Origin: an uncultured Anaerolineales bacterium
Lineage (GTDB): Bacteria; Chloroflexota; Anaerolineae; B4-G1; SLSP01
Assembly (NCBI GenBank): GCA_964516885.1
Contig: CAZEXX010000002.1
Span: forward strand, 3,369 to 42,258
Direction of reading: 5' to 3'
DNA length: 38,890 nucleotides
In this document: positions 1-38,890 of the stretch, one piece after another
How positions within the stretch are numbered: position 1 is the stretch's first letter
How the letters are laid out: every line of letters starts with the position of its first letter
Program-made: the position numbers and the translations under genes
The notes under the pieces: generated by a model
Databases searched by the model: none
Told to the model about the DNA's origin: nothing
The model's input: the letters and a program-made list of their open reading frames with translations, nothing else

Positions 1-196
1 TTCGCGCTACGCAGAGGGGCGGTCGATGGTCTGCTGTCCGCGTAGGTCGAAGCGCTGCTTCGACCACCTGCTCAGGCAGGCGTCCTGAGGTTCGCCGGTG
101 CGCGCAATATCTACGCTCTACTCCAGGGAGAGGGGCGAACTAACAGTTCGCGCTACGCGGAGGGGGGAGTACCACTTCGCGCTACGCAGAGGGGCG
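1..196. repeat. Cluster of short dispersed repeats TTCGCGCTACGCRGAGGGG plus a REP-like hairpin
   Basis: TTCGCGCTACGCAGAGGGGCG is identical at 1-21 and 176-196, with a variant at 147-167; hairpin GGTCGAAGC-gct-GCTTCGACC at 45-65. Confidence 0.75.
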
Positions 197-280
197 CAGA
201 TGGGTTGCCTCTGGGGAGGGGAAGGCACGGGCCTATTGGTCGTTGAGTTTGTCCTAGAATAGGAAAGGTACGTAATCGTA

Positions 281-718
281 TTGAAGAACAACTTCGTTGC
301 TGAACAGATCACGTTGACATCCATCGGCACTGTCTCGCGGGATGAAGCCGCACCTTCCGGTGGCGACAAGATCGCGGCGCTGCGCGCCGAGACGGTCCAA
401 CTGGTGCTGGACCTACGGTTCGTCGACGCTCTGCTGGGCGTGGAGTCCGGTGCGGACCTCGTCCTGCTGACCTACTTCCACCTTGCCTCGCACGATGTCC
501 TGCAGGTGCACCCACGGGGTGACGTGACCCGGCCTCTGCGGGGCGTCTTTGCCACGCGGAGCCCCGCGCGGCCCAGCCCGATCGGTTTGGTGACGGTCCG
601 CGTGGTGCGGATTGACGGCAACGTGCTGTGGGTTAGGGGACTGGATGCGCTAGACGGCACGCCGATCCTGGACATCAAGAGCTACTCCGAGGGGTTTGAC
701 CAGCCATGTACGCTGTAG
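281..718 (+). CDS. tsaA: tRNA (t6A37-N6)-methyltransferase TrmO/TsaA family
   Basis: Motifs GVFATRSPARPSPIGL and GLDALDGTPILDIKSY; TTG start. Confidence 0.9.
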   Translation: MKNNFVAEQITLTSIGTVSRDEAAPSGGDKIAALRAETVQLVLDLRFVDALLGVESGADLVLLTYFHLASHDVLQVHPRGDVTRPLRGVFATRSPARPSPIGLVTVRVVRIDGNVLWVRGLDALDGTPILDIKSYSEGFDQPCTL

Positions 719-720
719 AT

Positions 721-748
721 TTGCGTATTTCACAACCTCTGGTAGAAT
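721..748 (+). promoter_or_regulatory. sigma70-type promoter of the pyr operon
   Basis: TTGCGT(721-726)-16 nt-TAGAAT(743-748) with extended TG at 740-741. Confidence 0.65.
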
Positions 749-789
749 TTATCGGGTTTGGGGAGACCCACGCCTGGTAAACAAGCCTT

Positions 790-1845
790 ATGGCAAAATG
801 TGACTACGTTAGACTACCGGGTTTGGTCGACGTCCACGTGCATCTCCGCACCCCCGGAGGAGAGCACAAAGAGGACGTTCGCAGTGGCACCGCCGCCGCA
901 CTGGCCGGCGGATTTACGACCATTCTTGCGATGCCCAACACACAACCTCCTCTTGTCACGCTCGCGGACGTCCGTGCTGCACAACAGCACGCCGAGACTC
1001 AGGCGCTCTGCGATGTCCGCCACTTCGCTGGAGCTTCGGCCGATCACACGGCGGCATTGGCGGCTCTGGGACAAGAAGCTGTGGGGCTGAAGATCTATAT
1101 GGACCAGACCTACGGACCTCTGCGGGTGGAAGGCCTGCTCACGCTATTGTCCTGTTTCCGGAACTGGCCGACCGGAAAAATGATCGCCGTCCACGCCGAG
1201 GACGCCAACATCGCGGTCGCTATCGGTCTGGCTGCCGCGTTCCGACGACCTGTGCACATCTGCCACGTCAGCCGCAAGGTGGAGATACGATTGATCGCCA
1301 AGGCCAAGGCACAGGGACTTCCGGTGACGTGCGAGGTTACGCCGCATCATCTTTTCCTCACCGAGGCCGATGCTGTGCACCTGGGTCCATTGGGCGACAT
1401 GCGGCCGCGGCTGGCGACGCAGGAGGATGTCGATGCGCTGTGGGCGCACCTTGACAGCACGGTGGACTGCATTGCCACCGATCACGCGCCCCACACCCTG
1501 GCTGAGAAGCGATCTGCTACCCCGCCGCCCGGGGTGCCGGGGCTTGAGACGGCGCTACCGTTGATGCTCACGGCTGTGGTCGAGGGGCGGTTGGGGCTGG
1601 ATCGGCTCGTCGCGCTGATGGACACGAATCCACGGCGTATCTACGGGTTGCCGGCGCAACCCGACACGTGGATCGAGGTCGACATAGGTACCACTCGGAT
1701 CATTGATGACCAGGGGCTCCAGACCAAATGCGGATGGAGTCCTTTTTCCGGTATGGCTGTACGGGGAAGCGTTCACCGCGTGCAGCTGCGCGGCCGCACG
1801 GTGTATTGTGAGGGGAAGACGCCCGCTGTTGGATCACCAGTGTAG
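790..1845 (+). CDS. pyrC: Dihydroorotase (CAD-like type)
   Basis: LPGLVDVHVHLR, AMPNT, GLKIY (carboxy-Lys position), HICHVS, CEVTPHHL, DHAPH, PGLET; first gene of the pyr operon. Confidence 0.95.
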   Translation: MAKCDYVRLPGLVDVHVHLRTPGGEHKEDVRSGTAAALAGGFTTILAMPNTQPPLVTLADVRAAQQHAETQALCDVRHFAGASADHTAALAALGQEAVGLKIYMDQTYGPLRVEGLLTLLSCFRNWPTGKMIAVHAEDANIAVAIGLAAAFRRPVHICHVSRKVEIRLIAKAKAQGLPVTCEVTPHHLFLTEADAVHLGPLGDMRPRLATQEDVDALWAHLDSTVDCIATDHAPHTLAEKRSATPPPGVPGLETALPLMLTAVVEGRLGLDRLVALMDTNPRRIYGLPAQPDTWIEVDIGTTRIIDDQGLQTKCGWSPFSGMAVRGSVHRVQLRGRTVYCEGKTPAVGSPV

Positions 1846-1850
1846 TCAGA

Positions 1851-1876
1851 AGAGCCCGCATTTGCGGGCTTTTTTT
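1851..1876 (+). terminator. Intrinsic terminator / candidate attenuator between pyrC and pyrB
   Basis: Stem AGCCCGC(1853-59)/GCGGGCT(1864-70), ATTT loop, T7 tract at 1870-76. Confidence 0.8.
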
Positions 1877-1905
1877 CTGCGAATCACTCAAGGAGGAGAG
1901 AAGAG

Positions 1906-2904
1906 ATGGACTATGTTCAGGATTTGCCACGTTTGTTTGATCTTGCGGATGTGCCGGAAACCGAGACGTCCAGCAATGGCCTGACCGGCCAGGACATTAT
2001 CTCGGTCGATCAGTTTGATCGTGAGAAGCTATCTTATCTCTTCCATCGTGCCCACGAGATGCGCGAGATGGTGGAGCGCGTTGGCAGCTGTGATCTGCTC
2101 AAGGGCTCGATTCTGGCTTGTCTCTTCTATGAACCTAGCACGCGCACCAGTGCGTCCTTCATCGCTTCGATGCAGCGTCTGGGCGGTAGTGTGATCCCCA
2201 TCACCCAGGGCGTTCAGTTCAGCAGTGTGAGCAAGGGCGAGAGCCTCCCTGACACCATCCGCACGCTGGAACAGTACTCGGACGTGATCGTGCTGCGGCA
2301 TCCTGAGGTAGGCTCTTCCGTGCGCGCGGCTGAGGCTGCGCACGTGCCGGTGATCAATGCCGGTGACGGCACGGGTGAGCATCCGACCCAAGCCTTGCTG
2401 GACCTGTTCACGATTCGCGAGGAACTGGGGACTATCGATAGCCTCAAGATCGCCATGGTGGGCGACTTGCGCTATGGACGTACCGTTCACTCTCTGACCC
2501 GTCTGTTGATGCAGTATGATGTCAGCCTGCGCTACGTCTCCCCCGAGATGCTGCGCCTGCCGATGTCGCTAATGAATCAATTGATCGATCGCGGCATTAA
2601 GGTTCGTGAGACCCACGATGTCGCTGACGTCATTGAGAACGCGGATGTGCTCTACGTCACTCGCGTTCAGAAAGAACGGTTCAGCGATCCCTCCCAGTAT
2701 GAGGAGGTCAAAGATTGCTACAAGCTCACGCCGGAGATTATGCAGCGTGCCAAGTCAACCACGGCGTTGATGCACCCCCTGCCCCGTGTGGGTGAGATTG
2801 ATCCTGCGCTGGACGACGATCCCCGCGCAGCCTACTTCCGTCAGGTCAAGAACGGGATGTACGTTCGGATGGCGTTGCTGGCAGCTGTTTTGGGTAAGGC
2901 GTGA
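1906..2904 (+). CDS. pyrB: Aspartate carbamoyltransferase catalytic subunit
   Basis: [40 protein letters not shown]; AGGAGG RBS. Confidence 0.97.
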
Positions 2905-2930
2905 TTGTCAATAGGGGACAAGGAGAGACT

Positions 2931-4337
2931 ATGACCAAGAGTTTTGCTGAGAAGCTGGCAACAGCGATTCGTGTGAATGATTCCCTGCTGTGCGTGGGTC
3001 TGGATCCGGACCCCACGCGCATTCCCGCCACGTTCCTTCCGGACGCCGACGAGGCAACGCGGATCCGCGCATTCTGTTTGCGGATCATCGAGCAGACCTC
3101 GGATCTCGTCTGCGCTTACAAGCCGAATGCCGCCTTCTTTGAGCAGGCCGGCCCTGATGGCATGGCCGCGCTGCGAGATGTGATTGCCGCGGTGCCCAAC
3201 GATATCCCAGTGCTACTGGATGCCAAACGCGGCGACATCGGGAACACGGCCAAAGCGTACGCGCGTGCTGCGTTCGATGTTTGGGGCGCCGACGCGATCA
3301 CCGTGAGCCCCTACCTTGGACGCGATAGCGTGACCCCGTTCCTGGCCTACGAAGGGAAGAGTGTCTTCCTGCTGTGTCACACGTCTAACCCATCGGCCGC
3401 GGATATCCAGCGTCACGGCACACCGCAGCTGTACCAGCACGTGGTCCGGCGGGGCCAGACGTGGGGCAGCAAGGCACAGGTTGGCTTTGTCGTGGGTGCG
3501 ACGCAGGTTGGAGCGCTGAAGGCAATCCGTCGGCTGGCGCCGAACCATTGGTTCCTGTCTCCCGGCATTGGCGCACAGGGCGGCAATCTGGCCGAAGCAC
3601 TGACGGCTGGCCTGGATGAGAACAACAGCGGTATGATTGTGGCGGTCTCGCGCGGCGTCATCTATGCAGCAGACCCACGGGCGGCGGCCCAGACCCTGCG
3701 GCGCCGCATCAACGTGCATCGGGGTGTCGGCGACGCCAAGCGCGATCTGATCCTGGGGCTCTTCGAGGCAGAGTGCATCCGTTTCGGCGAGTTCACCCTA
3801 GCTTCGGGAAAGCAGTCGCCGATCTACATCGACCTCCGGCGGGTGATCTCCTATCCCGACCTTTTCCACCATGTTGTTGAGGCCTACGCAGAGTTGGTGC
3901 AGCCCCTCACCTTCGACCGGCTGGCGGCGGTACCCTACGCGGCACTTCCTGCGGCGGCAGCCATTGCCATGCGGCTGAAGCGGCCGATGGTCTACCCGCG
4001 CAAAGAGGCCAAGGGCCACGGGATGGGCAGGCTGGTTGAGGGCGCGTTCGAGCTCGGGCAGACCGCTGTGGCGATCGAGGATGTGGTCACGAGCGGGGGG
4101 AGCTTGCTGAGAGCCATCGCCACGATGGAGGCGGTGGGGCTGGATGTACGGGACATCGTTGTGCTGGTCGACCGGGAGCAAGGCGGTCGGAATCGGCTGG
4201 CAGAGGCCGGCTATCGTCTGCACGCGGTGCTCACCTTGGGAGATATCCTCAAGGCGCTATACGAGGAGCATCAGATTGATACAGCGACGCTGCACGGGGT
4301 CCAGACTTACCTGGCTTCGTCGCGGAGTGAGCTGTGA
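2931..4337 (+). CDS. pyrF: Bifunctional OMP decarboxylase (N-term) / orotate phosphoribosyltransferase (C-term), PyrF-PyrE fusion
   Basis: N-term [26 protein letters not shown]; C-term [29 protein letters not shown]. Start moved to ATG 2931 (AGGAG RBS). Confidence 0.95.
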
Positions 4338-5266
4338 CCACGTGTGATCTGACGTGCTGTCTGCCGGGGGTGCGTCTACGCACCCCAATAGTTCTGGCTT
4401 CGGGGATCCTGGGAACCAGCGCATCTCTACTGGTGCGGGCGGCCAAGGCCGGTGCCGGGGCCGTCACGACCAAGAGCGTGGGTCCTGCACCGCGTGCCGG
4501 TCATCCAAACCCGGTCGCCGTTGACTGGGGCCACGGCATCATCAACGCGATCGGGCTCAGCAATCCGGGAGCCGAAGAAGAGGTGGTGCTGCTGACAGAG
4601 GCCAAGGTGCTGCTGGCGGCGATGGGTGTGCCGCTGATTGCCAGCATCTTCGGGGGGACCGTTGAGGAGTACGGCCAGGTGGCCCGGACGATCGCGACAG
4701 CGCAGCCTGATCTGATCGAGGTGAATATCTCCTGCCCCAACGTGGCCGATGACTTCGGCACGCCCTTTGCCGCCAGCTGCGAGAGCGCCGCAGCGGTCAC
4801 CGCAGCGGTTAAGGCCGCTGTGGGGGGGGTGCCGATCAGCGTGAAGTTGGCGCCCAATGTCCCCAGCATCGGCCGCATTGCGCAGGCCGTGGTCGAGGCC
4901 GGTGCCGACGCCATCACGGCCATCAACACAATGCCCGGGATGGTCATCGACGCTGAGGCGGGACGCCCGGTGCTCTCCAATCACACGGGTGGCATCTCCG
5001 GTCCGGCGCTCAAACCCATCGCGCTCCGCTGCGTGGCCGAAGTGGCATCCGCCGTGGACGTTCCCATAATCGGCACAGGGGGCGTCACCACAGGGCGGGA
5101 TGCCGCCGAGATGCTGATGGCCGGTGCCACGGTGGTCGGGGTAGGGTCGGTGGTCTGGTACCGGGGCGCCGAGGCCCTGGGGGAGATTGTGTCCGAGTTG
5201 GCTGCGTTTATGGTTGCGCAGGGCTACCGGACGCTGGACGAATTCCGCGGGCTGGCCCGCCGGTGA
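4334..5266 (+). CDS. pyrD: Dihydroorotate dehydrogenase, family 1B catalytic subunit
   Basis: [32 protein letters not shown]; GTGA overlap with the upstream gene. Confidence 0.95.
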
Positions 5267-5274
5267 GGGGACAT

Positions 5275-6000
5275 ATGCACCAGACCTTCACGGTTGCTGA
5301 GATTCGTAGCGAAAACTACCGCACGAAGACCTTGGTTTTTGAGCGTGCACTGCTGTCGGAACCGGGGCAGTTTGTCATGGCGTGGCTTCCCGATGTCGAT
5401 GAGAGACCCTACAGCATCGCCGGGGCCGATCCCTTCTCGATGACGGTGGTCGCCGTCGGCCCGTTCAGCGAGGCCCTGCACGCTCTGCAACCGGGGGATC
5501 GTGTGTGGATCCGCGGCCCGCTGGGACAGGGCTTCCGGCTGCCTCAACAGCCGGGCCAGCACATCCTGCTGGCCGGCGGCGGGTACGGTGTCGCACCTCT
5601 GTACTTCCTGGCGCAGCGGGCCGTTGCGTTGGGGGTGACCTTCGAGGTCTGCATCGGGGCGCGGACCGCGGATGACGTGCTGTTGGCGGATGCATTTGGG
5701 CGCTTGGGCGCCGCTGTGCACGTGATGACGGACGATGGCACCCTTGGTCGCCAGGGGCTGGTGACGGCGGCGGTTGAGGCCGCGATGGGAGTGCGCACTC
5801 CTGCAGCCGTCTATGGCTGCGGCCCGGTGCCGATGCTGGAGGCGGTCGAGTTGTTGTGCCGCAGCCACGGGATCCCTCACCAGCTATCGTGGGAGGCGCG
5901 GATGCGTTGTGGCATGGGGCTCTGCGGTGAGTGCGAGGTCCACGGGCGCGAGAAGGATGGATGGTTGGCGTGCGTGGACGGGCCGGTGTCGGTGGGGTAG
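5275..6000 (+). CDS. pyrK: Dihydroorotate dehydrogenase electron transfer subunit
   Basis: PGQFVM, RPYSI, GGGYGVAPL, YGCGP, MRCGMGLCGEC...C [2Fe-2S] motif. Confidence 0.93.
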   Translation: MHQTFTVAEIRSENYRTKTLVFERALLSEPGQFVMAWLPDVDERPYSIAGADPFSMTVVAVGPFSEALHALQPGDRVWIRGPLGQGFRLPQQPGQHILLAGGGYGVAPLYFLAQRAVALGVTFEVCIGARTADDVLLADAFGRLGAAVHVMTDDGTLGRQGLVTAAVEAAMGVRTPAAVYGCGPVPMLEAVELLCRSHGIPHQLSWEARMRCGMGLCGECEVHGREKDGWLACVDGPVSVG

Positions 6001-6057
6001 AAGCTGGACACTGGATGCTGGGAGATGGCCCAGGTTCCGTGCCATTGTGAAGAGCGC

Positions 6058-6083
6058 GCGCGGCGACAACTTCATCGCCGCGC
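6058..6083. terminator. GC hairpin between convergent pyrK and phoA
   Basis: GCGCGGCGA / TCGCCGCGC stem; no U-tract. Confidence 0.4.
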
Positions 6084-6135
6084 TGCGTGTCGGGTGCACT
6101 CGTGTGTACGAACAGGTCCGGCGCCGCCCCGCGCT

Positions 6136-7377
6136 CTACTCGGCGCAGATCACGGGAAGCCACATTGCATAGGTGAACAGGGTCCGGCGCATCATGTCAA
6201 AGACGTGCGTGTTCTCGTGCGTGCCTACTAGTCGGTCGGCCAAGTTCCCCTGGGCTGTGACGGGCACATCCTGCGCCGTGTGCGAAGTCGTCGTCCAGGT
6301 GACCCAGAACGGCGTGGCATCGGGCATGGTGAAGGGGCCGTCCTCGGTCAGCGCACCGGATGGCGTCAAGCGCAGCCCCATCCCCCCGGTCTCGTGGTCG
6401 GCGGTGACGATGATCAGCGGCGCAACTGCAGCCTGTTGGGCGTATGCCTGCGCTACGCTCACGGCTTCGTCCAGGGCAAGCACATCCGAGATGACCAATG
6501 TGGCGTCATTGGCGTGCGCGGCCCAATCGATCTGCCCCCCTTCCACCATCAAGAAGAAGCCGTCGGGATCCTGGGACAAAGTGTCGATCGCTGTCTGAGT
6601 CATCTGCGCCAGCGATGGTGTATGCGGACGACCCATACCCTCGTCAGCGAAGAGCCCGAGCAGATGCGTGGTTGTCGTCGGGACCGACGTGAGCGCCCCC
6701 GGTTGGCACACATAGGTATAGCCGGCGCTGACCATCTCGGTGATCAGATTCCTGCCATCCTGCCGCTCGCCGATCTCGCTGAAGCAGCCGGTCTCGTAGT
6801 CCGGCAGGAATTCATCCTCGCCGCCGCCCAACAACACGTTGATGCCGGCGCCCGCCATCTGCGCCGCGATCTCCGTCATCTTGGCGCGGCTGTCCACGTG
6901 CGCGGCAAAACTGGCGGGGGTAGCGTGTGCCAGCTGTGTGGTTGATACCAGTCCCACGGACATAGCCTTCATCTGGGCCAACTCAAGGATGGTGATCAGA
7001 TTGTTGCCTTGGGGATCTTGGGCGATCATCCCATTGTTGGTCTTGACACCGGTCGCCAGTGCTGTGCCGGCGGCGGCTGAATCTGTGACCGTGGAATTCG
7101 CCGATCCGGTGCGCAGGGCGCCGTGGGTCGGCAGCGCGTCCGTCTGCAGCGCGTCCGCTTCGCCCACCACCTGCCACTGTGCTGCCTGGCGGTGCCCTGA
7201 TCCCATGCCGTCCCCGACAAAGAGGATGATGGATTGCGGCAACGTGGCCGGCACGACCGATGGCGCAACATACTGCGACTGAGCCGCAGACTTCGCAGTC
7301 AGCGTCGAGCCGGGAGATATGAATACCGCGATAGCTACTGCGGCGCAGATGGTGATAGCGAGTTTGCGTAACGCCAT
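6136..7377 (-). CDS. phoA: Secreted alkaline phosphatase
   Basis: Signal peptide; GDGMG, TDSAAAGTA (catalytic Ser), HATPA, EGGQIDWAAHAND, TADHETGG; GGAGG RBS before ATG 7377. Confidence 0.92.
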   Translation of the reverse strand: MALRKLAITICAAVAIAVFISPGSTLTAKSAAQSQYVAPSVVPATLPQSIILFVGDGMGSGHRQAAQWQVVGEADALQTDALPTHGALRTGSANSTVTDSAAAGTALATGVKTNNGMIAQDPQGNNLITILELAQMKAMSVGLVSTTQLAHATPASFAAHVDSRAKMTEIAAQMAGAGINVLLGGGEDEFLPDYETGCFSEIGERQDGRNLITEMVSAGYTYVCQPGALTSVPTTTTHLLGLFADEGMGRPHTPSLAQMTQTAIDTLSQDPDGFFLMVEGGQIDWAAHANDATLVISDVLALDEAVSVAQAYAQQAAVAPLIIVTADHETGGMGLRLTPSGALTEDGPFTMPDATPFWVTWTTTSHTAQDVPVTAQGNLADRLVGTHENTHVFDMMRRTLFTYAMWLPVICAE

Positions 7378-7613
7378 GCGCGTCCCTCCGCTGTGCACGC
7401 CTCGGGCGGGGCCCGTACAGCGCTCAGTATGGGTGGAAGCGTAATATCTTCCGATAACTGCTATTCTATCAGAGTTCTACCGGCCGCGTAAGGGTAGCCC
7501 GGCCTCCCCCTTTTCTTTTTTCCCCCGGAGGGGGCAAAGCAGAGGCTTCACCGCTACTCTTGATCAGTGGCCTAATCTAGTATTATGAAACACGCCCCTG
7601 CCGGTCTCGGCTG

Positions 7614-7641
7614 TTGCCCCTTTGCCGCCTCGTGCTAGACT
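7614..7641 (+). promoter_or_regulatory. Putative promoter of the MalT-like regulator
   Basis: TTGCCC-16 nt-TAGACT with extended TG. Confidence 0.45.
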
Positions 7642-7713
7642 TGACCGAAGGTTTGGCCTGCTGTGCCGGCAGGACTGAAGTCACAATTGGGCCAATATCG
7701 TGAGGATATGGCT

Positions 7714-10434
7714 ATGGGTCAGGTCACCGAGGGCCGCTCTTCCCCTGTTTCGCCACTACGCTTGTTGCGTACGAAGCTATTCGTGCCCCACGCTCACCCT
7801 GAGCTGGTGTCGCGCCCGCGGTTGCTGGACCGCCTCGATGGTTGCCTGCGGTGCCGGTTGATCTTGGTCTCCGCTGCCGCCGGCTTTGGGAAGACCACAC
7901 TGCTCAGTACCTGGATCGCCCAGCGCGACGTGGCCGCTGCCTGGGTCTCGCTCGATGATCACGATGATGACCCGGCGCGATTCTGGGCCTATGCGATTGC
8001 CGCGTTGCAGACGGTCTGGCCCGGTGTAGGCGCCGGGGCTGCCGAGATCCTTCAGGCCCCCCAGCCGCCGGCCATAGAGGGGGTGCTCACGGAACTATTG
8101 AATGACGTGGCGGGTCAAGAGGGACACGCGGTCCTCGTGTTGGATGACTACCACGTGATCCAGGAGACGGCAATCCATCAGGGCGTGGCTTTCCTGGTTG
8201 AGCACTCCCCGCCTCAACTGTTGCTTATCCTCGCCAGCCGCACGGATCCACCACTGCCGTTGCCGTTGCTGCGGGCGCGGCGTCAATTGCTTGAGATCAA
8301 AGCCGAGGACCTGAGGTTCACCCGTGCGGAGGCCGACACTTTCTTCAATATGGTGATGGGGCTGGCGCTGGCATCGGAAGATGTTGCCGCGTTGGAGATG
8401 CTGACGGAGGGCTGGGCTGCCGGTCTGCAGCTGGCGGCGCTCTCGATCCAGGAGGTTGCCGACGTTGGTGCATTGGTGGCCTCTTTCTCAGGAAGTCATC
8501 GCTATGTCTTCGATTATCTGGCGCAGGAGGTTATCGACCGACAGCGACCGGAACTGCGTTGCTTCTTGATGCAGACAGCGGTGCTCAACCGTTTGAACGG
8601 TGATCTCTGTGACGCGGTGACGGGGCTTGAGGATGGCCAGCGCGTGCTTGAACAGCTTGAGCAGGCCAACCTGTTCGTGGTCCCTCTCGATCGTGAACGG
8701 CGTTGGTACCGCTACCATCATCTCTTCTCTGATTTTCTGCGGTCGCTTCTGGAGCAATGCGAAACGCCCGAGGCGGTTGCGGCGCTGCATCTGCGCGCCT
8801 GCGACTGGCACGCGGCGCATGGCGACCTACCTGAGGCGATCCAGCACGCTCTGGATGCCAAGGGCTTCGATCGCGCCGCGGCGCTGATCACCGCAGCGGT
8901 GACGGATATGTTCCAGCGCAGCGAGCTGCTCACGCTGTTGCGGTGGCTGCGCACCCTCCCTGAAGATCTGATTGCGCAGAGTCTCTTCCTGAGCATTGCA
9001 GCTGCCTGGGCCAACCTGGCCACCGGTGATTCTGACGCGGTCGAGAGGCACCTGCAGAGGATTGAGCGCACGCTCGGCGTTTCACCTGATAGCGCGTCGG
9101 ATAACTCAGACCTTCCGCCCGAGGCACGGCGTGCGTTGGCCGAAATATGCTCGCTCCGAGGGTCTCTGTCGTTCAACCGGATGGACCTGGACGCTGTGCG
9201 CAGATACAGCCGGCTGGTGGGCGTCTATCTGGCCGATGATCCGGATCAACGCATATTTAACTCACGGCTGTCGCTTGAGTCGGTGGCGGCCTTTAACCTG
9301 GCGCTGGCCTATGAGTACAGCGGTGAGAGTGGCGAAGCTATGGCGGCATTCGAGGCCGCTATCGAGCTACTTCTGCAAGACCAGAACCATCACCTGATCC
9401 CGATGTCCGAAAGCCATTTGGCCCAGTTGCAGGTCAAGACCGGGCAACTCCGTGCCGCCGGTACCACCTACGATGCCGCGTGCCAATCCGTCGGTGACTG
9501 GCCCTCCCGTTCTCCGCTGAGCGGGCTGGCGTTTGTCGGGATGGGTCGGCTGCTCTATGAGTGGAATGAGCTTGATCGTGCGCACGAGCTCCTGCGACAG
9601 GGCTTGGAGCTAGGCAAGCAGTGGTCGCATTGGGAGATTCTGTTCCTCGGATATGCGAGCTTGATCGATGTCGCGCTGGCCGGCGGTGATGATGCCACGG
9701 CCCTCGCGATTCTGGATGAGTGGCAGACCGAGGCAAAGCGCATCGATATGCAGTTGGCGATGCCGGTCTTCTACGCGCACCGGGCATTGATAATGATGCG
9801 CACGGGCCGGCTCGGTGAGGCGCTTGAGTGGGCCTCCAGCTTTGGGATCCCTGGTGACGGCGGGATACCGTATGCGATGGAAGACCAAGCACTGATCCTT
9901 GCCCGCATTTGTATTGCCGGCGGGGATCTGGATCGGGCGGACGGGCTGCTGGCGCGTCTCAGGGCAGGCGCCGAGGGTGGGGGACGTCAAGGACGCCTGG
10001 TCCAGACCGGGGCCCTGGAATCCCTGCTGTTGGATAGCCAGGGGGACGGTCCTGGCGCCCTTGAGGCACTGACTCAGGCGCTCACACTGGCGCAGCCCGA
10101 GGGCTACGTGCGGACCTTTGTCGATCTCGGTGAGCCGATGCGGCGACTGCTGGAACGGGTGACGTCCATGCCTGAATACACCGCGCGCTTGCTGACGGCG
10201 GATGCCGCGCCCCAAAGGGGGCCTGTCCAGGATAGCCTGATCGAGCCGCTGTCGGATCGAGAACTGGACGTGCTGGCGTTGATGGCTGAGGGGTTGACCA
10301 ATCAGGAGATCGCGGACCGGCTCTTCATCTCCGTCAACACGGTGAAGACGCACGCCAAGAGCCTCTACGGTAAGCTGTCTGTGCGCAATCGCGCTGAGGC
10401 GACGTTGCGAGCCAGGGAGCTGAATCTGATATAG
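7714..10434 (+). CDS. MalT-like STAND ATPase / TPR / LuxR-HTH transcriptional activator
   Basis: LLRTKL..P, Walker A AAAGFGKTT, Walker B LVLDDYH, TEGWAAGLQL, WYRYHHLF, C-term LSDRELDVL...TVKTH...KL. Start could be 7708. Confidence 0.93.
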   Translation: MGQVTEGRSSPVSPLRLLRTKLFVPHAHPELVSRPRLLDRLDGCLRCRLILVSAAAGFGKTTLLSTWIAQRDVAAAWVSLDDHDDDPARFWAYAIAALQTVWPGVGAGAAEILQAPQPPAIEGVLTELLNDVAGQEGHAVLVLDDYHVIQETAIHQGVAFLVEHSPPQLLLILASRTDPPLPLPLLRARRQLLEIKAEDLRFTRAEADTFFNMVMGLALASEDVAALEMLTEGWAAGLQLAALSIQEVADVGALVASFSGSHRYVFDYLAQEVIDRQRPELRCFLMQTAVLNRLNGDLCDAVTGLEDGQRVLEQLEQANLFVVPLDRERRWYRYHHLFSDFLRSLLEQCETPEAVAALHLRACDWHAAHGDLPEAIQHALDAKGFDRAAALITAAVTDMFQRSELLTLLRWLRTLPEDLIAQSLFLSIAAAWANLATGDSDAVERHLQRIERTLGVSPDSASDNSDLPPEARRALAEICSLRGSLSFNRMDLDAVRRYSRLVGVYLADDPDQRIFNSRLSLESVAAFNLALAYEYSGESGEAMAAFEAAIELLLQDQNHHLIPMSESHLAQLQVKTGQLRAAGTTYDAACQSVGDWPSRSPLSGLAFVGMGRLLYEWNELDRAHELLRQGLELGKQWSHWEILFLGYASLIDVALAGGDDATALAILDEWQTEAKRIDMQLAMPVFYAHRALIMMRTGRLGEALEWASSFGIPGDGGIPYAMEDQALILARICIAGGDLDRADGLLARLRAGAEGGGRQGRLVQTGALESLLLDSQGDGPGALEALTQALTLAQPEGYVRTFVDLGEPMRRLLERVTSMPEYTARLLTADAAPQRGPVQDSLIEPLSDRELDVLALMAEGLTNQEIADRLFISVNTVKTHAKSLYGKLSVRNRAEATLRARELNLI

Positions 10435-10468
10435 GTGGTTTACGCGCAGTCGGCGCGGAAACCACCAC
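10434..10468 (+). terminator. Hairpin directly after the regulator stop
   Basis: GGTGGTTT.CGCGC-loop-GCGCG.AAACCACC. Confidence 0.55.
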
Positions 10469-10613
10469 TGCGTCATGTCCTTCCCGGTGCCGGAGTCGAT
10501 GATCGGCTACCAGCAGGTCACGCCCAATCCACAACGGCTCGTCAAGGAGCAGGTCAACGATGGCCACCTCGTACTGACCCACCGCCAAACCACCAGATGG
10601 GGAGGATACCGGG

Positions 10614-10746
10614 ATGAGGCTTGCGGGGATCACAGAGGCCGTCCTGGGCTGCGCCTTTGAGGTGATCAACGAGCTGGGTGCCGGATTCCTGGAATCCGTC
10701 TATGAGAGGACGCTTCACCAGAAGGAAGAAACTGGAAGATGGATAG
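10614..10746 (+). pseudogene. Internally deleted GxxExxY protein (PD-(D/E)xK nuclease-like) gene
   Basis: GGAGG RBS; ITEAVLGCAFEVINELGAGFLESVYE is the family N-terminus including the GxxExxY motif; similarity ends near 10710; RFTRRKKLEDG* in another frame (10711-10746) may be the original C-terminus. Confidence 0.8.
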
Positions 10747-10756
10747 GCAGACATTT

Positions 10757-11027
10757 CACATGGATGGAGAGGATGTACAGGAACTTTGTACTGCCCTGAC
10801 TCTGCCCGTCCGGAATGCCTCCATAGGAATCCCTTTCGCCTATCTCTCCTGAATGTCCATCTGGAGATCCCCCTGTCCCGTCCATTCATGTTTGTCTCTT
10901 CTCTCACGCTGGACGAGAAGGGCCGCTTGCCGCAGGTGGCAGAGGGGCTGAAGGGCCATATCCACATGGATGGCGAGGATGTCTAGGATCGGAAAAGAGC
11001 ATCCTGTGTATCCTGTCCATCCATGTT
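10757..11027. repeat. Two pairs of REP-like inverted repeats (ACATGGATGGNNAGGATNNNNAGGA)
   Basis: Forward copies at 10757-10782 and 10963-10989; reverse copies at about 10867-10892 (degenerate) and 11001-11026. Confidence 0.8.
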
Positions 11028-11200
11028 GAGTTCCCTGGTCGAGCGTGGTCTCGCCCTGATTGTGCCGAAGTAGAAGATCAGCGTCTGCATTGGGCTTCGC
11101 GTCAGGCGATCCTGGCTAGGATGACCGCCACGTGTAGGGGCATGGAATCCGGCCTGCCACCAGATGCGGTAGCCCTGCGGCTATCCTCGTGATATCGCTT

Positions 11201-11302
11201 CTCACCCGCGTCACACGACCGGGTGAGGGGGAGCCCCAGCAGCAATCACCTGGTCGAATCCCCCATACGGGTGGTGACGTTGGGTCGTTCGTGGGCTATA
11301 CT
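11201..11302 (+). promoter_or_regulatory. Promoter of the ABC operon with candidate activator boxes
   Basis: IR CTCACCCG/CGGGTGAG (11201-27); AATCACC (11244), AATCCCC (11257), GGGTGGTGAC (11269); -10 TATACT at 11297-302; weak -35 GTGACG. Confidence 0.5.
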
Positions 11303-11336
11303 GTGATCGAATACAGTTAGAGGAGGCGAGGACGGT

Positions 11337-12254
11337 ATGCAGAGCAAAGCGATTCAGGTGACCGGGTTTACGAAGGCCTACGGTGATTTCGTCGCCGTGG
11401 ATGGGATCAGCTTCAGTGTCGAGCAGGGCGAGGTGTTCGGCCTACTTGGGCCGAACGGTGCCGGCAAGACCAGCACACTGGAGTGTCTTGAGGGCATCCG
11501 GCGGCCGACCAAGGGTGCATTGGATGTGATGGGGGTGGATCCCAGCCGGAATGGGCGAAAGCTCCATAATCTTATCGGTGTTCAGCTGCAGACCTCAGGG
11601 TTGCCGGCGACGATGCAGGTGGATGAAGCGATGCGCTTCTTCTCTGCCTACCACGGTGTGACCCCGCGCTATGACCTGGTCGACCGGCTTGGCTTGTCGG
11701 AGAAGCGTGACAGCCAGTACGCGGAGCTCTCGACCGGCCAGCAGCGCCGCCTTGCTTTGGCGCTTGCGGTCGCTCATCGCCCGGCTGTGCTCTTCCTGGA
11801 CGAGCCGACGGCCGGTCTGGACGTTGGGTCCCGCAGCGAGCTGCACGTGTTGATCCGTGAGCTTCAGTCAGAGGGCACCACGATCATATTGGCCACTCAC
11901 GATATGGCTGAGGCTGAGAAGATGGCCGACCGCGTCGCTATCTTGCTGCAGGGTAAGGTGGTTGTGACGGGCACCCCGCGGGAACTGACGGCGACCGGTG
12001 CGGGTTTCACAAAGATCTCCGTACGGACCGAGAAGTCGTTGCTCTGTGAGAACGGCATCGCGTTCCCCGCAGTGCACCGGCGGCTGGTGAAGGACGAGTA
12101 CACCGTCTACTTCAGCAAAGATCCCGGCCCGACAGTGAGTGGGGTCCTAGCCTATCTGACCGAGAAGCAGGAGACGCTAGTTGATCTGCGCGTTGAGCGC
12201 CCATCGCTCGAGGAGCGTTTCCTTGAGATTACACAGACCGGAGGGACGGCATGA
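11337..12254 (+). CDS. ABC-2 type exporter ATP-binding protein (DrrA-like)
   Basis: GPNGAGKT, LSTGQ, FLDEPTAGLD, THDM; AGGAGG RBS. Confidence 0.95.
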   Translation: MQSKAIQVTGFTKAYGDFVAVDGISFSVEQGEVFGLLGPNGAGKTSTLECLEGIRRPTKGALDVMGVDPSRNGRKLHNLIGVQLQTSGLPATMQVDEAMRFFSAYHGVTPRYDLVDRLGLSEKRDSQYAELSTGQQRRLALALAVAHRPAVLFLDEPTAGLDVGSRSELHVLIRELQSEGTTIILATHDMAEAEKMADRVAILLQGKVVVTGTPRELTATGAGFTKISVRTEKSLLCENGIAFPAVHRRLVKDEYTVYFSKDPGPTVSGVLAYLTEKQETLVDLRVERPSLEERFLEITQTGGTA

Positions 12255-13063
12255 CGGCCTTGGTGAACCACTTCGCGTTTGAGTTCAGGACGGGGCTGCG
12301 TAATGCAACCCTATTGATGATGAACTACCTCTTCCCATTGGGCTTCTATGTGATGATGGGTCTGGTGATGACGCAGATCAATCCTATGTTCGCAGAGACG
12401 ATGATACCGGCGATGGTCGTCTTCTCCGCGATGGCGAGCACCCTGTTAGGGATGCCGACGCCGCTCGTGGAGTCACGGGAGGCAGGCATTTTCCGAAGTT
12501 ACAGGATCAACGGCGTCCCCGCGGCCAACATACTGTTGATGCCGGTGCTCACGACGGTGTTCCACGTTCTGATTGTTTCGGCGATCATCGCGCTGACGGG
12601 TGTCCCACTCTTTGACGGCATTGCGCCGGAGAACTGGTCGGCTTTCGCGGGGGTGACGTTGGTTGCAGTGCTCTCCTGTGCCGGTATCGGGTCTCTGATC
12701 GGTGTGGTTGCACAAGACTCGCGCGCGGTGGTTCTCTTCTCTCAGCTGATCTTCCTACCCGCGATGTTGATCGGTGGGGTCATGATGCCGCTGGATGTGC
12801 TGCCTGAGTCGGTGCGTCCCTTCTCTCTGCTGCTGCCCACCTCGCACGCGATGCAGGCGTACTTGGGCTATGCCTACGGTCAGGAGACCCTGCTTTCGCC
12901 GCTTGGCGCGGTGTTAGTTCTAACGGGCAGCGGAGTGCTGGCTTTTGGCCTGGCGATCTACCTCTTCAACTGGGACAGCAAGAACGATGCTCAGCGCGGG
13001 CATCCTCTGATGGCACTGCTGGCGCTGGTGCCCTATGTCATCGCGATGATCACCCAGATCTAG
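12251..13063 (+). CDS. ABC-2 type exporter permease
   Basis: 6-7 TM segments, ESREAGIFRSY, LLPTSH; ATGA overlap with the ATPase gene. Confidence 0.92.
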   Translation: MTALVNHFAFEFRTGLRNATLLMMNYLFPLGFYVMMGLVMTQINPMFAETMIPAMVVFSAMASTLLGMPTPLVESREAGIFRSYRINGVPAANILLMPVLTTVFHVLIVSAIIALTGVPLFDGIAPENWSAFAGVTLVAVLSCAGIGSLIGVVAQDSRAVVLFSQLIFLPAMLIGGVMMPLDVLPESVRPFSLLLPTSHAMQAYLGYAYGQETLLSPLGAVLVLTGSGVLAFGLAIYLFNWDSKNDAQRGHPLMALLALVPYVIAMITQI

Positions 13064-13073
13064 CCGGTGACGG

Positions 13074-13108
13074 ACGGGTGGGCGGTCAGAGGATCGCCTA
13101 CCCGTTTT
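13074..13108 (+). terminator. Intrinsic terminator after the permease
   Basis: ACGGGTGGGCGGTC-agag-GATCGCCTACCCGT followed by TTT. Confidence 0.7.
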
Positions 13109-13128
13109 GGGCATAGGGTCTTTCATTT

Positions 13129-13680
13129 ATGAGCGCTCAACCCATACATTCCCACTCGTCCGCACGCCCAGAGGAAGCGTTACTCTGCACGCTGGACGCC
13201 GGGATGCGCGTCAAGCTCACACTGGTCTTGATCCCCGACCGCGTGAACGGTTCGTTGCCGGCGGGAGCGAGTGAGATATCCTTGATTGAGAGCTGGGCCG
13301 GTAGCCAGGTCTTTCCGGTGAAGCGGCTGTCCCTGACCCGCGCGGATGCTCAGCCCGAGGCTTTCCTGAATCGGTTGCAGTGTGCGCTTGATGGCATCAT
13401 CCAGCTGGAGGTGCCGCAAGGATTGTCAATCGAGGATCGCGTCACCGACCTTGTCAACGCGATCCTGGACGTGCCCTCGGACTTCGCTCTGATGATCTTC
13501 GGCCATGGCGTCGTCGAAGCGCATTCTGTTCATCCTCTTGTGTGCCGGATCCTCGACTATCAGCCCCCCCAGATGCACCTCTATATGATCACCCCGACGG
13601 TCCCGCCCTTGGCCAATCTGCCGCGTCTGAGGGTGCGGCGACAGGTGTTGCAGGTGACCTGGCCCGAAGGGATCACCTGA
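13129..13680 (+). CDS. Stand-alone degenerate MalT-like STAND nucleotide-binding domain (pseudo-NTPase)
   Basis: Aligns by eye with the N-terminal domain of 7714..10434 (e.g. PPQMHLYMITPTVPPLANLPRLRVRRQVLQV vs PPQLLLILASRTDPPL-PLPLLRARRQLLEI); Walker A and B absent. Confidence 0.75.
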   Translation: MSAQPIHSHSSARPEEALLCTLDAGMRVKLTLVLIPDRVNGSLPAGASEISLIESWAGSQVFPVKRLSLTRADAQPEAFLNRLQCALDGIIQLEVPQGLSIEDRVTDLVNAILDVPSDFALMIFGHGVVEAHSVHPLVCRILDYQPPQMHLYMITPTVPPLANLPRLRVRRQVLQVTWPEGIT

Positions 13681-13803
13681 AACCTGATGTCTCTGACGCA
13701 TGTCGGAAATAACGTGTCCAGTTCTCTGTAGTCCGTGTGCCCCGCGATCCAGCGTTGACAGGCGTCGTTACCGCACGCCAGGCGTGTCTGTCAAAGTGTG
13801 ATT

Positions 13804-13831
13804 TTGAAATCATAGAGGAACTTCCTATACT
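13804..13831 (+). promoter_or_regulatory. sigma70-type promoter
   Basis: TTGAAA-16 nt-TATACT. Confidence 0.65.
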
Positions 13832-13870
13832 GGAGTCTGAGCCAAGACCAACAAGCTAAAGGGGACATAG

Positions 13871-14554
13871 TTGGGACGGTTGCTAAGCCTGCGTCGCGCT
13901 TACAGGTCGCTCTATGGCTGGGCCACGGAAAGACTCTATCACGAGCTCGCCTGGGGCTATGAGATCGTGGCTTGGGTGGTCAGTCTGGGCCGGTGGGATG
14001 CCTGGCGCCGCCAAGCTCTTGACCACGTGATCGGCCGGCGGGTGTTGGAGATCGGGTTTGGCACCGGGGTGTTGCTGGAGACGGCTGTTGATCGGGGTAT
14101 GCTCATATTTGGAGCAGATCCATCGCCGGAAATGCATCGTGCTGCCACGAGACGGATGCGCCGCAGTGGCCGGGGAGCACCACGTGTTCGTGCCACGGCG
14201 CAGTTGCTGCCTTTCGCAGATGGGTCCTTCGACACTGCTATCTCGACATTTCCGTCCGGCTACATCTTCGACCCGGATTCCCTCAGCGAGGTCACGCGAG
14301 TGCTCTCCCGTTCTGTGGATGGCGGTGGCTCAGGGCGTCTGGTGATCACTGGGCTGGGCTTCCGGTCTGACCGGCCGTGGCTTCTGCGGCTTCTGCGCAC
14401 TCTTTTCGCTGGATCGGACATAGATAGCGTGGAATGGTATGTCGCTCACGTGGCCGGATTGGGATTCCAGGTGACTGTGGTGGATGACGTTGCCCTGCCG
14501 GTACGGGTGCCGGTGTTGATCTTGCAGCGGCCGGTGCGTTTGGAGGAGGTGTAG
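13871..14554 (+). CDS. Class I SAM-dependent methyltransferase (UbiE-like fold)
   Basis: VLEIGFGTG, GADPSPEM, LPFADGSFD. Confidence 0.85.
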   Translation: MGRLLSLRRAYRSLYGWATERLYHELAWGYEIVAWVVSLGRWDAWRRQALDHVIGRRVLEIGFGTGVLLETAVDRGMLIFGADPSPEMHRAATRRMRRSGRGAPRVRATAQLLPFADGSFDTAISTFPSGYIFDPDSLSEVTRVLSRSVDGGGSGRLVITGLGFRSDRPWLLRLLRTLFAGSDIDSVEWYVAHVAGLGFQVTVVDDVALPVRVPVLILQRPVRLEEV

Positions 14555-14561
14555 CGACATC

Positions 14562-15422
14562 ATGAGCGGTCAAACCCTGAGGCTTCGCGGACGGGTCACC
14601 ATCGGGGGACACATCCAGGCGCGGCGCCCCGGCTGTCGCCGGCTCTCGATTCCCGAGGGACCGGGGGATAGCTACAGGGTCGCGCAACTGGACGACACCA
14701 CGGCTCTGCCCAGGTCTCGTTTCCCGTGGACGCCGCCTGTTGAGTTGCGTGTGACGGCGCGCGTTTCGGCGCCCAACCTCCCGGGAACGTGGGGGTTCGG
14801 TTGGTGGAACGATCCCTTCAGCCTGCAGCTGGGGCTGGGCGGCGCGACGCGGCGGTTGCCGGCCTTGCCCAATGCTGCCTGGGTCTTCTATGCCGCGCCT
14901 CCGAATTACCTGGCATTGCGTGATGATCACCCTGCGCAGGGACTGCTGGCTGCAACGTTTTCCTCTCCGCAGCTTCCGGCTGCCCTCTTGGCACTGGGGT
15001 TGCCGGTTGCATCGCTCTTGATGTCGCCCTGTACCGCGCGTGCAGTTCGGCGTGTGGCGCGCGGGTTTGTGCGTGAGGACGCGGCGGTCCTGCCGCTGGA
15101 TCCCGCGCAGTGGCACACGTATGTCCTGACGTGGACAGAGGATGTGGTTCGCGTGACTGTGGATGGTGTTGTCGCGTTCTCCACGCCGGTGGTGCCGACC
15201 GGTCAGCTCGGCCTGGTGTTGTGGATCGACAACCAATACGCTGCTTTCCCGCCGGACGGCCGCCTGCGCATGGGCTCAAGCGCTAGCCCCGACGCGTGGC
15301 TGGACGTCGCGGATTTGAGTCTGTCGAGGCTGACTGTCGATCCTGATGCCATCCGTGTGAGGGCCGATCGGTCTGAGCTCACGCCGGCGGGTTCACAGGC
15401 TCTTTCGAAACAGAGGAGGTGA
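14562..15422 (+). CDS. Hypothetical protein, probable concanavalin A-like beta-sandwich with a hydrophobic insert
   Basis: GTWGFGWWN, WHTYVLTW...VDG, LGLVLWIDNQ; GGAGG RBS; fills the operon gap. Confidence 0.65.
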   Translation: MSGQTLRLRGRVTIGGHIQARRPGCRRLSIPEGPGDSYRVAQLDDTTALPRSRFPWTPPVELRVTARVSAPNLPGTWGFGWWNDPFSLQLGLGGATRRLPALPNAAWVFYAAPPNYLALRDDHPAQGLLAATFSSPQLPAALLALGLPVASLLMSPCTARAVRRVARGFVREDAAVLPLDPAQWHTYVLTWTEDVVRVTVDGVVAFSTPVVPTGQLGLVLWIDNQYAAFPPDGRLRMGSSASPDAWLDVADLSLSRLTVDPDAIRVRADRSELTPAGSQALSKQRR

Positions 15423-15424
15423 AG

Positions 15425-16468
15425 ATGCCGACCGCGACTGCCGCAGCTCATCCGAACTTGGCCTTTGTGAAGTATTGGGGCCGGCGCGACGCCGCACTCA
15501 ACATCCCGGAGAACGGCTCGATCTCCGTCAACCTGAGCGGCGCGACGACCACAACGACGGTCACCTTCGATGGGGCGCAGGGACAAGATGACGTCACACT
15601 CAATGATGTCGTGGCCAATACCCCGACTCTGACACGTGTCAGCGCGCACCTAGATCGTGTTCGTGCACTGGCTGGCATCACGACCCGGGCGCGTGTCGTC
15701 TCTCACAACGACTTCCCCGCGGATGTCGGGTTCGCGTCCTCCGCGTCGGCCTTCGCGGCGCTATCATTGGCGGCGACGCGAGCTGCCGGTCTCGATCTTG
15801 ACCTGTATGATCTCTCGATCCTGGCGCGCAAGGGATCGGGGTCGGCGTGTCGCTCCATACCGGATGGCTTCGTCGAGTGGCTTCCCGGTTGGGATGATGC
15901 GAGTTCCTACGCGCGGTGCCTCGCGCCGTGCAACCATTGGGATCTCCGCGTGGTGACCGTTGTGCTGCCCGGTAGGCCCAAACTGATCTCGTCCTTGGCC
16001 GGACACCGGGCGGCGCCGACCAGCCCCTTCTATCGCGCGCGGCTCAAGGAGATGCCGCACACGCTGGACCTTGTGCGTCAGGCGCTGCTGGCGCGCGACT
16101 TCGCGAGCTTTGGGTTGGCGGTCGAGCGGGAGGCGTGGTCGCTGCATGCCGTGGCGATGACGTCTCACAGTGAGGGTGCCCCATGGCTGAGCGGTATCTT
16201 CTACATGGAACCCGCGACGGTGCGGCTGATCCGTGCTGTGCAGCTGTGGCGTCGGGACGGGCTGCCCGTAGCGTTCACGCTCGATGCAGGGCCCAGCGTC
16301 CATCTGCTGTGTGAGGGATCATCCCTTGGGGCGGTGCTTGCAGCGGTGCCGTCCGCGGTGGCCGGGACTGCACCTCAAGTGATCGTCAGCCGTCCGGGGC
16401 GGGGTGCGTGGCTGGTCAACGAAAACGACGGAGCCGAAGCCCCGTCGTTTTCGTCGACTACGCTGTAG
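15425..16468 (+). CDS. mvaD: Mevalonate (di)phosphate decarboxylase, GHMP family
   Basis: NLAFVKYWG, GFASSASAFAAL, GSGSACRS, FTLDAGP; ATG 15425 after GGAGG. Confidence 0.88.
   Translation: MPTATAAAHPNLAFVKYWGRRDAALNIPENGSISVNLSGATTTTTVTFDGAQGQDDVTLNDVVANTPTLTRVSAHLDRVRALAGITTRARVVSHNDFPADVGFASSASAFAALSLAATRAAGLDLDLYDLSILARKGSGSACRSIPDGFVEWLPGWDDASSYARCLAPCNHWDLRVVTVVLPGRPKLISSLAGHRAAPTSPFYRARLKEMPHTLDLVRQALLARDFASFGLAVEREAWSLHAVAMTSHSEGAPWLSGIFYMEPATVRLIRAVQLWRRDGLPVAFTLDAGPSVHLLCEGSSLGAVLAAVPSAVAGTAPQVIVSRPGRGAWLVNENDGAEAPSFSSTTL
16419..16454 (-). terminator. Bidirectional terminator (glgC/mvaD) inside the mvaD 3' end
   Basis: 13-bp stem ACGAAAACGACGG/CCGTCGTTTTCGT; cUUCGg loop on the minus strand. 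Confidence 0.75.
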
Positions 16469-16493
16469 ACGTGCTGCCCTCTCGGGGCACTAA

Positions 16494-17756
16494 CTAGATG
16501 ACCGTGCCGTCCGGGATAGTGACGCCCTTGGGAACGATCACCAGGCCATCTTTGATGACGTAGTTCTCAGTCTCCAGATCCTCGGAGTCCTTGCGGCCAC
16601 GGATCACCACGTTGTGTCCGATGCGGACGTTCTTGTCGAGAATTGCGTTCTCGATGACGCTGCCCTCGCCTACACCCATGTCGGGCAGTCCCAGCCGGCG
16701 ATTCTCCTCGATTTGGGCCATCGTTTCATAGAAATCTGCGCCCATCATAACGACCTTGCGTAGGTGAGCGCCGGGGTTGATGATACTGCGCAGCCCGACC
16801 ACACTGTCGGCCACCATTGCATGGTCCAAGCGGCAGCCGGGGGCCAGCACGACCCCGCGAATCGATGAATCGATGACGCGGCTGCCCGAAAGGTATCGCG
16901 GACGCGTGTAGATGGGCCACTCCGGAGCGAAGAAATCAAAGGGTGGGTTGGGCCCGGCCAACGCCAGATTGACTTCATAGAAGGACCGCATTGTACCGAT
17001 GTCCTCCCAGTAGCCCTCGAAGGGATAGGCGTAAACCCGGAGTCCCTTCTTGATGGCTGCCGGAATGATGTCCGTTCCGAAGTCCGAACCTGACTCCTCG
17101 CGCAACGTCTCCACCAGGCTATTGGCTGCGAAGACGTAGATCCCCATAGAGGCCAGATAGGGTTTTTCTCCGTCCCCGCTGGTCAGGTTGGGGAGTTCCT
17201 CCGCAGAAGGTTTCTCCTGCCACTCGGTGATCCGGCCATTGCTGTCCGCCTTCAGGATGCCCAATCGAGGAGCGTCCGCTGCACTTACAGGCTGCGCGGC
17301 TATCGTAATGTCCGCCTGATTTCTCTCGTGGAACTGCACGAAGAGTGAGTAGTCCATCCGGTACAAGTGATCGCCCGCCAGGATGAGGATATTCCGTGGT
17401 TCGGGTACTTGTAGCTGGAAGAGCTGTTTCCGCAGGGCATCCGCTGTTCCCTGATACCAGGACTCGTTGTTCGGTGTCTGTTCCGCGGCCAGAATGCGAA
17501 CCCACCCGCCGGAGAAGGTGTCAAACCGGTAGGTGCGGACGATGTGCCGGTGCAGGGAGACCGAGTTGAACTGGGTCAGCACGTAGATGCCGTTGATCCC
17601 CGAATTGATGCAGTTGCTCATCGGGATGTCGATCAAACGATAGTACCCGGCAAGCGGTACAGCCGGCTTGGCACGGAGCTTTGTGAGAGGATAGAGTCGA
17701 GTTCCGGGTCCCCCTCCCATGATGACGCCCAACGTGTCTTTCATGAAACTCAACAT
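16494..17756 (-). CDS. glgC: Glucose-1-phosphate adenylyltransferase
   Basis: GGGPGTRLYPLT..RAKPAVP, TQFNS, WYQGTADA, GDHLY, DFG, YWEDIGT. Confidence 0.97.
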   Translation of the reverse strand: MLSFMKDTLGVIMGGGPGTRLYPLTKLRAKPAVPLAGYYRLIDIPMSNCINSGINGIYVLTQFNSVSLHRHIVRTYRFDTFSGGWVRILAAEQTPNNESWYQGTADALRKQLFQLQVPEPRNILILAGDHLYRMDYSLFVQFHERNQADITIAAQPVSAADAPRLGILKADSNGRITEWQEKPSAEELPNLTSGDGEKPYLASMGIYVFAANSLVETLREESGSDFGTDIIPAAIKKGLRVYAYPFEGYWEDIGTMRSFYEVNLALAGPNPPFDFFAPEWPIYTRPRYLSGSRVIDSSIRGVVLAPGCRLDHAMVADSVVGLRSIINPGAHLRKVVMMGADFYETMAQIEENRRLGLPDMGVGEGSVIENAILDKNVRIGHNVVIRGRKDSEDLETENYVIKDGLVIVPKGVTIPDGTVI

Positions 17757-17819
17757 GGATATCCCCCTTAACGGTTTCGTGACGACACTCTTTGGAATAC
17801 CAAAGTACTCTCTTGGTCT

Positions 17820-17884
17820 ATTATAGGCAGGTAGTGTGATTAGTAAACCTCCCCGTTTGACTGGCGCTTTGACTGCGCTATAGT
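17820..17884. promoter_or_regulatory. Divergent promoters for glgC and the GT-C gene
   Basis: Minus strand TTTACT(17847-42)-16-TATAAT(17825-20); plus strand TTGACT(17857-62)-16-TATAGT(17879-84). Confidence 0.55.
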
Positions 17885-17923
17885 GTGCCCCGCGTTCCGA
17901 CCATCACGCATGGAAGTGATCCT

Positions 17924-19945
17924 ATGCTAACCAAGCGCCGCATCCACCTGATACTGCTCGTGCTGATCCTGGCTGTGGGGTTTGCTCTCCGGCTCCTGCA
18001 ACCCACACTGGTGGAGTTCAAGCGCGACGAGGCGACCATCGCGCGCCTGGGCCAGGCGATCGCTTACGAGGGGTATCTGCCGGCTGTGGGGGTGGATTCC
18101 TCTCTGGGCATCGACAATCTGCCGTTGACGCTATATCTGGCTGCGCTGCCACTGCGGGTCTGGGCTGACCCCCTGTCGGCGGTGGTCTTCACGTGTCTGC
18201 TCAACAGCCTGGCACTGCTGGTCTGCTACTGGCTGACGCGCACTGGTCTGGGGAAGACTGAGGCGCTGCTAGCGACGCTGTTTTTCGCCGTAAGCCCCTG
18301 GGCCGTGCTGTATGCGCGCAAGATCTGGTCGCGCACACTGCCGATCTTCACCTTGGCTTTTATGGTGTCGCTGTTCCTGACCTTTGTACTGCGGCGCAAG
18401 TGGGCGTTGGTGGGGGCCTTTGTCAGCTTGGCTGGGCTCTTGGGTCTGCAGTTGGAGGCCCTGGCCTTTGTGCCCATCCTGGGATTGGCCATCCTTCTGT
18501 ATCGAGACGCTGTAGCGTGGCGCCCTCTGGTGGTCGGGGGTCTTGTCTTCTGTCTCTTGATGTTGCCCTACGCGCTCCACGATGCGGGCCAAGGATGGCA
18601 GAACACGCTGGGGCTCCTGGGATATGCCGGCGGTGGCGGGGTGTTTTCCTGGGACGCTGTGTGGTACGCTCTCTCATTGCTCGGCGGGCAGGGGATTGAG
18701 GGGCAGGCCGGCCCCTTCTATCTGCAGTTCCGGCAAGAGCTGGGGCCCTTCTGGTGGTTCAACTATGTGTTGAGTGTGCTGTTGGCCGCCTCACTTGTCT
18801 ACGGCGTCGTGGAGGCGTTCCGGAACCACGACCAGAGTCGGCGGCGCACTTTGACACTGATGCTGCTCTGGTTCTTCGTCCCCATCTTGCTGCAGCTTGA
18901 ACCTTCAACTCCGACGCAGCGCCACTATTACGTGATGCACTATCCCGTGCAGTATATGTTGATAGGTGCCTTCCTGGTGCAGGCCGCAGCCTGGGTGATG
19001 CGCTGGACCACGGCCCACGGTCGCGTTGGAATGGCCCAGATTGCCTGGGGTGCAGTCGCGGGTGGCTTGGTGCTTGGGTGCGGCTGGCAGGTGCTGGTCA
19101 CGGCGCACCTGCGCGGCTATATGGTGGCGCATCCGACGACAGGAGGCTATGGCATTCCACTGCGCTACACACGAATGGCCGCGGTCGAGGCGCGGGCCCT
19201 CGCGCCCAAGGGCGAGATCATTGTCCTGGCGGAGGATACTCGGCCGATCATGACGGAGACGCCGACGGTCTTCGATGTGCTGCTCTTTACGGTGCCACAT
19301 CGCTTCGCTGATGGTCGCTCTGCTCTCCCGCTGCCCCAGCGCGAGCAAGTGGCCTACATCGTCGGTCCGCTGGCGCCCCCGGTGGATGGGGACCACCCGT
19401 TGGAGATTGGCCTGTCCCGGCTGGCGTCGCTCTCCCTACTGGAAGGCGGCCCAGTTGTGGAGCTTCCGGATGGTGTGTCGTACAAGACCTATGAGTGGAC
19501 CGGTGCGGATCGCAGTGCCCTTGTCTCGGGGATGGCGCCACTGGCGATGGGCATACCGTTTGCCAACAACGTGGTCTTCGCCGCTTACGAGGCCCCGGTT
19601 CGGGTGTCGGCCGGTGAAAGCTTCGATGTGTGGCTTGCCTGGTGGCTGCGGGCCGGCGTCCCCGGGGACACGGATTATCATTTCACGGTGCAGCTTTTCG
19701 ATGCGGAAGGTGCGCCGGTCAGTCAGGATGACCATGCGGCGTTCGCCTCGGATCAGTGGCAGATGGACGACCTGGTGCTCAGCCGGTTTGGTCTGTCGCT
19801 ACCGCCGGAGCTGGCGCCGGGCACATATCGATTGCGCGCCGGTATGTACACTTACCCCGACATTCAGAGTGTGGCCGTTGTCGATCCTGAAGGCCGCCCT
19901 GTTGATGATGGCGTTACGCTGACCGACGCTTTGGTCGTGGAGTGA
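17924..19945 (+). CDS. GT-C fold (ArnT/PMT, GT39/83-like) membrane glycosyltransferase with extracellular C-terminal beta domain
   Basis: LR...FKRDE after TM1, FAVSPWAV.YARKIW, about 11 TM segments, C-term DY.F.V.L.D..G...Q.D...W...PG.Y.L..GMY domain. Confidence 0.8.
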   Translation: MLTKRRIHLILLVLILAVGFALRLLQPTLVEFKRDEATIARLGQAIAYEGYLPAVGVDSSLGIDNLPLTLYLAALPLRVWADPLSAVVFTCLLNSLALLVCYWLTRTGLGKTEALLATLFFAVSPWAVLYARKIWSRTLPIFTLAFMVSLFLTFVLRRKWALVGAFVSLAGLLGLQLEALAFVPILGLAILLYRDAVAWRPLVVGGLVFCLLMLPYALHDAGQGWQNTLGLLGYAGGGGVFSWDAVWYALSLLGGQGIEGQAGPFYLQFRQELGPFWWFNYVLSVLLAASLVYGVVEAFRNHDQSRRRTLTLMLLWFFVPILLQLEPSTPTQRHYYVMHYPVQYMLIGAFLVQAAAWVMRWTTAHGRVGMAQIAWGAVAGGLVLGCGWQVLVTAHLRGYMVAHPTTGGYGIPLRYTRMAAVEARALAPKGEIIVLAEDTRPIMTETPTVFDVLLFTVPHRFADGRSALPLPQREQVAYIVGPLAPPVDGDHPLEIGLSRLASLSLLEGGPVVELPDGVSYKTYEWTGADRSALVSGMAPLAMGIPFANNVVFAAYEAPVRVSAGESFDVWLAWWLRAGVPGDTDYHFTVQLFDAEGAPVSQDDHAAFASDQWQMDDLVLSRFGLSLPPELAPGTYRLRAGMYTYPDIQSVAVVDPEGRPVDDGVTLTDALVVE

Positions 19946-20257
19946 GAGCCACGTCGGACGCGTGCAGCGGAGGTCAGCAGAGCAACCTGGCGATGGGGTT
20001 CTGAATCGCTGAACCGCTGCGGGGAACGAATCCGCCGAATGCTTGCGTGTGGCGGGCTTGAGGAAGCTGGGGAGGCCAGCCTGCCAATACGGGTGCGGTT
20101 TGGAAAGGGCCAGAGACGCCGAGAGGGCTCTCTGACTGACCGCGGCGCAGTCCCACTTTCATTCGGACCCGCACCCTGGCAGTCTTGGCCTTGAGCTTGG
20201 TCGGTAGTGCAGGTGACTCCCGGCCAAGACTGCCTGTGCGTGATCAGGTTCTTGGAT

Positions 20258-21349
20258 CTAACTCTGGCCCGCGAAACCGGGTTCCGGCGTCGCCTTGATG
20301 ATCTCATCCACGACATCGCTCACAATGGTGAATCCCGCACCGTCGTAGGTCTCGATTGCGCCCTGATCGCCCAACTTGGACATCTCAGGGTCGATGCCGA
20401 TTTCGCCAAGGAACCGCGTGTCGAAGGTCGACGCCAGGGTCGCCGTATCGCCTTTGCCGAAGATCTCATAGCGCTCGCCGCAGTGCGGGCAGATGACGTA
20501 GGACATATTCTCGACCACGCCGATCAGCGGTGTGCCCAAGTGCTCTGCCATGTGCGCGGCCTTGCTGACGACCATGCCGGCCAGGTCCTGCGGCGAGGTC
20601 ACGAGCACGATCCCGGTGACGGGCAGGCTCTGCATCACGGTCAGGGCGGCGTCCGATGTGCCGGGCGGCATATCCACGACCAGAGCGTCCAGATCGCCCC
20701 AGAAGACGTCATTCCAGAACTGGTTGATCGCGTTGGTGATCATCGGCCCGCGCCAGATCACGGCCTGACTCTTGTCCTCGAGCATCAGGTTGATTGACAT
20801 AATCTTGATGCCCATCGAGGTCTGCGGGGGCATAATGCCCAAGGGTGACATCGTGGGGGCGTCGCCGACACCGAAGAGCTTGGGAATGCTGGGACCGGTG
20901 ATGTCGGAGTCAAGCACGCCCACGCGATAGCCCTTGCGCCGCAGCAGCACGGCCAGCATCGCGGCGACGGTGGACTTGCCGACGCCACCCTTTCCACTCA
21001 TCACAGCGATGACGGTCTTGATGCGGTTGAGGTTCCCGGCTGGGAAGTTGCCCTGCTGCTCCTGCCGGCCGCCCAGTTTCTCTCGCAGCGCTTCGCGCTC
21101 TTCCTCATTCATTGAGGCGAGGACGATGTCGACGTTGAGGTCCTCCTCGAGTGCGTCGACAGTACTGCCGGCATCGGCAGAGATGTCGTCCTTGAGTGGA
21201 CAATTGGGCACCGTGAGCGCGATGGTGACTTTGACGTCCTGGCCATTGACCTCGACGTCCCGAACCATGCCCAGATCCACAATGTCGCGGTGGAGTTCTG
21301 GATCGATGACCTGCTCCAGTGCTTTCAGCACCTGTTCCTTTGTAACCAC
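20258..21349 (-). CDS. mrp: Mrp/NBP35 (ApbC) Fe-S cluster carrier ATPase with N-terminal DUF59 domain
   Basis: VIDPEL..DIVDLG, MSGKGGVGKS, WRGPM, DMPPGT, VENMS..CPHC; GTG start after GGAGG. Confidence 0.93.
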   Translation of the reverse strand: MVTKEQVLKALEQVIDPELHRDIVDLGMVRDVEVNGQDVKVTIALTVPNCPLKDDISADAGSTVDALEEDLNVDIVLASMNEEEREALREKLGGRQEQQGNFPAGNLNRIKTVIAVMSGKGGVGKSTVAAMLAVLLRRKGYRVGVLDSDITGPSIPKLFGVGDAPTMSPLGIMPPQTSMGIKIMSINLMLEDKSQAVIWRGPMITNAINQFWNDVFWGDLDALVVDMPPGTSDAALTVMQSLPVTGIVLVTSPQDLAGMVVSKAAHMAEHLGTPLIGVVENMSYVICPHCGERYEIFGKGDTATLASTFDTRFLGEIGIDPEMSKLGDQGAIETYDGAGFTIVSDVVDEIIKATPEPGFAGQS

Positions 21350-21404
21350 GTCTTCCTCCGTTGAGTGTAAGAGTCTGTTGTTTCTGTTGATTCCCAGGAG
21401 AAGG

Positions 21405-21434
21405 CCCCCGAAGAGGGGGTCCCCGAAGAGGGGG
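21405..21434. repeat. Tandem 14-bp repeat forming twin hairpins between def and mrp
   Basis: CCCCGAAGAGGGGG at 21406-19 and 21421-34. Confidence 0.7.
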
Positions 21435-21494
21435 CTGTTCATTCTGCGGCGTCACGCCCCCGTAGCCCGATAGGCATCTTGGGGCTGTGCGTGC

Positions 21495-22043
21495 TCAGAT
21501 TGCAGCTGCTTCCGTGGATTGCATCTGGGCCTCAGTCATTTCCTCTGTGCCCGGCTTGACCTCCCAGATCTTCTCCGGCGCGGTCAGTTTGTCGATGTAG
21601 AGTACACCGTTGAGGTGATCGATCTCGTGCTGAAACACCCTGGCCAGGTAGTCTCGAGGGCGCAGGCGGAACCGTTTTCCATTGATATCCAGACCACGTA
21701 CCAGCACCTCAGTGGCCCGCTCGACTTCGCCAACGTACCCGGGCACGGACAGACATCCCTCAATGCCGGTCTCGACCTCGCGGGATTCCCTCATAATCTC
21801 GGGGTTGATCACCACGAATAGCTTGCCGCTTCCCCACACTTCCTCATCCTCCGGCAGTTCAATGACGATGATACGAGTCAGCTCGCCAATCTGGGGGGCC
21901 GCCAGACCCACCCCATCGGCCTCGACCATGGTCTCGACCATATCCTCGGCCAGTTGCCGAATCTCAGGCGTCATTGCCTGCACCGGGCGTGCTCGCTTAC
22001 GTAGGCGGGGATCCCCAACAGTAATTATCTCCCGCAGAGCCAT
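21495..22043 (-). CDS. def: Peptide deformylase
   Basis: GVGLAAPQIG, EGCLSVP, QHEIDHLNG; GGAGG RBS; TATAAT at 22085-80. Confidence 0.97.
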   Translation of the reverse strand: MALREIITVGDPRLRKRARPVQAMTPEIRQLAEDMVETMVEADGVGLAAPQIGELTRIIVIELPEDEEVWGSGKLFVVINPEIMRESREVETGIEGCLSVPGYVGEVERATEVLVRGLDINGKRFRLRPRDYLARVFQHEIDHLNGVLYIDKLTAPEKIWEVKPGTEEMTEAQMQSTEAAAI

Positions 22044-22114
22044 TTTGCCTCCAAAGAATATCGCAGCCTTTCTTCCGGTATTATACACGGTTGTGCGCCT
22101 GAGTGACGGGCGCG

Positions 22115-24241
22115 TTATGTCTGATCTTGACCTCTGTCCGCTCCTATGTCGCGTCCCATGTCGCGGTGTAGATCGTCATAGGTGGCGAACCAGGTGAGCA
22201 TCTCCTGCTGACGGCGGTTGGATTCGATCTCCCGTTGATGCTGCCGATAGGCGTACTGGCGGTTGGAAATCGTCGACTGGACTTCCTCCGGACGGCGCAC
22301 GAACTTCAGTTCGAACTTACCCTGGGTACCGGCGGTCTCGAACTGCACGTGCCCGTAGTCGAGCGCCCGTGCAACGATATTCGGCACTTCGAACCCCAGG
22401 TTCTGGATGCGGTCGAGCCGCGCTTCGTGCCGGGATTCCTGGAGCAGCAATGGGCGCCTCTCGACAAGGATGATGTGGCTCGACGTCAGTTGGAAGTAGT
22501 CGTTGCGCCAATCCTCCACAAACCAGAGCAGCACACCGAAGACCACAGCTTCGAGCACCAGCCAGCCAACCATCCAGATCAGGAAGTTCTCGGCGCCCCA
22601 TACTGAGCTCAGTACCACGATGCCGCCGAGGGTGCTGACCAGGAAGATCAGGAATGGGGCTGAATAGCGGAGTAGTCCTGGGAGCCAGAAGCGCCGCCAG
22701 ATGATGGTGTCGCCGTCCGTCTCCACCCAGGATGCGGGGAAGAAGTATTCCCATATCGAATTCAGCAGAATGGCGGGCAGGAAGCTGGTGCGCGACTCGG
22801 TGCGGTTCTGGATCACGGTCTGCGGCGACGACGGCGGTGATTCTCCGACCACGAGCCGGCGGGCGAGCATATCGCGGATCTGGCCACGGGTTCGGAGGAG
22901 ATTGCGTGCCTTTGATCGCTCGATCTGCTGTGAGATCAGCCGCCGCATCTCGCCCGGTTGGGGGATGTAGCTCATGTCAATACTCACGGTTTCACCGGCG
23001 GTCTGCAGCACCAAGTTGCCGTAGCCCAGCAGGTTGGCGGAAAAACCGGGTTGGATTTCGTAGAGGTCCTCAATGTTGTCGAGCGCGCTTTCCTCCTGTT
23101 GGGTGGAGAAAGGGCCGACGCGCTCGATGTGGATGACTCTCTGCGTCGTGACGACAAAGAAATCGTCGCGCCAGTTTATATAGTGCCAGATGATGCCGAG
23201 GCTGAGTCCCAAGACGGGCAGCGACAGGATCGCCGCGATCAAGAGACTGGCGGGGCCGCCGGTGATGATAAGGGCAATGATGGCAGGTACGAGGATGAAG
23301 AGGATGGCACCCAGTACCCCCGTTTGGCGGAGGAGGCGGATCCAATGCCGCTGGACGACGACGATCACCCACTCATCGTCACGGATCCAGTCAAACTGCC
23401 GCAGGTTGCGGCGCTTTTCGACCTCTTCTGAGACCATCAGCCGGCGCCGCAGGTAAGGCCGTTGGGCGAGCAGGTCGGTGAACTCGGAGCGCAGTAGGTA
23501 GATAACACGCGCATAGCCGTCGGCGGCTGCGGTCACGTCGTGGAAGTCGCCCACCAGGAGGCCGGTCTCCCCAGCCTCATCGCCGGGCCCCAGTGTGCCG
23601 AGGTCCCGAATTATGCCTTCTTGGTCGACGGCGTTCAGCTGAACGTGCCCGCTGAGTATTAGGAAGAGGCGATCGGAGATCTCGCCCTGTCGGAAGAGCC
23701 ACTCGCCGTTGCCGAAGACCTGCTCGTGTGTGATCTGGGCGATGCTGTACAGCTCAAGCTCGCCGGCACGATCCGAGAGTGCACCGAAGAGGGGGATCTC
23801 TTGCAGCGTGGTAACGAGATGGTTGGGCTTGAGGGGGGCCACCAAGTGTTCGCGCAGATACCGACTCTGCTGATAGATGCGGATCAGGTCGCGGAATGGG
23901 AGTACCAGAGCTAGAGTAGGCACCACCGCTTCGACGGTGACGCGCTCAAGAGTGCCGACTTCCAGGCTGGTGCGTCCCATGGTCACCCCTGCTTCCCTTT
24001 CGCCCAGGTCCTGAACCTCGAGCGGTTGCTCCGGGAGCCGATGGGTGACCTTGACGCGCCCTTCCAGGATCACAATCGTCTTGTTGGGCGTTTCCTCTTC
24101 AAGCAGCAGCACATCGCCGACATCGTAGGCGTGCTGTTCAACGTGGGGCACCAGTCGAAGGAGTTCTTGTTCTCCCTCTTCCTCCAGATCCCAGAACATT
24201 GGGACCTTTTTTAGATGCGCGAGGACTTCGTTCGGTTCCAT
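22115..24241 (-). CDS. Membrane protein with two cyclic nucleotide-binding domains and two TM-hairpin + bacterial PH (bPH_2) modules
   Basis: VPMF/IPLF, LFRQGE..DRLFLILSG, GETGLL; WRDDFFVVTTQRVI...LGYGNL..QTAG and WRNDYF.LT...LDYGHV.FETAG. Alternative start GTG 24274. Confidence 0.8.
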   Translation of the reverse strand: MEPNEVLAHLKKVPMFWDLEEEGEQELLRLVPHVEQHAYDVGDVLLLEEETPNKTIVILEGRVKVTHRLPEQPLEVQDLGEREAGVTMGRTSLEVGTLERVTVEAVVPTLALVLPFRDLIRIYQQSRYLREHLVAPLKPNHLVTTLQEIPLFGALSDRAGELELYSIAQITHEQVFGNGEWLFRQGEISDRLFLILSGHVQLNAVDQEGIIRDLGTLGPGDEAGETGLLVGDFHDVTAAADGYARVIYLLRSEFTDLLAQRPYLRRRLMVSEEVEKRRNLRQFDWIRDDEWVIVVVQRHWIRLLRQTGVLGAILFILVPAIIALIITGGPASLLIAAILSLPVLGLSLGIIWHYINWRDDFFVVTTQRVIHIERVGPFSTQQEESALDNIEDLYEIQPGFSANLLGYGNLVLQTAGETVSIDMSYIPQPGEMRRLISQQIERSKARNLLRTRGQIRDMLARRLVVGESPPSSPQTVIQNRTESRTSFLPAILLNSIWEYFFPASWVETDGDTIIWRRFWLPGLLRYSAPFLIFLVSTLGGIVVLSSVWGAENFLIWMVGWLVLEAVVFGVLLWFVEDWRNDYFQLTSSHIILVERRPLLLQESRHEARLDRIQNLGFEVPNIVARALDYGHVQFETAGTQGKFELKFVRRPEEVQSTISNRQYAYRQHQREIESNRRQQEMLTWFATYDDLHRDMGRDIGADRGQDQT

Positions 24242-24270
24242 ATAATTGATTATAGCATAATCTCTTTTTC

Positions 24271-25410
24271 TCACGCAAGCGCAGCAGCATACCCGTCCAG
24301 GGTCTCACCGGCGGTGCGCTTCCACGAGAATGTCTGTGCCTGTTGTACCGCGTTTGACCTCAGGGCGGCGTGGAACTCGTCGTCAGTCAGCAGCTGGATG
24401 AGAGCGCCGGCCATGCCCTGCACATCCTGTGGAGGGAGCAGCACACCGGCGTTGCCGACCACCTCGGGAATACTGGACTGGTCGCTGCCCACGACGGGCG
24501 TGCCGCAAGCAAGTGCTTCCAGTGGGGGGTATCCGAAGCCCTCATACGTTGAGGGAAAGAGAAAGACCCTGGCCCCACGCAGCAGCGCGGGCTTATCCTC
24601 CTCAAGGACAAACCCGAGGAAGTGGACCGCCTCTTCGGGAATGGTGGCCTCCCGTGCCAGACGGCGGGGATCCGGCGTGAAGGCCGTGTCGGACGTGGGG
24701 AGCCGTCCCGCCACGACCAGCTCGGCATCCTCGCACGCTCTGCGGGTGGTGCTGAAGGTGCCAAAGAGTGCCCGAAGGTTCTTGCGCACATCAAAGCCCC
24801 CGAGATAGAGGCTGTAGCGCGGTGGGCATCGGAGCCTCTCACGGATTTGGCGGTCGCGCGGGCCGGGCCCGGCGGTGAAGTTCTCATCCACAGCGAGATG
24901 AATCGCGCGGACGGTCCTATCCGGCAGATGTAGATGCTCCAGGATGTCCCTGCGGGAGGCTTCGGAGTCAGTGAGCACCATCCGGGCCCGTGATGTTGTG
25001 GCGCTCACCAATGCCGTGTACAGCCTGACCATCGCGTTGCCTCGATACGCCGGAAGCAGCAGCGGGATCAGGTCGTGAACGGTGACGACGGTCGGCACGG
25101 CCCTGCTGGCCGGCGGCGCCCAATAGGGGACGTGAAGCAGGTCCGCGTTCATCCGCCGTGCCAAGCCTGGCACGGTGATCTGCTCCCACCAGACCTTGTG
25201 TACATTGGTCCGTCCGGTGGGGTGTGGCACCAGCGTGACCCTGGCATGGCTTGGGCGACGTTCCGCGTGTGGCGGCAGCCCATAGGGGAGGAGAACCACC
25301 AGTTCCAGGGATGGCTCAAGCGCAGCCAACGCCGTGACCAGCCGCCGGACGTACTGGCCACTGCCGGTTGCGGGCGCGTCCCAGAACCATCCGTTGACGA
25401 CGATACGCAT
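24271..25410 (-). CDS. Glycosyltransferase family 4
   Basis: TVHDL, GGFDVRKN, FPSTYEGFGYPPLEALACG. Confidence 0.93.
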   Translation of the reverse strand: MRIVVNGWFWDAPATGSGQYVRRLVTALAALEPSLELVVLLPYGLPPHAERRPSHARVTLVPHPTGRTNVHKVWWEQITVPGLARRMNADLLHVPYWAPPASRAVPTVVTVHDLIPLLLPAYRGNAMVRLYTALVSATTSRARMVLTDSEASRRDILEHLHLPDRTVRAIHLAVDENFTAGPGPRDRQIRERLRCPPRYSLYLGGFDVRKNLRALFGTFSTTRRACEDAELVVAGRLPTSDTAFTPDPRRLAREATIPEEAVHFLGFVLEEDKPALLRGARVFLFPSTYEGFGYPPLEALACGTPVVGSDQSSIPEVVGNAGVLLPPQDVQGMAGALIQLLTDDEFHAALRSNAVQQAQTFSWKRTAGETLDGYAAALA

Positions 25411-25574
25411 GGGTGCCCTTTCTCAGGTGACCAGCCCTCGTTCTAGGCTTGGGCCGGAGTACCGAATCAGCCGGAGCGGGGGATCGGCGCTATCTGAGAC
25501 ATCTGTGGTTCACAACTGGACATACCACAGGAATTGGGGGGCAGGGAGTCTAGCCCCAAGCTTGAGCGAGGTGC

Positions 25575-25931
25575 CTACTCCCGCAGGTGGATATTGATGG
25601 CCTGCAGCCCGCGGTCAGTGGTCTCTACTTCGTACCAGACCGGGGTGTCCTCTGTGTAACTGCTAATATCTCCATCGACGCCGCTGCGGTGGAAGAAGAC
25701 GTCACTCCCCGCACTCTGTGTGATGAAGCCAAAATGTTTGTCGTCACGATACCATTTGACCACGCCCGCCCTCAATCCCGGGGCAGCATCAACGGGCTCG
25801 CGGCAGCTGGGGCATTTCGTCGGTGTCTCTGCTTCGAGTCCCATTCCCTGCTGGAGGCGCTGCTCCTCTACCCGGTAAACGAAGTTCTTGCTGCAGGTCT
25901 CACACGTCAGTAGCTCATCGCGGAAAGGCAT
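25575..25931 (-). CDS. Zinc-ribbon (CxxC...CxxC, zf-trcl-like) fused to a cold-shock domain
   Basis: DELLTCETC...CPSCR followed by GVVKWY...FGFI...DVFFHRS; GGAG RBS. Confidence 0.88.
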   Translation of the reverse strand: MPFRDELLTCETCSKNFVYRVEEQRLQQGMGLEAETPTKCPSCREPVDAAPGLRAGVVKWYRDDKHFGFITQSAGSDVFFHRSGVDGDISSYTEDTPVWYEVETTDRGLQAINIHLRE

Positions 25932-26009
25932 ATGTTATCTCCAGTGATTTCTCTGATAGCTCGGTCGAGTCTCCAACATTAGAAGGTGGTCTAAGCTTGA
26001 AGATATCTA

Positions 26010-26091
26010 ACTATACGCGAAAACAGCTGATCGGACAAGTGATGTCATCGGGTGATGCGCTCATTGATTTCCGGTACGGCTGGGGTAGACT
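26010..26091. promoter_or_regulatory. Divergent promoters for the CSD gene and the HExxH gene
   Basis: Minus strand TTGTCC(26038-33)-17-TATAGT(26015-10); plus strand TTGATT(26064-69)-16-TAGACT(26086-91). Confidence 0.55.
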
Positions 26092-26098
26092 TCCGCCT

Positions 26099-27412
26099 AT
26101 GAAACGTCAACATCAACAACGTGGGTGTGGGGAGCGATGGCTGGGCGTGGCTCTGACGCTTCTAGGCATATCGTTGTTGTTGGGGAGCGGTACTACACCG
26201 TCACTTGATCTGCAGGCAGAACTGGATCAGCTGAGTGCAGGTCAGGCATTCAACTTCTTCTCCTGGGAGGTCGATGCGTTGTTGCAGAAAGCCCTCTATG
26301 GGCTGCTCTCCCCTCAGCGATTCCTGGACGACGAGCAGCAGAGCCGTTTCGTTCTTGCGTATCTGGAAGATGTCGGTGAGGCAAGCCAGCTCTCTGATGA
26401 GATTGACCGGATCTACTCCGATCCCGAAATCGCCCATCCTGACACGGCCAGTCACAAGGAGCAGAAGGCATTTGCTGATTTGCGCAGCAGGATGGCCCGA
26501 CGAGCGCCCATTGCGGAGGCTATCTTGCAGGCTCAGGTGAGCCTGATCCTGGCCGGTGGTGGGGTTGGCGTGCTAGCGTCCATTCTGCCCCCAGTGACCG
26601 GCACCTTCACCCCTCTTCCTACCATCCTGGTGGTCTCCCCACGTGACAAGATCGAGAGCACCTACCAGCAGCAGTTGGTGGCCGGCCTCACGGCCGCCGA
26701 GCGGGTGCAGATTGAGGATCGCGTCATCGATGCGCAACCGGATTATGCTTCCTACGTGACTGAGATCGGGGGATTGGCTGCCTATCCAGCCATGCTGCTG
26801 GAGACTTCGTCGATCGATTGGGTGACGGATGTGTTCGCGCACGAGTGGGTGCACCATTACCTCACCTTCTTCCCCTTGGGGTGGAACTATATGCGCTTTG
26901 GTGAGACCCGCACGATCAACGAGACGACCGCTTCCCTGATTGGCGACTGGGCGGGGCAGGAGATCTTATTGCGGTTCTATGAACCGCTCTTCGTCGCCAG
27001 CAAAGAGCTGCCTGAGGCGTTGGTGGCTGCGCCGCCCGATGAGGGTGATACGGGTCAGGTGTTTGACTTCAGAGCTGAGATGCATCATACGCGTGTCACA
27101 GTGGATGGGATGCTGGCCGAGGGCAAGATCACCGAGGCCGAGTGGTATATGGAAGCGCAGCGGCGCTACTTCGTGGCCAACGGGTACCGTATTCGCAAGC
27201 TGAACCAAGCCTATTTTGCTTTTCACGGGGCCTATGCCAGCACGCCAGGCGGCGCAGCCGGCGAGGATCCTATCGGGCCCTTGGTGCGCCAGGTCTGGGC
27301 CCTGAGCAAAACGCCGGCTGAATTCCTCCAGTCCATTGCGCCGGTGGTGACGCTGGACGATCTCAGGTTGCTGGTGTGGGGCGATGGTGCTACGTCACCG
27401 GGCCCGGCGTAG
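26099..27412 (+). CDS. Exported putative zinc metallopeptidase (HExxH...E, putative aminopeptidase-like)
   Basis: N-terminal hydrophobic segment; AHEWVHHYL...INET; RKLNQAYFAFHGAY; start chosen from promoter position. Confidence 0.7.
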   Translation: MKRQHQQRGCGERWLGVALTLLGISLLLGSGTTPSLDLQAELDQLSAGQAFNFFSWEVDALLQKALYGLLSPQRFLDDEQQSRFVLAYLEDVGEASQLSDEIDRIYSDPEIAHPDTASHKEQKAFADLRSRMARRAPIAEAILQAQVSLILAGGGVGVLASILPPVTGTFTPLPTILVVSPRDKIESTYQQQLVAGLTAAERVQIEDRVIDAQPDYASYVTEIGGLAAYPAMLLETSSIDWVTDVFAHEWVHHYLTFFPLGWNYMRFGETRTINETTASLIGDWAGQEILLRFYEPLFVASKELPEALVAAPPDEGDTGQVFDFRAEMHHTRVTVDGMLAEGKITEAEWYMEAQRRYFVANGYRIRKLNQAYFAFHGAYASTPGGAAGEDPIGPLVRQVWALSKTPAEFLQSIAPVVTLDDLRLLVWGDGATSPGPA

Positions 27413-27415
27413 TCG

Positions 27416-27443
27416 TTGCTCTCGTAGGTCGTTATGGTATAAT
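27416..27443 (+). promoter_or_regulatory. mre operon promoter
   Basis: TTGCTC-16-TATAAT with extended TG. Confidence 0.65.
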
Positions 27444-27481
27444 TCAGGTGTTTTCTGGATAAACTGAGGTCGAGGTAACGA

Positions 27482-28555
27482 TTGTTTAACCCAATTGACT
27501 GGCTTCTAGGGCTCTTCTCGCTGGACATAGGCATCGACCTTGGCACGGCGAACACGCTTGTCTACGTGCGCGGCAAGGGTATCGTCAGCAATGAGCCTTC
27601 CTGGGTGGCGCGGGATCGCTACAGTGGCTTGATTCTGGCCGTGGGTTCTGAGGCGAAGGAGATGGTAGGGAAGACTCCTGATAACATCGTCGCCATTCGG
27701 CCCCTGCGTGACGGCGTGATCTCGGAGTATGACGTCACTGAGGTAATGCTGCGTCATTTCATCGAGAGGGCCCACAGACAGATCCACATACCCACTCCCC
27801 GTCCTCGGGTTGTTGTGGGTATCCCGAGTGGTGTGACTGAGGTGGAGAAGCGCGCTGTGCATGATGCAGCTTTGGAAGCCGGGGCCCGTGAAGCTTACTT
27901 GATCGAGGAGCCCATGGCTGCGGCTCTGGGGGCCGGCCTGCCGGTGACAGAGCCGCAGGGCAGTATGATAGTTGACATCGGCGGTGGCACGACTGAGGTC
28001 GCCGTCTTTGCTTTGAAGGGCATTGTCGTCAGCCGGAGCCTGCGTATTGCCGGTGACGAGCTCGATGAGGATATTGTGCTGTACGCTCGCCAGAAGTACA
28101 ATCTCGCTATCAGTGAGCGCATGGCCGAGCGCATCAAGATCAACATCGGATCGGCCTATCCCCTGCCTGAAGAGCGCACAATGGCAATGCGTGGCCGCAA
28201 CTTGATCACGGGCCTGCCTGATGAGATCGAGATCAGCAGTATCGAGATCCGCGAGGCTTTGAGTCGTTCCACCAACGTTATCGTCGATCTGGTGCGTGAT
28301 GCGCTGGATGAAACACCGCCGGAGCTGATCTCTGACTTGATGGAGACAGGGATCTGTCTGGCCGGTGGTGGTGCCCTGCTCAAGGGGCTGGCGGAACGTA
28401 TCAGCGAAGAAACGCACATCCGGGCCTGGGTGGCCCAGGCCCCGCTGACCTGCGTGGCCCGTGGCGCGGGTTTGGTGTTGGAGAACTTCGATGCACTGCG
28501 GGCAACGCTATTCTCCGATGACAACTGGCGCCCCGGAGGCTCTGCTTCCTGGTAG
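27482..28555 (+). CDS. mreB: Rod shape-determining protein MreB
   Basis: IGIDLGTANT, IEEPMAAA, DIGGGTTE, GGGALL. Confidence 0.97.
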   Translation: MFNPIDWLLGLFSLDIGIDLGTANTLVYVRGKGIVSNEPSWVARDRYSGLILAVGSEAKEMVGKTPDNIVAIRPLRDGVISEYDVTEVMLRHFIERAHRQIHIPTPRPRVVVGIPSGVTEVEKRAVHDAALEAGAREAYLIEEPMAAALGAGLPVTEPQGSMIVDIGGGTTEVAVFALKGIVVSRSLRIAGDELDEDIVLYARQKYNLAISERMAERIKINIGSAYPLPEERTMAMRGRNLITGLPDEIEISSIEIREALSRSTNVIVDLVRDALDETPPELISDLMETGICLAGGGALLKGLAERISEETHIRAWVAQAPLTCVARGAGLVLENFDALRATLFSDDNWRPGGSASW

Positions 28556-28631
28556 TCACTGGGCAGCGTCGTATGCCAATGAGAGATCGACGTTCCAGAT
28601 GGGGGGACGACAGCGGCGTTGAGGGTGCCAA

Positions 28632-29507
28632 ATGAAGCGCGACCGCGGGCTCTGGTTGGCTTGGGTGTTGTTGATCCTTGCCCTGGTCCTCATTGTTCTC
28701 AGTGAGTCCGGTGCTCTCGGCCCCGTAGAAGGAGTGCTGAGCTTCGTGGTTGCACCGGTCGAGCGCGCGGTCTCGGCGATCGTCAAGGGCGTGGGCTCTG
28801 TAGCGGGCGATACACGTGACGTTGCTGAGTTGCAGCAGCGCGTGGCTGAGCTAGCGTCTGCTAATGAAGCGCTCGTTCAGGAGAACTTCCGTCTGAGGGA
28901 ATACCAGGCGGAGAATGAGGAGCTGCGACGCCAGCTCAACTTCCACCAAGAGAACCCCACTTATGGTTCCATCGGCGTTGACGTTGTGGAACACGGCTGC
29001 ACGATCTTCCCTTGCGGCACTGTGGTGGGCCAGGATACCAACCCCTATCTCCGCTTCGTTATCATCACTGTGGGCTCGCAGCATGGCGTGGCCGTGGGCA
29101 TGCCGGTGGTGACCGGCGGCGCGGCGATGATCGGCCGGATTGCGCGCACCTCGCCCAACCTCTCCTATGTTCAGCTTATCAATGACCCGGCCAGCCTCGT
29201 CGTGGCGATGCTGCAGCAGTCACGGGTGATGGGAGTCGTGGAGGGAACCGAGGAGGGGCGGTTGCTGATGACCAACATCCTTCCGGATGAAGAGGTCGCC
29301 GAAGGTGAGACGATCATCACGTCCTCAATCGGTGGGATGTTGCCGCGCGGGTTGATCTTGGGTCAGGTCGAGTCCGTGACTTATCTGGAGTCAGATCTGT
29401 TCCAGCAGGCTGTGATCCGTCCGGCCGTTGATTTCCGCCGTATCGAAACGGTCCTGGTCATCACGGATTTCCCACAACCGGATCTGGATGAGCTAGCCAT
29501 CCCATGA
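28632..29507 (+). CDS. mreC: Rod shape-determining protein MreC
   Basis: N-terminal TM, coiled coil ENEELRRQL, G...GV..GMPV, TSS.GG..P.GL; synteny. Confidence 0.93.
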   Translation: MKRDRGLWLAWVLLILALVLIVLSESGALGPVEGVLSFVVAPVERAVSAIVKGVGSVAGDTRDVAELQQRVAELASANEALVQENFRLREYQAENEELRRQLNFHQENPTYGSIGVDVVEHGCTIFPCGTVVGQDTNPYLRFVIITVGSQHGVAVGMPVVTGGAAMIGRIARTSPNLSYVQLINDPASLVVAMLQQSRVMGVVEGTEEGRLLMTNILPDEEVAEGETIITSSIGGMLPRGLILGQVESVTYLESDLFQQAVIRPAVDFRRIETVLVITDFPQPDLDELAIP

Positions 29508-30010
29508 GCCTCTACTATGGTATCCCGATTCTCCTCATCGCAGCGGTGGTGCAGAGCTCGTGGCTGGAGGATGTCCAGATATTGGGCGGACGTCCGGATC
29601 TGGTGCTGCTGTTGGTCGTGACCTGGTCGATTATCCGGGGCGCCAGAGAGGGTGCCGTCTGGGGATTCGTCGGCGGACTCTGCTGCGATCTGCTCTCAGG
29701 AGGCAGTTTCGGGCTCTGGACGTTGTCGTTGACCGTCGTTGGTTTTCTGGCCGGGCAGCCCTGGGTTCATGCGCTGGGCCCCACTCTTATGAGGCTGGCC
29801 CTGATGTCGGCGTTGGGAACGGTTCTGGGCCACTTGGTCCTCCTGTTGACGATGATCTTGTTGGGATATGTAGTGAGTCTTGGCCGCGGATTCCAGACAG
29901 TGGCACTCCCAGCGGCCGTGCTGAACTTCCTGCTCTCGCCGTTCGCTTTCACCTTCCTGGTCTGGTTCCACCATCGCTCCCGCGCGCAATTGGGAGGATT
30001 TTCCCAATGA
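29504..30010 (+). CDS. mreD: Rod shape-determining protein MreD
   Basis: RPDLVLL..V.W, GF.GGL..DL.S; ATGA overlaps on both sides. Confidence 0.92.
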   Translation: MSLYYGIPILLIAAVVQSSWLEDVQILGGRPDLVLLLVVTWSIIRGAREGAVWGFVGGLCCDLLSGGSFGLWTLSLTVVGFLAGQPWVHALGPTLMRLALMSALGTVLGHLVLLLTMILLGYVVSLGRGFQTVALPAAVLNFLLSPFAFTFLVWFHHRSRAQLGGFSQ

Positions 30011-32208
30011 GCCGCCGGTTTGGCTTGCTGAGGGCAGGATTGGGTGATCGCCGGCGTGAGGGGCGTGAGTCCACCGATGATGGCGCGTCAAGGTCAGCTT
30101 GGTTCGTCAAGTCTCCGCGTGTCGCCCTCTTGGGGTGGGTGATCCTGCTTGTTCTGGGCCTCTACACCATTCGACTCTGGCAGCTGCAGTTTCTTGAGGG
30201 TGGTTCGTGGCTGGCTCGGGCGGAGGAGCAGCAAAGCCGTTTGCTGACGATTAGCCCGCCGCGGGGCGTGATTTACGACCGAAATGGCGATATCCTGGTC
30301 CGCAACGTGGCCGCTTACAACGTGACCATCACACCGGGTGAGTTACCGGATGACCTTGAGCGGGAACGTGAGATCTTGATGCGCCTTGCGCAGCTCTTGG
30401 ACATCCCCTACAGCACGACCGAGGGCTTCGACCAGCCGGAGTACCGCGGCGAGATCAGCGCGATTGGGCGCGCGGGCTTCCCGCCGTTTGGGGAGGCCCC
30501 GTCTCCCGGTCTGTTGGAGATGGTTGAGGCGGTGCGGTGGTTGGAGCCCTATGCGCCGATTGTGGTGGATGAGAACATCGATCGCGATCTCGCGCTACTA
30601 ATCGCGCAAGAGGGAAGCGTGACAATGCCGGGCACCGGCATCGAGACTATCTCACGACGCAGGTATGTCTACGGCGCACTCACCTCCCAAGTTCTGGGTT
30701 TCCTTGGACCAATTCCGCCGGACAGCGTTGAGACCTACAAGCAGAAGGGCTACAATGCCAGTGTGGACCGGATTGGCTATGCCGGCGTGGAGGCCCAGCT
30801 AGAGGAAGAGTTCCGCGGCGTTCCCGGACGGCAGTTGGTAGAGAAAGATGTGCTGGGACAGCAGTTGGCGATCCTGAGTGAGACCGCTCCGCGCCCTGGG
30901 GACAATGTCTACCTGACACTGGATATGCGTCTGCAGGCGGTGGCCCAACAAGCCCTGCTGCAGGGGATGGAAGAGGCCGGGTCCGAGCGTGGGGCTCTTG
31001 TGGTCCTGGATCCGCGCGATGGCCAGGTGCTGGCATTGGTCAGCTTGCCCACCTATGACAACAACATGTTCAGCAAGAGGCTGGATGAGGATGCGTATCA
31101 GGCATTGTTGGACAACCCGCACTTCCCATTCCTCAACCATGCGATTGCTGATCAAGTGCCTCCGGGCTCTGTCTTCAAGATCATCCCCGCCTCCGCGGGT
31201 CTGCAAGAGGGCATCATCAACCGCTATACCACACTCAACTGTCCCGGTCGCATGCTGCTACCGAACAAGTTTGCGCCGGACGATGCGTCGTTGGCCCAGC
31301 CCTTCTACTGCTGGATTCAACTCCAGTACGGTCATGGCCACGGCCCGCTCAGCGTGGTCGATGCGCTGGCTCAGTCGTGCGATATCTTCTTCTACCAAGT
31401 CGGCGGCGGCTTGGAGGAAACCGAGTTCGAAGGTCTGGGTGTCGATCGTCTGGCGGCTTATGCAACCGAGTTCGGTCTGGGAAGCCCAACCGGTATCGAC
31501 ATCCCCGGTGAGGCGGGAGGCCTGGTTCCCACACCGCTTTGGAAGCGCCAGGTCCACCAGGAGACGTGGACGACGGGCAATACCTACAACTTCTCCATCG
31601 GCCAGGGCGATGTGCTCGTGACGCCCCTCCAGATGGTCAATGCATTGGCCGTGGTGGCCAATGGCGGCGTGCTCTACAAGCCGCAGGTGGTGCACCATAT
31701 CGAGGACGCTGACGGGAACACGATTCAGCCTTTCACTCCAGTGGTGAGCCACACCCTGCAGATCGACCAGGCCGTCTGGCAGATCGTGCGTGAGGGACTT
31801 GACCTGGCGGTCTCCGAGACAGGAACGGGTAACCGCGCGCTGCTGGACGATATCGGCATCAATATCGCCGGCAAGACGGGAACTGCTGAGTACTGTGACA
31901 TCATCGCGCTAAAGGCCGGGCGGTGTGATATCGCGGAACATGAAACGCTGCCCACGCATGCCTGGTTCATGGCGTATGGTCCCACGGAGGCTCCGGAGAT
32001 TGCGGCGGTTGCCTGGATCTACGACGGCGGTGAGGGTTCGGTCACGGCGGCCCCGGTCATCAAAGAGGTGCTGGACTTCTACTTCCGCAGGGAGCTGGGC
32101 CTCCTCGGTGTGGTAGAAGCTGTGCCGGAGGGTGAACAAGACAGTCAGGGGCCAGTCGATGGTGCACTGCCCGTACCTATTGAGCCGGCACCTGCTGTGC
32201 AGCCCTGA
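30007..32208 (+). CDS. mrdA: Penicillin-binding protein 2
   Basis: RG.IYDRNG, PGSVFK (SxxK), SCD (SxN/D), KTGTAE; true start ATG 30007 overlaps the mreD stop. Confidence 0.95.
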   Translation: MSRRFGLLRAGLGDRRREGRESTDDGASRSAWFVKSPRVALLGWVILLVLGLYTIRLWQLQFLEGGSWLARAEEQQSRLLTISPPRGVIYDRNGDILVRNVAAYNVTITPGELPDDLEREREILMRLAQLLDIPYSTTEGFDQPEYRGEISAIGRAGFPPFGEAPSPGLLEMVEAVRWLEPYAPIVVDENIDRDLALLIAQEGSVTMPGTGIETISRRRYVYGALTSQVLGFLGPIPPDSVETYKQKGYNASVDRIGYAGVEAQLEEEFRGVPGRQLVEKDVLGQQLAILSETAPRPGDNVYLTLDMRLQAVAQQALLQGMEEAGSERGALVVLDPRDGQVLALVSLPTYDNNMFSKRLDEDAYQALLDNPHFPFLNHAIADQVPPGSVFKIIPASAGLQEGIINRYTTLNCPGRMLLPNKFAPDDASLAQPFYCWIQLQYGHGHGPLSVVDALAQSCDIFFYQVGGGLEETEFEGLGVDRLAAYATEFGLGSPTGIDIPGEAGGLVPTPLWKRQVHQETWTTGNTYNFSIGQGDVLVTPLQMVNALAVVANGGVLYKPQVVHHIEDADGNTIQPFTPVVSHTLQIDQAVWQIVREGLDLAVSETGTGNRALLDDIGINIAGKTGTAEYCDIIALKAGRCDIAEHETLPTHAWFMAYGPTEAPEIAAVAWIYDGGEGSVTAAPVIKEVLDFYFRRELGLLGVVEAVPEGEQDSQGPVDGALPVPIEPAPAVQP

Positions 32209-32431
32209 CTGTCGGGACGATGCGTTTGGTCCAGGAATTGCTATGTGGATCTATGGTGCGCGGACATCCAAGTGGCATCTGTGCGCGCACTGGCACAGGC
32301 TTCACTCCGTACCGGCTGCCCACTCGGCTGATACCGGTTCGGAGCGCCCAAGATGCCCGCGATACGGCGGACATCATTGTTCGCACACCACCACCAGCAC
32401 ACGTTAACGATCAGGCCTTGGTTCGCCTTCC

Positions 32432-35400
32432 ATGACAACAGATATCCGCTTTCGATCTGGCGCCTGGCTAAGCTGGGCTTCTATGGCCGCCGGTGGGGCT
32501 GTCTGGGGAACCGGCGCTGCCCGCACGCTTGCCCAGGATCTGCATACTGCTTTCTGCCACGGCCTGCCAGGCACCGCTCTCATTGCGCTGCTGGGTGCTG
32601 TGGCTGCTGTTGCGGTAGGTCGGCTGCTGAGCCGACGGGGAGACGGTGTCCCGTCTGCAGGTGCATTCCTGCCCCTGCTACTGCCCCTGCTGGATGTGCT
32701 GAGCGGAACGTGCCAGCCCTGGCGAGGACCGGTGCTCTTGGCCGGCAGTATCATAGCCATACTCCTCTTTGCGGCACGACTGGACCACTGGAACTGGCTG
32801 GCTTTGACGGTCGCTCTGCCCTTGATCGTGTATCTGCCTGATCTCTCACCCTACGTGGGACGCGCCGATACCTTCGAATTTCAGGTCATCGGCCCCCAGT
32901 TGGGGATTGCCCACCCGAGCGGCTATCCGCTGTACACTCTGATCTGCAAGCTCTTCTCGTGGCTGCCCTTCGGTTCCGTTGCCTGGCGCATAAATCTCTC
33001 CTCGGCGGTCTTCGCCTCGTTGGCCGCCGGCTGTCTCTTCCTGGCTCTGGTGTCCGACCTGGATGACGGGCCCACCGAGCGGGCGAGTCCGCTGGCGTTC
33101 CTGGCGGCCATGATTCTGGCGTTCTCACCGACACTATGGGCGCGTTCGATCGAAGCCGAGGTCTATGCGCTGAATGGTTGCTTGGTGGCGCTGACCCTGC
33201 TGCTGGCGGTCCGCTGGCACGCGGGCCGTCTCCAGCCGCGACGTGCCTGGCCGGCCATGGGGCTCTTGATCGGTGTAGCGATCTCCTCCCATATTACGCT
33301 GGTCGCACTCGCTGCTTTGGCCGCCACCGGCCTGCTGGTCAAGCTGCTGCGACCACGGGCTAGCACGTGGGGATGGGCCCTGCTGCTGGGCGCTCTGGGG
33401 ATCTCCCTCTATGCTTACATCCCCCTGCGGTGGCCCGCGGTCACGGGCGGTGAGTGGATGTCGCCGCAGGCGTTTTTCCGCTTCGTGACCAACGCCGACT
33501 CCGGCGGCGCGCTGCGTCCGTTGGCCTTTTATCAGGACCCAGCGCGCTGGGTCCTGGTCGGTCGTCTCTTTGTGGCCCAAGTTGGGTGGGGCGGGCTCTT
33601 CCTGGCTGTGGTCGGCCTAGTGGCGTTGGCGCGGCGGCGCCCGGAGCTGGCAATGGGGACGGTGCTCGCCTTTGGGGCTTGGGTGTGGTTCAATCTTAGC
33701 TTCTATGTCGCGGATCCCGATTACTCCGCGTTTCTCATCCCCGCTCACGTGGTGTTGGTCTATTGGCTAGGGCATGGGGCACTGGCCTTGGACCACGCCA
33801 TTCCGGCACGCCATCAGTGGCTGCGTTCGGCTTACCTCACGCTGCTAGCTGCCTTAGCGCTGAGCCGGGTCTGGCAGACCGGCCCTGCGCTGGACACCAG
33901 ATCTCAGGGGCGCGCGGACGAGGCCTGGGCTCGCTACGTGTTGGCGCAGCCGCTGGTGGAGGACGCCGCCATTCTTGCGGACAGCGAGAAGTTCCCGCCG
34001 CTCTACTATCTTCAGCAGGTCGAGGGGCTGCGGCCTGACCTGGACTTGGTCACGCTCTTCAGCGAAGCTCAGTACCGGGCGGATCTTGAGGCCCGGCTGA
34101 GCGCAGGCCAGACGGTCTACCTGGCGCGTTATCTGCCGGGGATGGACGCGTTTGGTGTCAGCTCTCAAGGGCCGCTCGTCGCTGTCGCTACCCCGGAACC
34201 GGTGTCGCACACGGTGGACGCCGGGGCGTTCGCCGGGGCCAACACTGGTGTCGATTTCGGTGGCCTTATGACGCTGGTGGGTCACAGACTTGTGCTTGAT
34301 CCTGAGGATCGACCACTGCATCATCTTACCCTGACGTGGAAGGCGCGCACAACCGGCATAGATGATCTGGCCGTGCGGCTGCGCTTGCTCAGCCCCGCGG
34401 ACGGCTCGGTTGTGTGGGAACTGGCGGGTTCGCGGCCTGTCAGCGGCTACAGCACGATGCAAGCCTGGCCGGTGGGCAGGCAGGTTGACGACTACTACGC
34501 GCTGGCTTGGCCTTCGTGGTTGCCTGGGGGCACGTATCAGTTGGAGATATCGCTCTTCCCGCGTTTCGGTGAGCAGGGACTGCCGGTTGTCAGCGATGAC
34601 GGGATGTGGTATCCGCTGGATCAGGTCACCGTGCCCGCGCAGCCCGTGCCTGCCACAACTCAGCGGCTGGCGGTGCTTTTCGATGCGCAGGTCTGGCTGG
34701 TGGGGCAGAGCGTCGCGCAGGAAGTGTCGGCTGGGGGGGCGGTAGCGCTGGATCTGGCCTGGCTCTGCCGCGCCCCGTCCGCAGGCGGTTCTATGCCGTC
34801 AGTAGCTGGTGATTCGGGCTCCGGCAGCGTGCCGCGGGTGCGATGGGTGCCTCTCGAGGGTGGGGTGCCACTGACACAGCCACTGTATGCCCTGGGCGAA
34901 CCGCAGTTGTCGGAGCTTTGTCTGTCCGGGGCCACGGCGCCGGCACTGCGCCGGTATGGCGTTGGCGTGCCGGCGGAGCCGGGGAACTACAGACTGGGCG
35001 TGTTCTGGCCGTCGGGAGAGACTGCGCCGGCAGGGCGTCCGGTGCAATGCCGGTGGTTGGGTGCGCCCGCAGAGGTCTGCCCTCTCTCCGAGGTCCGAGT
35101 GGTGGCGACAGCCACAGGACTGGCCAATTTCGATGGCCGGCTTCTGCTTCAGGAGGCTGCTGTTGATGCCGGGGATGTCCCGGCCGGCGGCCAGCTTGCC
35201 GTTGACCTCCGCTGGCGTGCCCTGCAGAGCTTGGATCGTGACTACACCGTCTTCGTGCAAGTTGTCGGACCAGACGGCAAGCTGTATGGCCAGGTAGATA
35301 GCTGGCCCGTGCAGGGCGCGCGTCCGACGAGTGGTTGGCGTGCCGGTGAGGAGACTGACGACCTCTATCGCTTCTATGTCCCACTGAACGGTCCGGTCGG

Positions 35401-35521
35401 TGACTACCGTGTCATCGTCGGCTGGTATCTTCTGGCCGATATGTCGCGTCTGCCGGTCGTGGACGCTGCCGGGCGCGAGGTTGGCGACTTCTACGAGGTC
35501 GGCATCTTCCCGCTGCCCTAG
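32432..35521 (+). CDS. DUF2723 / TMEM260-like GT-C glycosyltransferase with repeated extracellular beta domains
   Basis: DTFEFQ...LGIAHPSGYPLYTL, SIEAEVYAL, YIPLR; many TM segments; C-terminal repeated domains. Confidence 0.85.
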   Translation: MTTDIRFRSGAWLSWASMAAGGAVWGTGAARTLAQDLHTAFCHGLPGTALIALLGAVAAVAVGRLLSRRGDGVPSAGAFLPLLLPLLDVLSGTCQPWRGPVLLAGSIIAILLFAARLDHWNWLALTVALPLIVYLPDLSPYVGRADTFEFQVIGPQLGIAHPSGYPLYTLICKLFSWLPFGSVAWRINLSSAVFASLAAGCLFLALVSDLDDGPTERASPLAFLAAMILAFSPTLWARSIEAEVYALNGCLVALTLLLAVRWHAGRLQPRRAWPAMGLLIGVAISSHITLVALAALAATGLLVKLLRPRASTWGWALLLGALGISLYAYIPLRWPAVTGGEWMSPQAFFRFVTNADSGGALRPLAFYQDPARWVLVGRLFVAQVGWGGLFLAVVGLVALARRRPELAMGTVLAFGAWVWFNLSFYVADPDYSAFLIPAHVVLVYWLGHGALALDHAIPARHQWLRSAYLTLLAALALSRVWQTGPALDTRSQGRADEAWARYVLAQPLVEDAAILADSEKFPPLYYLQQVEGLRPDLDLVTLFSEAQYRADLEARLSAGQTVYLARYLPGMDAFGVSSQGPLVAVATPEPVSHTVDAGAFAGANTGVDFGGLMTLVGHRLVLDPEDRPLHHLTLTWKARTTGIDDLAVRLRLLSPADGSVVWELAGSRPVSGYSTMQAWPVGRQVDDYYALAWPSWLPGGTYQLEISLFPRFGEQGLPVVSDDGMWYPLDQVTVPAQPVPATTQRLAVLFDAQVWLVGQSVAQEVSAGGAVALDLAWLCRAPSAGGSMPSVAGDSGSGSVPRVRWVPLEGGVPLTQPLYALGEPQLSELCLSGATAPALRRYGVGVPAEPGNYRLGVFWPSGETAPAGRPVQCRWLGAPAEVCPLSEVRVVATATGLANFDGRLLLQEAAVDAGDVPAGGQLAVDLRWRALQSLDRDYTVFVQVVGPDGKLYGQVDSWPVQGARPTSGWRAGEETDDLYRFYVPLNGPVGDYRVIVGWYLLADMSRLPVVDAAGREVGDFYEVGIFPLP

Positions 35522-35539
35522 ATTCAGGGTGAGTTGTGG

Positions 35540-35597
35540 CTGACACAGGTGACTTGCTGGGCTATAATGGTTAGCATGCTAAATATTAGGTATCGAA
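35540..35597 (+). promoter_or_regulatory. marR promoter with palindromic operator
   Basis: CTGACA-17-TATAAT(35563-68); perfect palindrome TTAGCATGCTAA at 35571-82; degenerate second copy at 35586-97. Confidence 0.75.
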
Positions 35598-35615
35598 CTA
35601 ATGGAGGGTGAGCCG

Positions 35616-36050
35616 ATGGCGGAACTCGGGAGTGTGCCGACGGTGCGATTGCTGATGAGAGCGATGAAGCTGCATTACGGCAATATCGATGCCAAACTGG
35701 CGGGGCTGGGGCTTCACCGGGGGCAAGCCGCAATCCTCAGCGCGCTCTGGCACGAAGAAGGTATTGCTCAGACCGAGATCGCCGCACGGACATGGGTCAG
35801 CCCTGCCACGATGACCCACGCACTGCAGCGGATGGAACGGGTCGGGCTGATCGAGCGACGACCTGATCCGGAGGATCAGCGGCGGTCATGCGTCTATCTT
35901 ACGGATGCCGGTCGGGCGTTGGAGGGCCCAGTCAAGCAGGCTTGGGCCGATATTGAGGGCAGGATGCTGGATGGCTTTTCACAGGAGGAACAGACGCTGC
36001 TGCGACAGTTGCTGATGGGGATGATCGCGAATATGGAGAAAGGTGTTTAG
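35616..36050 (+). CDS. MarR family transcriptional regulator
   Basis: Q..IL..L, LQRMERVGLIER..DPEDQR...VYLT..G; GGAGG RBS before ATG 35616. Confidence 0.93.
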   Translation: MAELGSVPTVRLLMRAMKLHYGNIDAKLAGLGLHRGQAAILSALWHEEGIAQTEIAARTWVSPATMTHALQRMERVGLIERRPDPEDQRRSCVYLTDAGRALEGPVKQAWADIEGRMLDGFSQEEQTLLRQLLMGMIANMEKGV

Positions 36051-36083
36051 TATGACGCTGACAGTACTATGGAGGAAGGCCGT

Positions 36084-37871
36084 ATGAAGTTCTTGCGACG
36101 GATGCTAACTTTTGTTGGCCCCTACAAGCGTGATGCCCTACTGGCATCGCTAGCCTTGCTGGGGGTCGTGGCCGCTGACCTGGGTATCCCGCGCCTGACG
36201 CAGAGGGTGATTGACCAGGGGATCAACGCGGGTGATATGAGCGTTGTGGCGGTTACCTCGCTCTTGATGCTTGTCGTTGCTGTCGCAAGTGCGGCCTTCT
36301 CGATCGTCAACACGATTCTGGCGGTTCGCGTGTCGCAGCACGTGGGTGCCGACATTCGCAGCGCGATTGTCAGAAAGGTCCAGACCTTTTCCTTCGGCAA
36401 TTTGGATGAGCTGGAGACCGGGAAGTTGCTGGTGCGGGCTACGAGCGATGCGAGCCAGGTGCAGACGATGTACATGATGGCTCTGCGGATTATGACTCGT
36501 GCGCCGCTGTGGCTCCTGGGCAGTGTGGTGATGCTGGCCATCAACAGCCCAAGCCTGGTCCCGCTGATGCTCGTTCTGATGTCGGCGGTGTTGGTTCTCA
36601 CCTGGTTCTTCTTGGTCAAGGCTCGCCCGCTCTTTGCGGTGATCCAGCAGAAGCTGGATCGACTCAACCAGGTGCTGCAGGAGAATCTCTCGGGCATTCG
36701 GGTGGTTAAGGCCTTCGCGCGCCACAGTTACGAGTTATCGCGGTTTGATGAAGCCAATGATGATCTTATGGTGCAACAGATTCGTGTCAGTGAGATGATG
36801 GCTTTCCTCTTCCCCACCATGATGTTGATCATCAACGTCGGCATTGCCGGCGTGATCTGGCTGGGCGGGGCAGGGGTGGAGGCCGGCACCTCCACCATCG
36901 GCGAGATCGTGGCTTCGTTCAACTACCTGACCTTCTCGCTCTTCCCGATGATCATGCTGGCCGGTATGATGGCACCGCTATCGGCTGCAGATGCCTCCGC
37001 CGAGCGCATCCTGGAGGTTCTGGACAGTGAGCCCCTCGTCAAGGATGAGCCCAAAACGACGTCGGTGCCCACGTTCGCGGGTCGAGTAGTCTTCGAGGAC
37101 GTTTGCTTCAGCTATGATGGTGTCGACTGCCCTGAGCCGGTCCTTGACCACATTGATCTGGTCGCCGAGCCTGGCCAAACGGTAGCAATCTTGGGGGCCA
37201 CCGGTTCCGGGAAGTCCACACTGATTCACCTTATCCCGCGGTTCTACGACGTTTCTGCCGGGCGCATCGTGCTCGACGGCGTCGATATCCGCGATCTTCC
37301 GCTGGATCTCCTCCGTGCGCAGGTTGGTATTGCGATGCAGGAGGCGGTGTTGTTCAGCGGCACGATCCGGGACAACATTCGCTACGGACAGCCCGAGGCC
37401 AGTGACGAGAGTGTGATCGAGGCAGCTAGGGCGGCACAAGCCCACGACTTCATCATCGCTTTCCCCGAGGGATACGATACCGTCGTTGGACAGCGTGGGG
37501 TGAACCTCTCCGGTGGCCAGAAGCAGCGGCTATCCATCGCCCGTGCACTGCTGGTCCGCCCGAGAGTTCTGATCCTGGACGATAGCACCAGCGCCGTCGA
37601 CTTCGAGACGGAGGCCAAGATTGAAGAGGCGCTCGCCGAGCTCCTGGTCGATGAGTTTGCCCGCAGCACCACGGTATTCGTGGTCGCGCAGCGCATCAGC
37701 ACTGTCCTGAACGCGGACAAGATCGTGGTGTTGGACCGCGGGCATATCGCATCCGTGGGCACGCACCACGAGCTGATGGCGACGAGCCCCATTTATCGGG
37801 AGATCTACACTTCGCAATTGGGTAACGGTGTGAATGGGCTGCGTGCCGATGTCATTCCCACCGCTGCATGA
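36084..37871 (+). CDS. Heterodimeric ABC exporter subunit 1 (TM287-like, degenerate NBD)
   Basis: TMD+NBD; GATGSGKS, LSGGQ, LILDDSTS (Asp in place of catalytic Glu), VAQR (Gln in place of switch His). Confidence 0.93.
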   Translation: MKFLRRMLTFVGPYKRDALLASLALLGVVAADLGIPRLTQRVIDQGINAGDMSVVAVTSLLMLVVAVASAAFSIVNTILAVRVSQHVGADIRSAIVRKVQTFSFGNLDELETGKLLVRATSDASQVQTMYMMALRIMTRAPLWLLGSVVMLAINSPSLVPLMLVLMSAVLVLTWFFLVKARPLFAVIQQKLDRLNQVLQENLSGIRVVKAFARHSYELSRFDEANDDLMVQQIRVSEMMAFLFPTMMLIINVGIAGVIWLGGAGVEAGTSTIGEIVASFNYLTFSLFPMIMLAGMMAPLSAADASAERILEVLDSEPLVKDEPKTTSVPTFAGRVVFEDVCFSYDGVDCPEPVLDHIDLVAEPGQTVAILGATGSGKSTLIHLIPRFYDVSAGRIVLDGVDIRDLPLDLLRAQVGIAMQEAVLFSGTIRDNIRYGQPEASDESVIEAARAAQAHDFIIAFPEGYDTVVGQRGVNLSGGQKQRLSIARALLVRPRVLILDDSTSAVDFETEAKIEEALAELLVDEFARSTTVFVVAQRISTVLNADKIVVLDRGHIASVGTHHELMATSPIYREIYTSQLGNGVNGLRADVIPTAA

Positions 37872-37922
37872 AGGTACAGCTATGACTTCGAGGGTGAAAG
37901 CGTCGACAAGGAGGCATTGTCA

Positions 37923-38890
37923 ATGGTGAATCAAGGAAATCGATCCGCACAATCCGGTGGACGCGGACCTCGCGGACCGCGTCCACCTCAGGGCGACGGT
38001 GGCCCTGCAGAAGGTAGCGACCGCAAGCCGGCATCGGCGGGTACCGGATTGCCGGGGCCCGGTGGCCGTGGGCAGGGTGCGCGTATTGAGAAGGCCAAGG
38101 ATTCCAAAAAGACGGTGCGCCGTCTGCTGGCCTATCTGAGCCCTTACCGCTGGGCTTTGATCAGCGTCTTTGTGTTGGTGATCCTGGAAAATGGTTTGGG
38201 GCTGGCTGGGCCTGCGTTGATGGGCCGGGCGTTGGATGTGCTGCTGCGCTTCGGCGAGGTGCAGGCAGTGGTGCCGACGCTTGCCGCGATGCTGGGGGTC
38301 TACGCTGCAGCCTGGGCTGCGGGTTCGGTTCAAGCCATCGTGGTCGCGCGGTTTTCTCAGCAGGCGATGCGGCGCCTGCGCCACGATCTGTTCGATCATA
38401 CGCAAACGCTGTCGCTCAGTTTTTTTGACCAGCATTCGCACGGTGAGTTGATGAGCCGTCTGACGAACGATATGCAGGCCATCAGCGCTGTCCTGACGCA
38501 AAACGTGACCTCACTCTTCTCCGGTATGCTCACGATCGTCGGTATCATCGTGATGATGTTCGTGCTCAACCCGTGGCTGGCACTGGCATCGATGATTGTG
38601 CTGCCGGCGATGCTCGGGTTGGTGCGGTTCGTCGGCAAGCGGACCCGACAGGGCTTCCGGGAATACCAGATGCGGCTGGGTGTGCTGAACGGCCAACTGG
38701 AAGAGACGTTCAGTGGGCAGCACGTCATCCTGGCATTCGGTCAAGGGGGCGCGGTCACGAGCAAGTTCGACCGGGCCAATGAGGCGGTCCGTGAGGTCGG
38801 CACCCGCGCGATGACCTATTCGCTCCTGGTTCCGCCACTGATGGGGATTATGAGCAACGCGAATGTTGCCATCATCGCCGGCTTGGGCGG
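37923..38890 (+). CDS. Heterodimeric ABC exporter subunit 2 (TM288-like), truncated by the window end
   Basis: AAGGAGG RBS; my translation gives a Gly/Pro-rich N-terminus, then EKAKDSKKTVRRLLAYLSPY, GELMSRLTND, NGQLEETFSG; runs off the window end. Confidence 0.9.
   Translation, partial: MVNQGNRSAQSGGRGPRGPRPPQGDGGPAEGSDRKPASAGTGLPGPGGRGQGARIEKAKDSKKTVRRLLAYLSPYRWALISVFVLVILENGLGLAGPALMGRALDVLLRFGEVQAVVPTLAAMLGVYAAAWAAGSVQAIVVARFSQQAMRRLRHDLFDHTQTLSLSFFDQHSHGELMSRLTNDMQAISAVLTQNVTSLFSGMLTIVGIIVMMFVLNPWLALASMIVLPAMLGLVRFVGKRTRQGFREYQMRLGVLNGQLEETFSGQHVILAFGQGGAVTSKFDRANEAVREVGTRAMTYSLLVPPLMGIMSNANVAIIAGLG

Follow-up and report, generated by a model that had tools for sequence, protein, structure and literature searches.

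Why would a bacterium keep, directly behind the genes of an ABC exporter, a single domain of a MalT-type regulator as a free-standing protein, when that domain has lost its nucleotide site? The question is raised by an open frame of 183 aa with an ATG start (13129-13680) in the stretch of 38,890 nucleotides analysed here (the window), in which all features given below lie on the + strand. Signalling by STAND and NLR proteins proceeds through nucleotide-driven oligomerisation, and a full-length MalT-like STAND regulator is encoded upstream of this short NBD, or sNBD, at 7708-10434, in a frame that is open from a GTG at 7663 and has ATG codons at 7708 and 7714. It comprises an NBD with Walker A and B motifs, a MalT-type TPR sensor and a LuxR/GerE HTH; Pfam detects TPR_MalT (2.4e-56), GerE (1.2e-19) and, weakly, AAA_16, and the match to the NCBIfam MalT model (9.4e-138) lies below the cut-off of that model. 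There follow a DrrA-like ABC transporter ATPase (11337-12254; Pfam ABC_tran, 8.1e-27; NCBIfam drrA subfamily, 5.2e-66, below cut-off) and a DrrB-like ABC-2 type permease (12251-13063; Pfam ABC2_membrane, 7.2e-15), whose gene shares 4 nt with the end of the ATPase gene. The sNBD is the last gene behind this DrrAB-like exporter operon, 3' of the full-length MalT-like activator.

Transcription of the operon may begin at a promoter-like site, GTGACG-17-TATACT (11274-11302), which scores 9/12 in a consensus scan and is a consensus match only; its TATACT and blocks just upstream of the site are conserved in four orthologous loci. The word ATCACCC was considered as an operator and rejected: although the window contains 14 copies (6.8 expected), none of them lies in its own promoter region. 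Between permease and sNBD a consensus scan detected neither a promoter-like nor a terminator-like sequence. The permease stop and the sNBD start are nonetheless separated by a G+C-rich hairpin of 16 bp (13072-13107), followed by TTTTGGG, with a minimum free energy of -33.5 kcal/mol (z -4.4; 0/200 shuffles fold equally well). It is kept in three close loci, and a strong hairpin of different sequence (z <= -2) occupies the equivalent position in 13 of 17 loci. Such a structure may serve as a transcriptional attenuator or lend the mRNA stability; lying 22 nt 5' of the sNBD start, it could also be a terminator, in which case the sNBD would be poorly expressed. A search for RNA data sets covering 11300-13900 found none, and two runs from one study, of unrecorded type and in contig form, matched about one fifth of the sequence words. 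We infer that the exporter operon would be controlled by the neighbouring MalT-like regulator and that the sNBD would be co-transcribed with the exporter genes.

By homology the short protein is a MalT-type NBD, for which a P-loop alpha/beta fold is predicted. BLASTP aligns it with the 923-aa MalT-like ORF at 7663-10434 in a single colinear segment (residues 7-176 against 43-212; 27% identity; E 1e-10, for one pairwise comparison), and this segment includes all four sequence blocks on which the preliminary description had based its claim of colinearity with the neighbour's NBD. The sNBD alone matches the NCBIfam MalT model over residues 43-177 (profile positions 39-180; E 3.5e-6) with 25 bits, far below the model cut-off of 537 bits. 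A profile built from 22 family members reaches residues 19-182 of the E. coli MalT chain 8bob_C (E 9.8e-23), the sole PDB sequence at E <= 0.01. The AlphaFold2 model of the sNBD, in which strands and helices alternate (pLDDT 86.6, pTM 0.82), has the same chain as its top Foldseek match (E 1.9e-9, TM 0.73), ahead of Orc1/Cdc6 AAA+ domains, so that sequence and predicted fold both match residues 19-182 of E. coli MalT, its NBD or DT1 (8BOB). That the frame stops where the NBD ends, as had also been proposed, agrees with the profile alignment, which places its end, some 7 residues past the RLRVRRQ motif, at about residue 182 of E. coli MalT, the NBD boundary.

Beyond this boundary the sNBD has no helical domain (HD), winged-helix domain (WHD), MalT-type TPR sensor or LuxR/GerE HTH, and by BLASTP and Pfam it is an activator homologue devoid of a DNA-binding domain. 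Compared with E. coli MalT it consists of the NBD only; the N-loop, Walker A and B, sensor-I Arg, HD, WHD, arm, TPR and HTH are all missing, and the sNBD cannot itself be an activator. It does retain the LRVR motif, in which R171 and R173 of E. coli MalT lie, together with the surrounding helix and loop. The sequence 3' of the sNBD stop holds no remnant of a helical domain in 20 loci (scores 14-30; shuffles 25.7 +/- 4.8), and a pseudogene with leftover downstream domains was ruled out, since nothing after the stop rises above shuffles in these 20 loci. The 183-aa ORF matches no Pfam family at E <= 0.1, as against TPR_MalT and GerE in its neighbour, and none of 22 aligned members matches a STAND, AAA, TPR or HTH family. 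The family is unannotated, no Pfam model covering its members. Database entries label these as hypothetical or, wrongly, as LuxR/MalT regulators.

Walker A, Walker B and the sensor-I arginine are all lost from the sNBD. The Walker A sequence AAAGFGKT of the regulator is replaced by IPDRVNGSLPAGASEI in the sNBD, with an insertion of 8 residues; this degenerate ex-P-loop (13231-13284, residues 35-52) is modelled with low confidence, pLDDT falling below 50 at residues 39-41. The Walker B sequence VLVLDDYH is replaced by ALMIFGHG, so that in the corresponding strand (13483-13509; residues 119-127, FALMIFGHG) DD has become FG and the next H is G, and T155-P156 occupy the sensor-I position, at which R is invariant in full-length proteins. 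In a joint alignment the SAPAGFGKTTL columns are conserved at 0.87-1.0 in MalT NBDs and at 0.11-0.67 in sNBDs, the two Walker B DD columns at 1.0 in 23 full-length NBDs and at 0.28 and 0.39 in 18 sNBDs, and the nucleotide-site columns as a whole at a mean of 0.96 and 0.31 in the same two sets. The sNBDs likewise lack the N-loop, LLxTKLxxP; a crude pattern detects it in 0 of 55 short and 53 of 76 long sequences among the best 150 representatives. BLASTP and the joint alignment therefore uphold the loss of both Walker motifs described earlier for the ORF at 13129-13680, and the label "catalytically dead" fits that ORF but does not extend to the whole family. Only one of the 22 aligned members (L042) keeps GKT, yet by pattern 20 of the 55 short sequences among the best 150 representatives have GK[ST], and both Walker motifs persist in 5 of the 55, so some members of the short family may still bind nucleotide.

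A surface for protein contact, on the other hand, may have been kept. Complex prediction of the sNBD with the regulator NOD, a partnership already suspected in the preliminary description, scored 0.82, 0.81 and 0.82 against 0.00 for the best of three controls, this score being the model's own confidence. Of 80 solved complexes 58 attain the pass mark, as do 2 of 110 mismatched pairs, rates that hold only roughly here because custom alignments were used. The runs share at least 67% of contacts, and partner pLDDT is at least 80. As NBD-NBD packing resembles solved STAND oligomers, the pass may reflect that likeness rather than real sNBD binding. Three segments form the predicted sNBD side: a helix, EDRVTDLVNAIL (13432-13467, residues 102-113), in which L108 and N110 are conserved in sNBDs and MalT NBDs alike; DYQPP (13555-13569, residues 143-147), in which all sNBDs have Y144 and most full-length proteins an H at that position; and ANLPRLRVRR (13612-13641, residues 162-171), in which L167, R168 and R170 are conserved and fall in the predicted interface, R168 and R170 aligning with R171 and R173 of E. 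coli MalT. Conservation averages 0.75 at the 21 predicted contact residues and 0.52 at the other 124 core residues (permutation p 0.0002), a comparison that is not independent, because the interface was predicted from an alignment also used for conservation; the matching columns of full-length NBDs show no enrichment (0.68 vs 0.69). Values of dN/dS are 0.14-0.23 at the predicted contacts and 0.33-0.55 elsewhere.

On the regulator side the invariant RLLRTK is among the predicted contacts; its K corresponds, in our reading, to K6 of E. coli. They also touch G59 of the P-loop, helical-domain residues 238-245 and residues 266-274, which makes the predicted surface a composite one. According to the available text of PMC10427625, K6 and R173 of E. 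coli MalT are needed for oligomerisation, R173 is required for MalY binding as well, and the surfaces of both residues lie within the modelled MalT dimer interface. Judged from the alignment, the predicted sNBD contact surface is homologous to the oligomerisation and MalY-binding patch of E. coli MalT. The joint alignment shows the N-loop to be conserved across all MalT-like paralogues, and being common to all of them it gives no evidence that the sNBD is specific for its neighbour. Taken at its own level, the modelling supports binding of the sNBD to the regulator NOD through the most conserved sNBD surface.

Our best reading, drawn from these models and credited with somewhat less than an even chance, is that the sNBD is a selected, stand-alone pseudo-NBD that caps or poisons oligomers of the MalT-like activator. 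The pseudo-NBD would keep one of the two MalT-type stacking faces, the nucleotide site and the N-terminal loop being gone. Its conserved face (helix 102-113, DYxPP 143-147, PRLRVRR 162-171) would dock on the N-loop face of the activator NOD, and further protomers could not add because the docked sNBD itself lacks an N-loop, a helical domain and a winged helix; activator oligomers would in this way be capped or poisoned. Were the activator to drive the exporter operon, the result would be negative feedback, with the hairpin setting the dose of sNBD. The inhibitory direction of the effect is the point at which a second account departs: the sNBD might bind the regulator and activate it, seizing the N-loop and so opening the NOD or nucleating assembly, in a feed-forward loop. 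It predicts the same binding and the same interface, and it draws on the composite character of the regulator surface (G59, 238-245, 266-274) and on the dual role of the E. coli MalT N-loop in autoinhibition and activation, as given in the accessible part of PMC10427625, because of which N-loop binding could equally release autoinhibition. Against it, the sNBD offers one stacking face and no DNA-binding domain, so that it adds no active protomer, and the natural truncated regulator paralogue TrlR is an inhibitor, as far as the available text of PMC3907764 goes. We regard activation as unlikely, and on balance we infer that the effect of the sNBD would be inhibitory.

On a different account the sNBD has no present function and is what remains of a truncated regulator copy in slow decay, its frame open by chance or under weak constraint. 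Several observations lean towards a relic. The sNBD diverges fast across genera, with 34-40% identity as against 59-80% for the transporter genes, and its dN/dS (0.35, 0.39 and 0.44 in three pairs) exceeds that of all its neighbours, amounting to 2-4 times the values of the ABC (0.08-0.10) and ABC-2 (0.08-0.11) genes. It has been lost repeatedly: one close relative (G142) retains regulator and transporter with the sNBD deleted to a stub of 33 codons, another (G122) has a shrunken remnant of 67 aa, and 24 loci are without it; in a further genome (G016) its position is taken by an unrelated, broken N-terminal fragment of a MalT protein. Judging by the stub and the remnant, at least two close relatives can dispense with the sNBD. 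Against decay, dN/dS is nevertheless below 1 in all three pairs (bootstrap 95% limits 0.22-0.71, with 1 attained in no more than 0.05% of replicates), the conserved residues cluster on a single surface whereas the nucleotide site varies freely, and the AlphaFold2 model is confident. Despite a mere 34-40% identity, orthologues in other genera still have an intact frame of 150-200 aa, which occurs with a permease upstream in 15 genomes that span two families and several genera; one further order is represented as well. Among the best 150 representatives, which are clusters at 50% identity, 55 are 141-226 aa long, and the top 29 are all of 141-201 aa. The decaying duplicate that the preliminary description had set against its own proposal is accordingly improbable, given orthologues of the same length and dN/dS values well away from 1; the sNBD is a real gene family under purifying selection. 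A lack of profile similarity to STAND NBDs, which that description had likewise named as counting against it, is contradicted by the profile and fold matches.

All 22 short NBDs lie on one side of a branch with support 100/99; the 10 neighbouring regulators form a clade apart from them (99/96), and 13 paralogues are separate from them too. Within its own genome the sNBD is 31% identical to its neighbour and 34% to a paralogue on another contig. On the branch and the two identities the neighbouring regulator was rejected as a recent parent, and the earlier designation of that gene as the "parent" is not confirmed. An ancestral pair of full-length regulators flanking the transporter was also considered and rejected: the full-length MalT-like genes that stand in tandem in G260 and G352, 4.8 kb apart, have no ABC gene between them. 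Scans for close relatives yielded one locus in genome contigs and two in metagenome contigs. A scan of short frames across the class gave one true case outside the order (L059, in G326); the remaining short frames proved to be full-length genes that are frame-broken or cut by a contig end.

The order MalT-like gene, ABC ATPase, ABC-2 permease, short NBD is repeated across genera, and the syntenic module of regulator, exporter and short NBD envisaged at the outset is real. The permease lies immediately 5' of the sNBD in 15 of 18 loci, the other three beginning at a contig end; a MalT-like gene is found further upstream in 11 of these 15, the other four ending before it would be reached, and regulator orthologues with 45-55% identity stand 5' of the transporter in 11 loci. 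Permease orthologues occur in 53 of 145 genomes of the order, and the orthologous ABC/ABC-2 loci that have no sNBD also have no MalT-like gene upstream in any of the 16 assessable cases. On well-supported branches of the permease tree the sNBD and the MalT-like gene were gained or lost together in all 3 contrasts that are independent (p 0.25 by a sign test, for which significance is unreachable with three), and same-direction contrasts rise to five when all branches are counted. An sNBD that acts instead on the transporter, as an NBD mimic binding the ABC ATPase and competing with, or relaying, control of the regulator, would suit its constant position directly 3' of the permease and the contacts that MalK makes with E. 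coli MalT through NBD and sensor domains (in the available text of PMC10427625), but we give it only a slender chance, as none of the 16 assessable regulator-less transporter loci carries an sNBD: its presence follows the regulator, not the transporter.

Capping by the sNBD has both parallels and contrasts among known systems. In animals, COPs and POPs are single-domain decoys, encoded next to full-length STAND/NLR genes, that antagonise the full-length proteins. NLR decoys retain effector or death-fold domains or C-terminal parts and are not known to consist of the NBD alone. COPs, POPs and the plant protein NRG1C serve immune receptors, whereas the proposed target of the sNBD is a transcription factor; NRG1C is a truncated NLR that antagonises full-length NLRs, according to the accessible portion of the preprint (bioRxiv 10.1101/2021.01.27.428547). 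Among bacterial regulators, the available texts describe TrlR of Agrobacterium, a truncated TraR, as an antagonist that forms inactive mixed dimers (PMC3907764), and CerN of Cereibacter, a LuxR homologue without HTH, as an antagonist of the full-length protein (PMC11655674). The sNBD is of the same build, a truncated activator paralogue without DNA-binding domain, but TrlR and CerN belong to the quorum-sensing LuxR receptors and have retained the domain for ligand binding and dimerisation, whereas the sNBD keeps a degenerate P-loop NTPase domain; their targets dimerise, whereas its proposed STAND target forms multimers. MalY, in the accessible text of PMC10427625, inhibits MalT by masking one of the NBD surfaces used for oligomerisation, and the proposed action of the sNBD would also be occlusion of such a surface. 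MalY binds the R143/R173 face of MalT in that text, whereas in the prediction the sNBD contributes that very face and docks on the opposite one, which bears the N-loop; and MalY, Aes and MalK are unrelated enzymes or a transporter subunit, whereas the sNBD is a homologue of its target. No description of NBD-only or truncated MalT/LAL proteins was found in the literature searched, which includes only a minority of the subscription journals. By analogy, the truncated dominant-negative paralogue is a known kind of regulator, of which the sNBD would be a new version.

A wider proposition, which we put forward as possible and decidedly tentative, is that this widespread, unnamed family of NBD-only pseudo-NTPases consists of STAND chain terminators, each with one stacking face and without the other, that provide negative feedback behind an operon controlled by their MalT-like activator. 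Even if the sNBD were inert, the locus would still document a fragment of a regulator persisting under selection. If capping is correct, it offers a simple model with predicted contacts between the N-loop lysine and Y144, R168 and R170, and a natural tool with which assembly intermediates of STAND proteins might be frozen and heterogeneous MalT oligomers trapped for structural work. To our knowledge, the bacterial inhibitors of MalT known so far are unrelated proteins; were the sNBD to act as proposed, bacteria would also regulate STAND assembly through homologous decoys, a prokaryotic equivalent of the decoys known from plant and animal NLR systems.

The stand-alone ORF at 13129-13680 (+) is open from an ATG start, encodes 183 aa and begins 65 nt past the gene for an ABC-2 permease (12251-13063, +; Pfam ABC2_membrane, NCBIfam DrrB-like below cut-off), which is preceded by an ABC ATPase gene (11337-12254, +; Pfam ABC_tran, NCBIfam DrrA-like below cut-off) and, further upstream, by the MalT-like regulator, a frame of 923 codons (7663-10434, +, containing ATG codons at positions 7708 and 7714; Pfam TPR_MalT, GerE and a weak AAA_16). 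No Pfam family was matched on the window's short ORF; the short protein by itself does match the NCBIfam MalT model (E 3.5e-6). BLASTP aligns it with the long protein in one colinear stretch (residues 7-176 against 43-212, 27% identity, E 1e-10) that contains all the blocks from which the preliminary description had deduced a copy of the regulator's nucleotide-binding domain (NBD). Profile and fold searches agree on this identity: with a 22-member family profile, E. coli MalT (8bob_C, residues 19-182, E 9.8e-23) is the sole PDB sequence at E <= 0.01, and the same chain is the top Foldseek match in the PDB (E 1.9e-9, TM 0.73; next are Orc1/Cdc6-type AAA+ domains) for an AlphaFold2 model built from a 22-member alignment (pLDDT 86.6, pTM 0.82), which is confident except at residues 39-41, within the former P-loop. 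The ORF ends, as had been proposed, at the NBD boundary, its stop lying about 7 residues beyond the motif RLRVRRQ, whose counterpart in E. coli MalT falls at residue ~182. Helical-domain similarity was not found 3' of the short-NBD stop in 20/20 loci (scores 14-30, against 25.7 +/- 4.8 for shuffles).

What the short proteins have lost and kept was read from a joint alignment of 18 non-redundant members, four near-identical rows having been left out beforehand, with 23 full-length NBDs (10 neighbouring regulators and 13 paralogues). The N-terminal loop LLxTKLxxP is conserved in the full-length set and wholly absent from the short set; also conserved only in full-length domains are LVxRPRL, Walker A (SAPAGFGKTTL), AWxSLD, Walker B (DDYH), an invariant F, the sensor-I R and the D two residues past it. 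Over the nucleotide-site columns conservation averages 0.31 among the short proteins, compared with 0.96 among the full-length ones. Both sets retain the first strand (L30, L32), W56, L69, F79, L108, N110, Y126, H135, P146-P147, P159-P160-L161 and L167-R168-x-R170, while D23, R29, L83 and R171 are conserved in the short set only, and T31, D143, Y144 and R166 are better conserved there than in full-length domains. An exhaustive profile search over 1.84 billion representatives returned, among its best 150 matches, 55 of at most 230 aa, 19 of 231-599 aa and 76 of at least 600 aa, the top 29 all being 141-201 aa long. By crude patterns, the 55 short representatives include none with the N-loop, 20 with GK[ST], eight with Walker B and five with both Walker motifs; the corresponding counts for the 76 long ones are 53 with the N-loop, 76 with GK[ST] and 63 with Walker B. 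The earlier designation "catalytically dead" suits the window's copy and most members, but not the whole family, given the 20 short representatives that keep GK[ST].

A word-indexed protein search yielded 16 relatives of 100-321 aa: seven of exactly 183 aa (75-99% identity), six of 158-163 aa that start at the internal Met26, and three fragments, one of which retains LVLDDY. In other genera the short protein is 34-40% identical to the window's copy, with the frame still open over about 150-200 aa and the same end motif. Pfam covers none of the 22 aligned members, a single chance match to Barstar (E 0.0067) aside. Numerous short representatives, open frames across genera and this missing Pfam coverage argue that the short NBDs form a populated, unnamed family. 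In a maximum-likelihood tree of 45 NBDs, whose root is unplaced, the 22 short proteins occupy one side of a branch (100/99), their end branches being about twice as long, and the 10 neighbouring regulators group in a separate clade (99/96) beside the 13 paralogues. The tree therefore does not bear out the adjacent regulator as the parent of the short NBD, as it was previously regarded, and the short protein is no recent copy of the adjacent gene; the truncation is old and came down along with the cassette.

When 145 genomes of the order were scanned with a profile, 101 gave a match, and most have full-length MalT-like genes; outside the window's own genome, the top 15 matches all lie in frames of 153-283 aa. 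When the window's genes were mapped onto 20 retrieved flanks, a short NBD was present in 18, the other two (L051, L052) being split full-length genes. The expected synteny with MalT-like and ABC-2 genes was borne out: the permease lies directly upstream on the same strand in 15 of the 18 loci, the remaining three beginning at a contig end, and a MalT-like gene precedes the ATPase in 11 of these 15, the other four ending before that position. Among 401 genomes sampled across the class (a tally that counts one unpublished genome, on which no result depends), one further cassette, L059, was found in another order; the remaining short frames proved to be full-length genes that were broken or lay at a contig end. 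Two loci (L057, G260:C1; L058, G352:C8) carry tandem full-length MalT-like genes about 4.8 kb apart on the same strand, with no ABC genes between them. On the 3' side of the window's cassette (13871-16468) lie a methyltransferase gene, a 286-aa ORF without a family and a diphosphomevalonate decarboxylase-like gene, syntenic within the genus (L036, L038, L040, L113); some relatives have another ABC ATPase gene (about 32% identical) between these genes and the short NBD.

A consensus scan of the window placed promoter-like sites before the ATPase (11274-11302) and the methyltransferase (13804-13831), and neither promoter-like nor terminator-like consensus between the permease and the short gene. 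That interval does contain a 16-bp hairpin (13072-13107; -33.5 kcal/mol, z -4.4), followed by TTTTGGG and ending 22 nt before the ATG. A strong G+C-rich hairpin occupies this position in L004, L056, L038-L049 and L059 as well. It is kept in the close loci and differs in sequence in other genera, where the structure is retained although the sequence is not; of 17 loci, 13 have z <= -2 and 15 have at least 12 consecutive pairs. The hairpin may act as an attenuator, reducing read-through into the short gene, or may protect or stabilise the upstream mRNA, and may in this way set the ratio of transporter to short NBD. The spacer between regulator and ATPase (10435-11336) is unusually long in the window, about 900 nt versus about 200-280 nt in several other genera, and holds a 29-nt imperfect inverted repeat (10961-11029). 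Upstream of the exporter's promoter-like site, conserved blocks are shared between positions 11190-11290 of the window and the corresponding parts of L056, L004 and L113. Among them are an inverted repeat with the consensus CATCACCCG-ACC-GGGTGATG and additional words resembling ATCACC, all candidate LuxR-type HTH sites, the window's copies being degenerate.

Complex modelling with the regulator, suggested in the preliminary description, supports binding. The NBD-HD-WHD portion of the regulator (residues 1-350 from ATG 7708, alignment of 9 cognates) and the short-NBD alignment gave scores of 0.82, 0.81 and 0.82, the best of three controls reaching 0.00; runs agree in at least 67% of contacts, with partner pLDDT of at least 80. 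Solved complexes attain that mark in 58 of 80 cases and mismatched pairs in 2 of 110, counts that apply only roughly because custom alignments were used, and the pass carries the caveat of resemblance to solved complexes, since STAND oligomers are solved. The confidently predicted contacts on the regulator involve residues 18-23, 25 and 30 (the invariant RLLRTK N-loop), 59 (the P-loop glycine), 81, 83, 85, 238-245 and 266-274, and on the short protein residues 102-113, 143-147 and 162-171. In the family-profile alignment R168 and R170 of the short protein correspond to R171 and R173 of E. coli MalT, and regulator K23 reads as MalT K6 when the N-loops are compared. For E. coli MalT it is reported that R143 and R173 are required for MalY binding and oligomerisation, that K6A is monomeric, and that N-loop and MalY patch both lie in the modelled dimer interface (PMC10427625); the prediction therefore reproduces a homotypic stacking contact, in which the "R face" would come from the short protein and the "N-loop face" from the regulator. 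Conservation is higher at the short protein's 21 contact residues than over its remaining 124 core residues (0.75 versus 0.52, permutation p 0.0002); the same columns in full-length NBDs show no enrichment (0.68 versus 0.69). Contact-residue dN/dS is 0.14-0.23, against 0.33-0.55 for the remainder. These figures are not independent of the prediction, which used the same alignment.

If the short protein docks onto the regulator's N-loop face through its own best-conserved surface, as predicted, then, having a single stacking face and nothing else, it would end a growing regulator oligomer and lower activation; as its gene lies behind an operon probably controlled by the regulator, the outcome would be negative feedback. 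We hold this capping of oligomers tentatively, at a little under an even chance. The same predicted contact could instead give the short NBD a positive role through the dual-function N-loop, an option we regard as unlikely; the single stacking face speaks against it.

Another target within the cassette would be the ABC ATPase, by analogy with MalK and MalT. Of the 145 genomes, 53 have a permease orthologue, and downstream of these orthologues lies an intact short NBD in 15, one running off the contig in one, one at an adjoining contig end in two, a frame-broken one in an assembly with many frameshifts (G135), a 33-codon stub (G142), a 67-aa remnant (G122), a MalT-like N-terminal fragment keeping Walker A in two (G016, two broken frames; G006, contig end), nothing within at least 1.09 kb in 24, and six are not assessable. 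Sixteen of the 24 loci lacking a short NBD gave at least 1.9 kb of contig upstream of the ATPase, and a MalT-like STAND gene is absent from that stretch in all 16; seven contain no more than a 55-83-aa GerE HTH match, on the opposite strand in six. These matches (L118-L120, L123, L125, L128, L129) lie 2-3 kb upstream of the permease/ATPase orthologues, and such transporters are probably controlled by another LuxR-type regulator, a small one. In a 43-permease tree the "both" and "neither" states of regulator and short NBD are interleaved, and the short NBD changes with the regulator in every independent contrast (three on well-supported branches, five on all); so few contrasts put significance out of reach (sign test p 0.25). 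The two genes flank the transporter genes on opposite sides, so one deletion cannot remove both. As a unit of four genes, the cassette has its short NBD following the regulator; action on the ATPase seems to us improbable.

Selection on the short gene is evident among three close orthologues (window, L056, L004), with Nei-Gojobori dN/dS of 0.35, 0.39 and 0.44, away from the value near 1 of a decaying duplicate (bootstrap 95% limits 0.22 to 0.71; at most 0.05% of replicates reach 1). Values are lower for its neighbours: 0.08-0.10 for ABC, 0.08-0.11 for ABC-2, 0.17-0.29 for the methyltransferase, 0.17-0.26 for the next ORF and 0.17 for the regulator's C-terminal half, other regulator pairs having been discarded because they were partial fragments, globally aligned. 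Losses also occur. In G142, a close relative (L113, G142:C170, 3434-3665; L071, 2310-2541), the hairpin, start codon and about 30 codons are left, and the sequence then resumes immediately ahead of the methyltransferase gene. Roughly 580 bp are deleted, with regulator, transporter (permease 90% identical) and downstream genes retained, which makes this a natural knock-out. The 67-aa frame of G122 (L079, G122:C249), between permease and methyltransferase, carries the C-terminal motif ...RLRARRQLLELTL (E 1.5e-11 to the family profile) and is a decayed short NBD. L112 (G016:C10, 7128-7697) has, behind its permease, the N-terminal part of a MalT-like gene that shares 52% identity with the regulator of the window; it is broken into two frames, its N-loop, Walker A and Walker B are intact, and an unrelated gene cuts it short ahead of sensor I. 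It has the look of a recent truncation that arose independently and is decaying; a similar N-terminal piece lies at a contig end in G006 (L104). That the short NBD is a functionless relic, as these losses might suggest, is improbable too in view of the dN/dS values.

The short NBDs are conserved, NBD-only MalT homologues under selection, with a decayed nucleotide site and without the N-loop, and are co-inherited with a MalT-like regulator and a DrrAB-like exporter. The principle of the truncated dominant-negative paralogue, or decoy, is already known; a literature search, thin on subscription journals, found no NBD-only or truncated MalT/LAL protein, and a conserved family of NBD-only pseudo-NTPase partners of a bacterial STAND activator appears not to have been described before. 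Among the closest published mechanisms are MalY, which covers an oligomerisation surface of MalT (PMC10427625), and TrlR, a shortened TraR that acts through inactive mixed dimers and is reported as present only in some Agrobacterium strains (PMC3907764); CerN and plant NRG1C are further comparators for truncated antagonists. The natural losses and relaxed dN/dS fit a dispensable fine-tuner.
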